Shown here piece by piece: positions 1 through 64,000 of a stretch of DNA of 64,000 nt; the stretch's first letter is position 1, and every line of letters begins with the position of its first letter. The stretch covers positions 22,565 through 86,564 of the forward strand of contig JACPNJ010000001.1 of NCBI GenBank assembly GCA_016185545.1, written 5' to 3'. Both the position numbers and the translations under genes were made by a program. The DNA is from Candidatus Yanofskybacteria bacterium. Its GTDB lineage: Bacteria; Patescibacteriota; Minisyncoccia; 2-02-FULL-40-12; IGHO2-01-FULL-4-A. The notes beneath the pieces are model-generated. The model was not told the DNA's origin, ran no database searches, and was given only the letters and a program-made list of their open reading frames with translations.

Positions 1-1
1 G

Positions 2-361
2 ATTTTACCGTGCTATATTTTCAGCGGCTGTGACGAAGTTACGGCAAGCCGATACGCAACCGTGGCCGGTGTTCCCATATCTCTCGCCGGCGCCACTTTT
101 TATCTTTCAATTCTTATCGCGGCCATTTTTTATTTGGATACTAAAAACGCGAAAGCGCTGAAGATTTTGAAATTTTTGCCGGCCGTCGGATTTCTTGCGT
201 CCTTGTGGCTTCTTTTTCTCCAGTTTTTTATCATCAAGGCAATTTGTTTTTACTGTATTCTTTCCCTGGTTTCCTCAACAATGCTTTTTATTCTCGGATT
301 GTACCTCTTTGTCTTATTAAAAAAAGACCGCAAGCGTGAATGGGACGGTAAGATCGTGTAA
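2..361 (+). CDS. VKOR-family (vitamin K epoxide reductase-like) membrane protein, 5'-partial at window edge
   Basis: Frame is open to position 2. Hydrophobic TM segments with a CFYC (CXXC) motif in the last TM, as in the VKOR redox site; upstream 'CYIFSGC' could be the loop cysteines. Confidence 0.4.
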   Translation: MLPCYIFSGCDEVTASRYATVAGVPISLAGATFYLSILIAAIFYLDTKNAKALKILKFLPAVGFLASLWLLFLQFFIIKAICFYCILSLVSSTMLFILGLYLFVLLKKDRKREWDGKIV

Positions 362-381
362 TTTTAATATCGTTTCAGATT

Positions 382-1185
382 TTGACAAAACAGACCAGAT
401 GCTATATTATTGTATTATTAAAATCTAGCTCATTAAAAAAGGAGATCCAAATGTGGGGTTATGTTATCGTTGCCGTAATTATAGGTATTTTTTTGTTGAT
501 CATGTATGATTCGCATATGCATCCGATTTGTCCTATTGGCTTATTCCGTTTTAATAGCCGCCGGCTAAGTTTTTTTAACAACAAAGCAGTTTGTTTAGTG
601 CACGGTCCTTTTATTGTAAACAAACGTTCGAAATGTAAGGATCTAAAAACAGAAAAACAAAGAGAGCTGATAGTAGATTCAGAATCAATTATTTATATAA
701 AAAAAGTCTCAGAGAATCAGATTCGGTTTCATTATTTTATTTTGCCCCGTGATAAAACGACGAATTCAACTTTTCCTATTACAATAGGTGTTTTTGAATA
801 TGCGGAAATTTTTAATGTATTGAAAAACCTACCTTTTCCCAGACCGCTTACGCATGATTTCTTTAAAAATATGCTTACCGATCACCAGATAACGGTTTCT
901 AAAGTCGTTATCACTAAAATAGTTGATGGAATATACTATACTGATGTTTATAGCGAGCAGGGCGGGGATAAAGTAATAACCGATGCCAGACCCAGTAATG
1001 CGATTGCATTAGCGCTTCGCTTCGGCTCCCCAATTTTTATAGAAGACGCTTTGCTTACGGAAATTCTAGCCGACGAAAATGCTATGCAAATGATTGACTT
1101 TATTGAAAAAAACAAGCCGTCGATACTGGAATTGCAAAAACTTGGCGATTCTCAAAATGACCTTCAAGATGACCCCGGAGATTAA
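382..1185 (+). CDS. bifunctional nuclease (BFN/DUF151) domain protein with N-terminal TM segment; start uncertain (451 possible)
   Basis: 'ITDARPSNAIALALRFGSPIFIEDALL' matches the conserved DaRPSDAIaLAlr..PIyV core of PF02577; an acidic UVR-like tail follows. Confidence 0.55.
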   Translation: MTKQTRCYIIVLLKSSSLKKEIQMWGYVIVAVIIGIFLLIMYDSHMHPICPIGLFRFNSRRLSFFNNKAVCLVHGPFIVNKRSKCKDLKTEKQRELIVDSESIIYIKKVSENQIRFHYFILPRDKTTNSTFPITIGVFEYAEIFNVLKNLPFPRPLTHDFFKNMLTDHQITVSKVVITKIVDGIYYTDVYSEQGGDKVITDARPSNAIALALRFGSPIFIEDALLTEILADENAMQMIDFIEKNKPSILELQKLGDSQNDLQDDPGD

Positions 1186-1226
1186 GCGGCCAAAACGGCA
1201 AAATTAAAAACCTGCTTTCGCAGGTT

Positions 1227-3239
1227 TTATTGTTCCCTGAATTCCGGTTTTCGTTTTTCAAGAAATGCCCTTATGCCCTCTTCCGCGTCGCGAGTTTTAA
1301 ATACTTCCAGAATCGCATTTCTCTCGTCAGCCAGTCCCTCATCAAGATTTTTCCGATTGCCATTTATTATAGCCTGCCATGCGAATGCGAAAGATTTTGG
1401 AGTGGTGTAACCCGCCATTTTCCAATCAAGCTGTATTTTTTTCATTTCTTTACGGGCTTTCAATTTGTTACGAAGGCCTTCTTTTAGAGGCATTTTTTTT
1501 GCCTGCCTTCCGGATTCAAATTTATAACTGATGAACCTGTTTAATTGTTCAAAAATTGGCTTCAAAAATTCCGGTTCCATTTGATCTTCCGATAAAATTA
1601 AATCAGCCAGTGGTTTACATGCTTCTCGGGGATTTCCTGAGAGTATAAGATTGGCCGCCAAAGATTTGCCGGCTCGGCGGGGAAGCCGCTGTGTGCCGCC
1701 GGCGCCAGGCATAATTCCCAAAGTTACTTCCGGCAAGCCGACCATACTTCCTTTTTCGGCGACTATCCAGTCGCAGGCTAATGCCAACTCGTAGCCGCCG
1801 CCCAAAGCCCGTTTGCGTATCAAGGCAATCACCGGAGCCGGGAAATCTTCAATCGTTTTCAGCAAATCATTGAATTCGCCGACTGCTTTTTGCGCCTGTT
1901 CAATGCTTTGCAAGCACAGGGGGAATTCCTTGATATTGGCGCCGTTGACCGGCCCGTTAGCTCCGATAAATACCATCTTGATATTTTCTTGGCTTTCCAT
2001 TGATTCAAATGTCTCACGCAGTTTTCTTACAATTGATGACGACAAAAGATTGCCCTTGCCGTCGCCGAAAATAATTTGCCAGTAGCCGTCGCCGAGGTTG
2101 TTTAGTTTTACTTTGGGGCCGTGCTTGTAAAAACCTTCTCCTGTTTTCATCCCAAACTTCTTTTCGACAACCATTTTTTCAAGCAATAGCGGAATGAAGT
2201 GATGTTTTTCCGATTCTTGTTGTTGAAGCGATTTTAAGGCGTCCAAACTTACGTCATTGCCTACCAAATCGCAAAACATAACCGGTCCCATCCTGAATTT
2301 TAGCCGGTCTTTTTGTTCGTCCAATTTTTCTGCCGGTAAAGACAAAAGCCAATCAAGTTCTGATGCTTTTATTGGCCAATTCAAGCCGAATTTAAAGGCC
2401 TTATCAATCGTTTCCAGAGAGCAATCAGTTTCTTTCATAAGATTGGAAATGGATTTAGCCATAGCTTTCATAATCACCAAGGCGGGCGGGTATTTGTACC
2501 ATTCACCTCCCAAAAAAGACCCGTCTATTTTTTCTTTGATTGCGCCATTGTCCAGAACCTCAAAAGTGGCGGCGACCATTGGTAGAGCTACGCGATTGAC
2601 GATGAAACCGGGAATGTCAGGTGCTATCACGTAGGTTTTACCAAGTGCGGCGGCTAAATAAGTCGCCCAGGCCACGGTTTCACTGTTTGTACGTTTGGAA
2701 AAGATCAGCTCAACCAATTGCATTCGCGGCACCGGATTGAAAAAATGCATCCCCAGAAATTTTCCGGGATTTTTAACAGCCTGCGCCAGACTTTCAATCC
2801 TGATTGTTGAGGTGTTGGAGGCAATGGGAATGTCCGGGCCGACTTTTTCGGTAATCGTCCGATAAAGTTCCTTTTTCGCTTCGGGATTTTCAAAAATCGC
2901 TTCAATGACAAAATCGGCAAAGGCCAAAGATTCAAGATTGCTTGAATCCAAAAATTGAACGCGGTTTAAAATATTGTCAACCGCTTCCCTGGATTGGTAA
3001 ATTCGTTTACCGTCTAATCCTTTTGCCAAAAAGAGCGCAAGCCACAATTTAGTTTTATAATCCTCAACTATCTCACGATATATAAGTTCAAATGGTTGGC
3101 TATTAAATCTTTTTTTTCTGGCCATTTCACTGAAAACGTCATAAAGCTGGACCTCAAAGCCACTTTGCAGTGCAGTTTGCGCGATACCCAAGCCCATTGT
3201 TCCGGCGCCGAAAATGGCGATTCTTTGAATTTTTTCCAT
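1227..3239 (-). CDS. fused 3-hydroxyacyl-CoA dehydrogenase (N-terminal) / enoyl-CoA hydratase (C-terminal)
   Basis: N-terminal Rossmann 'IAIFGAGTMGLGIA' and HAD core. C-terminal crotonase motif 'ALGGGYELALACDWIVA...GLPEVTLGIMPGAGGTQRL'. RBS GGGAGAG lies 6 nt upstream of the ATG at 3239. Confidence 0.8.
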   Translation of the reverse strand: MEKIQRIAIFGAGTMGLGIAQTALQSGFEVQLYDVFSEMARKKRFNSQPFELIYREIVEDYKTKLWLALFLAKGLDGKRIYQSREAVDNILNRVQFLDSSNLESLAFADFVIEAIFENPEAKKELYRTITEKVGPDIPIASNTSTIRIESLAQAVKNPGKFLGMHFFNPVPRMQLVELIFSKRTNSETVAWATYLAAALGKTYVIAPDIPGFIVNRVALPMVAATFEVLDNGAIKEKIDGSFLGGEWYKYPPALVIMKAMAKSISNLMKETDCSLETIDKAFKFGLNWPIKASELDWLLSLPAEKLDEQKDRLKFRMGPVMFCDLVGNDVSLDALKSLQQQESEKHHFIPLLLEKMVVEKKFGMKTGEGFYKHGPKVKLNNLGDGYWQIIFGDGKGNLLSSSIVRKLRETFESMESQENIKMVFIGANGPVNGANIKEFPLCLQSIEQAQKAVGEFNDLLKTIEDFPAPVIALIRKRALGGGYELALACDWIVAEKGSMVGLPEVTLGIMPGAGGTQRLPRRAGKSLAANLILSGNPREACKPLADLILSEDQMEPEFLKPIFEQLNRFISYKFESGRQAKKMPLKEGLRNKLKARKEMKKIQLDWKMAGYTTPKSFAFAWQAIINGNRKNLDEGLADERNAILEVFKTRDAEEGIRAFLEKRKPEFREQ

Positions 3240-3364
3240 GGTTCTCTCCCGATTATTTTTTAAAGTTCTGTATTATTATATTATGTATTAATCCAAGGAT
3301 AAATTACTCCTAACCGCAAATTTTGTAAAGCACACCCGCTGCTTGTATTGTATGATATCGTGCT

Positions 3365-3410
3365 GTACGACATCGCAAGTCGTGCAATTGCACGACTTGC
3401 GATGTCGTAC
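3365..3410. promoter_or_regulatory. 46-bp perfect palindrome (GTACGACATCGCAAGTCGTGCAATTGCACGACTTGCGATGTCGTAC), putative operator upstream of the HAD-ECH gene
   Basis: Exact reverse-complement symmetry read directly from the sequence. Flanked by further GCTGTACGAC / GTCGTACAGC arms (3358-3425). No T-run follows, so it does not look like a simple terminator. Confidence 0.45.
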
Positions 3411-3510
3411 ATGTCGTACAGCGTGTCGTGCAGGTTGCAAACTTATGCTCAATAGATGTGGTGGTGAAGTTAGTTTTGTAATAAAAAATCAGGATAAAAT
3501 CCTGATTGAT

Positions 3511-4260
3511 TTAATGTGTTTTGCGTTCGAAAAAGAGAGCGGAAATACCCGTTTGCTTTTCGGTGTAGCCGAAAAATAGACCATGCAGTCGCGTGTAAAT
3601 CCTTACCAAAACCCAAGTACGGGGGTCTACCATGACCCAGATATAAACTGGGCCAAGTAATACCAAAGCAAGCAAATTCCAGAATCCCCAGAAATTTTGG
3701 TAGGTTGGGATAGTAGTATCAACAATGGGTTTCAGTCCCAGCACTTCCAATCCGGAATTCCACATAAAGTGATTTCCACCCCATGCCTCGGGATGGCCCA
3801 AGAATGGCGCTAGGAAAGAAAAATTTAAATAGTCGTAGTACAGCGAGTCAGAAATTGCAAAAAATATTCCGAAAGCCGTGGCATAAAGTGTAAAACGTAC
3901 TGTTTGCCATCTCCATGGCCTTCCCCCAAGCAAAGCTAAAGGTGCGAAAATGGTATAAAGCAAAATACCCACGAGTGAAAAAATTATATTTTCTGTCAGC
4001 CATCCCGTGAAAAAAAGCGCGGTGCCGGCAATTGTCGGAAACCATGCAGTAACCCTGTAGCTTTTTATGTACCCAGTAAGCGCTTCAACCAAAAGACCGA
4101 CAAGCGGCAAGAAAATAAGGAAATCTAGGATGAAACTCCGGCAAGTGCCAGGAGTATATGTTTGAGTTAATTTTTGCATTACGTTCCGGGTTACAGGATA
4201 TCGCTTGGCGGCGAGAACGATACTGATACTGCCAAGAATTAGCAAAAGTAATGTTGTCAT
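3511..4260 (-). CDS. polytopic integral membrane protein (hypothetical)
   Basis: Multiple hydrophobic helices. Start chosen at 4260, where the ATG overlaps the TGA stop of the upstream epimerase gene (ATGA). Confidence 0.45.
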   Translation of the reverse strand: MTTLLLLILGSISIVLAAKRYPVTRNVMQKLTQTYTPGTCRSFILDFLIFLPLVGLLVEALTGYIKSYRVTAWFPTIAGTALFFTGWLTENIIFSLVGILLYTIFAPLALLGGRPWRWQTVRFTLYATAFGIFFAISDSLYYDYLNFSFLAPFLGHPEAWGGNHFMWNSGLEVLGLKPIVDTTIPTYQNFWGFWNLLALVLLGPVYIWVMVDPRTWVLVRIYTRLHGLFFGYTEKQTGISALFFERKTH

Positions 4261-5300
4261 ATTAATTTCTCCTTTCTCATCCATTCAAGAGTTTCGCGCA
4301 GTCCGCCGTCTTTAATCGGGTCATCGTATATGAAATCAAATCTCAAATCGCGGATGGATTTGGAACTGACCAAGAAATCATACCCCTTTTCAAAATATCC
4401 AAGAAAATCTCGCTGAACCAGCGGCGGATGATTGTATTTGCGCGCGATTTGCTCCGACCGCCAAGCAAAAAATCTCATAAGCCAAAGCGGATAGCTGACA
4501 GGGAAAAGGTCAATCCTGACTCCGAGCCGTTCAAATTCTTTTTTAAGATATTTCATAAGTTCTTTTGTGGTGTAAGAAAAATTACCGCCAAGATTGTAAC
4601 TTTTACCGATTGTATCCGTTCGTTTGGCCAGAAAAAGCGCTGCCCGGCAAACATCTGTTACGTGTACCAAACTTATGCGGTTTTTGCCGTTGCCCGGAAA
4701 ACCGGGCAGCTGATTCTTTGCCATCATATCAATTACGACCATTGCCCCGTAATTACCACCCGGTCCGTAAATTGCCATTGGAAAAATTTCAGTTATAGGA
4801 AGGTCTTTATATTCTTGGCAAATAAGGTGCTGGAGGAATTTAGATTCTTCATAGGCGATTCTTGGAAGCATCGGAGCGTTTTCCGTGAGCGATGTCCCGG
4901 GTGTGACATTTTTGAAGCTATCGCCATAAACAGATGCCGAAATCCAAGCCACGATATGTCGCACATTCGGATTGTGATTTCGAGTTGCTTTCAAGCAGTT
5001 TTCCATAATAGTGGCGTTAATTTTGAGGATGGTCTGACGGGGAATATCATATCTGAAAATAGAAGCGACAAACATTCCAATGTCTGGTTTGTATTTATTC
5101 ATCATGTGTTTCGTGTCTAGTAAGTTTGCCAAGTCGCAAGGGTAACATTCTACACCATCTGGTAGTAGTTTTGGCTTGGCATTGGGGTGGTCAGTCGCGA
5201 TGACCTTAAAGCCGTTATCTACAAGAAGACGCACCATATGCGGTCCCACAAATCCATAAGCGCCGGTTACCAAAGCGGTGGGTTTTTTTGTTTCTGGCAT
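4257..5300 (-). CDS. NAD-dependent epimerase/dehydratase (extended SDR)
   Basis: N-terminal 'ALVTGAYGFVGPHMVRLL' GxxGxxG Rossmann motif and SDR-like length. RBS GAGGAAA upstream of the ATG. Confidence 0.75.
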   Translation of the reverse strand: MPETKKPTALVTGAYGFVGPHMVRLLVDNGFKVIATDHPNAKPKLLPDGVECYPCDLANLLDTKHMMNKYKPDIGMFVASIFRYDIPRQTILKINATIMENCLKATRNHNPNVRHIVAWISASVYGDSFKNVTPGTSLTENAPMLPRIAYEESKFLQHLICQEYKDLPITEIFPMAIYGPGGNYGAMVVIDMMAKNQLPGFPGNGKNRISLVHVTDVCRAALFLAKRTDTIGKSYNLGGNFSYTTKELMKYLKKEFERLGVRIDLFPVSYPLWLMRFFAWRSEQIARKYNHPPLVQRDFLGYFEKGYDFLVSSKSIRDLRFDFIYDDPIKDGGLRETLEWMRKEKLI

Positions 5301-5418
5301 ATCATTTCCTCGTTTTTAATGAACCAATGGTTACCCAGATTCTTTATTATTGTTGACATTTTGTCAAATTGAAATAGACTGCGATTAGAATTTATGATCT
5401 TTAAAAATGAGGAATATT

Positions 5419-6921
5419 ATGGTTGGGAATAAAATCATTGTCATTAATCCTGCAAATTCAGAGACGGTGGAAGAGTTGCCGGTTCATAATGCGTCGGACT
5501 TGGATGTTTTGGCGCAAGATGCCAGGACAGCCCAAAAAAAATGGAAAACCGTACCTTTTTCTGAACGGCTGGAACTTTTTAAAAATCTGAAACATTTTAT
5601 TCAGCATAACTATCAGGAATTTGTTACGACAATCCAACCGGAAACTGGCAAAACTTGTCCCGATACGATGGTGGATGTAATTTCCATGGTTGCCCAGATT
5701 CATAATATTGAAAAAAATGGCATCGGCCGTGTTTTGGAATTTCAAAAGCCAATCAAGTCCCATCCCTTTTTACGCAACAAAATAACGACTGTGCCACGCA
5801 GACCCAAAGGGGTAGTGGGTGTAATCTCGCCGTGGAATCTGCCGCTGGCAATTCCAGCGGCGGATATATTTCCGGCGATATTTCGCGGTAATGCGGTAAT
5901 ATGGAAACCTTCAGAGTTCACACCACTTTCGGCGCTAAAACTTAAGGATGCGATGAATAAGGTTGGATTCCCCGGCAATCTGCTGCAAGTCGCTATCGGT
6001 TACGGAGAGACCGGCGCGGCACTTTGCGAGACCGTTGACTGCGTTGCTTTTACCGGTTCGTGCGCGACTGGAGAAAAAGTAAAAGCAATCTGTGATAGGC
6101 GTCACATTTCGCATCATCTTGAAATGGGCGGGAAAGCTCCAGCCATTGTTCTTGCCGATGCCGACATTGACCGCGCTGTTTACGGTTTGCTCTATGGCGC
6201 GTTCAGCAATAACGGCCATTATTGCAAGGCGTTTGAAATCGCGCTGGTTCATTTAAGCATTTTTGATGAAGTGGTTGACCGGCTTTTGCATCTTGTCAAT
6301 AATTTGGTACCCGGCAAAGATTACGGACCCATCATTACCAAACCGCAACTTGAAATCATAAAAAATCAGGTAGAACAAGCCAGAAATCTCCATGCTTATG
6401 TTGCAACCGGCGGGCTAGAGATTGGCGAGGCACGTGGCTATTGGTATAAGCCGACAGTCCTTCTTTACACTACCGAAGATATGGATGTCGTACGAAAAGA
6501 AACTTTTGGTCCGGTGTTGCCGATTATTCCGTTTGATAAGGAAGAGGAGGCAATTCGTATCGCCACAATGTCGCACCTTGGGTTGAATGCCTCAATTTTC
6601 ACGAGAAACGAGAAAAAGTTTTATGAACTTGCCAATGGCATTCTTGCTGATCATATTGGCAATATTGTCGGTAATGACGTTATGATTAACTGGTTTATCA
6701 CCGAAGCGCCGCAGTGCGGCAGAAAATACAGTGTTGCTCCAGTTTGCGGGCTTGAACGCCATGGGCGTTCCGGTGATGAACGCTTTGATACCCCTAATAC
6801 CATTATCTGGCACAAACATTCGTTTTTCCATCTCCCGTTTTTCAAAAATAAGGAACCGTGGTGGCTGCCATATGGTGGTTTAACGAATTTAACGTTGAAA
6901 ACTTTTCTTTGGGGGTTTTGA
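5419..6921 (+). CDS. aldehyde dehydrogenase family protein
   Basis: ALDH-family hallmarks: 'ISPWNLP', 'EMGGKAP' (catalytic Glu region) and 'FSNNGHYCKA' (catalytic Cys region). GAGGAA RBS before the ATG at 5419. Confidence 0.8.
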   Translation: MVGNKIIVINPANSETVEELPVHNASDLDVLAQDARTAQKKWKTVPFSERLELFKNLKHFIQHNYQEFVTTIQPETGKTCPDTMVDVISMVAQIHNIEKNGIGRVLEFQKPIKSHPFLRNKITTVPRRPKGVVGVISPWNLPLAIPAADIFPAIFRGNAVIWKPSEFTPLSALKLKDAMNKVGFPGNLLQVAIGYGETGAALCETVDCVAFTGSCATGEKVKAICDRRHISHHLEMGGKAPAIVLADADIDRAVYGLLYGAFSNNGHYCKAFEIALVHLSIFDEVVDRLLHLVNNLVPGKDYGPIITKPQLEIIKNQVEQARNLHAYVATGGLEIGEARGYWYKPTVLLYTTEDMDVVRKETFGPVLPIIPFDKEEEAIRIATMSHLGLNASIFTRNEKKFYELANGILADHIGNIVGNDVMINWFITEAPQCGRKYSVAPVCGLERHGRSGDERFDTPNTIIWHKHSFFHLPFFKNKEPWWLPYGGLTNLTLKTFLWGF

Positions 6922-6964
6922 CCTGCTAGCAATAAAATAAAAGACCTCAATAATTTGAGGCTTT

Positions 6965-8056
6965 TTAAATTTCTTGAAGAATTTGGCGGATACGCTTAAT
7001 TGACGGCACCGGGTCGTGGTAATAATCTTCAACGACAACCAGCAGATCTTCACGGCAATTATTTTTTAGGAGTTTGAGGATTTCTTTGAAGTTCAAGATG
7101 CCGGAGCCGATGGGTTTATGGTCTTGAAGTACGGTATCTTGCCGTTTTGAACCATAACTGATAGATGCCACGGGAATGACATCATGGATGTGAACCTCGA
7201 TCATTCTCGGTCCGTATCTTTCAATAAATTTATGAAAACACCTCTTATCATTCAGCCAGCTTCGTATAGCCAGATGGCCGGTATCCAATACAATACTAAC
7301 CTCGGTTTCTTTGAGCAATGGTCTGACGATTTGCTCAAATTTATCAAGATCTTGGTGTTCCAAGTTCTCTATGCCTATTTTAGAAAGTGGCACGAAAGAT
7401 CCAATTTCTTTGAGTGATTTTAACACATTTTCAACAGCAATGCCTTCGGTAATTATATCTCTTATAAAATCTACACTGAGCCGCACAATTTGTCGTCCGG
7501 CCATCCTTATTAATTTTCCAGTAAAGTTACGACTGAAGTGAGATGATAGCTCTTTGTCCAACATTGGATCCAAAGTGTGAAAATCCAAATAATTAAAAAA
7601 ACTGCCGCTTAACAGGTGGAGAGGATACGAAACCGGATTAAGGCATTGAAAAGCTTCAACCATTTCTCTGATAGATTCTACGCTAGCTTGGCGAATTATT
7701 TCTACCGGCGAATCGGGATGCGTGCCCAAGAATTGCATAACGTGCAGCGAATAAGTAAAACCGGACTTTTTGAATTGATCCAAAGTTTTTAACTGATTTA
7801 TCCACCATGTAAAAACCTCGGGGCTTAATTCCATTAAATCCGGCGAGAGCTCTATATGTTCCGCTCCGGCCATTCTTAATTTATTCAACTGGTCAGCAAG
7901 TCTTGTATTTTTACGCCATTTTTCCGCGAAAGAAAGAACCCCAAGAATAAACTTGTCTTTTCGGTTTAACTTTGAAAAAAGCTGGCTTTTTGAAGGAATA
8001 TCAGCCAGGATTGCCGGGACAAGCTCCAACATATTCAAAATTGACCCTATACGCAT
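6965..8056 (-). CDS. sugar-phosphate isomerase/epimerase-like (xylose-isomerase-like TIM barrel) protein
   Basis: Weak family-level resemblance (His/Asp/Glu-rich barrel strands, 'IEVHIHD'). Start at 8056 is supported by a GAGGAAA RBS. Confidence 0.4.
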   Translation of the reverse strand: MRIGSILNMLELVPAILADIPSKSQLFSKLNRKDKFILGVLSFAEKWRKNTRLADQLNKLRMAGAEHIELSPDLMELSPEVFTWWINQLKTLDQFKKSGFTYSLHVMQFLGTHPDSPVEIIRQASVESIREMVEAFQCLNPVSYPLHLLSGSFFNYLDFHTLDPMLDKELSSHFSRNFTGKLIRMAGRQIVRLSVDFIRDIITEGIAVENVLKSLKEIGSFVPLSKIGIENLEHQDLDKFEQIVRPLLKETEVSIVLDTGHLAIRSWLNDKRCFHKFIERYGPRMIEVHIHDVIPVASISYGSKRQDTVLQDHKPIGSGILNFKEILKLLKNNCREDLLVVVEDYYHDPVPSIKRIRQILQEI

Positions 8057-8220
8057 TGGTTTCCTCGGTATTTTTGTAAAAGTTCTTTGCAAAAATCATA
8101 TACCCAAGAGATTTATTTATCAACACAATACAAGATGATTTTGAAACCATTTTGCTGGACTTTTATTTTTGGATTGTTATAATTTCATTACATTTAGTTT
8201 TTTTACAAATTGGAGGCAAA

Positions 8221-10923
8221 ATGAGCGAACAAAATAAAGGCCTTTCGTGGCCTCGTTTATTTGGCGAAGGCGATCCGTACGATTCTATTAAATGGGAAAA
8301 ACGAACAGCGGAAATTACCAATGAAAAAGGCAAAGTCTTTTTTAAGCAAAATGGCGTTGAAGTACCGGAATTTTGGAGCCAGAACGCAACCAATATCGTG
8401 GCATCTAAATATTTTCGCGGCAAATTAGAAACGTCTGAAAGAGAAAATAGCATCCGACAAATGGTTGATCGCGTTGTAAATTCAATCACCGCCTGGGGCC
8501 TAAAGGATGGCTATTTTGCAATCGAACAAGATGCTGAAAATTTCAGGCAGGACCTTAAATTATTGATGATAAATCAATGTGCGGCTTTTAACAGTCCGGT
8601 TTGGTTCAATGTCGGAGTTTTTGACAAACCTCAATGTAGTGCTTGCTTCATTCTTAATGTAGAAGATGATTTGGGGTCTATTCTTGGGTGGTATAGCAAT
8701 GAGGGCTGGATTTTTAAGGGTGGTTCTGGCAGTGGGGCGAATCTATCGCATCTAAGATCATCTTATGAGTTTCTTTCCGGGGGGGGGCAGTCATCCGGTC
8801 CGGTATCATTTATGAAAGGCGCCGATGGCGTGGCTAATATTATTCGTTCCGGCGGGAGAACGCGCCGGGCAGCGAAAATGGTGGTATTGAATGTTGATCA
8901 CCCTGACATTATTGATTTTATTGATTGCAAAATGGTGGCAGAAAATATGGTTAGAGCTTTGGAAGCGGCCGGATTCGAAAATTCTTTGGAAGGCGGCAAT
9001 CTAGACCCATATACCATGATTTTTTATCAAAACGCCAACAATTCCGTGCGCGTAACCGATGAATTTATGCGGCGAGTTGAGGCTGATAAGGAATGGGAAT
9101 TAAAAGCAGTAACAACCGGTACAACTATTAAGACAGTTAGGGCTAATGAACTTATGGATAGAATTGCTAATGCTGCTTGGCATTCTGCCGATCCCGGAAT
9201 GCAGTTTGATACTACCATCAACCACTGGCACACTCTTCCAAATTCCGGCAGGATTAATGCCTCTAACCCGTGCAGTGAATATATGTCTATTGATGACAGC
9301 GCTTGCAATCTGGCTTCGCTGAATCTGATGAAATTTTTGAATGACAATGGCACTTTTGATGTTACCAAATTTAAAAACGCTGTTGATACCATAATTCTTG
9401 CCCAAGAAATAATCGTAGATAATTCTTCCTATCCAACGCCTAAAATTACCATGAACGCGCGAGCTTATCGCCAACTTGGTTTGGGCTATACAAATCTTGG
9501 AAGCTTGTTGATGAACCTGGGATTAGCTTACGATTCCGACGATGGCCGTACTGTAGCCGCCGCCATTACATCTATTATGCACGGCGAGGCTAATTGTATG
9601 TCTGCCAGAATGGCTGAGGTGATGGGACCATTTTCAGGTTATACAATGAATCGTGAAGAAATGTTAAGAGTCATGTCTAATCATGGTTCAAAAGCAGGAA
9701 ATCTGGCTGACAGTTCTGAATTATTAACTAGATTTTTTGGAGACAATTACAGAGAACTATGGGGTATTTGGGAAGATGTGCTATCTCTCGGACAGCAATT
9801 TGGCTACCGCAACTCACAAGTGACGGTTTTGGCTCCTACTGGCACCATCTCTTTTCTGATGGATTGCGACACAACTGGTATTGAGCCGGAACTGGCATTG
9901 GTAAAGCAAAAGAAATTGGTTGGCGGCGGGACGATGAAATTGGTAAACCATCAAGTCGCGGGGGCATTAAAGAATCTAAAATATCCAGAGCAAGACATAA
10001 AGAAGATTATTGACTACGTTGATAAAAGGGGAACGATTGAGGGGGCTCCGCATTTAAAGCCAGAACACTTGCCCATCTTTGACTGCTCATTCAAGGCGCA
10101 GAACGGCGTTAGAAGCATCAGCTATTTGGGTCATATCAAAATGATGGGCGCTGTCCAACCGTTTATATCCGGCGCGATTTCTAAGACCGTAAATTTACCC
10201 AGTGATGCTACGGTTGAGGATATTCGTGACGCTTTTATACAATCATGGAAGCACGGCTTGAAAGCGATAGCGGTTTACCGCGATGGCTGTAAAAGCGTAC
10301 AGCCGCTCAATGTTTCAAACGAAGAAAAATCAAAAAAGACAACGAATTCACAAGTTGTTGACGGCAATCTTATCCAGACAGTCGGCAATTACACCAGAAG
10401 AAAATTGCCAGTTACAAGAAACGCGATAACCCATAAGTTTTCTCTCGGCGGCCATGAAGGATATTTGACCGTCGGTCTTTATACTGATGGAACTCCCGGC
10501 GAAACATTTATTGTCATGGCAAAGGAAGGGAGCACGGTATCCGGATTGGTTGACACAATCGCTACCCTTATTTCAGTAGCCCTGCAATCGGGTGTGCCAC
10601 TAAAGGTTCTGGTTAATAAGTTTAAAGATATGAGATTTGAGCCAGCAGGTATAACTGAAAATCAGGATATCCGTTTTGCGAGTTCAATTGTTGATTATAT
10701 ATTTAAATGGCTTGGGAAGAGGTTTCTTTCAAAGGAAGACCAGGAAGAAATTTTTGGTCTGCCGCATGATCCAACACCCACTGACAGCACTGAAAAAATA
10801 GTTCTCGGTGGTAATGTCAATACGGACGCGCCGACATGTGGTCTGTGTGGTACTATTATGAATAGAGCTGGTTCGTGTTATACGTGTCCGAACTGTGCCA
10901 ATACAACCGGTTCGTGCGACTGA
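8221..10923 (+). CDS. nrdJ: class II (adenosylcobalamin-dependent) ribonucleoside-diphosphate/triphosphate reductase
   Basis: Long RNR fold with class II motifs, active-site 'NPCSEY' and a C-terminal Zn-ribbon 'CGLCGTIMNRAGSCYTCPNC'. GGAGG RBS 8 nt upstream of the ATG at 8221. Confidence 0.85.
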   Translation: MSEQNKGLSWPRLFGEGDPYDSIKWEKRTAEITNEKGKVFFKQNGVEVPEFWSQNATNIVASKYFRGKLETSERENSIRQMVDRVVNSITAWGLKDGYFAIEQDAENFRQDLKLLMINQCAAFNSPVWFNVGVFDKPQCSACFILNVEDDLGSILGWYSNEGWIFKGGSGSGANLSHLRSSYEFLSGGGQSSGPVSFMKGADGVANIIRSGGRTRRAAKMVVLNVDHPDIIDFIDCKMVAENMVRALEAAGFENSLEGGNLDPYTMIFYQNANNSVRVTDEFMRRVEADKEWELKAVTTGTTIKTVRANELMDRIANAAWHSADPGMQFDTTINHWHTLPNSGRINASNPCSEYMSIDDSACNLASLNLMKFLNDNGTFDVTKFKNAVDTIILAQEIIVDNSSYPTPKITMNARAYRQLGLGYTNLGSLLMNLGLAYDSDDGRTVAAAITSIMHGEANCMSARMAEVMGPFSGYTMNREEMLRVMSNHGSKAGNLADSSELLTRFFGDNYRELWGIWEDVLSLGQQFGYRNSQVTVLAPTGTISFLMDCDTTGIEPELALVKQKKLVGGGTMKLVNHQVAGALKNLKYPEQDIKKIIDYVDKRGTIEGAPHLKPEHLPIFDCSFKAQNGVRSISYLGHIKMMGAVQPFISGAISKTVNLPSDATVEDIRDAFIQSWKHGLKAIAVYRDGCKSVQPLNVSNEEKSKKTTNSQVVDGNLIQTVGNYTRRKLPVTRNAITHKFSLGGHEGYLTVGLYTDGTPGETFIVMAKEGSTVSGLVDTIATLISVALQSGVPLKVLVNKFKDMRFEPAGITENQDIRFASSIVDYIFKWLGKRFLSKEDQEEIFGLPHDPTPTDSTEKIVLGGNVNTDAPTCGLCGTIMNRAGSCYTCPNCANTTGSCD

Positions 10924-10932
10924 TATTTTAAT

Positions 10933-10958
10933 GCCCGCTTATCAGCGGGTTTTGTTTT
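10933..10958 (+). terminator. rho-independent terminator after nrdJ
   Basis: GCCCGC-TTATCA-GCGGG hairpin followed by TTTTGTTTT. Confidence 0.5.
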
Positions 10959-11142
10959 ACAATTTTTTTTACTATTGATGCATGTTTAAACCTCCAATCC
11001 AGCCAAGCGGTGGCAGAGTATTAAGTGGCGGAGTATTAATTTGATAAATTTTACTATAGTGATATCCTAAATTTAGATTTTTTGACAATCAAATTCAAAT
11101 ATTTGCCAACCGTGTATTCTTGTGTAAGAATTGAGGGAAATT

Positions 11143-12975
11143 ATGCCATTGGAAAAACTACTGCTACTGCCTGAGACGAAAATTGAACACAAAAATAAGC
11201 CATCGTTTTTTGAGCGAATCGGCAGGCCGGAACTAAAAGAAAAATTAACACCCGAAACCCCGTGGGCGTATTTCACGATGGAAATGTACGGGCACGGCAT
11301 CAGGGGGGGCGGCGGTTTGGGAATTCTGGCGGATGATACGTTGGAAACTATGAGTAAGCTCGGGATACCTTCAATTTTTGTAACGCCGCTTTATACCCAG
11401 GAAAGACATCAAGTGTTTAAGGGACTCAAACAGCAGATAAAATTTGTATCTGTTCGTTCTGAAGAACTGGAAAAGCGCGGATTCAAACGAACAGGTTCAT
11501 CGGTATCTGTAAAAGAAATTATAGATGGAAAACCGGACTCCACTGAGTTAAAAGAATATCTACAGCAAGTCGGCAACGTTCCATTATTGACTATAACCGA
11601 GCGAAATTTTGGCGCGGTTCATCAGGACGAAAATAACAGCGAACACCGTCTTTATCAGGAAATTGCGCTGGGTTTCGGTGGTTGGCAAGCGCTAAGAAAA
11701 AAGGGGATAAGGCCGCCAGTGGTGCAGCTGAACGAGGCGACCACGGTTTTTGCAGCGCTTGCGGCTCTTGATGAAAAAACACAGGAAACCGGCGATTTTG
11801 AACAGGCGTTGCGCGCGGTAAAAGATATTGTCATCTATACTAACCACACCTTGGTGCAAGCCGCTGAAGCGGATTTCTCCATTGAAAAATTTGAAAAGTT
11901 TGTAATACCCAATATCCAAAATGAAACAGTAAAGATTTGGCTTAGGGGGCTGTTTAGGGACGGCAGGCTTAAATTGAGCACTATAGCTATAGAACTTGCG
12001 GGCAAGAAAAACGGGGTCAGTTTAATTCACGCGCGCGAGGCCAGCAAGACTTATAAGGATATTCACGGCAACAATGTGGAATTTGAAGGTATAACCAATG
12101 GCATTGTCCTTGATAGGTGGGGAAGCCAGGAGCTCCTCGCGTATTATCGCGAACGGGGCATTCTTGATGAATTTGACTTGCCAGCGCCGGATTTTGAGAA
12201 AAAAATCCAATCTTTGGATCAGGAAAAACTTGAAGAAATAAAAAAACGCGACCGCGCGTCCACCCGCGATGTTTTGAAAAAACACAGAAACCAATATGGC
12301 AAACCGGTAAATATACCATTGGAAGCAAAAATATACGATTGGAAACGGAGAATTGCCGAATATAAACGGCCGGGCATGATTTTTGAACGTCCTGATGAAC
12401 TGGCTGGCATCCTTGAGGAGCACGACGCTTATTTAGTAATGGCCGGCGAAGCGCATTCGGCCGATAAGCCGATGCAGATCGAGCTTGCTAGAATACTCCA
12501 AGTTATTAATGATAACCCGATTCTCAAAAAACGCGTACATTTTGTTAAAAATTATAACGAGGTATTGGCAAAATCTTTGGCGCAGGGAGCAGATGCTTCA
12601 CTTAATACGCCACGCGTCAGGAATGAAAGGGGAGAACGTATCAGTACAGAGGCCTGTGGCACCTCATGGGAAAAAGATATACTTGGCAATACTATTTTAA
12701 TTTCTACGCCTGATGGGGGAGCGGCTGACCTGGAAGTGCGTGCCGGGCAGGGCGCGGCAAAAGAAACGCCGCCATTTTTGGAAATAAATGGGCAGAATTT
12801 TAATGAAGAAGTTACTTCACTTTATGAACAAATGCGCCAGGCCGCCGAATTACTGGATGATAAAGACAAAAAAACCAAACATCTCAAATTGCAATTAGCG
12901 GCTTATTTGCCCATAATTTCCAGTACGCGCATGGAGGCAGATTATCTTAATCTGGGTTTCTCGCCGCAAAATTAA
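11143..12975 (+). CDS. alpha-glucan (glycogen/maltodextrin) phosphorylase, GT35 family
   Basis: 'YFTMEMYGHGIRGGGGLGILADD' matches the GT35 N-terminal glycine-rich motif. 'TNHTLVQAAEA' matches TNHTvlpEAlE. GAGGGA RBS before the ATG at 11143. Confidence 0.7.
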   Translation: MPLEKLLLLPETKIEHKNKPSFFERIGRPELKEKLTPETPWAYFTMEMYGHGIRGGGGLGILADDTLETMSKLGIPSIFVTPLYTQERHQVFKGLKQQIKFVSVRSEELEKRGFKRTGSSVSVKEIIDGKPDSTELKEYLQQVGNVPLLTITERNFGAVHQDENNSEHRLYQEIALGFGGWQALRKKGIRPPVVQLNEATTVFAALAALDEKTQETGDFEQALRAVKDIVIYTNHTLVQAAEADFSIEKFEKFVIPNIQNETVKIWLRGLFRDGRLKLSTIAIELAGKKNGVSLIHAREASKTYKDIHGNNVEFEGITNGIVLDRWGSQELLAYYRERGILDEFDLPAPDFEKKIQSLDQEKLEEIKKRDRASTRDVLKKHRNQYGKPVNIPLEAKIYDWKRRIAEYKRPGMIFERPDELAGILEEHDAYLVMAGEAHSADKPMQIELARILQVINDNPILKKRVHFVKNYNEVLAKSLAQGADASLNTPRVRNERGERISTEACGTSWEKDILGNTILISTPDGGAADLEVRAGQGAAKETPPFLEINGQNFNEEVTSLYEQMRQAAELLDDKDKKTKHLKLQLAAYLPIISSTRMEADYLNLGFSPQN

Positions 12976-13012
12976 AACGCAAACTCTTTCCTGTTAATAT
13001 TCAATCTGACCA

Positions 13013-13033
13013 ATATACCCCCCGGGGGTATAT
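13013..13033. promoter_or_regulatory. GC-tract palindrome ATATACCCCCCGGGGGTATAT upstream of copA (CsoR-type operator-like)
   Basis: Perfect dyad with a C6/G5 core flanked by TATA arms, resembling TACC-N-GGGGGTA CsoR boxes. It lies about 150 bp upstream of the copA start. Confidence 0.3.
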
Positions 13034-13184
13034 TTAATTTAATGACTAATCCAGGTTCTAAAAAGCGGCTTTATTTAATTTTGGGCGTACCATTGGAAGA
13101 ACTTTTGTTCGCATTCAGCTTTGGATTTCTCTAGTCAAGTATTTACGAATATTTTACTTAGCGTAAAATTAAAATAAGTTAAAT

Positions 13185-15377
13185 ATGGAACACAATCAAC
13201 ATAATCAAAAAGATCACAAAGAAAAAGGCGTTATCTATACCTGTCCGATGCATCCGGAAGTGCGGAGAGCCGAGTCTGGCAAATGCCCGGGGTGCGGCAT
13301 GGACCTTATTCCCAAAGAAGTTGACGGGGGCATAACGGAATATGATGTTTCGGAGTTGAGCCATAAGGAGCACGAAGCGGCAATGGCAAACTCGCAAATG
13401 GCCAAGAAAATGGAGCAAGATATGCGCCGTCGGTTTTGGATTTCGTTTTTGCTTTCAATACCGATTTTTCTTTATTCGCCGGTCGGCATTAATTTTTTTA
13501 AGCTTAATCTTCCGACTCCCATTTCCATCAATTGGCTGCTTTTGATCCTTACCACCCCGATTGTTTTCTGGACCGGCTCAATTTTTATTACGGGGACTTA
13601 TTATTCGCTCAAGGCGCGCAAGCTTAATATGTCGGTTCTTATTGCCACCGGTGTTTTGACGGCGTATCTTTTCAGTTTTTTGCTGACTATAGCGCAGCCC
13701 GGGTCGGAAACTTTCTATGAAGCGGCGGCTTTGCTGGTTACCTTCGTACTTTTCGGCCATTGGATGGAAATGAAATCTCGGCGCGGTACTTCCGACGCTT
13801 TGCGCGCGCTTTTTGACCTTGTTCCCCCACGGGCAAGAATTATCCGCAACGGAAAAGAAATTACAATTCCAAGCGCCGAAATCGTACACGGCGATATCGT
13901 GGTTTTGCGTCCAGGCGACAAAGTTCCGGTTGACGGTGACGTAACGGAAGGGCAGAGCGCAATTGACGAATCGCTGGTTACGGGCGAATCAATTCCTGTT
14001 GCTAAAAAAATAAGTGATAAAGTTATAGGCGGTTCGGTAAATCAAACGGGTACGATTAAATTTAAGGCAACGCAAGTTGGCTCGGAAACTGTGCTGGCTA
14101 ACATAATCAAGCTTGTTGAAACAGCGCAAAATTCTAAAGCGCCGGGTCAGCGCATTGCCGACAAAGCGGCCGGTTGGCTGGTGATAGTCGCAATTAGTTC
14201 GGGATTGGCGGCGTTTTTTGGGTGGTATTTCGGCGCCGGGAACGGGCTTATCGTGTCGCTTACTTTTGCTGTTTCAACAGTGGTAATTGCCTGTCCGGAC
14301 GCGCTTGGGCTTGCAACTCCCACCGCTGTTGCGGTCGGTACTGGCATTGGAGCCAAATACAACATTCTTATAAAAGATGCGGCAACGCTTGAAAACACTT
14401 CGCGTATAAATGCTGTTATTTTGGATAAAACCGGAACGCTAACCGAGGGAAAACCGAAAGTTACCGACGTTGTGGCATTCAACAACTTCAGCGAGCAGGA
14501 ATTGCTCAAATATGAAGCCAGTCTTGAGGCCGGTTCCAATCACCCGCTTGCTAAAGCTATTTTTGAAGAAACTAAAAGGCGCAATGCCTTACCGCTCAAG
14601 CCAGTGGAAAATTTTGAATCCGTCGCCGGTCGCGGGCTTAAGGCAAAAATTGGCGGCAAGATTGTTTTAGCCGGTAATGAAAAATTGCTCCGAGACGACG
14701 GCATTGCCACTGAGCCGGCAAAAGATATTCTTGACCGGCTTGCCGGCGAGGGGAAGACGTTGAGCTTATTGGCAATTGACGGAGTCTTTGCCGGGGTTAT
14801 TGCCGCTGCCGACCCGTCCAGAAATAATTCCAAAAAAACCGTTGCCGCTCTCAGGAAAATGAATATGGAAGTGGCGATGATTACCGGCGATCATACGAAA
14901 GTGGCGAAAGGCATCGGAAGAGAGTTGGGCATTGACCGCGTGTTTGCCGAGGTACTTCCCGAAGATAAAGCGAAATATGTTAAAAAATTGCAAAATGAAG
15001 GTAAATTCGTGGCAATGGTGGGGGACGGCATTAATGACGCGCCGGCACTGGCGCAAGCAGACATCGGCATCGCTATTGGCGCCGGTACCGATGTTGCTAT
15101 TGAAACCGGCAATATCGTGCTTATGAAATCTGACCCATACGATATTGTCGCGGCCATCAGGCTAAGCAAGGCCACGGTTACCAAAATGAAACAAAATCTT
15201 TTCTGGGCGGCAATATACAACCTGCTGGCTATTCCGGTTGCCGCCGGCGTTTTTTATAATTCTCTCGGTTGGTCTCTGCGGCCGGAAATTTCCGCGCTTC
15301 TGATGTCGGCCTCATCAATTATCGTTGCTACTAATGCCGTTTTATTAAAAAGAGTAGAGCCGAAATTAAAAGTGTAG
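13185..15377 (+). CDS. copA: copper-translocating P1B-type ATPase
   Basis: N-terminal 'CPMHPEV...CPGCGM' heavy-metal-binding domain, TM metal site 'CPD', 'DKTGTLTEG' phosphorylation site and 'GDGINDAPAL' hinge. Confidence 0.85.
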   Translation: MEHNQHNQKDHKEKGVIYTCPMHPEVRRAESGKCPGCGMDLIPKEVDGGITEYDVSELSHKEHEAAMANSQMAKKMEQDMRRRFWISFLLSIPIFLYSPVGINFFKLNLPTPISINWLLLILTTPIVFWTGSIFITGTYYSLKARKLNMSVLIATGVLTAYLFSFLLTIAQPGSETFYEAAALLVTFVLFGHWMEMKSRRGTSDALRALFDLVPPRARIIRNGKEITIPSAEIVHGDIVVLRPGDKVPVDGDVTEGQSAIDESLVTGESIPVAKKISDKVIGGSVNQTGTIKFKATQVGSETVLANIIKLVETAQNSKAPGQRIADKAAGWLVIVAISSGLAAFFGWYFGAGNGLIVSLTFAVSTVVIACPDALGLATPTAVAVGTGIGAKYNILIKDAATLENTSRINAVILDKTGTLTEGKPKVTDVVAFNNFSEQELLKYEASLEAGSNHPLAKAIFEETKRRNALPLKPVENFESVAGRGLKAKIGGKIVLAGNEKLLRDDGIATEPAKDILDRLAGEGKTLSLLAIDGVFAGVIAAADPSRNNSKKTVAALRKMNMEVAMITGDHTKVAKGIGRELGIDRVFAEVLPEDKAKYVKKLQNEGKFVAMVGDGINDAPALAQADIGIAIGAGTDVAIETGNIVLMKSDPYDIVAAIRLSKATVTKMKQNLFWAAIYNLLAIPVAAGVFYNSLGWSLRPEISALLMSASSIIVATNAVLLKRVEPKLKV

Positions 15378-15410
15378 AATATATAAGTGACCGTGGTATA
15401 ATAAAATCAA

Positions 15411-15890
15411 ATGGGCATTTTCTCATTTCTAACTTACAAACCGGTGTTAATTGGAATACACTTGGGCTTTGCTATTGTCGGTATAGACGCGTTTTTGTGG
15501 TATCTGGGGGAGTTAGCCGGCAAGTCGCAAAATCACACTAGGATTAAATGGGTTTCCATAATCGGCGTAATCGGTTTTGCTTTAAGCTGGCTGTTTGGCG
15601 GATATTATTATGTCGTTAATTACGGCAAGCTTGTGAAACCGGTAATTCTTAAAGGCACCGCGCCGTGGGCACATGCTATTGCGATGGAGGCTAAGGAGCA
15701 TGTGTTTTTATTTATTATACCGCTGGCGTTGACCGCGGTTTTTTTGGCATTTTTGAACCAAGAGGAGTTTAAGAAAAATAATTTGCACCGAGTCGTAATG
15801 GCTTTGACCGGACTGATTGCGGGTTTGGGATTGGCAATAGGTGCAATGGGCTACATAATCTCATCTGCGGCAAGGTGGGGAATAATATGA
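15411..15890 (+). CDS. small integral membrane protein (hypothetical)
   Basis: Four predicted TM helices; directly downstream of copA. Confidence 0.4.
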   Translation: MGIFSFLTYKPVLIGIHLGFAIVGIDAFLWYLGELAGKSQNHTRIKWVSIIGVIGFALSWLFGGYYYVVNYGKLVKPVILKGTAPWAHAIAMEAKEHVFLFIIPLALTAVFLAFLNQEEFKKNNLHRVVMALTGLIAGLGLAIGAMGYIISSAARWGII

Positions 15891-16207
15891 AAAATATAAA
15901 ACTCGTTTATTCATCTTCAATAGCCGCGACACTCACCATAATTACAATTACCATAGTTACAATTTTGGGCGAGCTTTTGCCTGCATTTAAAGATTTTCTC
16001 AAAAGTTTTACCGGTCATCACTGGCTGACCAAAAGCGTGCTGTCGCTTTTGGTTTATTTCGGGGGGGTAACCCTGTTTTATTTGATACCAAAAAACATCG
16101 GTTCTAATACATTGCGCCGAGCGTTGATATTTTTGATTTTGACCGTAATGGCTGGCTTTTTAGTAATACTTCTCTTTTTTATTTGGCACTTTATTTATAT
16201 GGTATAA
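15887..16207 (+). CDS. small integral membrane protein (hypothetical)
   Basis: ATGA start/stop overlap with the preceding ORF; three hydrophobic helices. Confidence 0.35.
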   Translation: MKNIKLVYSSSIAATLTIITITIVTILGELLPAFKDFLKSFTGHHWLTKSVLSLLVYFGGVTLFYLIPKNIGSNTLRRALIFLILTVMAGFLVILLFFIWHFIYMV

Positions 16208-16273
16208 AAACATACCAGTTTCATATGTTCGCAGTTTTGCTTTTGGCGTTGAAGATAGTTTAGGACGGATTTT

Positions 16274-17050
16274 ATGGATATAATTCAATTATTTATTTTG
16301 AGTGTTCTAGAGGGTTTCACGGAGTTTTTGCCGATCTCATCAACGGCCCATCTTATTTTAGCGTCCCAATTATTTCAATTGGGCGAGTCAGATTTTTTAA
16401 AAAGTTTTATGATTGCCATTCAGTTCGGCGCGATATTGGCAGTCGTTTTTCTTTATGCGCGACGACTGTTAAAAGATTGGGAGATGGGCAAAAAAATACT
16501 GGTGGCCTTTTTGCCGACGGCAGTGATAGGTTTTTTGCTGTATAAAATAATCAGAGGAGTTTTATTTGAAAGTCCGCTTGTAATTATCATCGCTTTGTTC
16601 GTGGGCGGTATTATTCTGATAATTTTTGAACTATTGTTTAAAGAAAAAGAAACCCACATTGCTGATATGAAAGATATTACTTATGCCCAGGCGTTTGCAG
16701 TCGGTTGCGCTCAATCATTGGCGATTATACCCGGCGTATCGCGTGCGGCGGCAACTATCATGGGTGGGATGTTTGTCGGAATAAAACGGGTAGCGATAGT
16801 TGAGTTTTCTTTTGTTTTAGCCGTTCCTACAATGGCCGCGGCGGCTGGCTACGACTTTTTTAAAAACGCTGGCGGATTTACAGCCAGCCAATTCCATTTA
16901 TTGGCGGCGGGATTTATTATTTCTTTTTTTGCCGCTTTACTAGGTGTAAAATTCCTGCTTAATTTGATACAGCGTTACTCATTTGTTGGATTCGGAGTTT
17001 ACCGGATAGTTGTAGCTGTTATATTTTTCATCTTTCTTATCTATAAATAA
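16274..17050 (+). CDS. uppP: undecaprenyl-diphosphatase
   Basis: 'LEGFTEFLPISSTAHLIL' BacA/UppP signature; 8-TM protein. Confidence 0.85.
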   Translation: MDIIQLFILSVLEGFTEFLPISSTAHLILASQLFQLGESDFLKSFMIAIQFGAILAVVFLYARRLLKDWEMGKKILVAFLPTAVIGFLLYKIIRGVLFESPLVIIIALFVGGIILIIFELLFKEKETHIADMKDITYAQAFAVGCAQSLAIIPGVSRAAATIMGGMFVGIKRVAIVEFSFVLAVPTMAAAAGYDFFKNAGGFTASQFHLLAAGFIISFFAALLGVKFLLNLIQRYSFVGFGVYRIVVAVIFFIFLIYK

Positions 17051-17167
17051 CACATCCTTTATTTTGATTCCCAGGTCCAGTTAAGGTCGGTACTGGTACA
17101 AAAATTGTAATTCGCGATATAATATTGGATATTACATGGGTTTTAATTATTCGGTGCATTTAGTTTT

Positions 17168-17644
17168 ATGACCAAATTTCAAAAAATTTCTTTATTTATT
17201 TTACGTGTTTCTGCGGGCTGGATGTTTTTTTGGGCAGGAATCACTAAGGTTCTTGATCCGACATGGTCTGCGGCCGGATATTTGCAGGGAGCCAAAACGT
17301 TTAGCGATTTCTACCGTTGGCTTACAATGCCCGGCTTGTTGCCGTTTACTAATTTTATAAATGAATGGGGGCTTACACTGTTGGGATTAGCTCTTATTCT
17401 TGGAGTATTTGTCAGGTTGAGCTCGGTTTTAGGGGCGGTGCTTATGCTCTTATACTATTTTCCGATTCTGCAGTTTCCGTACCCTAATACCCATTCATTC
17501 ATAGTAGACGAACACGTTATTTATATTTCAGTTTTGTTATTTTTCGCCGCGACTCATGCCGGTCGGGTTTGGGGGCTAGAGCGATGGTGTTCAAATTTGC
17601 CTATCTGCTCCAAATTTCCGCGGCTGCGCACCTGGTTTGGCTAA
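17168..17644 (+). CDS. DoxX-family membrane protein
   Basis: 'LRVSAGWMFFWAGITKVLDP' DoxX-like N-terminus; 4 TM helices. Confidence 0.6.
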   Translation: MTKFQKISLFILRVSAGWMFFWAGITKVLDPTWSAAGYLQGAKTFSDFYRWLTMPGLLPFTNFINEWGLTLLGLALILGVFVRLSSVLGAVLMLLYYFPILQFPYPNTHSFIVDEHVIYISVLLFFAATHAGRVWGLERWCSNLPICSKFPRLRTWFG

Positions 17645-17688
17645 TTGTTATATATAAAATTAAAAAGCGCATTCGCGCTTTTTAGTAA

Positions 17689-18417
17689 CTATTTCCCGAA
17701 CTTTCTTTCGCGTTGGCCGTATTCTTCAATTATTTTTTTAAACTCTTGTTCAGAAAAATCCGGCCAAAGGGTGGGGGAAATATGCACTTCCGAATTGGTG
17801 GTATGCAACATCATGAAACCCGAGCTGTTATGGAGCCATCGCTCCATTGTTTCACCGGTTCTGATTTCTAGATCAACCCGGGGCAAATCTTTTGTCCAAA
17901 AAGCTGCTTTTCTTACTCTTTCAAAATCCGAGCTAGCCAGCGGATGCCAATAATGCCAGTCTTCTATATTTGATCGTATCGTTTCGACTACTTCATGCTC
18001 ACCGCCATATCCCAGCGCAACAGTAAGATTGTGTTTATTAAACGACCGGGTCTGCCATTGGAGTTCATCAATCAGCGATGCCAGATGTTTTGTGGCGGCA
18101 AGTTCTCTCCAATTACCCAAAACCCTGAATCGTATTTGGTTTTCAAATAACTCTTTTACCCAATTGCTTTCAAGCGCCTCTTTTAATAAGGATACCAATG
18201 AACTTATCTCGGCGATACTTCTTTTGGCATGGTTGTCTTCCGACATGGCCCAGAATGTAAAGTAAGAAATCCCGAGGTTGAATGCTATTTTGCTGATTTT
18301 GTGAAAGGTAGCCCTTCCTTCGCGATGGCCGTCTTCATCGGGCAGGCCCCGTAATCTTGCCCATCGACGATTTCCATCCGGTATAATGGCAACATGTTGC
18401 GGTAAATTTTGCTGCAT
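17689..18417 (-). CDS. uppS: isoprenyl transferase (undecaprenyl-diphosphate synthase)
   Basis: 'HVAIIPDGNRRWA' and 'ENxxR'-type cis-IPPS motifs. AGGGAG RBS upstream. Confidence 0.85.
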   Translation of the reverse strand: MQQNLPQHVAIIPDGNRRWARLRGLPDEDGHREGRATFHKISKIAFNLGISYFTFWAMSEDNHAKRSIAEISSLVSLLKEALESNWVKELFENQIRFRVLGNWRELAATKHLASLIDELQWQTRSFNKHNLTVALGYGGEHEVVETIRSNIEDWHYWHPLASSDFERVRKAAFWTKDLPRVDLEIRTGETMERWLHNSSGFMMLHTTNSEVHISPTLWPDFSEQEFKKIIEEYGQRERKFGK

Positions 18418-18520
18418 AATACTCCCTAGTTTTCAAAGAACGCAAGACTCAAACTTTTATAACAAACAACCGAATGTGAGTCAATTTTAGTCAGCAGGGT
18501 TAAACATTTATAATTTTTAT

Positions 18521-19141
18521 ATGAGATATAACCACTTCAAGTTAAATAAATGCGAACTAAACTTATTCCGCAGGCTGAATACACCAAAAAAAATACAAGA
18601 TTTTCTGGAGGGCGTGCCAATTAATTTTGACCATAATAAAGACACCTGCGTGTCGCCGCGGGTTTTGCTTGAGAGAAACAAAGCGCACTGTATTGAGGCG
18701 GCATTTTTTGCGGCGGCGGTACTATGGTTTCATGGCCATCAACCGCTGCTTTTAGATTTGCAGGCCACAGCTGATGATTATGACCACGTGGTGGCGTTAT
18801 TTCGTCGCAATGGCTATTGGGGTGCGATAAGCAAGACAAATCATGCCGTTTTGCGCTATCGGGAGCCGGTTTATAGAAATATCCGTGAATTGGCAATGTC
18901 TTATTTTCACGAATATTTTGATGATAATGGCAAGAAGAACCTGCGCGCTTACTCCCGACCGTTTAATCTTGCCCGCCTTGGCAAGAGCTGGATTACTTCC
19001 GAAAAAGACCTGTGGCATATTGCTGAAGCGCTGGATGACTCGCCGCACCATAAGATACTTATACGCAGTATGATTGCCGGTCTTCGTCAGGCCGACTCGA
19101 CAGAAATCAAAACCGGTAAAATTGTACAGTACAAGAAATAA
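18521..19141 (+). CDS. transglutaminase-like cysteine peptidase-fold protein (hypothetical)
   Basis: Cys-His-Asp pattern ('KAHCIEAAFFAAAVL', 'DHVVALF', 'WGAISKTNH') typical of the transglutaminase-like superfamily; no closer assignment. Confidence 0.35.
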   Translation: MRYNHFKLNKCELNLFRRLNTPKKIQDFLEGVPINFDHNKDTCVSPRVLLERNKAHCIEAAFFAAAVLWFHGHQPLLLDLQATADDYDHVVALFRRNGYWGAISKTNHAVLRYREPVYRNIRELAMSYFHEYFDDNGKKNLRAYSRPFNLARLGKSWITSEKDLWHIAEALDDSPHHKILIRSMIAGLRQADSTEIKTGKIVQYKK

Positions 19142-19162
19142 AACAGTTGGCGTGTTTTTGTT

Positions 19163-19612
19163 TTATTTCTTAACTGCTAATAGCCACCTGACGGCTTCTT
19201 CGTCCCACCAGTTTTTGACAAAGTATTTAAGTGCATAACTGTGATTGGTGCCAAACCAAGTATCGTGGAAGTAGATTCTTTTGGAAGTAATTTTTTTGAT
19301 GATAGAGTAGTGGCTTTCCTTGTGGGTCGGTATCCAATAGGCGACAACGACCCAATGATTTTTCAGATACTTCTTAAGATCTTTGGCGGCGGCATGTTCT
19401 TTAACACGAAATTTGATGCCGTTTTTTCCCAAGAGCCGCAAAAGATTAACGTTGCCGGTACCTCTTCGGGGAGTAGCCCGTAATTCCTTGACGATTTTTC
19501 TAATGTCCATTTTAGTATCATAATAGTGCAGTAAAATCCTTGCCACGGCAGGCCCGCAAGTCCAGTCATTTTTTTGTTTGTAGTCGTATCGGAGAAGAGT
19601 CAACATTCGCAC
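19163..19612 (-). CDS. papain-like (C39-type) cysteine peptidase domain protein
   Basis: 'KNDWTCGPAVARILL' resembles the catalytic Cys region of peptidase C39-like domains; a His lies downstream. Confidence 0.35.
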   Translation of the reverse strand: MRMLTLLRYDYKQKNDWTCGPAVARILLHYYDTKMDIRKIVKELRATPRRGTGNVNLLRLLGKNGIKFRVKEHAAAKDLKKYLKNHWVVVAYWIPTHKESHYSIIKKITSKRIYFHDTWFGTNHSYALKYFVKNWWDEEAVRWLLAVKK

Positions 19613-19920
19613 TATTTAATCAGTATCAAGAAAAGGGTGCAAGAATTGACCAATTCAAGGTTGTGTGGTATCAAAAAGTGAAAACTGTGCCGCCATTCTA
19701 ACTAAGTTTTCCACATTTGTAATTTCGCATCGTTTTGCTATACTTAAAATTTAGGATAATTTAGAAAATTAATTAGCTTCGCTGGGTCGTAGCGGAGCGG
19801 TAAAATAAAGTTAAACGCATTTAGTTTTAAAAATAATTGTGATGGTTTAAACCCATCTCACACAATAACGGGCAGTTTTTCTCGGCTGAATAGCAGGGGT
19901 AAACTGTTCAAAAAACATAT

Positions 19921-20646
19921 ATGAATTTTAGAAAAAATACGGTAATTTATTCTACAATTTTAGCCCTTGCGGTTTTTGGACTTCTTGGGTGGTCCTTGGC
20001 AATAAACAGGGGCGGAGATGTAAGAGCTGACGATGATAACGATACGAAGGTTGATGAAGAAACATTGGAAGACCTCTATGAGTCCGTTTTCCATCGGCCG
20101 GCTGACGCCGGCGGCAAGGCATTTCACCGCGGCCGTAAGTTGAAAGATGTCCTAAGGGATTTTAAGAATTCCCAAGAAATGAGATATTACGGAGCTTTGT
20201 TCAAGGCGGTAAAATCATACGAAGAGGCCCAGCGCGCACCGGGTGCGTTAACCGAAGCAGAAAAACAGAGCCACCTGGACCTTATTGACTCTGCTTTGTC
20301 TAGCTTGCTTGCTTGGGTCGCGACTTTGCCTGACCAGGATGCATGTAAAGCAACAGTCGGCGCCATTGAGGCCAGAGATGCCATTCAAGCTGCTTATGAC
20401 GGTATGAGTCCGGTTGCAAGAGCTGCCGCGGAAAAGGGAATTTTTAAGGCCCTCAAGGAATTGGGCAAACCAAAAAATCTCACTGTACATTCGAAGTGCT
20501 TGAGAACGCCAACCCCATTAAAATCTGTGTCGCCGTCCGCATCGCCGACGGCCAGCCCAACTGCAACACCGACACCAACCGTTACTCCAACAGCTACGCC
20601 AACTCCTACAGCCACACCGACAGCAACTCCGACCCCCACTACTTAA
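19921..20646 (+). CDS. secreted/membrane-anchored protein with DUF4214-like region and C-terminal Pro/Thr/Ala-rich low-complexity tail
   Basis: N-terminal TM/signal segment. 'LYESVFHRPADAGGKAFH' resembles DUF4214. The tail 'SPSASPTASPTATPTPTVTPTATPTPTATPTATPTPTT' is encoded by 20500-20640. Confidence 0.45.
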   Translation: MNFRKNTVIYSTILALAVFGLLGWSLAINRGGDVRADDDNDTKVDEETLEDLYESVFHRPADAGGKAFHRGRKLKDVLRDFKNSQEMRYYGALFKAVKSYEEAQRAPGALTEAEKQSHLDLIDSALSSLLAWVATLPDQDACKATVGAIEARDAIQAAYDGMSPVARAAAEKGIFKALKELGKPKNLTVHSKCLRTPTPLKSVSPSASPTASPTATPTPTVTPTATPTPTATPTATPTPTT

Positions 20647-20743
20647 TTGGACTGTTGCACTAATTAAAACAAAACTCCATGCCATACGGCATGGAGTTTT
20701 GTTTTTGCTGAGTTAATATTTATATTAAACTAATCTTCTCCAT

Positions 20744-21937
<1,194 letters not shown>

Positions 21938-21971
21938 TTATACTGCTTATTATGTTAAATTACTGCTACTT

Positions 21972-22664
21972 ATGCAAAAGGTAACTCTACAAGCGGAGAC
22001 GAGAAGTATAATCGGCAGACAGGTGAAGTCGCTAAGACGGCAGGGTTTTGTGCCAGCGGTGGTCTATGGGCACGAATTTAAGCCATTATCTATTCAAGTG
22101 CCGTTGAAGGATTTTGAGCGTGTTTACGCTGAAGCGGGGGAGTCAACGGTGGTTTACCTGAATGTTAACGGGCAAGACCATCCTACCATTATCCATGATA
22201 TTGTTCGCGATGCGCTAAGCGATAAGTTCTTGCACGCCGATTTTTACAAAGTACGATTGGACGAGAAAATAAGCGCCAAAATTCAACTTAATTTTATAGG
22301 CGAATCGCCGGCGGTTAAGGGTCTGGGCGGCATCTTAGTTAAAAACATATCAGAAATTGAAGTTGAAGGTTTTCCGCAGGATTTACCGCACCAGATTGAT
22401 GTTGATATTTCCGGCATGGCCGAGCTCAGAAGCCACATTCAAATCAAGGACCTGCCAATCTCAACCAAGCTTGAGGTTAAGGCCGAACCGGAAGCAATCA
22501 TAGCCCTTATTCAGGAGCCGATATCCGAAGAAGAATTAAAAGCCCAGCTTGAAACTCCAGCCGCGGCCGCGCCGGAAGATGTTGAGGTTATCAAGAAAGA
22601 GAAGCCTGAGGAGGAAGTCGCCGAAGAAACACCTGCCACTCCAGCCGAAAAACCAGAAAAATAG
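21972..22664 (+). CDS. rplY: 50S ribosomal protein L25 / general stress protein Ctc
   Basis: 'LQAETRSIIGRQVKSLRRQGFVPAVVYG' bL25 N-terminus, with an acidic C-terminal extension. Confidence 0.8.
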   Translation: MQKVTLQAETRSIIGRQVKSLRRQGFVPAVVYGHEFKPLSIQVPLKDFERVYAEAGESTVVYLNVNGQDHPTIIHDIVRDALSDKFLHADFYKVRLDEKISAKIQLNFIGESPAVKGLGGILVKNISEIEVEGFPQDLPHQIDVDISGMAELRSHIQIKDLPISTKLEVKAEPEAIIALIQEPISEEELKAQLETPAAAAPEDVEVIKKEKPEEEVAEETPATPAEKPEK

Positions 22665-22962
22665 CGCTCATCCCCTGCCAATTTTTATCAGGTGTCCTCG
22701 CAGTACAAATAATATGTTGATTTTCTCGTTTTTCTGTCAGGCGAAGTTTCTTGTGGGCGGTGCTTTAGCCCGCCCATAGAATCTCCTCTGATAAAAAAAT
22801 CGTACCCCTTACGCTCACCCAGCCCCACTTTTATTCTAAAAGTGGGGCTGGGTTCGCTCCGTCCCAATTTTCTTTATCAGCGAAAAACTTCAAAAATCAA
22901 CATTTATTTGTTACTACTCAAGCCAATTGATAAAAATTGACAGGGGCTCGCTCTAGTCTAAA
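22665..22962. mobile_element. MITE-like repeat family A, copy 1 (about 295 bp, TIR CCCCTGCCAATTTTTATCA, internal hairpin CCCAGCCCCACTTTT...AAAAGTGGGGCTGGG)
   Basis: Near-identical to 55015-55262 except for a 53-bp internal insertion and a different but still self-complementary central hairpin. The two ends are inverted repeats of each other. Confidence 0.5.
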
Positions 22963-23116
22963 ATTCAGCTTTTTCAAGTTTTTTATGCAAGATGTCTTGT
23001 CAGAATACCACACGCTATTGACACGCTATAGGTCTATATGCTAACCTATTTTTGATGCTAGGGAGTCTAAAAAGCTCCGGCAGGTTGATCTTTTACAATT
23101 GACTACGGAGGGGATA

Positions 23117-23794
23117 ATGAAAATAAAACATAATAGCGGAAGATATGAGTTAGTTGATAGAAATTCAAAAAAGTTTTGGGAAGCAACTTGGAAAGATAAA
23201 AAGGTAACCGTTCGCTTCGGGAGAATAGGAACGGTTGGACAAACTTTACGAAAAACTTTTTTTAATGACGTGTCTGCTAATAGTTATTTTCACGACAAAA
23301 TTGAGGAAAAATGTCGAAAAGGATATAAGCTTGTAGGCACTGCGACTTATCCTCAAAGTGATTCCAATTCCCTGGTAATCTGCCATTCATATGTTGGGGA
23401 GCATACTGAGGAGGTAGCCAAGGGATTATGTCGGTGGCTTACGAAATGTTTAAAGAAAAAAATGCCCGTCATAGAGTTCGAGAAGATTTGGATGGAATTC
23501 AGGGAAAACGATGAAGGAGCAAAAGCAGTTCCCGGCTTTACGATTGTATATGGAGAAAAAGAATACTGGTCAGATAATCTTGATTTTTCAGAAGACCTTG
23601 TTCTCGACAGTATATACAAAAAAGCCGTAGAGAAGGGGGCGGACAGGTTCATCACCTTCAACAGCAATGGTTTTACCGATATTGTGGCAATACGCGGAAA
23701 ACCGACGCCACGGGAAATTGCCACCTTGGTTCTGGGTTCAGAAGAAAATGCTAGATATCAGATCGAAGAAGACGTGACTGGTGTATTAAGTTAA
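23117..23794 (+). CDS. WGR-domain protein (hypothetical)
   Basis: N-terminal 'KFWEATWKDKKVTVRFGRIGTVGQTLRKTF' is a WGR signature (W-G-R with conserved spacing). GGAGGGG RBS before the ATG at 23117. C-terminal 150 aa are unassigned. Confidence 0.5.
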   Translation: MKIKHNSGRYELVDRNSKKFWEATWKDKKVTVRFGRIGTVGQTLRKTFFNDVSANSYFHDKIEEKCRKGYKLVGTATYPQSDSNSLVICHSYVGEHTEEVAKGLCRWLTKCLKKKMPVIEFEKIWMEFRENDEGAKAVPGFTIVYGEKEYWSDNLDFSEDLVLDSIYKKAVEKGADRFITFNSNGFTDIVAIRGKPTPREIATLVLGSEENARYQIEEDVTGVLS

Positions 23795-23819
23795 AATATT
23801 TCTAACAATTAGGTCGAGC

Positions 23820-23843
23820 AGAGCGAAGAATCGCTCTTTTTTA
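23820..23843 (+). terminator. rho-independent terminator after the WGR gene
   Basis: AGAGCGA-AGAA-TCGCTCT hairpin plus T6. A second hairpin (CCCAGCCGTAGTTTT...AAACTACGGCTGGG) lies at 23901-23935. Confidence 0.45.
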
Positions 23844-23964
23844 TTTGTTTGTCCGCACACAGCGAATCGAGTCCTATCAAAAATTACAAACCCTAATCCC
23901 AGCCGTAGTTTTAGCAAAAACTACGGCTGGGTGATTTTTATCACTTCGATAATGAATTACTGCT

Positions 23965-24135
23965 AAAAATTAGAGCGAGGCCATTATGCCTCATAGCACC
24001 GTCAAAAGAGTGGATTGCACGGTTTGCGAGCAGTACAATAGTAAAGCACTGCGAGCAAAATCCACGCTTTTGACGGAATGCAGAATTCTCGCTGGGAATT
24101 CAAATGGTGATAGGAGGCATAATGGCGAGCGGATA
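23965..24135. mobile_element. MITE-like repeat family B, copy 1 (about 170 bp, TIR GCGAGGCCATTATGCC / GGCATAATGGCGAGC, long internal hairpin)
   Basis: Second copy at 53378-53548 with the same termini and the internal CCGTCAAAAGAGTGGATT / AATCCACGCTTTTGACGG inverted pair. Confidence 0.5.
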
Positions 24136-24152
24136 ATTTTTGATGGGGCGAA

Positions 24153-24692
24153 CTAAAATTTGACGCTTTTTGCGTAGTCCTCCCATTTTTGGAGCTGGGA
24201 TGGAGTTAGTAATCTGGATTGTTCTATGAGTGTTTTGATATTTTCAAAATTAAAATCTATTTGAGCACCGGGTTTTAATTCATCAACTATTGTTTGGCTT
24301 AAAACGGTTTCTATGAAAACTTTCTGGCCGTTGGTCAAAGTTGTATTTGTGAATTTACCCAGATAACCGGCAAGGGCACGGCGGGTTAATTTTATTTTAC
24401 TGTCGCCAATTTGCGCCGTTTCGGTGATTTTAATTTCACTTATCAGTGCCTGCTGTTTTTGGCCATCAAGAAATGACCTGATTTGCGGTCCGCCGAATAG
24501 TAGGACGACAATTCCGAAAAACAGAGCATAGCGTGTTGTCCGGCAAAGCGTGCAATCGCCGCCGAAAATATATTTCTTAGACCACTTTTTTACCTTTACC
24601 CCCCAGCCGGGACCGAACTCAAAAACCGGACCGCTAAAAAATATTGGCTGTTGATGGTCGTGCCCAATCGACTTGTAATCGTGTTCTATCAT
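24153..24692 (-). CDS. hypothetical membrane protein
   Basis: One TM helix ('[12 protein letters not shown]'). 4-nt overlap with the prfA start suggests co-transcription. Confidence 0.35.
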
Positions 24693-25600
24693 TTGAGATT
24701 TTGAGCTAGTTCTTCAAATAGTGGATTCAGATGTCCATCAAGAATTTTTTGAATGTTACCCCAGCTTTTTTTAATGCGGTGATCGGTGATGCGATCTTGG
24801 GGAAAATTATAGGTACGGATTTTCTCGGCGCGTTCAGCAGAGCCGATCTGCTTGCGGCGTTCCTCGGTAATCACGCCGACTTCTTCCTGTTTTTTTATAT
24901 CCAATAGCTTGGAGCGCAAAATATCAAGGGCCAGTTCTTTATTTCGTGCTTGAGAACGTTCACGCTGGGAACTTACAACAATGCCTGTTGGTTTGTGGGT
25001 AAGGCGCACGGCAGTCGAAACTTTATTGACATTTTGGCCCCCGGGGCCGCCGGCGCGATACATGGTCATTTCTATGTCTTCCGGCTTGATTTCAATGTCT
25101 GTTTCCCGTGCTTTAGGTAAGACGGCAACGGTGGCGGTTGAGGTATGAACACGGCCGCTTTTTTCTGTTTCGGGTATTCTTTGAACACGATGCACACCCG
25201 ATTCATATTGCATTTTTTCGTAGACATCTCTGCCGGATAATTCAAAAATTATATTCTTGTAACCACCCAATGATGTTTGGCTATAATCCATTACATTAAA
25301 TTGCCAGCTCTGAAGCACGGCGTATTTTTTGTACATTTCAAAAAGTTTAGTAGCGAAAAGCGCCGCCTCTTCGCCGCCGGTGCCGGCACGTATTTCAACA
25401 ATGACTTCTGATCGGCCTTGCCCTAAACCTGCCAGACCTGAGCCAGCCGAGTGGGTCGGATGACTATCCGCCAATAGCCGTTCAATTTCCGCATATCTTT
25501 TAGACGCTTCAGCCACCCGCTTGTAATCTAAAACAAACTCGGGATCAACGAGTTGTTTTTGGATTTCATCAAGTTCTTTTTTGAGGTTTTCTGGGATCAT
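24689..25600 (-). CDS. prfA: peptide chain release factor 1 (short form)
   Basis: GGQ motif '[23 protein letters not shown]' and the RF1-type tripeptide region 'RVQRIPETE...GRVHTS' (PxT, not SPF). Confidence 0.75.
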
Positions 25601-25628
25601 GGGATTATTCGAGAATTAGGATCGGCTA

Positions 25629-25877
25629 TTATTTTTTAATACGAGGTTTTTTAACGGCTTTGGTTTTGATCGCTTCTTCTGACTTAGTCATCCTCTTTTT
25701 GAATTTCTCAACTCGGCCGCGAGTATCAAGCATCTTCTCCTTCCCAGTATAAAAGGGATGGCAATTACTGCAAATTTCCACGCTAATCTCCGGCATCGTT
25801 GAGCCGGTAGTCCACTTATTCCCGCACGCGCAATGTACTTTAGCCTCGTAGTATTTTGGATGAATATCGTTTTTCAT
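25629..25877 (-). CDS. rpmE: 50S ribosomal protein L31
   Basis: '[27 protein letters not shown]' with the CxxC...CxxH zinc ribbon. Confidence 0.85.
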
Positions 25878-25944
25878 TATTGTAATATTAACATATTTTA
25901 TTGGTTTTCCACAAGTGGTGGATGGGACTAGTTTTATTTGGTAC

Positions 25945-26170
25945 TAAAAATCAAAAAGTCCTGCTATTTTGCCAGGACTTTTTGATTGTGGACCCGACGG
26001 GGCTTGCACCCGCTTCGTTACGTGTCAATGGTAACATGTTACTCCATACACCACGGGCCCGGATCCACATTCGCGAGCTTAAAACAAAAAGAGCCCTTTT
26101 GCAAAGGCCCTATTTGTTGACACGTAACTTTTGCCCGTGTATTGCACAGAGCAAGTTACCATTGAGCCCA
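25945..26170 (-). ncRNA. candidate structured RNA (unclassified) ending in a terminator hairpin
   Basis: Nested long-range pairings: CGTTACGTGTCAA / TTGACACGTAAC and CAATGGTAAC / GTTACCATTG. On the minus strand it ends with AAAAAGTCCTG-GCAAAATAG-CAGGACTTTTT plus a U-run (25953-25985). No protein signal. Confidence 0.2.
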
Positions 26171-26356
26171 TTATAGCAAACCCAAATATTATGTCAATTG
26201 TTTGTGGATAACCAAAATACTGAGAATAACTCGGTTTTTTTACTCCCAGGGGGTGGGGAATTAAAAGACAAAGTGTTAGATATTTTTGGAAATTTCTGGA
26301 GTTTCTATAAATAAGCTCTAGAAATGAGCCATAGCAATAACTGATGCCTTTCTTTA

Positions 26357-27160
26357 CTTAGAGGCTCAGCCTCTAAGTAACCAACAACTTACAATTTTTG
26401 CCGAGACACCTCGGCTTTTATTTTACTTTCGCCGCACAGGTTACTTAGAGGTTGAGCCTCTAAGTAACCTGTGCTATAAGTTTAATCTATGAGAAAACTT
26501 CAATTTGAAAATGGAGAGTTTTATCACATATACAACCGGGGCAACAATAAAAGGCCTATTTTTATGAAATCTTTTGATTTGCAGAGATTTTTGCAAAGTA
26601 TGATTGAATTCAATGTAGATGGACCAATCGGAAGTATTTATGCCGTTTCTTTCAACAAAGAATCACTTAGAGGCTCAGCCTCTAAGTCGAGACGACCAGT
26701 TGATATTGTTTGTTATTGCCTAAATCCTAACCATTTTCATCTTTTAGTTAGACAGTTGGAAAACGATGGAATTAAGAATTTTATGCATAAATTAGGAACT
26801 GGATATACAATGTATTTTAATAATAAACACGAATTGAACGGTGGACTTTTTCAGGGGAGATATAAAGCAATTCACATAGATACAAATGATTATCTGTTGT
26901 ATTTAAGCGCTTATATCAATTTAAATCCTGAAGCCCATCAACTTAGAGGCTCAGCCTCTAAGTTGTGCCAATCAAGTTGGAATGAATATATCGGTGATAA
27001 ATCTAGCAAGGGTAAATTGTGCAATACCAGGATTGTATTGTCGCAGTTTGAAACCGTGGAGGGTTATAAAAAATTTGCCGAAAAGGCGCTCGGGGTGATT
27101 ATAGAGAAAAAAGAGATGGAAGAATCCCTGAAGCTTTTACTTAGAGGCTGAGCCTCTAAG
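26357..27160. repeat. REP-like 21-bp palindrome CTTAGAGGCT(C/G)AGCCTCTAAG, five copies (26357-26377, 26444-26464, 26666-26686, 26942-26962, 27140-27160)
   Basis: Exact or 1-mismatch copies read from the sequence. Copies 3 and 4 lie in frame inside the RAYT ORF (LRGSASK). Copy 5 contains the ORF's TGA stop. Confidence 0.7.
26489..27151 (+). CDS. REP-associated tyrosine transposase (RAYT) / IS200-like HuH Y1 transposase
   Basis: 'GEFYHIYNRGNNKRPIF' N-terminal RAYT motif, HuH motif 'NHFHLLV' and catalytic tyrosine context 'GGLFQGRYKA'. Confidence 0.75.
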   Translation: MRKLQFENGEFYHIYNRGNNKRPIFMKSFDLQRFLQSMIEFNVDGPIGSIYAVSFNKESLRGSASKSRRPVDIVCYCLNPNHFHLLVRQLENDGIKNFMHKLGTGYTMYFNNKHELNGGLFQGRYKAIHIDTNDYLLYLSAYINLNPEAHQLRGSASKLCQSSWNEYIGDKSSKGKLCNTRIVLSQFETVEGYKKFAEKALGVIIEKKEMEESLKLLLRG

Positions 27161-27294
27161 TGGCTATGGGCGCTTGCTTGGCGCTTTAAATTTTGTTATT
27201 ATTCTCAGCATGTCAGAAGTTAGTAGTACAACCCCGTTAGATATTTACGTTGTTAAGCAAACTAACGAGGTTAAATCGGGCATATTGTTAATTT

Positions 27295-28047
27295 ATGGAA
27301 ACCGCGACAAAACAATCTATATCTAACGGGGCAGGCCAATTTTTGCCGGCTTATGAAGATATGGTTAAATCCGGAATGCATTTTGGGCGGAAAAAGACGA
27401 TTTTTCATCCCAATATGAAGCCCTACGTCTATACACTCAAGGACAATATCTATATTTTGGATTTGATTAAAACGACCGATTCGCTTATTAAAGCTATAGA
27501 TTTTCTGAAAAAAGCAATTGTCGAAGGCAAAATGATTTTATTTGTCGGTTTGACCAAGCAGTCAGCTGAAACGACTAGAACAGCCGCCGAAGCATTAAGT
27601 ATGCCTTACGTTATAAATCGCTGGTTAGGCGGGACGCTGACCAACTTCAAAACCATTATTGGTCGGGTAAAGTATCTGGAAGATCTTGAAAAAAAGCAGA
27701 CAGATGATGGTTTTGAAGGATTTACTAAAAAAGAGAAGATATTAAAAGAAAGAGAAATCGCCGCCTTGCGGCTTAAATTTGACGGTATTCGCAAGCTGAC
27801 TCGCGTACCCGATATCATATTTATTACTTCGCTCAAAGAGAGCCAGTTACCCGTGCGTGAAGCCAAAAGAGCGGGGGTTAAGGTGGTAGGCATAGTGAAT
27901 ACGGACAGTGATCCCAAACAGATAGATTATCCGATTGTGGCGAATGACAATTCCAAGAAATCGGTGGAGTTGATATTGGAAGCAGTCAGGAAAGGAACTT
28001 CTGGCTACGAAGGTACGAATAAATACGAAAATACGAATGATTTGTAA
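27295..28047 (+). CDS. rpsB: 30S ribosomal protein S2
   Basis: 'MVKSGMHFGRKKTIFHPNMKPYVY', 'LFVGTKKQ'-like 'LFVGLTKQS' and 'VVGIVNTDSDP'; conserved S2 blocks. Confidence 0.85.
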   Translation: METATKQSISNGAGQFLPAYEDMVKSGMHFGRKKTIFHPNMKPYVYTLKDNIYILDLIKTTDSLIKAIDFLKKAIVEGKMILFVGLTKQSAETTRTAAEALSMPYVINRWLGGTLTNFKTIIGRVKYLEDLEKKQTDDGFEGFTKKEKILKEREIAALRLKFDGIRKLTRVPDIIFITSLKESQLPVREAKRAGVKVVGIVNTDSDPKQIDYPIVANDNSKKSVELILEAVRKGTSGYEGTNKYENTNDL

Positions 28048-28062
28048 TTTCGCAATAATACG

Positions 28063-28512
28063 ATGTCCGATATAGAACTGATCAAACAATTACGCGACTC
28101 TACCGGTCTTTCTTTTAATGAGATTAAACGTGCCTTGGACGAAGCCGATGGAGACAAATCGCGAGCACTGGAAGTGCTAAAAGCTCACGGTGTTAAAGTA
28201 GCCGAAAAGAAAGCATTGCGCGCAACCGGTCAGGGCAGGGTGGAGGCATACATCCATTCAAATAAAAAAGTCGGGGTTTTGGTGGAACTGTTGTGTGAGA
28301 CCGACTTTGTAGCGCACAATCCATTGTTTGGTGAATTGGCTCATGAAATAGCAATGCATGTCGCGGCAATGGATCCGAAAGACAATCGTGAATTATTGGG
28401 CCAGCCGTACATAAGGGATCAGGACATAACCATCGAACAGCTTATTACCCAACACATTGCTAAATTGGGCGAGAATATTAAAGTGGGGAAGTTTTGTAGG
28501 TTGCAGTTATAG
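28063..28512 (+). CDS. tsf: elongation factor Ts (short form)
   Basis: N-terminal UBA-like 'LIKQLRDSTGLSFNEIKRALDEADGDKSRALEVLK' and 'GVLVELLCETDFVA'. Directly follows rpsB as in the conserved rpsB-tsf operon. Confidence 0.8.
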   Translation: MSDIELIKQLRDSTGLSFNEIKRALDEADGDKSRALEVLKAHGVKVAEKKALRATGQGRVEAYIHSNKKVGVLVELLCETDFVAHNPLFGELAHEIAMHVAAMDPKDNRELLGQPYIRDQDITIEQLITQHIAKLGENIKVGKFCRLQL

Positions 28513-28591
28513 GTTATAGCTTATAGGTGTTAGGTCATAGCTTTGATTCGGAAAGCTATCGACCATCAGCTATCAGTTATTATCAGCTGAT

Positions 28592-29209
28592 TTGTTTTTT
28601 ATCGTTCCGTTTGGAATTTTTGTTATTTCGGTAGCCATTATCTGCTGGATTATCGGCTGTAAGTTTGTTTATCTTAAAAAATTGGCGCCTGAAGTGGTTG
28701 AAAATTCAGTTTCCAATGAAGAGAGTTTTTTTGCTGAATTTTTTCCCGGATTAGCTACGCACTTTAACAGTTCAAGGGTGCGCCAGTTCCGGGTTAATCT
28801 CCTGGCTGAGTTTGAGAAATTTTTGCGCAAATTGCGTCTCTTATCCCTTAAATTAGATGCAGTGACGAACCATCTTATACACCGGGTGCGTAAATCAGTA
28901 GTACATCATGAGGGTATGTTGAATGGCGAGGCGGCGGCGCAAGCGGAGCAGGAGATGGCGATAAATATTAAAAACGGAAACGGCGATGCGGACCCCAAGG
29001 AAGAAGAACAACGGCTGATAATTGAAATTGCCAGAAACCCAAAGAATGTCCAATTATATAAAAAACTTGGTAATATATATATGAAGATAGGGGAGTGGCA
29101 TGATGCGGCGGAATCTTTTAAAAAAGTTTTGGAGCTAGAGCCGGAAGATGAAACAACGCGAAACAAATTAACACGACTCTTAAAAAAATTGGAAAAATTG
29201 CCGACCTAG
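28592..29209 (+). CDS. membrane-anchored TPR-repeat protein (hypothetical)
   Basis: N-terminal TM helix. The C-terminus has a TPR-like motif 'LGNIYMKIGEWHDAAESFKKVLELEP'. Its stop overlaps the first tRNA. Confidence 0.4.
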   Translation: MFFIVPFGIFVISVAIICWIIGCKFVYLKKLAPEVVENSVSNEESFFAEFFPGLATHFNSSRVRQFRVNLLAEFEKFLRKLRLLSLKLDAVTNHLIHRVRKSVVHHEGMLNGEAAAQAEQEMAINIKNGNGDADPKEEEQRLIIEIARNPKNVQLYKKLGNIYMKIGEWHDAAESFKKVLELEPEDETTRNKLTRLLKKLEKLPT

Positions 29210-29272
29210 CTCAATGGCAGAGCAACACTTTTGTAAAGTGAAGGTTCCGAGTTCGAATCTCGGGGTCGGCTC
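29200..29272 (+). tRNA. tRNA-Thr (anticodon TGT)
   Basis: Manual cloverleaf: acceptor GCCGACC/GGTCGGC, D-arm GCTC-AATGGCA-GAGC, anticodon loop TTTGTAA, T-arm CCGAG-TTCGAAT-CTCGG. Confidence 0.7.
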
Positions 29273-29290
29273 ATCAGTCGGCTAAAATAG

Positions 29291-29374
29291 GGGGTGTACT
29301 CAAGCAGTCAACGAGGGCAGACTGTAAATCTGCTGGCCTTGTGCCTACGTAGGTGCAAATCCTACCGCCCCCAC
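29291..29374 (+). tRNA. tRNA-Tyr (anticodon GTA), long variable arm
   Basis: Acceptor GGGGGTG/CGCCCCC, anticodon stem-loop GCAGA-CTGTAAA-TCTGC and a long variable arm. The T-loop TGCAAAT is atypical (G at position 55). Confidence 0.7.
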
Positions 29375-29526
29375 AATTAGAGCAAGCCAATTGATTGGCT
29401 TGCGGGTAGGATTTGCAGGGCGCAGCTATGTTTCGCGAGTATTTGGCGAGCGAAACAGCGAGCAGCGGCCTGCGACCGCGAGGCCGGAAGGCCGAGCGAG
29501 TCGTAGGACAATCCTACCGCCCCCAC
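29375..29526. repeat. GC-rich ~130-bp insert after tRNA-Tyr ending in a direct repeat of the tRNA-Tyr T-arm/acceptor 3' end
   Basis: 29494-29526 'GTAGGACAATCCTACCGCCCCCA' repeats tRNA 3' end 'GTAGGTGCAAATCCTACCGCCCCCA'. The insert starts with a perfect hairpin GCAAGCCAAT-TG-ATTGGCTTGC and an inverted copy GGGTAGGATTTGCA. Local GC is far above the genome background. Confidence 0.4.
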
Positions 29527-29562
29527 CGAATAAAAATTAAAAAATAATTTTTAACTAAATAG

Positions 29563-29637
29563 GCCGAAGTAGCTCAGGGGCAGAGCAATTCCATGGTAAG
29601 GAATAGGCCGTGGGTTCGATTCCCACCTTCGGCTCCA
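29563..29637 (+). tRNA. tRNA-Thr (anticodon GGT)
   Basis: Acceptor GCCGAAG/CTTCGGC, D-arm GCTC-AGGGGCA-GAGC, anticodon stem-loop ATTCC-ATGGTAA-GGAAT, T-arm GTGGG-TTCGATT-CCCAC, CCA encoded. Confidence 0.8.
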
Positions 29638-29655
29638 AAACTAAATAAACGCAAT

Positions 29656-29814
29656 ATGTCACAAGATAATCTAATAAAATTGAAGTGTGGGCAGTGCAAG
29701 CGCGTCAATTATTTTTCTACCAAGAATAAGAAATTAGTCACTCGCGCGATCGAGTTGAAAAAGTTTTGTAAGTGGTGCAGGAAACACACGCCACACAAAG
29801 AAGCCAAAAAATAG
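29656..29814 (+). CDS. rpmG: 50S ribosomal protein L33
   Basis: 'KLKCGQCKRVNYFSTKNKK...LELKKFCKWCRKHTPHKE' is the L33 zinc-ribbon consensus. The ORF-track N-terminal extension overlaps tRNA-Thr and was trimmed to the ATG at 29656. Confidence 0.85.
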   Translation: MSQDNLIKLKCGQCKRVNYFSTKNKKLVTRAIELKKFCKWCRKHTPHKEAKK

Positions 29815-29974
29815 CCACTCGCCATAGTACCCCTTGGGAACTTCAAAAATCCCAGCGAGATTTTTTCATCTTTTGTGATTGCCGCCATTTGTCAAGACAC
29901 TCACTTCGTTCGGTCATTGACAAAACCATGCTGGCGGCAACCCCAGAAGTCCCAAAAGGCACTATGGCTCGCTC
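29815..29974. mobile_element. MITE-like repeat family C (about 160 bp, TIR CCATAGTGCCTTTTGGGACTTC / GAAGTTCCCAAAAGGTACTATGG), inverted copy
   Basis: The reverse complement is about 90% identical to 55418-55579. Located between rpmG and tRNA-Trp. Confidence 0.5.
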
Positions 29975-29997
29975 TTGTTACCAGTAGTAATTAGACT

Positions 29998-30071
29998 GGG
30001 AGTGTCGGTTAATGGCAAACCAACGGTCTCCAAAACCGTGACTGCAGGTTCGACTCCTGCCACTCCCGCCA
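29998..30071 (+). tRNA. tRNA-Trp (anticodon CCA)
   Basis: Acceptor GGGAGTG/CACTCCC, anticodon stem-loop ACGGT-CTCCAAA-ACCGT, T-arm GCAGG-TTCGACT-CCTGC, CCA encoded. Follows rpmG in the conserved rpmG-tRNA-Trp order. Confidence 0.8.
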
Positions 30072-30080
30072 AAACTAAAA

Positions 30081-30104
30081 CTCGGCTTGCGCCGAGTTTT
30101 TGAT
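30081..30104 (+). terminator. rho-independent terminator after tRNA-Trp
   Basis: CTCGGC-TTGC-GCCGAG followed by TTTTT. Confidence 0.45.
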
Positions 30105-30107
30105 TTT

Positions 30108-30146
30108 AGTTGGCTCTTGCCAAAAGTTTTTTTAGTTGCTAGCATG
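30108..30146 (+). promoter_or_regulatory. putative sigma70-type promoter module TTGCCA-N17-TAGCAT, copy 1
   Basis: 31-nt block TTGCCAAAAGTTTTTTTAGTTGCTAGCATGA is nearly identical to 31470-31500, including the spacer. It lies upstream of the 30189 ORF. Confidence 0.35.
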
Positions 30147-30188
30147 AGTGCGGATGTATTTTTACAAATAAGAGAAGAGGAATCGGGT

Positions 30189-30413
30189 ATGACAGAAAAG
30201 TGGGACAGACGTTTTTTGGCGCTTGCTGAATTTGTCGCCCAATGGAGCAAAGATCCATCAACCAAAACCGGGGCCGTTATCGTTGATTCTAATAATAGAC
30301 TAGTATCCGTCGGATATAACGGTTTTCCGCGGGGCGTAAATGATTCGCCGGAGCGGTTAGAAAATCGCGAAATCAAAAACTGTTTTTCAACCTTGCGGGA
30401 GCAGGGTTTTTAA
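30189..30413 (+). pseudogene. dCMP/cytidine deaminase N-terminal fragment (truncated before the HAE / PCxxC zinc motifs)
   Basis: 'WDRRFLALAEFVAQWSKDPSTKTGAVIVDSNNRLVSVGYNGFPRGVND' matches the comEB/dCMP deaminase N-terminus. The ORF stops about 75 aa in, before the catalytic residues. Confidence 0.5.
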
Positions 30414-30460
30414 TTTAGTATGGGGTTGGTAATGTTATTTAAAAATTTAAGGATAAATCC

Positions 30461-31444
30461 ATGCCCGAAGTTAATCTGGAACAAATAAAAAAAATTGCCG
30501 AATTCTTAAAAAACCTACCAGAGAATGGCGGTGGCCTAAACTTTTACAGTTTTCAAAAGGATGGCAAACAAATTGTTGCTTCCGATATGTACCCGCCGCT
30601 TAATCATCCGCAAGCGATTAACTTTTTCTTTTTTACTTGTATGCATCAATACGGGTTTTGGTATGGTGATAAATATGGTTATATTGAACCGCTTTTCGGA
30701 ACGATAAACGGCAAAAAGACCAAAGGCTCAGATTTGTTGTGGAAAGCGGCAATGCGAGCGTTTAATCAAGATGCCGAATGTTTTGAACCGAAAAAACTGG
30801 CTGTTGTTAGCCCGCATGATTTAGCCCGCACAATTTTAACTGATGACAACGGCACTATTCCGTTTCCTGATTTTGAAACTAGATTTCAACTGACGCGGGC
30901 TTACGGACTATGGTTTCAAGAAGCAAGTTCTAGAAATTCCCAAGAGTTAGTTCGGTTCAGCAATTGCAGTAAAAACTCATTACGCAAGTTTCTTGAAATA
31001 ATACGAGAAGTGCCGGGTTATAATAAAGATAAGCTTCAAAAGAAAAACCTGCTTCTTGCCATGGTTTTGGCCAATCGGCCGGAAAAGTTTTTGGAAGTGA
31101 AAGATCCATGGAACTGGCAGCCGATTGTTGATTACCACCTCATGAGATTGGCTTTGCGGCAAGGCCTGGTTGGCCTTGATGATCAGGAAAAGAAACAAAA
31201 CGAAGCAAGAAAATGGACGGATGCGGTGATCGAATCTTCAATTCGTGAAGCGGTTTTTGAGGCTATGGGGATTATTATAAAAGAATCGGGTAAATCCATG
31301 TCTTTTGTGGACGAGAAATTCTGGAATGGCCGACGCTATTGTCCGGAAACGGAAATACCCGATTGCCAAAGATGCTTGTTTAATTCTGTTTGCAAGAAGC
31401 GGATTGAACTTTTCCAGCCGATCTTTAGAACTACGGCGTATTGA
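30461..31444 (+). CDS. Qng1/DUF2419-like protein (candidate queuosine-salvage hydrolase) - tentative
   Basis: About 330 aa. The block 'AINFFFFTCMHQYGFWYG...GSDLLWKAAMRAF' recalls the 'VNWVFLVDLLNFSFWS...GYWALCAAVNRAL' region of Qng1/C9orf64 as I remember it; this is not an alignment. Cys-rich C-terminus. Confidence 0.3.
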   Translation: MPEVNLEQIKKIAEFLKNLPENGGGLNFYSFQKDGKQIVASDMYPPLNHPQAINFFFFTCMHQYGFWYGDKYGYIEPLFGTINGKKTKGSDLLWKAAMRAFNQDAECFEPKKLAVVSPHDLARTILTDDNGTIPFPDFETRFQLTRAYGLWFQEASSRNSQELVRFSNCSKNSLRKFLEIIREVPGYNKDKLQKKNLLLAMVLANRPEKFLEVKDPWNWQPIVDYHLMRLALRQGLVGLDDQEKKQNEARKWTDAVIESSIREAVFEAMGIIIKESGKSMSFVDEKFWNGRRYCPETEIPDCQRCLFNSVCKKRIELFQPIFRTTAY

Positions 31445-31469
31445 TCCCCGACATTGGAGGTTGCGGTGT

Positions 31470-31500
31470 GTTGCCAAAATTTTTTAACTTGCTAGCATGA
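31470..31500 (+). promoter_or_regulatory. putative sigma70-type promoter module TTGCCA-N17-TAGCAT, copy 2
   Basis: TTGCCAAAATTTTTTAACTTGCTAGCATGA, followed by the AAAGGAG RBS and ATG of the 31539 gene. Confidence 0.35.
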
Positions 31501-31538
31501 ATTAAGGTGGTACATTAATAATAGAAAAGGAGCAGCTA

Positions 31539-33032
31539 ATGGCAAAATATGGCGAATGGCCAGATAATTTGGAAACGAGATTAAAAAAACACTGGAAGGA
31601 CGCGAAGAATAATCGTGATGAATTTAAAAAATTAGTCTTGGAAGATAAGGTTTTAATGAAGCAAAAAAGCTGGAATGCTTGCCGGCTGAAAGCAGGATTT
31701 CTCAGTTTTTTTAAAAATGCCAAACCATCACAAAAGAAATACCCATTTTCTCAACTTGAAGAAACCAAAAAACAAGAACTTCTTAAACTTCTTGCCGATG
31801 GCAATGTGGGATGGACAGAAGTTTTTCAGAAATTTCCCGGATTTTCTGAATTACAATTCAAGAATTTTGCCAAAAACCAAAGCACAGGCGTAAATAAAAA
31901 GAAAAAAGAAATTTCTCCGGAAGAATTCAAAAAAAATGTTGGCAAGTATACTGATCGGGCGCTTAAGTTTTTGCGTGAATTCGGACCGGCAAATGCCGAT
32001 AAAATTTCTGACGAAATAGAGATAAGCGCGCAAATGGTTTTTCGCGTAGTTGAGGAACTGGCCCGCCGCGGTTATCAGGTAGTCAAAGATCCCGACGGCA
32101 GATTTCGTCTTTCTACTTCTGAAGCCAAAACGGTCGCGACAGAGCACCACTGGCGTCCGACCACTAGAATTTTAATTTGGAGTGGCGCGGAACTGGGCGG
32201 TATCGGACAACAAGCCGATCTTCTTAAGACTGTCTATCATACTATTGTCCCGGAAGAAAAACCGGATTTTGTAATAGCGCTCGGCAATGTTATAGTTGGC
32301 AATTTGTCAGCGGTCAAGCGAAACGAAACATTTTTAGAATTAGAACAAGAGTACGAAGAAGACTATAAGAAAAAGAAAAAAATTTCCGAGTTGCTTTATC
32401 AAGCTCAAATTGATTATATCTTAAATGTTATCGGTGATGAGGCTATGACTTGTTTGCCCAGCCACAGATGCAATACCTATTTCATCAGCGGTCTAAAAGA
32501 ACAATCGTTTATTAAGCAAGGGTTTGAAGACCCGCTTGAAAATATTTGCGATCAGAGACGAGAATTAAAAGGCGCCAAACATCAAGACTGGTTTTATTTT
32601 GGCAGAAATATGCACATGTTCAGGATTATTAATACCGGTAAGCCAGTCGGGGTGCTCGCACTTACCTCAAAGAAAAATCCTTTTCGCGGTGCTTATACCC
32701 GCGGTTACAGACCACGCAAAACATCAACTTCTATTGCTGGTTGGCTTATTAATACCTTGCGTACCAAGGGAGTCAATGACTACCCGCGGGTAATTATTTG
32801 GACAGACGGTGTTGGCGTTTATACCGCGCTAGGTGATAGCGAAGCGTCTACATTTATAAGCTTACCCAAACTTGCTGTTACCGATCCGACTGAACTTGAA
32901 CTGGATACGCCGCCTAATTTGGGTTGTGTAATCGTTGACCTCACGTTTAATGAACATGGTGAACTCAAGCAGAATGGGATAGAGTGGAAATTCAGAAATT
33001 TAGCGCCCTACATAAACGAGCGAGGGTATTAA
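31539..33032 (+). CDS. hypothetical protein with wHTH-like segment and degenerate metallophosphoesterase-like motifs
   Basis: AAAGGAG RBS. 'ISDEIEISAQMVFRVVEELARRGYQVV' is winged-helix-like. 'ILIWSGAELGG...(25 aa)...DFVIALGNVIVGN' has the spacing of MPE motifs I and II, but the catalytic residues are substituted. Confidence 0.35.
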   Translation: MAKYGEWPDNLETRLKKHWKDAKNNRDEFKKLVLEDKVLMKQKSWNACRLKAGFLSFFKNAKPSQKKYPFSQLEETKKQELLKLLADGNVGWTEVFQKFPGFSELQFKNFAKNQSTGVNKKKKEISPEEFKKNVGKYTDRALKFLREFGPANADKISDEIEISAQMVFRVVEELARRGYQVVKDPDGRFRLSTSEAKTVATEHHWRPTTRILIWSGAELGGIGQQADLLKTVYHTIVPEEKPDFVIALGNVIVGNLSAVKRNETFLELEQEYEEDYKKKKKISELLYQAQIDYILNVIGDEAMTCLPSHRCNTYFISGLKEQSFIKQGFEDPLENICDQRRELKGAKHQDWFYFGRNMHMFRIINTGKPVGVLALTSKKNPFRGAYTRGYRPRKTSTSIAGWLINTLRTKGVNDYPRVIIWTDGVGVYTALGDSEASTFISLPKLAVTDPTELELDTPPNLGCVIVDLTFNEHGELKQNGIEWKFRNLAPYINERGY

Positions 33033-33033
33033 C

Positions 33034-34149
33034 GTGAAAAAAATAAATGGTAATCATGAGCTTGCTTCAAAAATACTGGATACGCTAAATAAGAGATCGG
33101 CAAAGCTTGGTGAACTGGAAAGAGCATTTAATCAAAGTAAAAACGCCATAGTATTAGCTATTGATTTTCTTAAACAAAAGGGCCACAAAATTGTATTTAA
33201 ACCGGTAAGCGGTATGTATTTTTTGGAACATGCCACAAGGACCAAGTTTGAAGCGATTCCAAAAGAAATATTATATTCCGGACCAACCATTAGAAAATTA
33301 GGGATGAGCGAAACCCATTTCGGTGGCCGGCATTCTCAGCCGCATTTTATTGTTGCGCTTTGGGTCGCGATCAAAAGCGGCGAATTCGGTAAAATAGACC
33401 TCATTACGCACTATGGTGATGTTTTTAACGGTTTAAAGCATGCCGACTATAGCCGTGGCGGCAATATTTTGAATGGTGTAGACACACAGATGCGCCTTGG
33501 AATTATTGCAATGTCTTGTTTTGAAGGAATGCCGGTTTATATAAGGCCGGGCGATCATGATATGTGGCAGCATACAACCGCCGGTGTTAATATGGTTGCC
33601 AATCTGGTGGAAAAACTTAACTTGATGAGAAAAGCAGAAAACAAAGAACAGAACTTCAATTATGTAAGTTCAGACAATAACGACCAAATAGAATTCAACA
33701 ATTTCATATTTGAGTTTAAACACATTATGTCGGCGCAGTCCCGAGGGTTAACAACCAAAGCCCAATATATGTTTGAAGATAGAATGGGAGATTTTGTTAA
33801 GTCATTAAGAGGCAATGGCGTGTCAAAAAACACGGCTCAGCCGCATCACATAGGATTTGGTAATTGGCACAGAGAGATTAGTTTTTTTCATGGCGGGACA
33901 GCCATGGATCTTTATCCTGGTTTTCAGGAATCAACTGATTGGGAAAAAAACATGGGCATTGTTCACAAATTTGGCGCCAAAGTAGTAACCCTTGGTAAAG
34001 ATAAAAATGGAAATATTTTCCGATACGATGTTCGCTATATTGACTTTACCGATATAATTGAAAAAATTACCGGCCACGATTTGGATGACGCGCTGCTGAA
34101 TCTTGCCCTCCGAGCATTTAATAAATGGAAGAAAAAGTTGGGGGTATAA
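33034..34149 (+). CDS. hypothetical wHTH + calcineurin-like metallophosphoesterase-like protein
   Basis: 1-nt spacing from the upstream ORF. The N-terminus is wHTH-like. Candidate MPE motifs: 'ETHFGG' (I), 'HYGDVFNG' (II), 'PGDHDMW' (III), 'GNWHRE', 'FHGG'. Confidence 0.35.
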   Translation: MKKINGNHELASKILDTLNKRSAKLGELERAFNQSKNAIVLAIDFLKQKGHKIVFKPVSGMYFLEHATRTKFEAIPKEILYSGPTIRKLGMSETHFGGRHSQPHFIVALWVAIKSGEFGKIDLITHYGDVFNGLKHADYSRGGNILNGVDTQMRLGIIAMSCFEGMPVYIRPGDHDMWQHTTAGVNMVANLVEKLNLMRKAENKEQNFNYVSSDNNDQIEFNNFIFEFKHIMSAQSRGLTTKAQYMFEDRMGDFVKSLRGNGVSKNTAQPHHIGFGNWHREISFFHGGTAMDLYPGFQESTDWEKNMGIVHKFGAKVVTLGKDKNGNIFRYDVRYIDFTDIIEKITGHDLDDALLNLALRAFNKWKKKLGV

Positions 34150-34219
34150 ATAATTATTTTAAAAACAAAAGCCGAGATTAACTCGGTTTTTTATATTATT
34201 TCAAAAAAATAGAATAAAA

Positions 34220-34471
34220 TTATAATACTTCGATTTTAAGTTTGCGAGGTTCGTTTGGCGGGATTTTTTTAACGGTAGAACGAAGATCAGCCCGGTTAGT
34301 TTCAATTCCTTTCATTAGAAATTCAACATCTTCAATTTTGTAAACGCGGTAGTTATTCACGGGGTTGCGGTGGGCAACAAGAGCGCCTTTTTTGTCCCAG
34401 TTACGGACCGTCAAAGGCGTTACGCCGAATATTTTAGCAACCTCATTTACGGTTAGATATTTTTTAGGCAC
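34220..34471 (-). CDS. excisionase/MerR-type helix-turn-helix DNA-binding protein
   Basis: 'LTVNEVAKIFGVTPLTVRNWDKKG' is a classic HTH_17 / Xis-family motif. Confidence 0.6.
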   Translation of the reverse strand: MPKKYLTVNEVAKIFGVTPLTVRNWDKKGALVAHRNPVNNYRVYKIEDVEFLMKGIETNRADLRSTVKKIPPNEPRKLKIEVL

Positions 34472-34865
34472 GATTTAGTTGTCAGTTATCAGCAAAAATT
34501 TAGCTGCAAACTGCAAACTTAGATTTCTTTATTAACCTCCCTCACCATATTAAAGCTTATTGAACTTTAATATTAACACCATATCTTTTACTAAAAAATC
34601 AATCAATGTGGATAACTTGCTTGTGTAATCGGCAGTCGCAAGCCGCCAATCGTTAATAACGCGGAGCCCCGACCTTGTCGGGGCTCCGCAGAACGTGCCC
34701 GCATTCCAAAAATTCGGAAAGCGGACTCTCATATCATATTGCACCCAGAACTAAAACCAAAAATAATGCGAATACTATAAAATATGTCAACTTGACTATA
34801 AAATTGTATTTACTAAAATTTTATCTAGCTTTGATAGCTTTGTGGGGTTGACCGTTGGGTAAATT

Positions 34866-37388
34866 GTGCAATCTATCAAACCGACGAAGTCTATGGAAAT
34901 AAATTTAGCGAACAGCGAGGAGCGGGGATATCAAAATTTTACTGAAGAAAATTTTGATAATCACGAAACTTTGGTTGAAGAAGAATTGCCAGTGCGTCAA
35001 TATGCCGAGGATGTATCAACCCTGCCCGCGCAGGCAGGCGAAACTAACCCTATTTTTAGGAAAATGATACGGTGGCTGGTTTATGCCGCGGCGTTTTTGA
35101 CGCCATTATGGTTTTTGCCGTGGACGGCGGATATCACGGCATTCAACAAGCAGACGCTTTTGATTGCAGCGGCCGGGATCGGCTTAGTGATATGGCTGGT
35201 TGATGTTATCAAAAGCGGAGCCGTAAGATATAAACCAAGCAATTTATATTTGCCTGTATTTGGATTAGTTGCGGCCGGAATAATTTCGGTGATTTTTTCT
35301 GTCAGCCGGACCGCCAGTCTTTTCGGTGCCGCCGGCGACAGAAGCTGGTCTTTAATAAGCTTGATGGCGTTGGCGGTATTATTCATGCTTGCCGTCAATG
35401 TCATAGAGGACCAAGGTCGGTTCTTAAGGAAAATAATTATTGTCTCGTTAGCACTGGCATTTCTTTACGGGGCGCTTCAGATATTTGGCTTATATTTGTT
35501 CAAGGGTGAGCTATTTGCGAGCCGATCATTCAATAGCGTCGGCTCTCTTAATTCTCTTGGTATTTTAGCGGCGTTAGCGCTGGCATTTTTTACCGTGTCT
35601 GGTTCTGTGAGAACCGTGAACCAAGAATCACAGCTTGGCAGCCTGACTGCCAAATGGCAAGATTGGGTCATGGATGGAGCCAGATATGTCGGTTTGGCTT
35701 TAGCATTATTTTTTGTAATCCTTGTTAATTGGTGGCCGATTTGGACCGTGGCTTTCATTTCACTTCTAGCTTTTGTTGCTTTTGCCTCTGCTAGCAATAC
35801 CGCGCTCTTAAAAAGGGGCAGGATGAAATTATTTGCCATACCGATGGCGGTAATAGTATTAGGAATATTTTTGATGCTTATCAACTTCAACTGGGTTTCC
35901 ATAAAATCAAAATTGCCAGTAGAAATAGCGCCGGCTCAAAAAATTTCTTGGGCTATAGCTGTGGATTCATTGAAGATGCGGCCCATGGGACACGGCATGG
36001 AAAATTTTGGCATTGCCTACGACAAATTCAAGCCAGCCAGTATCGCCAATACTGTTTTTTACCAAATTAGATTTATGAATGCTGCATCCGAAATTGTAAA
36101 TATGGCCGTTGAGGGCGGCATATTAATGATTTTGGCGTTTTTGGCTCTTTTATGGTTTTACGGAAAGTCACTGGTTGCTTCGGTGAAAAACAATTTTAAT
36201 GGCATTGCCGGTTCAAGCGCTAACTGGGCAGTAAGTTTTGGATTACTGGCGGTTTTCTTTTTGTATCCTCTTAATCTCCCGCTTCTTACATTGTTTTTTA
36301 TGTTTTTGGTTTTGACGTCACTGTCCAGTTTAGAATCTGCCGAAGAAAAAATAATAAATCTGGAAAGCGATGCCAAGTATTCATTTGTCGGTTCGGTGGT
36401 ATTCATAGTGGGGTTGGTGGCGGTTTCAGTCGCCGGTTATTTTACCGTGAATAATTACTTGGCCAACGTTTATCTGGCGAAAGCCGCGCGATCGTCGGAT
36501 CGGAACAAAGCCATAGAATATTATGTTGCCAGCGCTAACACAAACGGCAAGGATGCCAGAGTTTATAGATTGCTGTCCCAAACAGTTCTGGCGGAATTAT
36601 CGGAAAACCTCAAAATCGGACCAAAGAAAGATGAAACTCGGGAAAACTACAATGCTAGAATACAAAATCAAATCGCTTCGGCGGTCAGTATTACTATTCG
36701 AGCTACCGATGCCGATCCTGCCGATTCGCAGAATTGGGCCAATCGTGGTTTGATTTATCATAATTTGATTACTTTGGTCAGCGGAGCTGATCAGGCGGCA
36801 ATAAATACTTACAACGAATCACTGGCCCGCAATCCGAACGACCCGGCGACATATTTAAGAATAGGCAATATTTACTTTACTTTAGCCGATAATCTGCAGA
36901 AATCATCTGGAACAAGGAACCAAATTGAAGATAATCTGAATAAAGCCGAAGATAATTTTAAGAAAGCTATTGCGCTTTATAGTAATTACGGCCAGGCGCT
37001 GTATAATTTGGCTGCCGTTTATGATCGGCAGGGAAAAGTACCCAACGCGATTAAACAATTTGAAAAATTGCAAGCCAACAATTTACGCAATCCGAGCTTT
37101 GCCTTTCAGTTAGGTTTGCTTTATTATCGCAATAACCAGAAAGATAATGCTCTTCGCGCTTGGCAACAGGCAGTATTGCTTTTCCCGAATTACTCCAACG
37201 CGCGCTGGTACTTGTCTTTAATTTACGAGGAAAGGGGCGAATTAGAACAAGCGCTTGGACAAGTAAGAGAAATAGAGAAATTTAATCACGATAACAAGTT
37301 GGTCCAGCAGCGGCTTACACAGTTGGAAGCAGGCAAAAGGACAATTCCGCCTGAAAAACTGCTTGATAAAGAACCGTTGAATCAATAG
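34866..37388 (+). CDS. O-antigen ligase-like (Wzy_C) polytopic membrane protein with C-terminal TPR repeats; start uncertain (GTG at 34866 or ATG at 34893)
   Basis: More than 10 TM helices with a large periplasmic loop. The C-terminal third has TPR motifs ('ALYNLAAVYDRQGKVPNAIKQFEKL', 'RWYLSLIYEERGELEQA'). Confidence 0.55.
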   Translation: MQSIKPTKSMEINLANSEERGYQNFTEENFDNHETLVEEELPVRQYAEDVSTLPAQAGETNPIFRKMIRWLVYAAAFLTPLWFLPWTADITAFNKQTLLIAAAGIGLVIWLVDVIKSGAVRYKPSNLYLPVFGLVAAGIISVIFSVSRTASLFGAAGDRSWSLISLMALAVLFMLAVNVIEDQGRFLRKIIIVSLALAFLYGALQIFGLYLFKGELFASRSFNSVGSLNSLGILAALALAFFTVSGSVRTVNQESQLGSLTAKWQDWVMDGARYVGLALALFFVILVNWWPIWTVAFISLLAFVAFASASNTALLKRGRMKLFAIPMAVIVLGIFLMLINFNWVSIKSKLPVEIAPAQKISWAIAVDSLKMRPMGHGMENFGIAYDKFKPASIANTVFYQIRFMNAASEIVNMAVEGGILMILAFLALLWFYGKSLVASVKNNFNGIAGSSANWAVSFGLLAVFFLYPLNLPLLTLFFMFLVLTSLSSLESAEEKIINLESDAKYSFVGSVVFIVGLVAVSVAGYFTVNNYLANVYLAKAARSSDRNKAIEYYVASANTNGKDARVYRLLSQTVLAELSENLKIGPKKDETRENYNARIQNQIASAVSITIRATDADPADSQNWANRGLIYHNLITLVSGADQAAINTYNESLARNPNDPATYLRIGNIYFTLADNLQKSSGTRNQIEDNLNKAEDNFKKAIALYSNYGQALYNLAAVYDRQGKVPNAIKQFEKLQANNLRNPSFAFQLGLLYYRNNQKDNALRAWQQAVLLFPNYSNARWYLSLIYEERGELEQALGQVREIEKFNHDNKLVQQRLTQLEAGKRTIPPEKLLDKEPLNQ

Positions 37389-37508
37389 TTTGGCTTAACC
37401 TCTGTCAAAAATATCAAATTCATTTCTATTTATCCGGCACAAAATCACTGGAAAATTGTTTCAATTATAATTTCGGCTTCTTTTATAGCGGGGTCTGTTT
37501 TAGTTTTC

Positions 37509-38435
37509 ATGCCGCGAAAATTTGAGGTGGATGCAGAAGGCACGGAATTCATTATAGAAAAAGGGCAATCGGTAAGTGCAACTGCCAGATTATTAGCCGG
37601 GCGTGACCTCATAATCAGCCGTTATCTTTTTGTGGCTTATACGATACTAACCGGCCACGAAAGAGATTTTAAGGCAGGCAGATATAAAATTGCTCAACCG
37701 ATCAGCATAGCTGGGTTAGTCAGCATGTTCTCGCGAGGACTTTCTGAACCCGAAGATATTATTGTAACGATTCCCGAGGGTTCAAATGTTGCCGATGTTG
37801 ACCGGATACTGGATCAAGCCGGACTAATCAATGAAGGTGATTTTTTGAATAGTGGCGCTGTTGAATTGGAGGGGTATTTATTTCCAGATACATACCACTT
37901 ACGTAATCGCCAATCACCAACCGCCAATCGCCAACTTGAGGTAGATGAAATAATTAAAAAAATGCGGGAGACTTTTGAAATAAAAACAGCCGATTTATTA
38001 AAAAGTCTCGGCAAATCAGAAAGAAACGAAGCGATTATTGTTGCTTCAATGTTGGAAAAAGAAGTCAAAACCGAACAGGATATGCGACTGGTAGCGGGAA
38101 TAATAAAAAAAAGATTGAAACAGGGAATGCCATTGGAAATTGATGCCACGGTAGCTTATGGTGTTTGCCGCCGAAGATTTTTACTTGGTGAATATTGCGA
38201 TGTTTCACTGGCTAACATTGTTGATAACATTCCGATTGATTCAGCATATAATACTTATAAAAGGAAAGGATTACCCATTGGTCCAATTTCTAACCCCGGA
38301 CTTGTGGCAATAAATGCTGCCCTAAATCCACAGTTGAGCGATTACTTTTACTATTTGAGTTCCAAAGATGGAACAACAATTTTTTCTAAAACAGCGGCGG
38401 AACACATAAAGGCGAGACAGAAATATTTGAAATAG
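37509..38435 (+). CDS. mltG: endolytic murein transglycosylase MltG (YceG-like)
   Basis: 'EGYLFPDTYHL' YceG signature. Contains the in-frame CGCCAAT heptamer array at 37909-37937. Confidence 0.75.
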   Translation: MPRKFEVDAEGTEFIIEKGQSVSATARLLAGRDLIISRYLFVAYTILTGHERDFKAGRYKIAQPISIAGLVSMFSRGLSEPEDIIVTIPEGSNVADVDRILDQAGLINEGDFLNSGAVELEGYLFPDTYHLRNRQSPTANRQLEVDEIIKKMRETFEIKTADLLKSLGKSERNEAIIVASMLEKEVKTEQDMRLVAGIIKKRLKQGMPLEIDATVAYGVCRRRFLLGEYCDVSLANIVDNIPIDSAYNTYKRKGLPIGPISNPGLVAINAALNPQLSDYFYYLSSKDGTTIFSKTAAEHIKARQKYLK

Positions 38436-38505
38436 CTGATAGGTGATAGCTGATAGGTGATAGTAAGTTTTCTATAACCTATAACCTATAACCTATAACC
38501 TAATT

Positions 38506-38832
38506 TTGTTAAATCTTTTAATTAATACTGCCCACGCAGTTGAATTGCCGACATTTGATCAACCCGATTTACCGGCTTTTATCAATTCGGTTTACAGTTT
38601 TGCTCTTATGGTTGTCGGTATTGTTGTTTTTGTCCGGTTATTATACGCTGGTTTCCGATTGCTGACTGCCGCCGGTAACGCGAGTAAAATATCAGACGCC
38701 AAAGAGAAAATTAAAAACGCAATTATCGGTACGATTTTACTTTTTGCCGCTTATTTGATACTGTACGTAATTAATCCCGACTTGGTTAAAAATACGCTTG
38801 ATTTCAGTTTATTCCGCAACTTGACGCAGTAA
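38506..38832 (+). CDS. small two-TM membrane protein (pilin/VirB2-like?)
   Basis: Leader-like N-terminus and two hydrophobic helices separated by 'AGNASKISDAKEK'. Only a shape resemblance to TrbC/VirB2-type pilins. Confidence 0.3.
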   Translation: MLNLLINTAHAVELPTFDQPDLPAFINSVYSFALMVVGIVVFVRLLYAGFRLLTAAGNASKISDAKEKIKNAIIGTILLFAAYLILYVINPDLVKNTLDFSLFRNLTQ

Positions 38833-39068
38833 TTCGGTTTTGTTACACTTGAATTGCCGTAGAAAGTGGTGCAGCCGAAGAGGCATAAGACGCCATTGAG
38901 GCATATCCAAGATACTTTGTATTTGGGTTTGTTTCTGCGGCGAAAGCCGTTTTTATTTGGATATGAATCCCGAACGAGGCCGCCTTTACTAGCAACCATG
39001 AAAGGTTACGGTGGCTATCTAAGCGGGATTGATAATGTAACTTATTAATAGGCACGGAAATGATTTGA

Positions 39069-39623
39069 ATGAGTAAATCATTTCCTGTCTCGTACGGGAT
39101 GAAAATTTTTGCGCAAAAAAAAGAAGAACTTGTTAAACTTAAGGACAAACTGGCAAAGGCCAAGATTGTTGTTTTTTCATCTTTTGCTAGAGAGGGCGAG
39201 AAGGGATTAAATGTAGGTGAAATGAGAGAGCTCAAAAGGGGGCTTAAGGCCTTTGATTCCGAATATCTGGTGGAGAAAAAAACCTTGCTTGATAAAGCGC
39301 TTACGCAATCGCCAATCGCCAATCGCCAATCGCCAATTAATGTTTTTGAATATACCGGGTCAGTGGGGGTTGCATTCGGTTATGGCGACGAACAGTCAAC
39401 TGCTAAATCAATTTATAATTTTGCAAAAAAACACCCGGCGCTCAAATATTTTGGCGCCATTCAAACCGGCAAGTTTATGGATTTAAATCAATTTACCGAG
39501 TTTGCAAAATTGCCAACTAAAGAGGTTATGATTGCAAGATTGCTAGGGATGATGAAATATCCGATTAGTGCGTTAGCAATGGTTTTGGATCAAATAGCAA
39601 AAAATAAAAATAATATAAAATAA
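39069..39623 (+). CDS. rplJ: 50S ribosomal protein L10
   Basis: '[43 protein letters not shown]' matches the L10 N-terminus. Contains the in-frame (CGCCAAT)x4 array at 39304-39334 encoding [12 protein letters not shown]. Confidence 0.8.
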
Positions 39624-39715
39624 TTTGTAGCTCTCCTACGCTAAAGCTTCGGAGGAGCACTTCTTCGCTAAATGGAGAAATGCTTGCACTTAGAAGCTCC
39701 GCTAGGAGCGAAGAA

Positions 39716-40090
39716 GTGAATAAAGACGATTTTATAAAACAAGTCGAATCTATGACAGTAGTTGAGCTTAATGATCTAGTGAAAGCGCTGGAGGAAAAGT
39801 TTGGAGTATCGGCTGCGGCTATGGCCGCGCCGGCAGCCGGAGCAGCTAGCGGGGAAGAGGCCGGTCCGTCAGAAGAAAAAGATTCTTTTAATGTAATTCT
39901 TCAAAGCGCCGGTGAACAGAAAATACAGGTTATCAAAGTGATCCGTGAGATAACCGGTAAGGGTCTCAAAGAATCCAAAGATTTGGTTGATGGTGCTCCG
40001 CAAACGGTAAAAGAAGGTGTGAAGAAAGAGGAAGCTGATGAACTTAAAAAGAAATTGGAGGATGCGGGCGCGACAGTAGAACTCAAGTAA
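39716..40090 (+). CDS. rplL: 50S ribosomal protein L7/L12
   Basis: '[31 protein letters not shown]', Ala-rich hinge and C-terminal '[22 protein letters not shown]'. GTG start at 39716 with an AGGAG RBS 7 nt upstream. Confidence 0.85.
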
Positions 40091-40120
40091 TCAAAAACCG
40101 GCCATGCGGCCGGTTTTTGA

Positions 40121-42163
40121 TTACTTGAGTGTCCAGATTTTGTTGTCCGTGGATAGAATCCAAACCGTGCCGTCGGAGGAGACGGATATATCTTGAGGTG
40201 TGCCGACAGCTTCTAGTTTATAAGTTGTTTTAAGTTCGCCTGTTGTTTTATCAAAAATATAAACTCTTTTGTTTGTCTTATCGGCCAGAAAGAGGAAAGC
40301 CGAGTCCTTGAAAGTGAAAATGCGGCTGTCTGACGCAGGAATAAGCCGCAAATCCAATTCGCCGGTTTTTTTGCCCTTAAAGTATAATATCAGTTTGCCA
40401 TTGTCCGCAAGCGCGTAAATATTGCCGTCAGCGGTTATGGATGTCAGATTACCGCTTGCATTGTCGCTGGTCCAGATTGTACGCTTCGTTCCGCCAGTTA
40501 CTGCGTCGGCATATTTATATATTGTTTTATCGGAAAGAATATAAAGATTATTTTCGTATAAGATAGCGTCTATAGCGGATACCGGTTCTTTAAGAGTGTA
40601 CTGCTCAATTTTTTTGGATTTCAAATCATAGATGCCGAAGGCGTCAGAACCGTTGAAGACGGAGGCAAATGATGATGAAGTATATAGAAATTGTGGTGTA
40701 ATCTTGAATTGGCCTAACTGTGAAACTTCATTTTGATTGACATTGAAAATTAGGCCAATAATATCGATTATGCTGATAAGACCGTCATAAGCTGACACGA
40801 AACTAACCTTGAGATTGCTGTTTTGAGCCGATATGTCCGCGAAAAGCGTTGGTTGTTTATCGCTAACGCGATCAAGGTCATCCAAAGTTTGATTTATTTG
40901 TAATTTAATATTTTCGGCTTTTTTGTCTGAAAAACTGGCTAAACTTGCCAAGGATGCCTGAAGCAGTGTCCGAGCGTCTTTAAAATTGCTTTGGTTAAGC
41001 CATGATTGCGCCAGTTTAACATTTTCGCCTGCTTGTTTTATGGTGTTCCTGTTTTCATTTGAAATTCCTCCGGTTTTCCATAAAACAAAAATTAAAACGG
41101 GAAAAATAATGATCGCGGAAACTAGAATAAAACCACGCCGGCGCGCGCGTTCTCCCAATTTGCCAGTAGAAATCAGTTTACGGAGACCTTTTATAACCGG
41201 AGTTAAAATCGTTTCTCTTTTACTTACTAAAAATTCAGCGGGTATAATACGTGATTGTTCCATTTCTGGACTTTCCGGGCCGGTTCCTTGGTCCGCGACC
41301 GTAATTTCGGGTATTTGATCAGGGACATCTTGGGGTTTGCCGCTATTCAGTCTGATTTGAGACGGTTGTTTTGTATTCTGAGACTCTAGCGGAGCTTCCG
41401 GCTCCGTTTCCTTTTCCTTGTTGTCGTTTGGTGTCCTAGTTTTAAAAGTTGATTTGGTATAAGTTGCTGATGATACGGGTATTTCTTTAACCTCATGCAT
41501 ATCTATATGAACACCGCAGCAGGAAAAATTAGTTGTATTGGTAGCCAAATGTGCTATTTTTTGGCCAAATTCTTCCTGGTTTTCCTTGATGAAAATTCCA
41601 TTAAGTTGTTTTTCCCTTGATGTCAGCGACCTTGATGGAAAGTAAGCGAATATTTTGTCTTTTGACTGAACTTTACCGGAAATAATATTTGAAAACTGCT
41701 TTTCGCCCTCGGCATCCTTACTGAATAATTCAACATTATTGAGTATGTCTATATATTTACCGTTGCGAGCCAAGGCAATTTTGAATTTACCCAAACGCGA
41801 AATGTAAATATTTTCGCCTGAAATTGCGGCCAAGCCGATATTCAGTTTAAAATTATTGTTTTGGAAAAAATCATCCAAAACCTCATTAAGCTTTTTTAGA
41901 GTGCGCTCGAAAGCGCTTTTAGCATTTTGTTCCCGTAACGATATGTCTGAATAATATTCTCTTTTTGCCAAAGACGAAATTAAACTTATCGTGTAAGAAA
42001 GATCCTCTTGAGAATATTTGATGTGGCCCAAAACAAAGAGCGAGCCAAGCATTTTTTCCTGATTCCCGGCGCCTTGATATGCTAAAACATCAAAATGAAC
42101 ATTATCCTCGCCGCTTTTGTAGATAAGCTCTTTGATAGCAGGTTTTAAAGTAATTTTTTCCAT
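40121..42163 (-). CDS. membrane-anchored hypothetical protein with C-terminal beta-propeller-like repeats
   Basis: Cytoplasmic about 330-aa N-terminal domain, one TM helix ('FILVSAIIIFPVLIFVLW') and a C-terminal region of repeated 'DG.IY.L.D.K.I' strands (PQQ/WD-like). Confidence 0.4.
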   Translation of the reverse strand: MEKITLKPAIKELIYKSGEDNVHFDVLAYQGAGNQEKMLGSLFVLGHIKYSQEDLSYTISLISSLAKREYYSDISLREQNAKSAFERTLKKLNEVLDDFFQNNNFKLNIGLAAISGENIYISRLGKFKIALARNGKYIDILNNVELFSKDAEGEKQFSNIISGKVQSKDKIFAYFPSRSLTSREKQLNGIFIKENQEEFGQKIAHLATNTTNFSCCGVHIDMHEVKEIPVSSATYTKSTFKTRTPNDNKEKETEPEAPLESQNTKQPSQIRLNSGKPQDVPDQIPEITVADQGTGPESPEMEQSRIIPAEFLVSKRETILTPVIKGLRKLISTGKLGERARRRGFILVSAIIIFPVLIFVLWKTGGISNENRNTIKQAGENVKLAQSWLNQSNFKDARTLLQASLASLASFSDKKAENIKLQINQTLDDLDRVSDKQPTLFADISAQNSNLKVSFVSAYDGLISIIDIIGLIFNVNQNEVSQLGQFKITPQFLYTSSSFASVFNGSDAFGIYDLKSKKIEQYTLKEPVSAIDAILYENNLYILSDKTIYKYADAVTGGTKRTIWTSDNASGNLTSITADGNIYALADNGKLILYFKGKKTGELDLRLIPASDSRIFTFKDSAFLFLADKTNKRVYIFDKTTGELKTTYKLEAVGTPQDISVSSDGTVWILSTDNKIWTLK

Positions 42164-42360
42164 CCCGTACGAAGTAGCTGCTACGCAGTTGTAAGTATAA
42201 GTTATATGCGCAGAAATACTATTATTATTTTCTTATCGTCCCGCTCGTTTAACCCTTTAGGGCTACTTCGTTCGGGATCCGTTCATTGACATTGCCAATC
42301 CGATTTACTAGTCTAGTAGATGTTAATATCTACTTATCATTTTAGTTTTTAATTATAAAC

Positions 42361-42558
42361 ATGTCAAAACCAAGGAGTTTTTTTGAATTATTATTCGGTT
42401 CAAAGGCGAGGGTTAAAATACTCAAGTTTTTATTTCGCAATCCAGAATCGGCATTCTGCGTTAAAGAATTAGCCGTTCGGGTACAAGAGCGTTCGGCAGT
42501 TGTAAATCAAGAGATAAAGAAGCTTTTGGAAATAGGATTACTTAAGATTAGAAAATAA
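42361..42558 (+). CDS. small winged-helix DNA-binding protein (ArsR-like)
   Basis: 'VKILKFLFRNPESAFCVKELAVRVQERSAVVNQEIKKLLEIGLL' has a wHTH pattern. Its TAA stop is followed 3 nt later by the next ATG. Confidence 0.35.
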   Translation: MSKPRSFFELLFGSKARVKILKFLFRNPESAFCVKELAVRVQERSAVVNQEIKKLLEIGLLKIRK

Positions 42559-42561
42559 AAA

Positions 42562-43152
42562 ATGGGAAAAAACAAGAAAAAAAAGAAAAAAGCCACGCCC
42601 CAAAAGGCCAAGAAGAAGAAGACAAGAAGGGCGGGGAATAGAGCAAAATCCAGACCACAAAAACGAGGCCGAACTAAGGTAACTAAAAAATCACACAATA
42701 TTAAAATACGCAAAAGTAAAAAAAATATTCGCGCCCGAATCGTTAAAATAGCAAAGAAGAGTTTTATTCCTACCTATGTTTTAAATTCCGATTTCGGTTC
42801 TTTTTTTGAGTTACGCGATCTCATATTGAAATCTTTACCGGCAGAAAAAGATACTATGATCGAAAAAATAAACAAGCTTGGTAAAGTGAAACTGGCCGTA
42901 ATATCGGGAGTTTTTATGAATAAAGAAAATCCGGACCCATATATTCCTGATCTTCTGATAGTTGGTGACGATCTTGATAAAAGAAAACTGCGCTCATTTC
43001 TGAAGGCCATTGAAGCGGAAGTCGGCAAGGAGATCAAATTCGTTATTTTAGATAAGGAGGAATTTCAATACCGTCTTGCTATGTTTGACCGCTTTATACG
43101 CGTGCTCTTGGAGGGACCTCATGAAAAATTGATAAATAAGCTGGGGATTTAG
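42562..43152 (+). CDS. hypothetical protein with extremely Lys/Arg-rich N-terminal 70 aa
   Basis: Poly-K encoded by A-runs (42562-42740). Globular C-terminal domain unassigned. Confidence 0.35.
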   Translation: MGKNKKKKKKATPQKAKKKKTRRAGNRAKSRPQKRGRTKVTKKSHNIKIRKSKKNIRARIVKIAKKSFIPTYVLNSDFGSFFELRDLILKSLPAEKDTMIEKINKLGKVKLAVISGVFMNKENPDPYIPDLLIVGDDLDKRKLRSFLKAIEAEVGKEIKFVILDKEEFQYRLAMFDRFIRVLLEGPHEKLINKLGI

Positions 43153-43153
43153 A

Positions 43154-43228
43154 GGGCTCGTAGTTCAGGGGCAGAACGTCCGATTCACATTCGGAAGGTC
43201 AGAGGTTCAAATCCTCTCGAGCCCACCA
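43154..43228 (+). tRNA. tRNA-Val (anticodon CAC)
   Basis: Acceptor GGGCTCG/CGAGCCC, anticodon stem-loop TCCGA-TTCACAT-TCGGA, T-arm AGAGG-TTCAAAT-CCTCT, CCA encoded. Confidence 0.8.
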
Positions 43229-43265
43229 AAACAAATACGCCACCTAGGTGGCGTATTTGTTTTGG
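43229..43265 (+). terminator. rho-independent terminator after tRNA-Val
   Basis: AAACAAATACGCCACC-TAGG-TGGCGTATTTGTTT followed by TGG. Confidence 0.5.
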
Positions 43266-43618
43266 TGGTGATGTTGATAACTTGTATACATTAATTTTGG
43301 CTTTGTAAATGTAATTTCGGAAAATATGTTAAAAATCGGCTAGAATAGGCGATTTTTTGTGATTGTGTCAAATATAGAATTGACGCTAAAGTTATGCACA
43401 TTGCATAGTATTGCGGTACTGGAATTGGGTGGTATATAATGAAGGTAAAGTGTAAGAAAGTGGATAATAGTGTTAATAACTAAGGCAAATCGTTGATAAA
43501 CTTTCAAAAAGAATCCGGTACTGATATATTGGTTTGGTTGAATTATCGAAATGTTTGATAAGCCCACAATATTTCCCGCCATTTACACATATTCATGTAG
43601 TGTCAAAATTTTAGCCAT

Positions 43619-44053
43619 ATGTTTATCGGAGAATACAAACATATAATTGATGCCAAAAAACGGCTTGCGATTCCGGTTAAATTCAGAAAAGAACTTGGCG
43701 ATAGGATAGTGTTAACCAGGGGATTGGACGGCTGTTTATTTATTTTCCCAATGAAAGAATGGGAGCAATTGGCTGAAAAACTCGGCAAGTTGCCGTTCGG
43801 CCAGCAAGATTCAAGAGGTTTTGCGAGATTACTGCTGGCGGGTGCTTCGGAAGTGGAATTTGATCAGCTCGGGAGAATATTAGTTCCGGATTTCTTAAAA
43901 GGTTATGCCGTATTAAAAAAGGAAGTGGTAATTGCCGGTCTTTTCAATAAATTGGAAATCTGGGATGAAACACGCTGGTCAAATTACAAAGCAAATCTTG
44001 AAAAGAACAGCGACAGGATAGCGGAGAAGTTGGGGGAGCTGGGAATAATATAA
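43619..44053 (+). CDS. mraZ: transcriptional regulator MraZ
   Basis: 'MFIGEYKHIIDAKKRLAIPVKFRKEL' with duplicated MraZ half-domains. Confidence 0.85.
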   Translation: MFIGEYKHIIDAKKRLAIPVKFRKELGDRIVLTRGLDGCLFIFPMKEWEQLAEKLGKLPFGQQDSRGFARLLLAGASEVEFDQLGRILVPDFLKGYAVLKKEVVIAGLFNKLEIWDETRWSNYKANLEKNSDRIAEKLGELGII

Positions 44054-45021
44054 TGCATAAACCGGTTCTTCTAAAAGAGATCGTAGAATGTTTAAATCCC
44101 AAACCGGGCCAGAAGTTTATTGACGCAACAATTAACGGGGGAGGGCACGCGATGGCGATATTGGAAATGATTTTGCCTGATGGAAAATTGTTGGGGATAG
44201 AATGGGATGGCGAGTTGCTAAAACAGTTAATAATTAAAAAGCAAGATTTAGGAATTAAGGACGAAAATTTAATTTTAATAAATGACAGTTATGTAAATTT
44301 AAAAAAGATTGCCGAAGAAAATGATTTTACAGATGCAAACGGAATTCTTTTTGATCTTGGAATGTCAAGTTGGCAGATCGAAGAAGCGGGGAGAGGATTT
44401 ACATTTATGAAAGACGAGCCGTTGGATATGCGCTTTGCATATCCAAACATTAACCATCAGCCATCGACTGCCAGCCCTACAACAGCAGAAGAAATTGTTA
44501 ATCGCTATTCGTATGATGAATTGGTAAAAATATTGAAGGAATACGGGGAGGAAAGATTTGCCAGATTAATCGTTGCCAATATTATCAATGCCAGAAAGCG
44601 AAAACCGATAAAAACCACCTTTGAGCTGGTAGAAATTATTAAAAAATCAGTGCCATTTTGGTATCGTTCCGACCGTCGACGATTACATTTTGCCACTAAA
44701 ACCTTTCAGGCCTTGAGGATCGCCGTAAATGACGAGCTGGAAAATTTAAAATCAGGACTCGAGCAAGGGATGGAAATTTTGAAAGTCGGCGGCAGAATCG
44801 CGGTTATATCATTTCATTCTTTGGAAGACCGCGCGGTCAAGAATTTTTTTAGAGCAAAAGCTAAAGAAAAAATCCTGAAAATAATTACCAAAAAACCAAT
44901 TAACGCCGAGCTTGCGGAAATAATCAAAAACCCGCGGGCTAGAAGCGCGAAATTAAGAATAGCCGAGAAAGAGTCCCGTACGAGACAGGTGATGCTCTCT
45001 GAGCATTACCGTATTAAATAA
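44053..45021 (+). CDS. rsmH: 16S rRNA (cytosine1402-N4)-methyltransferase
   Basis: 'HKPVLLKEIVECLNPKPGQKFIDATINGGGHA' and 'LFDLGMSS' motifs. Confidence 0.85.
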   Translation: MHKPVLLKEIVECLNPKPGQKFIDATINGGGHAMAILEMILPDGKLLGIEWDGELLKQLIIKKQDLGIKDENLILINDSYVNLKKIAEENDFTDANGILFDLGMSSWQIEEAGRGFTFMKDEPLDMRFAYPNINHQPSTASPTTAEEIVNRYSYDELVKILKEYGEERFARLIVANIINARKRKPIKTTFELVEIIKKSVPFWYRSDRRRLHFATKTFQALRIAVNDELENLKSGLEQGMEILKVGGRIAVISFHSLEDRAVKNFFRAKAKEKILKIITKKPINAELAEIIKNPRARSAKLRIAEKESRTRQVMLSEHYRIK

Positions 45022-45106
45022 ATTGTCCCGAAAAAGAAAGCTGGATTTACTTGCTTGATTCAGTTTTGAATCTAAGCTCTGGCTGTCTCGTTCGGGATTC
45101 AGATAA

Positions 45107-55417: not shown

Positions 55418-55579
55418 AGCAAAGCCATAGTGCCTTTTGGGACTTCTGGGGTTGCCGCCAGCATGGTTTTGTCAATGACCGAGTTAAGCGAGTGTCTTGA
55501 CAAATGGCGGCAATCACAAAAGATGAGCCGAGCTCGCTGGAGCGAGGCGAAGTTCCCAAAAGGTACTATGGCGAAGCGA
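55418..55579. mobile_element. MITE-like repeat family C, copy 2
   Basis: Matches the reverse complement of 29815-29974. Its right TIR overlaps the last codons of cysS. Confidence 0.5.
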
Positions 55580-56963
55580 GTTTTTTGACTAGCGGGCCGT
55601 AGTTGGTATCTTCAATCTCGTAGCCGAGGTTTTTTATTTGGTCGCGGAGTTGGTCGGAGTGGATGAAGTCCTTGGCTTGGCGAATGGTTTCGCGCTCGCT
55701 TATTAGTTTTTGTATCTCCGGCGGTATTTCTTGTGATTTTTTAGGAATGATACTGAGAATTTGATCAAATTCATTTAGCATTTCCAAAGATTTTTTTGCA
55801 TCTTCACTGCTGATTTTTCTTTCATCAATCAACGGATTTACTTCTCTTACAAAATCAAACAAAGACGCAATTGCTTTGGGAGTATTAAAATCATCATCCA
55901 TTTCTTTTTCAAAATTTTCCTTTATTTTTTCAATCAATTCCAACTTAGGAGTTGAACTCCTAAGTAGAGATTTTTCAATATTTTTTAGGCGATTAGTAAA
56001 TTCGGCTAAACGATTTACTGCTGCCTCGGTTTGTCTCAGGTTTTCTTCGCTGTAATCAATAGGAGAGCGATAATAAGCCATCAGTATCATCATGCGTAAA
56101 GCTTCGGCTGGATATTTTTTTAAGGCGTCGCGTATTGTTATGAAATTGCCTAGCGACTTGGACATTTTTTGGCCACTGACGGTTAAAAATCCAGGGTGTA
56201 TCCAGTATTTGACGAATGGTTTTTTGCCGGAAATTGATTCCATTTGGGCAATTTCGGCTTCATGGTGTGGAAATATCAGATCTTGTGCGCCGCCATGCAG
56301 GTCGTATTGGAAACCGAAATGTTTTTCAGTCATAGCGGTATCTTCAATGTGCCACCCTGGACGGCCATAGCCAAGCTCGCTATTCCAACCCGGTTCCTCC
56401 AGCTTAGAAAATTTCCACAAGGCAAAATCGCCGCGATTTCTTTTTTTTATGCTTTCATCAATGCGGCTGACTGCATCTTCCGCTGATTGTGTTGTCCGTC
56501 CCGACAGTTTGCCGTAATCAGGAAATTTGACCAGGTCAAAATAATAACCGTCATCTTCGATGAGATAGGCGATACCCTTTTCAATCAGTTGTTTTACTTG
56601 GCTAACAATTTCCGGAATATATTGAGTTGCCGGAGCGTATTCCGAAACCGCAGTGATGCCGAGGGATTTCATGTCCTCGTAATATGCTTCTTTATATTCC
56701 AGCGCTAAATCAGCCGGATTAATCATTTTTTGTTTGGCCCGCTCAATAATTTTATCGTCAATGTCGGTAATGTTTTGCAGATAAAAAACTTCGTAGCCGC
56801 GATGCCGCAGATATTTGGCGACAACGTCAAAAACAACATAGGTTCTGGCATGGCCTATGTGCGAATAATCATAAACCGTTGGTCCGCAGACGAACATCCT
56901 GACTTTTGAGCCGGGTGAGAGAAATTCTTCTTTTTGGCGAGCTAGAGTATTATAGATTTGCAT
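55566..56963 (-). CDS. cysS: cysteine--tRNA ligase
   Basis: 'CGPTVYDYSHIGHAR' HIGH motif, 'KMSKSLGN' and zinc-binding Cys. Confidence 0.9.
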   Translation of the reverse strand: MQIYNTLARQKEEFLSPGSKVRMFVCGPTVYDYSHIGHARTYVVFDVVAKYLRHRGYEVFYLQNITDIDDKIIERAKQKMINPADLALEYKEAYYEDMKSLGITAVSEYAPATQYIPEIVSQVKQLIEKGIAYLIEDDGYYFDLVKFPDYGKLSGRTTQSAEDAVSRIDESIKKRNRGDFALWKFSKLEEPGWNSELGYGRPGWHIEDTAMTEKHFGFQYDLHGGAQDLIFPHHEAEIAQMESISGKKPFVKYWIHPGFLTVSGQKMSKSLGNFITIRDALKKYPAEALRMMILMAYYRSPIDYSEENLRQTEAAVNRLAEFTNRLKNIEKSLLRSSTPKLELIEKIKENFEKEMDDDFNTPKAIASLFDFVREVNPLIDERKISSEDAKKSLEMLNEFDQILSIIPKKSQEIPPEIQKLISERETIRQAKDFIHSDQLRDQIKNLGYEIEDTNYGPLVKKLASP

Positions 56964-58219
56964 TATAGTATAAAGAATATTAACACTGCAAAAAATGCCA
57001 TAATCAAGAATGTAAGGTAGCCCAGAATATTCAATGCGCGGCTGTTTATGCGTTCTCCGACCACTTTTTTATTATTTGCCATATGTATCACCATTAATAT
57101 CAAAATCGGAGCAATAATGCCATATAAGATAGAAGTAAAAAACAGGGCTTTTACGGGATGAAATCCCAAGAGCGGAATTAACAGACCGATCACCGCTGAG
57201 ACAATAATTATACCGTAAAATTGTTTGGCTTTGGTAAAACTTTTGTCCAAGCCTTCCGACCAGCCGAAAATTTCCGCAACCACATAAGCGGCTGAACCGG
57301 CCAATACCGGTATCGCCAGAAATCCGGAACTAATTATTCCGATCGTGAATAGAAGATAAGAATATTCCCCGGCAAGCGGTTTTAACGCTTCGGCGGCATC
57401 CCGCAAGGTTTCAACATTGTTAAATCCGGCCCGAAAAAGCGTGGAAGCGGTCAAGGCGATTATGAAAAAAGTTATAATATTGGAAAAAATCATGCCAAAC
57501 CGAGTATCCATTTTTAAGGTTTTTAATTCGTCATCGGTTGCCGGGCGCAGGCGGCATATTTGGCCCGGCTTGCACTGCTCAATTATTTTTTCCTCAACTT
57601 CCTGATTTGCCTGCCAAAAATACAGGTAGGGTGACAATGTTGTGCCCATAAAAGCGGTCAGGACCACAAAAAATTCTTTATTAAAAACAAAATTAGGCAC
57701 CAAAGCATGATAAAAAACTTGCAGCCAGTTTTGGTGGATAGTAAATGTAGCGAATATGTATGCAAACAAACTCAAAGCCAGCCATTTGAATATCGTGAAA
57801 ATTTTCTGATAAGACAGGAAAATCGTAACGATTAAAATAATAATCGTCATGACAACGGCGGTCATTTTTTCGGGAAAAGGAGTAATCATGGCCAGAGCCT
57901 GCGACATGCCTGACATATCAGCGCCGACGTTGATCGTATTGACCCCCACAATCAAGGCGGCTATCAAAAACATAAGCCAGCGCGGGTAAAACTTTTTCAT
58001 GTTGCCCGCCAGACCGCGATTTGAAATTCTGCCGATGCGGGCGCTCATTTCCTGAATTGCTATCATGAGAGGAAGCGAGAACAAAGCTACCCACAAGAAA
58101 CGGTAACCAAACTTAGCTCCGGCGATGGAGTAAGTGGCAATAGCCGACGGTTCGTCATCAGAAGCCCCGGTAATCAACCCCGGTCCCAGCCGGTGCCAGA
58201 ATTTTTTTAGTTTGTGCAT
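56963..58219 (-). CDS. mntH: Nramp-family divalent metal (Mn2+/Fe2+) transporter
   Basis: 'LGPGLITGASDDEPSAIATYSIAGAKFGY' Nramp signature; 11 TM helices. Start trimmed to M40 at 58219. The upstream ORF extension is GC-rich palindrome, not coding. Confidence 0.7.
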   Translation of the reverse strand: MHKLKKFWHRLGPGLITGASDDEPSAIATYSIAGAKFGYRFLWVALFSLPLMIAIQEMSARIGRISNRGLAGNMKKFYPRWLMFLIAALIVGVNTINVGADMSGMSQALAMITPFPEKMTAVVMTIIILIVTIFLSYQKIFTIFKWLALSLFAYIFATFTIHQNWLQVFYHALVPNFVFNKEFFVVLTAFMGTTLSPYLYFWQANQEVEEKIIEQCKPGQICRLRPATDDELKTLKMDTRFGMIFSNIITFFIIALTASTLFRAGFNNVETLRDAAEALKPLAGEYSYLLFTIGIISSGFLAIPVLAGSAAYVVAEIFGWSEGLDKSFTKAKQFYGIIIVSAVIGLLIPLLGFHPVKALFFTSILYGIIAPILILMVIHMANNKKVVGERINSRALNILGYLTFLIMAFFAVLIFFIL

Positions 58220-58261
58220 TCTTGAATTATAGCAATTAGATTTGTTATTACCAATTAGCAC

Positions 58262-58335
58262 TCTTGACCCCAAACAAGGCAAAGACACGCTGCGGGCCCT
58301 CGCGGCCTTGTTCGGGGCAGGCCCGAGAGTGCCCA
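58262..58335. repeat. GC-rich palindrome family D fragment (inverted copy)
   Basis: 'CGCTGCGGGCCCTCGCGGCC' is the reverse complement of 51634-51653. It shares 'CGGGGCAGGC' with the rplU-downstream copy. Confidence 0.35.
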
Positions 58336-58345
58336 TCCTTACTTA

Positions 58346-58372
58346 TTAGCACTCTACCCTTGACAGTGCTAA
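58346..58372. promoter_or_regulatory. CIRCE operator (HrcA binding site)
   Basis: TTAGCACTC-N9-CAGTGCTAA against consensus TTAGCACTC-N9-GAGTGCTAA (17/18). Directly upstream of hrcA. Confidence 0.6.
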
Positions 58373-58373
58373 T

Positions 58374-59159
58374 TTGGCGATTATAATGAGAAGTATGATT
58401 ACTCAAAGGCAGGGGATATTACTCGCGTCAATAATTGAAAATTTTATCAGGACCGCGGAACCGGTAAGCTCAAAATTGCTTGAAAAATCAGGGTTTTTTG
58501 GTTTGAGTTCGGCCACAATCAGGGCCGAGATGAATGGCCTTGAAGATTTGGGTTTTCTTGCTCACATTTATACTTCCAGCGGACGTGTGCCGACAGACAG
58601 GGCATATAGGTATTATGTGGATAACATGGTAGTAAATCAAAAATCAAAAATCAAAAATCAAAAATATCAAAACGTGATCAAGAGTGCCGTCCATGATGCA
58701 GGGACAGATCCAAGAGAAATAAATAGAATTGTGGCGCAGACATTGTCAGAGTTGTCGGACAATCTTGTTATCACCGGAATTGAGGAAGAACAGGATTTTT
58801 TCAAAGTCGGACTTTCAAGCTTATTTGAAATGCCGGAATTTCGCGAGTTTGACAGGGCTTTCCGGCTGACAAGTTTTTTTGACGAGTTTGAGTCATTGTT
58901 TAATAAAATTGAAAAAGAATTTTTTGACTTGCCTGCCGAAGCTTTAGCGAAGGAGGGTGATATAAAAATTTTTATTGGTCGTGAAAATACGGTTCCCGAT
59001 ATACGTGACGAAACTGTTATGTTTGTCAAATATAATCTTCCGCATGACCTAACCGGTTCGCTTACCCTGATCGGCCCGACCAGAATGGATTATGCGAAAA
59101 ATATCGGCCTGATTAAATACGCAACCGGAGAATTGAATAAATTAAGTAAAGAAGTATAA
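58374..59159 (+). CDS. hrcA: heat-inducible transcription repressor HrcA; start uncertain (58374/58386/58395)
   Basis: 'RQGILLASIIENFIRTAEPVSSKLL' wHTH and HrcA C-terminal domain. Contains the (AATCAAA)x4 microsatellite at 58634-58662, translated NQKSKIKNQKYQ. Confidence 0.8.
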   Translation: MAIIMRSMITQRQGILLASIIENFIRTAEPVSSKLLEKSGFFGLSSATIRAEMNGLEDLGFLAHIYTSSGRVPTDRAYRYYVDNMVVNQKSKIKNQKYQNVIKSAVHDAGTDPREINRIVAQTLSELSDNLVITGIEEEQDFFKVGLSSLFEMPEFREFDRAFRLTSFFDEFESLFNKIEKEFFDLPAEALAKEGDIKIFIGRENTVPDIRDETVMFVKYNLPHDLTGSLTLIGPTRMDYAKNIGLIKYATGELNKLSKEV

Positions 59160-59171
59160 AAAATATCATGG

Positions 59172-59248
59172 ATCCCGTTAGAAGTCTCGCTCGCCAAGTC
59201 TGACTTGGCGAGTCCGTAGGACCTTGGCGGGGCTACTTCTAACGGGAT
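59172..59248. repeat. GC-rich palindrome family D copy filling the hrcA-grpE intergenic region
   Basis: ATCCCGTTAGAAGTCTCGCTCGCCAAGTCTGACTTGGCGAG...CTTCTAACGGGAT, which shares the GCCAAGTCTGACTTGGC core with 51707-51723. Confidence 0.45.
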
Positions 59249-59711
59249 GGAAGATAAAAATCAAAATAATATAAATTCGGATAGTTCTAAACCTGATTTA
59301 TCCGAGGAGTACCTGAATAACTGGAAGCGAGAGCGGGCGGATTTTATAAATTATAAAAAGGATGAAGCGCAAAGAATGGGGGAGTTCGTTAAATTTGCCA
59401 ATGAAAGTTTAATTTTGGAATTGTTGGATATCGTGGATGATTTGTATCTGGCCGCCAAGCAGGCAAAAAACGCCGGTTTAGACCAAGTTATTAAAAAGTT
59501 TGAGGATTTCTTAAAAAAATATGGAGTTGAGAAAATTAAGGTAAGCGATCCCGTAAAGTCGCCTGATGGCGACAACGGGGCAAGCAAATTTGACCCGATG
59601 ACACAAGAAATTGTTGAGGGAGCGGATGGGGAAAAAATAGAAGAAGTCAGGGCCGGCTATATGATGCATGGGAGAATCATTAGACCGACACGCGTTAAAA
59701 TAATAAAATAA
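59247..59711 (+). CDS. grpE: nucleotide exchange factor GrpE
   Basis: '[41 protein letters not shown]' GrpE long-helix region plus beta-domain. Carries the in-frame palindromic insert at 59547-59586. Confidence 0.8.
59547..59586 (+). repeat. in-frame GC-rich palindromic insert (family E) in grpE, encoding [15 protein letters not shown]
   Basis: CCCGTAAAGTCGCC-TGAT-GGCGACAACGGGG dyad. Two nearly identical copies in dnaK (60208-60249, 61573-61610). Confidence 0.6.
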
Positions 59712-59889
59712 TTTGATCGGGTCTAACCGAAGCATACCTCAGGCACGCTTCGCCGCTCCAGCGGCGGCTTCGCTATTTCGTCTCGCGGATTTAATTTTTG
59801 ATGAAAGATATATTTTATCAAAAATTAACCAAGCAATCCGTTCGTCGGAATGCCTGGAGCATGCCTCTGTTAGACCCCTAAATAATACT

Positions 59890-61887
59890 ATGCCTAAAGT
59901 TTTAGGGATTGATCTGGGAACTACAAATAGCGCGATGGCGATTGTGGAAATAGGTCAGCCGAGGGTATTGGAGAATAAAGAGGGGATGAGAACTACACCT
60001 TCGGTGGTTGCCGTTGGTAAAAACGGCGAGCGTTATGTGGGTGTGACCGCCAAGCGCCAAGCTGTGACCAATCCAGCCAATACTATTTTTTCCGTAAAGC
60101 GACTTATAGGGCGCCGGTTTTCAGATACCGAAGTTCAGCATGATAAACAACTTTTGTCTTACGAAATACGCGAGGGATCAAACAATGATGTTGAAATCAA
60201 GATGGGAGACCCCGTAAAATCGCCTGGTGGCGATAACGAGACAGGCAAGTGGCATAAGCCGGCGGAGATTTCAGCGATGATTTTGCAAAAACTTAAAGCT
60301 GATGCTGAAGATAAGCTGGGTGAAAAAATTACCGATGCCATTATCACGGTGCCGGCGTATTTTGACGATTCACAGCGTAAAGCCACGAAAGACGCAGGCG
60401 AAATTGCAGGACTCAACGTTAAGCGCGTCATCAACGAGCCGACGGCGGCCGCTCTTGCCTATGGTTTCAACAAGAAAAAAGACGAAAAAATTGTAGTTTA
60501 TGACTTTGGCGGCGGGACTTTTGACGTTTCAGTGCTTGAAGTTTCCGAAGATACAATAGAGGTTAAAGGTACGGGTGGTGATACCCATTTAGGCGGCGAT
60601 GATCTTGACCAGCGAATTATCCAGTATTTGATAGACGAATTTAAAAAAGAGCAGGGCGTTGATGTGAGCAAAGACCAATTGGCTGTACAGCGGCTCAAAG
60701 ATGCGGCCGAGAAAGCCAAGCACGAACTGTCCAGCACAATGCAAACCGAAGTAAATATTCCTTTCCTGACCGCGGACGCCAGCGGCCCGAAGCACTTTTC
60801 AATGACATTTACGCGGGCCAAGCTGGAAGATTTGGTTAAGGATTATATTGATAAATCAATTGAACTGACCGGGAAAACCGTAAAAGAAGCCGGGCTTAAG
60901 CTTTCTGATATCAATGAGGTAATCTTGGTAGGCGGACAAACCAGAATGCCGGCCATAATTGAAGCGGTTAAAAAATTATTCGGCAAAGAACCGCACAAAG
61001 ATATAAATCCTGATGAAGTTGTAGCGGTTGGTGCGGCTATTCAAGGAGGTATAATGCTGGGCGATATACGCGATGTATTACTGCTTGATGTCACCCCGCT
61101 TTCGCTTGGTATTGAAACGCTTGGCGGAGTAATGACTAAAATGATAGAAAAAAACACTACCGTGCCGACCGCCAAAACCCAAACATTCTCAACTGCCGCT
61201 GACAATCAACCGTCAGTTGAGATACATGTCTTGCAAGGCGAGCGAGCGATGTCAACGGACAACAAAACGCTTGGTAAGTTTATACTTGATGGTATACCCC
61301 CGGCTCCCCGAGGTGTGCCGCAAGTTGAGGTTACTTTTGATATTGATGCCAATGGTATACTGAATGTCAAAGCTAAAGACAAGGCTACAAACAAGGAACA
61401 GTCAATCAGAATCGAGGGGTCGTCTGGCTTAACTGACGATGAAAAGAAAAAAATGACCGCTGATGCGGAGAGATTTGCCGTTGAGGATGCGAAAAAGAAA
61501 GAATTGGTAGATGCCCGCAACATGGCGGAAACGCTTGTTTATTCAACGGAAAAAGCATTGAGAGATATTGGTGACCCCGTAAAATCGCCTGACGGCGATA
61601 ACGGGGCAAGTAAAATTAGCGCTGAGGAACGCAAAAATATTGAGGATAAAGTTGCAGCATTGAAGGATGCCCAGAAAAGCGAGGATGTTGGCACGATTAA
61701 AAAAGCCACGGAAGAATTGTCCGCGGCGGCACAAAAAATAGGGGAGGTGTTGTATAAACAAGCAACTCCGAAAAGTGGCGATGCCACCTCGGGGCAAGCA
61801 GGCGAGCAAAAAACGGCCGCCGAAGGCGAGCCGCGCCCTGCTGGGCGGGAAGAGAAAAAAGATGAGGGGGAACAGAAAGCGGAGTGA
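59890..61887 (+). CDS. dnaK: molecular chaperone DnaK (Hsp70)
   Basis: '[18 protein letters not shown]', '[17 protein letters not shown]', '[13 protein letters not shown]' and the substrate-binding domain. Start trimmed to the ATG at 59890. Two in-frame 14-15-aa inserts ([15 protein letters not shown]; [15 protein letters not shown]). Confidence 0.9.
60208..60249 (+). repeat. in-frame palindromic insert (family E) in dnaK nucleotide-binding domain
   Basis: GACCCCGTAAAATCGCCTGGTGGCGATAACGAGACAGGCAAG; falls where E. coli DnaK has the short loop 'GQKMAPPQ'. Confidence 0.6.
61573..61610 (+). repeat. in-frame palindromic insert (family E) in dnaK C-terminal lid
   Basis: GACCCCGTAAAATCGCCTGACGGCGATAACGGGGCAAG; the encoded peptide is identical to the grpE copy. 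Confidence 0.6.
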
Positions 61888-61920
61888 AAGACTGAAGATA
61901 AAAAATAATTAACCATTTTT

Positions 61921-63078
61921 ATGTCGAGTATTAACGACTTTTATACAACTCTTGGAGTATCGAAGAGCGCTTCGCAGGAGGAGATAAAAAGGGCCTATCG
62001 CAAGCTGGCTCACCAGCATCATCCTGATAAGCAAGGCGGAGATGAGAAAAAGTTCAAGGAGATAAATGAGGCCTACCAGGTGCTTTCCGACCCCAAGAAA
62101 CGTTCACAATATGACCAGTTCGGTTCCGTGCCGCCTGGCGGTTTTGGTTCCCAAGGATTCGGCGGTTTCGGCGGAAGAGGATTTGATGGTTTTGATTTTT
62201 CGCAGGGATTCGGCGGATTTAGGCAGGGTCAACAGTTTGATTTTGAAGATATTTTTGACATGTTCGGCGATGTTTTCGGTGGTCAGTTCGGTAGAGCGCG
62301 TGGACGAGCCCGACAGGCACAGGAGGAATCAAGTGGTAGTGATATTAGAATCAATCTGACATTGAGTTTGCATGATGTAGCACGCGGCGCGACAAAACAA
62401 ATTGAATTATCAAAGGATATTGTCTGTCCTGAATGTGGTGGTAGCGGCGCAGAAAAGGGAAGCGGTTTAACCGATTGTTCGGTTTGCGTCGGCAAGGGCG
62501 AGGTTAGAGAAACCACGACATCATTTTTTGGCAATATAACCAGAGTTTCTACTTGCAATATTTGTCGGGGTAGCGGCAAGGTGCCAAAAAATAACTGCCA
62601 TGCTTGCAAGGGCGAGGGCAAGAAGCGCGAAAAGAAAACCATTGAGTTTGATATTCCCGCCGGCATAAATGACGGCGAGGCGTTTATAATCAAGGGTGAG
62701 GGTCAGGCCGGTTTTCGTGGTAAAAGACCCGGTAATCTTTATATTCAGGTCAGCGTTGAGCCGGATAAAAGATTTAAGCGTGTCGGTAATGACATAATCT
62801 ATGAAATGCCGGTTAAAATGACTGATGCAATTCTCGGGGCGCGCTTGCCGGTATTGACGTTGGATGGAGAAAAAGAAATTGATATTCCGGCTGGCGTCCA
62901 AAATGGCGAGCAGTTGCGCCTCAAAGGTCTGGGCGTGCACACGTCCTCCGCCGGGGGCTTTGGAGTGCGCAGTGGGCAGCATAAAGGCGACCAGATAGTT
63001 AAAATTAAAATTGAAACCCCGCAGAAATTAAACAGTAAAGCCAAAAAACTTGTTGAGGAATTGGCGGGGGAGGTTTAG
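61921..63078 (+). CDS. dnaJ: molecular chaperone DnaJ
   Basis: J-domain '[32 protein letters not shown]', G/F region and four CxxCxGxG zinc repeats. Confidence 0.85.
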
Positions 63079-63160
63079 GGTAGCTACCATATAAAATCTA
63101 TGGTAGTCTTGGTCTATTGATTTTTAATAATTCAACCTAGGCTACAAAGGAGAAAATAAT

Positions 63161-63688
63161 ATGGGTTATTATATACATATACCGCTTCCGGAAAAGCTAA
63201 GGGATGAAATTTCAGAAATTGAACGTACCTTCCAGGGGGATAGCGGATCGGAGCCGCATATTACGCTTATACCGCCTAGAGAACTTATTGGCGGTAAATC
63301 CGAGCAAGAACTTATTGATGCGGTCCACCTAGCAACACAAAGATTAACTCCCTTTGCTCTTATACAAAAGGGTGTCGGGTTCTTTGGGAATAAAGAAACC
63401 ATCTATGTTCGCATAAGTAGGACCTATAAACTCGTATCTTTCCATCAAGCCCTTGCTGAAGCTATTTCCGGCATATTAGAACCGCTTGATGGCCCTTTTG
63501 ATAATCTTCCTACGCCGCATATTACTCTTTCTACTAGGTTATCACCGGAATACGGGCAAAAAGCTTGGGAGGTACTGAGAAATAGGAATTTCCTGGGGCA
63601 GTTTATGTGTAAGCGGCTTACTTTATTGCAAAAAGACCGGGGTGATAAACATTGGAAAGTTTTGTGGCATTTTGACCTAAACGGCTAA
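63161..63688 (+). CDS. 2H-phosphoesterase family protein (RNA 2',3'-cyclic phosphodiesterase / LigT-like)
   Basis: Two H-x-T-x motifs: 'PHITLIPP' and 'PHITLSTR'; about 175 aa. Confidence 0.6.
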   Translation: MGYYIHIPLPEKLRDEISEIERTFQGDSGSEPHITLIPPRELIGGKSEQELIDAVHLATQRLTPFALIQKGVGFFGNKETIYVRISRTYKLVSFHQALAEAISGILEPLDGPFDNLPTPHITLSTRLSPEYGQKAWEVLRNRNFLGQFMCKRLTLLQKDRGDKHWKVLWHFDLNG

Positions 63689-63767
63689 GCCGTTTTTATT
63701 TTGACTTTCAAATAAAGCATGTTATCTTTGTTTAGGTTCGTCTAACCTTAAAACATGGAGACTAAGC

Positions 63768-63959
63768 ATGAAAAACAAGACCTATGCCGTGATGAGCGTC
63801 TCAGTAACAGTCAATGAACGAAGAGTAGGAGGATTTGACGCAAAAAACGACAGTGAAGCCAAAAAGAAGTTTAAAAAATGGTGGCCGAGTGGAAAGGGTT
63901 TTTTAAGGTATAGACTCTATCGGTTAATTGATTCGGTGCAGGGTGCAGTAAGAAAATAA
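63768..63959 (+). CDS. small basic hypothetical protein
   Basis: 63-aa Lys/Arg-rich ORF with a plausible upstream GGAG; no recognisable family. Confidence 0.25.
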   Translation: MKNKTYAVMSVSVTVNERRVGGFDAKNDSEAKKKFKKWWPSGKGFLRYRLYRLIDSVQGAVRK

Positions 63960-64000
63960 AGAAATTGCAGTCATTATTTATCACCCCTCCTTTTTTGGAG

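Follow-up and report, generated by a model that had tools for sequence, protein, structure and literature searches.

Three short palindromic repeats lie in frame within the grpE and dnaK genes of a Candidatus Yanofskybacteria metagenome-assembled genome (MAG), and we consider it probable that they are copies of a non-autonomous hairpin mobile element of Paceibacteria/Yanofskybacteria, only 36 nt long, that would spread through single-stranded DNA in the manner of HUH/Y1 systems. Its insertions lie in protein-coding genes, almost all of them immediately 3' of GGN GAY (Gly-Asp), and are not accompanied by target-site duplication; orientation and codon phase are constant at every site. Gains (and perhaps precise losses) have occurred independently in different lineages and genes, and sub-families with compensatory stems have colonised new sites, whereas copies already in residence decay. 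The window, by which we mean the whole 64-kb stretch of DNA analysed, contains the following features of the two host genes.

59247 to 59711, plus strand: grpE, host gene (Pfam GrpE, E = 1.4e-19).
59547 to 59588, plus strand: copy 1 of the 36-nt hairpin element, in grpE; sequence GATCCCGTAAAGTCGCCTGATGGCGACAACGGGGCAAGCAAA.
59890 to 61887, plus strand: dnaK, host gene, encoding P0001, the molecular chaperone DnaK of the Candidatus Yanofskybacteria MAG.
60208 to 60249, plus strand: copy 2 of the 36-nt hairpin element, dnaK site 1; sequence GACCCCGTAAAATCGCCTGGTGGCGATAACGAGACAGGCAAG.
61573 to 61614, plus strand: copy 3 of the 36-nt hairpin element, dnaK site 2; sequence GACCCCGTAAAATCGCCTGACGGCGATAACGGGGCAAGTAAA.
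61764 to 61802, plus strand: candidate copy 4, diverged, in the disordered C-terminal tail of DnaK, from a covariance model.

A preliminary description of this DNA reported three GC-rich imperfect palindromes in frame at these starts, once in grpE and twice in dnaK, and a common encoded peptide. Both observations hold, in that all copies are read in frame as (G/S)D-PVKSP(D/G)GDN(G/E)(A/T)(S/G)-K, and each adds 12 residues to its host protein. The identity between copies is lower than the 85–95% given there, at 81–88% (88%, 83% and 81% pairwise over 42 nt), and is 75–83% when flanks are included (48 nt). The chance expectation for the 38-mer, estimated from shuffles, is 0.00 occurrences, and no further copies beyond the three are present in the 64-kb window at up to eight mismatches. 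In the CCCCGTAAAATCGCC hairpin formed by the element, an outer stem of 6 bp is followed by an AAA/A internal loop, and an inner stem, also of 6 bp, closes in a loop of 4 nt. The DNA fold energies of copies 1, 2 and 3 are -10.5, -6.5 and -11.7 kcal/mol, with z scores against shuffles of -3.7, -2.3 and -4.6, and two copies (z -3.7 to -4.6) form a stable single-strand hairpin within the 20–40 nt size range of REPs. Copy 1, whose inserted bases lie at approximately 59550–59585 between GAT and AAA, shows a compensatory substitution by which an A:T pair of the inner stem has become G:C (AAAGTCGCC...GGCGACAA); copy 2 has a decayed outer stem (GGGG to GAGA); and copy 3 is the best-preserved hairpin.

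The inserts had been proposed to occupy surface loops, and for DnaK this is borne out by alignment with the E. coli protein. Copy 2 is a clean 12-residue insertion between E. coli DnaK V105 and G107, at site 1, which is a beta-hairpin turn of nucleotide-binding subdomain IB, and copy 3 is a clean 12-residue insertion between D555 and K556, in the loop between lid helices. Both inserts are coil with pLDDT below 50 in an AlphaFold2 model built with 40 close homologues, but this model is poor (mean pLDDT 57) and the loop assignment therefore rests mainly on the E. coli alignment. The GrpE insert sits ahead of the conserved FDP motif. All copies and decay products have lengths that are multiples of three (36, 33, 24 and 54 nt) and are stop-free in the host frame, and the inserts are therefore presumably translated. 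The host protein would thereby gain a 12-residue surface loop rich in Pro, Gly, Asp and Ser and would be expected to remain functional.

Comparison with relatives shows both filled and empty alleles at the same positions. Site 2 of dnaK is empty in 36 of the 40 closest DnaKs, including the closest one (93% identical), and is filled only in P0001, P0047, P0021 and P0028; in a neighbor-joining tree of 120 DnaKs the filled site-2 alleles are spread over four distinct lineages, every one of which has a sister with the site empty. Most close DnaKs thus lack the insert and the filled ones keep the same codons, which speaks against the possibility, raised at the outset, that it is an ancient loop conserved in close relatives. 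Relative L002 has both dnaK sites empty, with MGD^KW encoded by GGC GAT^AAA and AGD^KI by GGC GAC^AAA (^ marks the insertion point), and has an element in grpE at a site other than that of the window (grpE site B). Site-2 empty alleles (GGC GAC^AAA and similar) are present in L002, L013–L016 and L018. The grpE site of copy 1 is filled in relative L009 and empty in nine other GrpE orthologues.

Copies are also found elsewhere, at grpE site B in a relative and in secD-PPIase, pheT, cysS and a 2-hydroxyacid dehydrogenase gene, so that neither of the two conditions named in the preliminary description as refuting it holds. With the two dnaK sites and that of copy 1 in grpE (site A), this makes eight distinct insertion sites, spread over six gene families. 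At all eight the element is in sense orientation and in one frame, and every copy found is inside an ORF. Copy number is low (3–4 in 64 kb), and matches to the element are found in two of 185,579 species-representative genomes and in seven metagenome contigs. A scan of viral contigs gave no matches, and there is therefore no sign of phage carriage. At the protein level, a profile search with a 30-residue insert alignment against 1.84 billion representatives returned nothing at E <= 0.001, the 15-residue motif being too short for the library, and a tandem form of the peptide retrieved no candidates from a protein word index. That the window derives from a MAG raises the question whether the repeated palindromes are a product of assembly or binning, for instance of chimeric reads, but the in-frame element is present in independent NCBI, ENA, JGI and Logan assemblies, from different samples and assemblers, and the ORFs stay intact, and we give this explanation virtually no credence.

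The junctions are informative as to how the element inserts. On the 5' side, GAC adjoins 17 of the 18 copies listed and GAT the window grpE copy, in most cases with GGN before it; the sequence on the 3' side varies among copies. Alignment of filled alleles (GGN GAC-[36 nt]-AAA) with empty ones (GGC GAY^AAA) shows no target-site duplication, and insertion is 3' of a short specific target, as in IS200/IS605 elements. The pheT copy (TTA GAC^) and the dehydrogenase copy (CTG GAC^...TCT) lie in other flanking contexts. The same GD^K sites also harbour a second short family, of 24 nt (CCT TCG ACA GGC TCA GGG CAA GCT). Resident copies show decay in place, as in window copy 60208, in L013 (loss of the inner stem), in L015 at site 1 (a deletion) and in L016.

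The conservation of the element is at the nucleotide level. In a codon-degenerate metagenome scan that allowed all synonymous codons for P, V, S, P and G, only CCC GTA AAA TC(G/A) CC(T/C/A) was recovered, and the element is 86–100% identical across genomes in which the adjacent dnaK DNA is 57–77% identical and the whole genes 74–78%. With codons fixed and the insert far more conserved than the flanking DNA, the copies are too alike for convergent protein evolution, as had been suggested. Stem positions are paired in 95.8% of cases and four of the 12 pairs have changes on both sides, values reached by 0–1 of 500 shuffles. The stem variants include TCATC/GATGA in L014 and TCACC/GGTGA in L006. 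Several of the compensatory stem changes are non-synonymous, such that the peptide is altered (V to A together with N to S, and SP to SS together with GD to DD) and the stem is kept. In the PAKSPSGDSGAS sub-family, which occupies site 2 in L010 and L011 and, in decayed form, site 1 in L015, a T:A pair has become C:G by two non-synonymous substitutions. Because the codons are fixed, the sites are patchily occupied, conservation exceeds that of the flanks and stem changes are compensatory, the alignments point to an element that is mobile at the nucleotide level rather than a conserved loop.

These observations bear on two explanations that invoke selection in the host. One is that GrpE and DnaK have in common an ancient or convergent peptide module, for example a motif (KSPDGD) for interaction or phosphorylation, and the presence of three near-identical peptides in exposed loops of two interacting proteins is in keeping with this. 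However, the fixed synonymous codons of all copies recovered in the degenerate search, the much lower conservation of the flanking gene DNA, the empty sister lineages and the stem-preserving changes to the peptide all speak against it, as does a related family in which the same 3' foot is translated in a different frame (SGQA), and we regard this very improbable reading as effectively refuted already. The other is a host-selected cis-acting signal in the mRNA or DNA of the heat-shock operon (a stabiliser, RNase or pause site, thermosensor or protein-binding site). It would account for the clustering of three or four copies and two intergenic palindromes, all in hrcA-grpE-dnaK, for the maintenance of the stem by compensatory and even non-synonymous changes, and for the presence of the element at two different grpE sites in two genomes. 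Yet the same element is present in secD, pheT, cysS and the dehydrogenase gene, most close relatives, the closest included, lack it in dnaK, resident copies decay (the 60208 outer stem, the L013 inner stem and the L015 deletion), and no Rfam family matches the region at the gathering threshold. A cis-acting role is thus quite unlikely, in our view, to explain the repeats.

The 36-mer appears to be one member of a larger group of palindromes, three of which are intergenic in the window.

27233 to 27335, plus strand: intergenic family D palindrome CCCCGTTAGAT...ATCTAACGGGGCAGG, 80 nt downstream of the RAYT-like gene described below.
51624 to 51676, plus strand: intergenic family D palindrome CCCCGTTAGAGGC...GCCTCTAACGGGGCAGG.
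59164 to 59256, plus strand: intergenic palindrome with a related foot (GATCCCGTTAGAAGT...ACTTCTAACGGGATG), between hrcA and grpE.

Kinship with the family D palindromes had been proposed on the basis of similar termini, and it is supported by the shared foot CCCCGT...TAACGGGGCARG, which is also that of a 54-nt element inserted in grpE of L009 in the same frame as the 36-mer. Within the window, TAACGGGGCARG occurs five times at up to one mismatch (0.49 expected), and four of the five matches are the 3' foot of a 36-mer or of an intergenic palindrome. The palindrome at 59164–59256 extends from just behind an ATG as far as the grpE start codon, and it is considered an insertion because in relatives (L010, L012, L015 and L018) only a few bases (4–7) separate the hrcA stop from the grpE start. 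The 3' half of the palindrome at 27233–27335 forms the first codons of rpsB (..SNGAG..), in the frame that gives DNGAS in the 36-mer. The palindrome at 51624–51676 has an inner stem (TTAGAGGC) that matches the REPs flanking the RAYT-like gene, and is a weak match to the 36-mer covariance model (13.7 bits, E = 0.12). These sequence relationships support the grouping of the 36-mer with the longer intergenic and in-frame palindromes (foot CCCCGT...ACGGGGCARG) as a putative single modular superfamily. A D1-like palindrome inside cysS (55943–55965) is not counted as an insertion, since the CysS of a relative has the same length.

The window also encodes a putative transposase of a type that could act on such hairpins.

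26354 to 27161, plus strand: RAYT-like Y1 (IS200-like) transposase gene (26489–27151; PF01797) with REP hairpins ACTTAGAGGCTCAGCCTCTAAGT.

The match to PF01797 scores 32.9 bits against a cutoff of 23, and the Y1_Tnp family has 3697 homologues below the E-value threshold, of which those named by source among the 120 best listed are all from Patescibacteria-type MAGs. Two of the ACTTAGAGGCTCAGCCTCTAAGT REPs are upstream of the gene, two are in frame within the ORF (at 26665 and 26941; LRGSASK) and one lies across the stop codon (27139). The REPs that flank and invade the RAYT-like gene differ in sequence from the 36-mer, and a palindrome with a CCCCGT foot is located 80 nt downstream. We note separately that P0130 is a second RAYT-like paralogue, probably on the same contig as the window DnaK P0001, since both are listed with a longest contig of 132,096 nt. 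In tblastn searches of the other loci examined with the window RAYT, no homologue was found near the other copies. The window protein represents a candidate class of mobilising enzyme for the 36-mer.

We propose that the hairpin is recognised by a trans-acting single-strand (HUH/Y1, RAYT or IS200-like) transposase, of a family that appears to be abundant in the clade and of which one putative member, with its own in-frame REPs, is in the window. The target would be the transiently single-stranded sense strand of highly transcribed genes that are co-oriented with replication; the GC skew is positive throughout the window, and hrcA-grpE-dnaK is therefore taken to be a co-oriented operon. Occupancy of a single frame could reflect both a codon-phased target (G-D turns) and purifying selection, since in a six-frame translation of the element four frames are stop-free and two phases contain stop codons. 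Several features count against a transposition model: the element is a single hairpin and does not have two distinct ends, its copy number is low and unlike that of typical REP families, the REPs of the window RAYT-like gene are of different sequence, and no RAYT homologue was found in the other loci examined.

A model that dispenses with a dedicated transposase supposes short-patch gene conversion or template switching into GGCGAY...AA microhomology, with the hairpin stalling replication. The empty sites GGC GAT AAA and GGC GAC AAA resemble the 3' arm of the element, GGC GAT AAC, and because GGCGAYAA resembles this arm (GGCGATAAC) the recurrent use of the two dnaK sites, which are reused by two different short families, could reflect microhomology copying. 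The confinement of the three window copies to 2.1 kb, though the window has six further G-D-K sites in frame, all unoccupied, is likewise compatible with it, as is the failure of the tblastn searches to find a cognate transposase near the other copies. However, the pheT and dehydrogenase copies do not have GGCGAY/AAA microhomology, and identical sub-family sequences are present in genomes whose dnaK genes are only about 76–78% identical, which argues for transfer between genomes and not for intragenomic conversion. Strict orientation and stem covariation also fit structure-specific recognition better, and we consider transposase-free copying unlikely, if less so than the explanations invoking host selection.

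Transposition of a single-stranded hairpin, the reading we prefer, can be compared with several known systems. IS608 shows hairpin-dependent insertion, with a strand and orientation bias tied to single-stranded DNA. The IS200/IS605 elements (IS608 TnpA) and their palindrome-associated derivatives resemble the 36-mer in inserting 3' of a short specific sequence with no target duplication, in their imperfect hairpins and in their orientation bias, and the conserved GGNGAY on the 5' side, the variable 3' side and the single orientation of the 36-mer fit this pattern. They have distinct left- and right-end hairpins and are much longer, whereas the 36-mer consists of one hairpin. REP/REPIN-RAYT systems share with it the imperfect palindrome of 20–40 nt, the conserved foot and the lack of terminal inverted repeats and target duplication; recognition of a single-strand hairpin is plausible for both, and the window has a Y1_Tnp gene with REP-like hairpins. 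Classical REPs are extragenic, are present in hundreds of copies, are often paired as REPINs and have a GTAG/GGAG 5' tetranucleotide. The 36-mer instead has a CCCCGT foot and lies in frame inside genes, as singletons of low copy number; neither extragenic location nor high copy number applies to it, and among its copies, all singletons with the foot GAC CCCGT, there is neither a GTAG/GGAG tetranucleotide nor an inverted pair.

The likeness to Rickettsia palindromic elements (RPEs) noted at the outset stands as a functional one, and does not extend to family membership, since size and host phylum differ and sequence kinship is not expected. Both RPEs (Ogata et al.) and the 36-mer are palindromic selfish repeats that lie in frame in unrelated housekeeping genes. 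Like RPEs, the 36-mer is inserted in one fixed frame in unrelated ORFs at tolerated positions, and both families have a peptide conserved in one frame, fold-compatible positions and non-coding occurrences too. We know of no transposase for either. RPEs are about 100–150 bp and occur in Rickettsia (Alphaproteobacteria), whereas the element here is 36 nt (12 codons), forms a single hairpin and occurs in Patescibacteria, and unlike RPEs it has an evident GGN GAY^ target preference and recurrent sites. Fungal mitochondrial GC clusters, double-hairpin elements and Magnusiomyces byp elements are also short GC-rich palindromes that sit within protein-coding genes, in genomes richer in AT, and are polymorphic for presence and absence. 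The ribosome skips byp elements, and these need not keep the frame, whereas the 36-mer copies are multiples of three and stop-free. In translational bypass (byp or T4 gene 60-like) a stop codon also typically follows the take-off codon, and copies and decay products that keep the frame without stops do not fit it. A classical MITE (terminal inverted repeats and target-site duplication, about 50–500 bp) does not fit an element of only 36 nt without duplication. Integron attC sites are rejected, as they have the order RYYYAAC...GTTRRRY, and the order here, GTTAGA...TCTAAC, is the reverse. CRISPR repeats, which the 36-nt palindromic shape brings to mind, are rejected as well, since the copies form no array and occupy conserved genes in frame.

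Selfish DNA that dwells in essential protein genes is known mainly from Rickettsia, where its mechanism has been unknown for 25 years, and in the literature searched we found no description of such elements in Patescibacteria/CPR. The 36-mer would provide a far smaller (12-codon) and simpler case in an unrelated, uncultivated phylum of ultra-small bacteria, and one whose mechanism is directly testable because empty and filled alleles, a target motif, marked sub-families and a nearby candidate enzyme family combine. It suggests that mobile DNA can repeatedly reshape surface loops of DnaK, GrpE, SecD and aminoacyl-tRNA synthetases in minimal genomes, and the alignment, phylogeny and structure prediction of Patescibacteria marker proteins can be led astray by such inserts. 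A bolder reading, which we advance tentatively as possible, is that hairpins with the CCCCGT foot are a kind of 'intragenic REP' and the smallest mobile elements known to invade proteins, driven by RAYTs and with a codon-phased Gly-Asp target that biases them to surface loops of essential proteins. If so, they would constitute an unrecognised and widespread route of loop evolution in the streamlined genomes of Patescibacteria, and a possible corollary is that the RAYT genes of the clade embed their own recognition hairpins in coding sequence for self-regulation.

Lastly, the candidate fourth copy in the DnaK tail (61764–61802) scores 22.5 bits with the covariance model (rough E of 1e-4 to 8e-6). 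Its DNA fold is no better than that of shuffles (z = -0.1), and its assignment as a diverged relative of the 36-nt element is therefore tentative. It has the same stem/bulge/stem layout with altered pairs, and the reading frame of its 3' foot CGGGGCAAG is shifted by one, which gives SGQA. It is carried by P0003, P0005 and P0006 and is missing from the closest relatives P0002 and P0004.

GC-rich imperfect palindromes are present at all three starts claimed for them in the preliminary description, and lie within the hrcA-grpE-dnaK-dnaJ operon (58.4-63.1 kb of the window):

59547, copy in grpE
60208, first copy in dnaK (site 1)
61573, second copy in dnaK (site 2)

Counted on aligned sequences, the three are 81-88% identical over 42 nt, and all encode, in frame, (S/G)DPVKSP(D/G)GDN(G/E)(A/T)(S/G)K. 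The chance expectation of the 38-mer is 0.00 in shuffles, and no additional copy with eight or fewer mismatches was found in the 64-kb window. Folded as single-stranded DNA, the 36-nt element has a 6-bp outer stem (CCCCGT/ACGGGG), an AAA/A internal loop, and a 6-bp inner stem (ATCGCC/GGCGAT) with a 4-nt loop. Free energies of the DNA folds are -10.5 kcal/mol (z = -3.7) for the grpE copy and -11.7 kcal/mol (z = -4.6) for the second dnaK copy; the outer stem is gone in the 60208 copy.

The element copies are insertions in surface loops. Alignment to E. coli DnaK shows both dnaK copies to be clean 12-residue insertions, between V105 and G107 in the beta-hairpin turn of subdomain IB (site 1) and between D555 and K556 in the loop joining lid helices (site 2), and the GrpE insert immediately precedes the conserved FDP motif. 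In an AlphaFold2 model of DnaK of low overall quality (mean pLDDT 57), both inserts, at residues 107-118 and 564-573, are modelled as coil of pLDDT <50 and are flanked by regular elements.

Comparison of filled and empty alleles places the 36-nt insertion immediately 3' of GGN GAY, with no target duplication. Of the 18 listed copies, 17 have GAC as their 5' flank, the exception being the GAT of the window grpE copy, and GGN precedes it in most; the 3' flank is variable (AAA, AAG, AAT, AGC, GAA, ACA, TCT, GGT). Sixteen GGNGAYAAR sites in the window are unoccupied, six of them in frame as G-D-K, and thus the clustering of all window copies in the Hsp70 operon is not accounted for by target scarcity. 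GC skew is positive throughout the window, so that the operon is probably co-oriented with replication, and the top strand of the element would be the lagging-strand template.

The window DnaK (P0001) is identical to an NCBI protein named from a Candidatus Yanofskybacteria MAG. With one genome scanned per species, just two had the core pattern: L001, in which the element is within a secD-PPIase gene, and L002 (Ca. Paceibacteria), in which it is in grpE at a position that differs from the window's. The L002 dnaK is without both inserts and reads MGD/KW (GGC GAT/AAA) and AGD/KI (GGC GAC/AAA). A metagenome scan in which any synonymous codon was allowed for Pro, Val, Ser, Pro and Gly matched seven contigs, all with CCC GTA AAA TC(G/A) CC(T/C/A), and the element lies in secD-PPIase, in pheT, in the gene of a 2-hydroxyacid dehydrogenase and, at the site used in the window, in grpE (locus L009). 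The cysS gene of L015 carries another copy, at a site that is empty in the window cysS. Altogether the element occupies eight different sites, spread over six gene families, always in the sense orientation and in one frame; by our six-frame translation, four of the six phases of the element are stop-free.

Within the set of the 40 closest DnaKs (77-93% identical), P0001, P0047, P0021 and P0028 are the only ones with site 2 filled; the closest relative, P0002, has it empty. At site 1, five carry recognisable relatives of the element, and others carry inserts that are shorter or decayed. A neighbor-joining tree of 120 DnaKs, with the insert columns left out, places each of the four site-2 carriers in a lineage of its own that has an empty sister. 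These dnaK genes are 74-78% identical in DNA, and the 150 nt on each side of site 2 57-77%, yet the 42-nt element is 86-100% identical between genomes (42/42 for L010 and L011). Together, the carrier pattern and this disparity exclude an old conserved loop and also argue against transfer along with flanking gene sequence.

In an alignment of 16 distinct copies, stem cells are paired in 95.8% of cases and double-sided changes occur in four of 12 pairs, values reached by 0-1 of 500 shuffles. In the PAKSPSGDSGAS sub-family C:G replaces a T:A pair, which took two non-synonymous changes (GTA to GCA, AAC to AGC), and since it is found at site 2 of L010 and L011, and at site 1 of L015 with a 3-nt deletion, it has moved as a sub-family. 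L014 has TCATC/GATGA, in which two pairs are compensated and the peptide goes from SP to SS and from GD to DD, L006 has the stem variant TCACC/GGTGA, and an A:T to G:C change is common to the window grpE copy and L009. Resident copies are decaying at window 60208 and in L013, L015 and L016. Selection is on the stem, not the peptide, and a stem kept while residents decay is the pattern expected if the hairpin serves spreading rather than the host.

The element is thus well supported as a selfish, mobile, in-frame hairpin. It works like the Rickettsia palindromic elements, which are about 150 bp long and often in frame (PMC10969869), but does not belong to their family, being four times shorter, with a clear target preference, and in another phylum. 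The literature searched yielded no account of such elements in CPR/Patescibacteria, and this one offers a tractable model for selfish DNA invading essential genes. By analogy with IS200/IS605 and REP-RAYT systems, it would move by HUH-type transposition of single-stranded DNA to positions 3' of GGNGAY, with selection then keeping the one benign frame. Chief among the rival explanations is copying via microhomology with no transposase involved, since an empty site (GGCGAYAA) looks like the 3' arm of the element itself.

For HUH-type transposition, a candidate mover is the product of ORF 26489-27151, an IS200-like Y1 transposase (PF01797 at 32.9 bits, cutoff 23). The ORF is flanked by perfect 23-nt palindromes (ACTTAGAGGCTCAGCCTCTAAGT), contains two further in-frame palindromes (LRGSASK) and one spanning its stop codon, and is followed 80 nt further on by a CCCCGT-foot palindrome. 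The family's homologues below the E-value threshold number 3697, and the source-named matches among the best 120 are all Patescibacteria-type MAGs. In these 120, the peptides at the two intragenic positions are variable but co-vary within each gene (LRGSASK/LRGSASK, LSGSTTK/LSGSTTK, LRSSTPK/LRSSTPK), and in 37 of 116 both contain the same run of 5 aa or more, a pattern suggestive of self-regulation or concerted evolution. The features of this ORF show activity of REP-type hairpins and a Y1 transposase in this genome, and tolerance of such hairpins in frame. In the region 26354-27161, the TGA stop of the transposase gene sits in a REP hairpin loop. A palindrome related to these REPs (ACTTAGGAGTTGAACTCCTAAGT, 55943-55965) lies in frame inside the window cysS (..SLLRSSTPK..); it is not clearly an insertion, the CysS length being the same as a relative's.

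A second, 24-nt family (CCT TCG ACA GGC TCA GGG CAA GCT, PSTGSGQA) occupies the same dnaK GD/K sites as the 36-mer, and has a shared 3' foot, CAGGGCAAG, read in a frame other than the 36-mer's.

Regions carrying the 24-nt family in other Paceibacteria:
L017, 5603-5650, dnaK site 2
L018, 4310-4350, dnaK site 1

This family or variants of it are seen in many DnaKs (P0022, P0026, P0030, P0079, P0084, P0088, P0094 and others). The foot TAACGGGGCARG has five window matches at one or no mismatch against 0.49 expected (five reached in 0/100 shuffles), two within 36-mers and two forming the 3' foot of the intergenic palindromes 27233-27335 and 51624-51676, whose 5' foot is CCCCGTTAGA. A third foot palindrome, 59164-59256, occupies the hrcA-grpE spacer; counted on junction sequences, the hrcA stop and grpE start are 4-7 bases apart in four relatives. 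In the L009 grpE there is also an in-frame element of 54 nt whose foot, CCCCGTCAAAT...ATTTGACGGGG, is in the 36-mer's frame (N-PVKS...). A covariance model of the 36-mer recovers every known copy at 50-72 bits, with three weaker matches: the 24-nt family, the palindrome at 51.6 kb, and the dnaK tail at 61764-61802, a candidate diverged fourth copy (22.5 bits) present in some relatives and absent from the closest ones. The shared foot and these weaker matches support the proposal, made in the preliminary description, that intergenic and protein-intruding palindromes belong to one modular superfamily.

Several other structured repeats were seen. The 3' half of palindrome 27233-27335 supplies the first ~12 codons of the rpsB ORF (METATKQSISNGAGQF), its foot being read as SNGAG in the same frame as the 36-mer's DNGAS. 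The L009 grpE (ORF 544-1125) carries the 54-nt GC-rich palindromic insertion described above (NPVKSGETGTAGQLFDGV), and the L010 grpE (2592-3176) has a ~66-nt in-frame GC-rich palindromic insert at site B, a grpE position other than the window's, in a region with an RNA fold of -45 kcal/mol. The window grpE-dnaK spacer is filled by a 160-nt nested palindrome (59719-59877; RNA fold -68.7 kcal/mol) whose termini, GGGTCTAAC...GTTAGACCC, are unlike the CCCCGT foot, and the spacer is shorter in relatives (37-77 nt; L013, L012). Two palindromic elements of ~120-130 nt (42162-42278 and 44971-45100, the latter overlapping the 3' end of the rsmH-like ORF 44053-45021) have termini TCCCGTACGA...TCGTTCGGGA and may represent a further branch of the family with the CCCGT foot. 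A 262-aa conserved ORF with no Pfam match lies between dnaK and dnaJ in several relatives; in the window, dnaJ follows at 61921 after the dnaK stop at 61887, without it.

Locations of the 262-aa ORF:
L011, 5949-6737
L012, 5928-6716
L017, 7538-8326
L018, 5921-6709

Palindromes 43223-43268 and 53223-53250 have a common core (ATACGCCACC...GGTGGCGTAT), one directly 3' of a tRNA gene and the other near the 5' end of a recR-like ORF, and may form another small repeat family. Dispersed repeat blocks at 22672-24134 and 53377-55246, ~30 kb apart, have several segments 75-97% identical, and each contains structured inverted repeats (e.g. GCCATTATGCC...GGCATAATGGC); one adjoins dnaB and the other a WGR-domain ORF.
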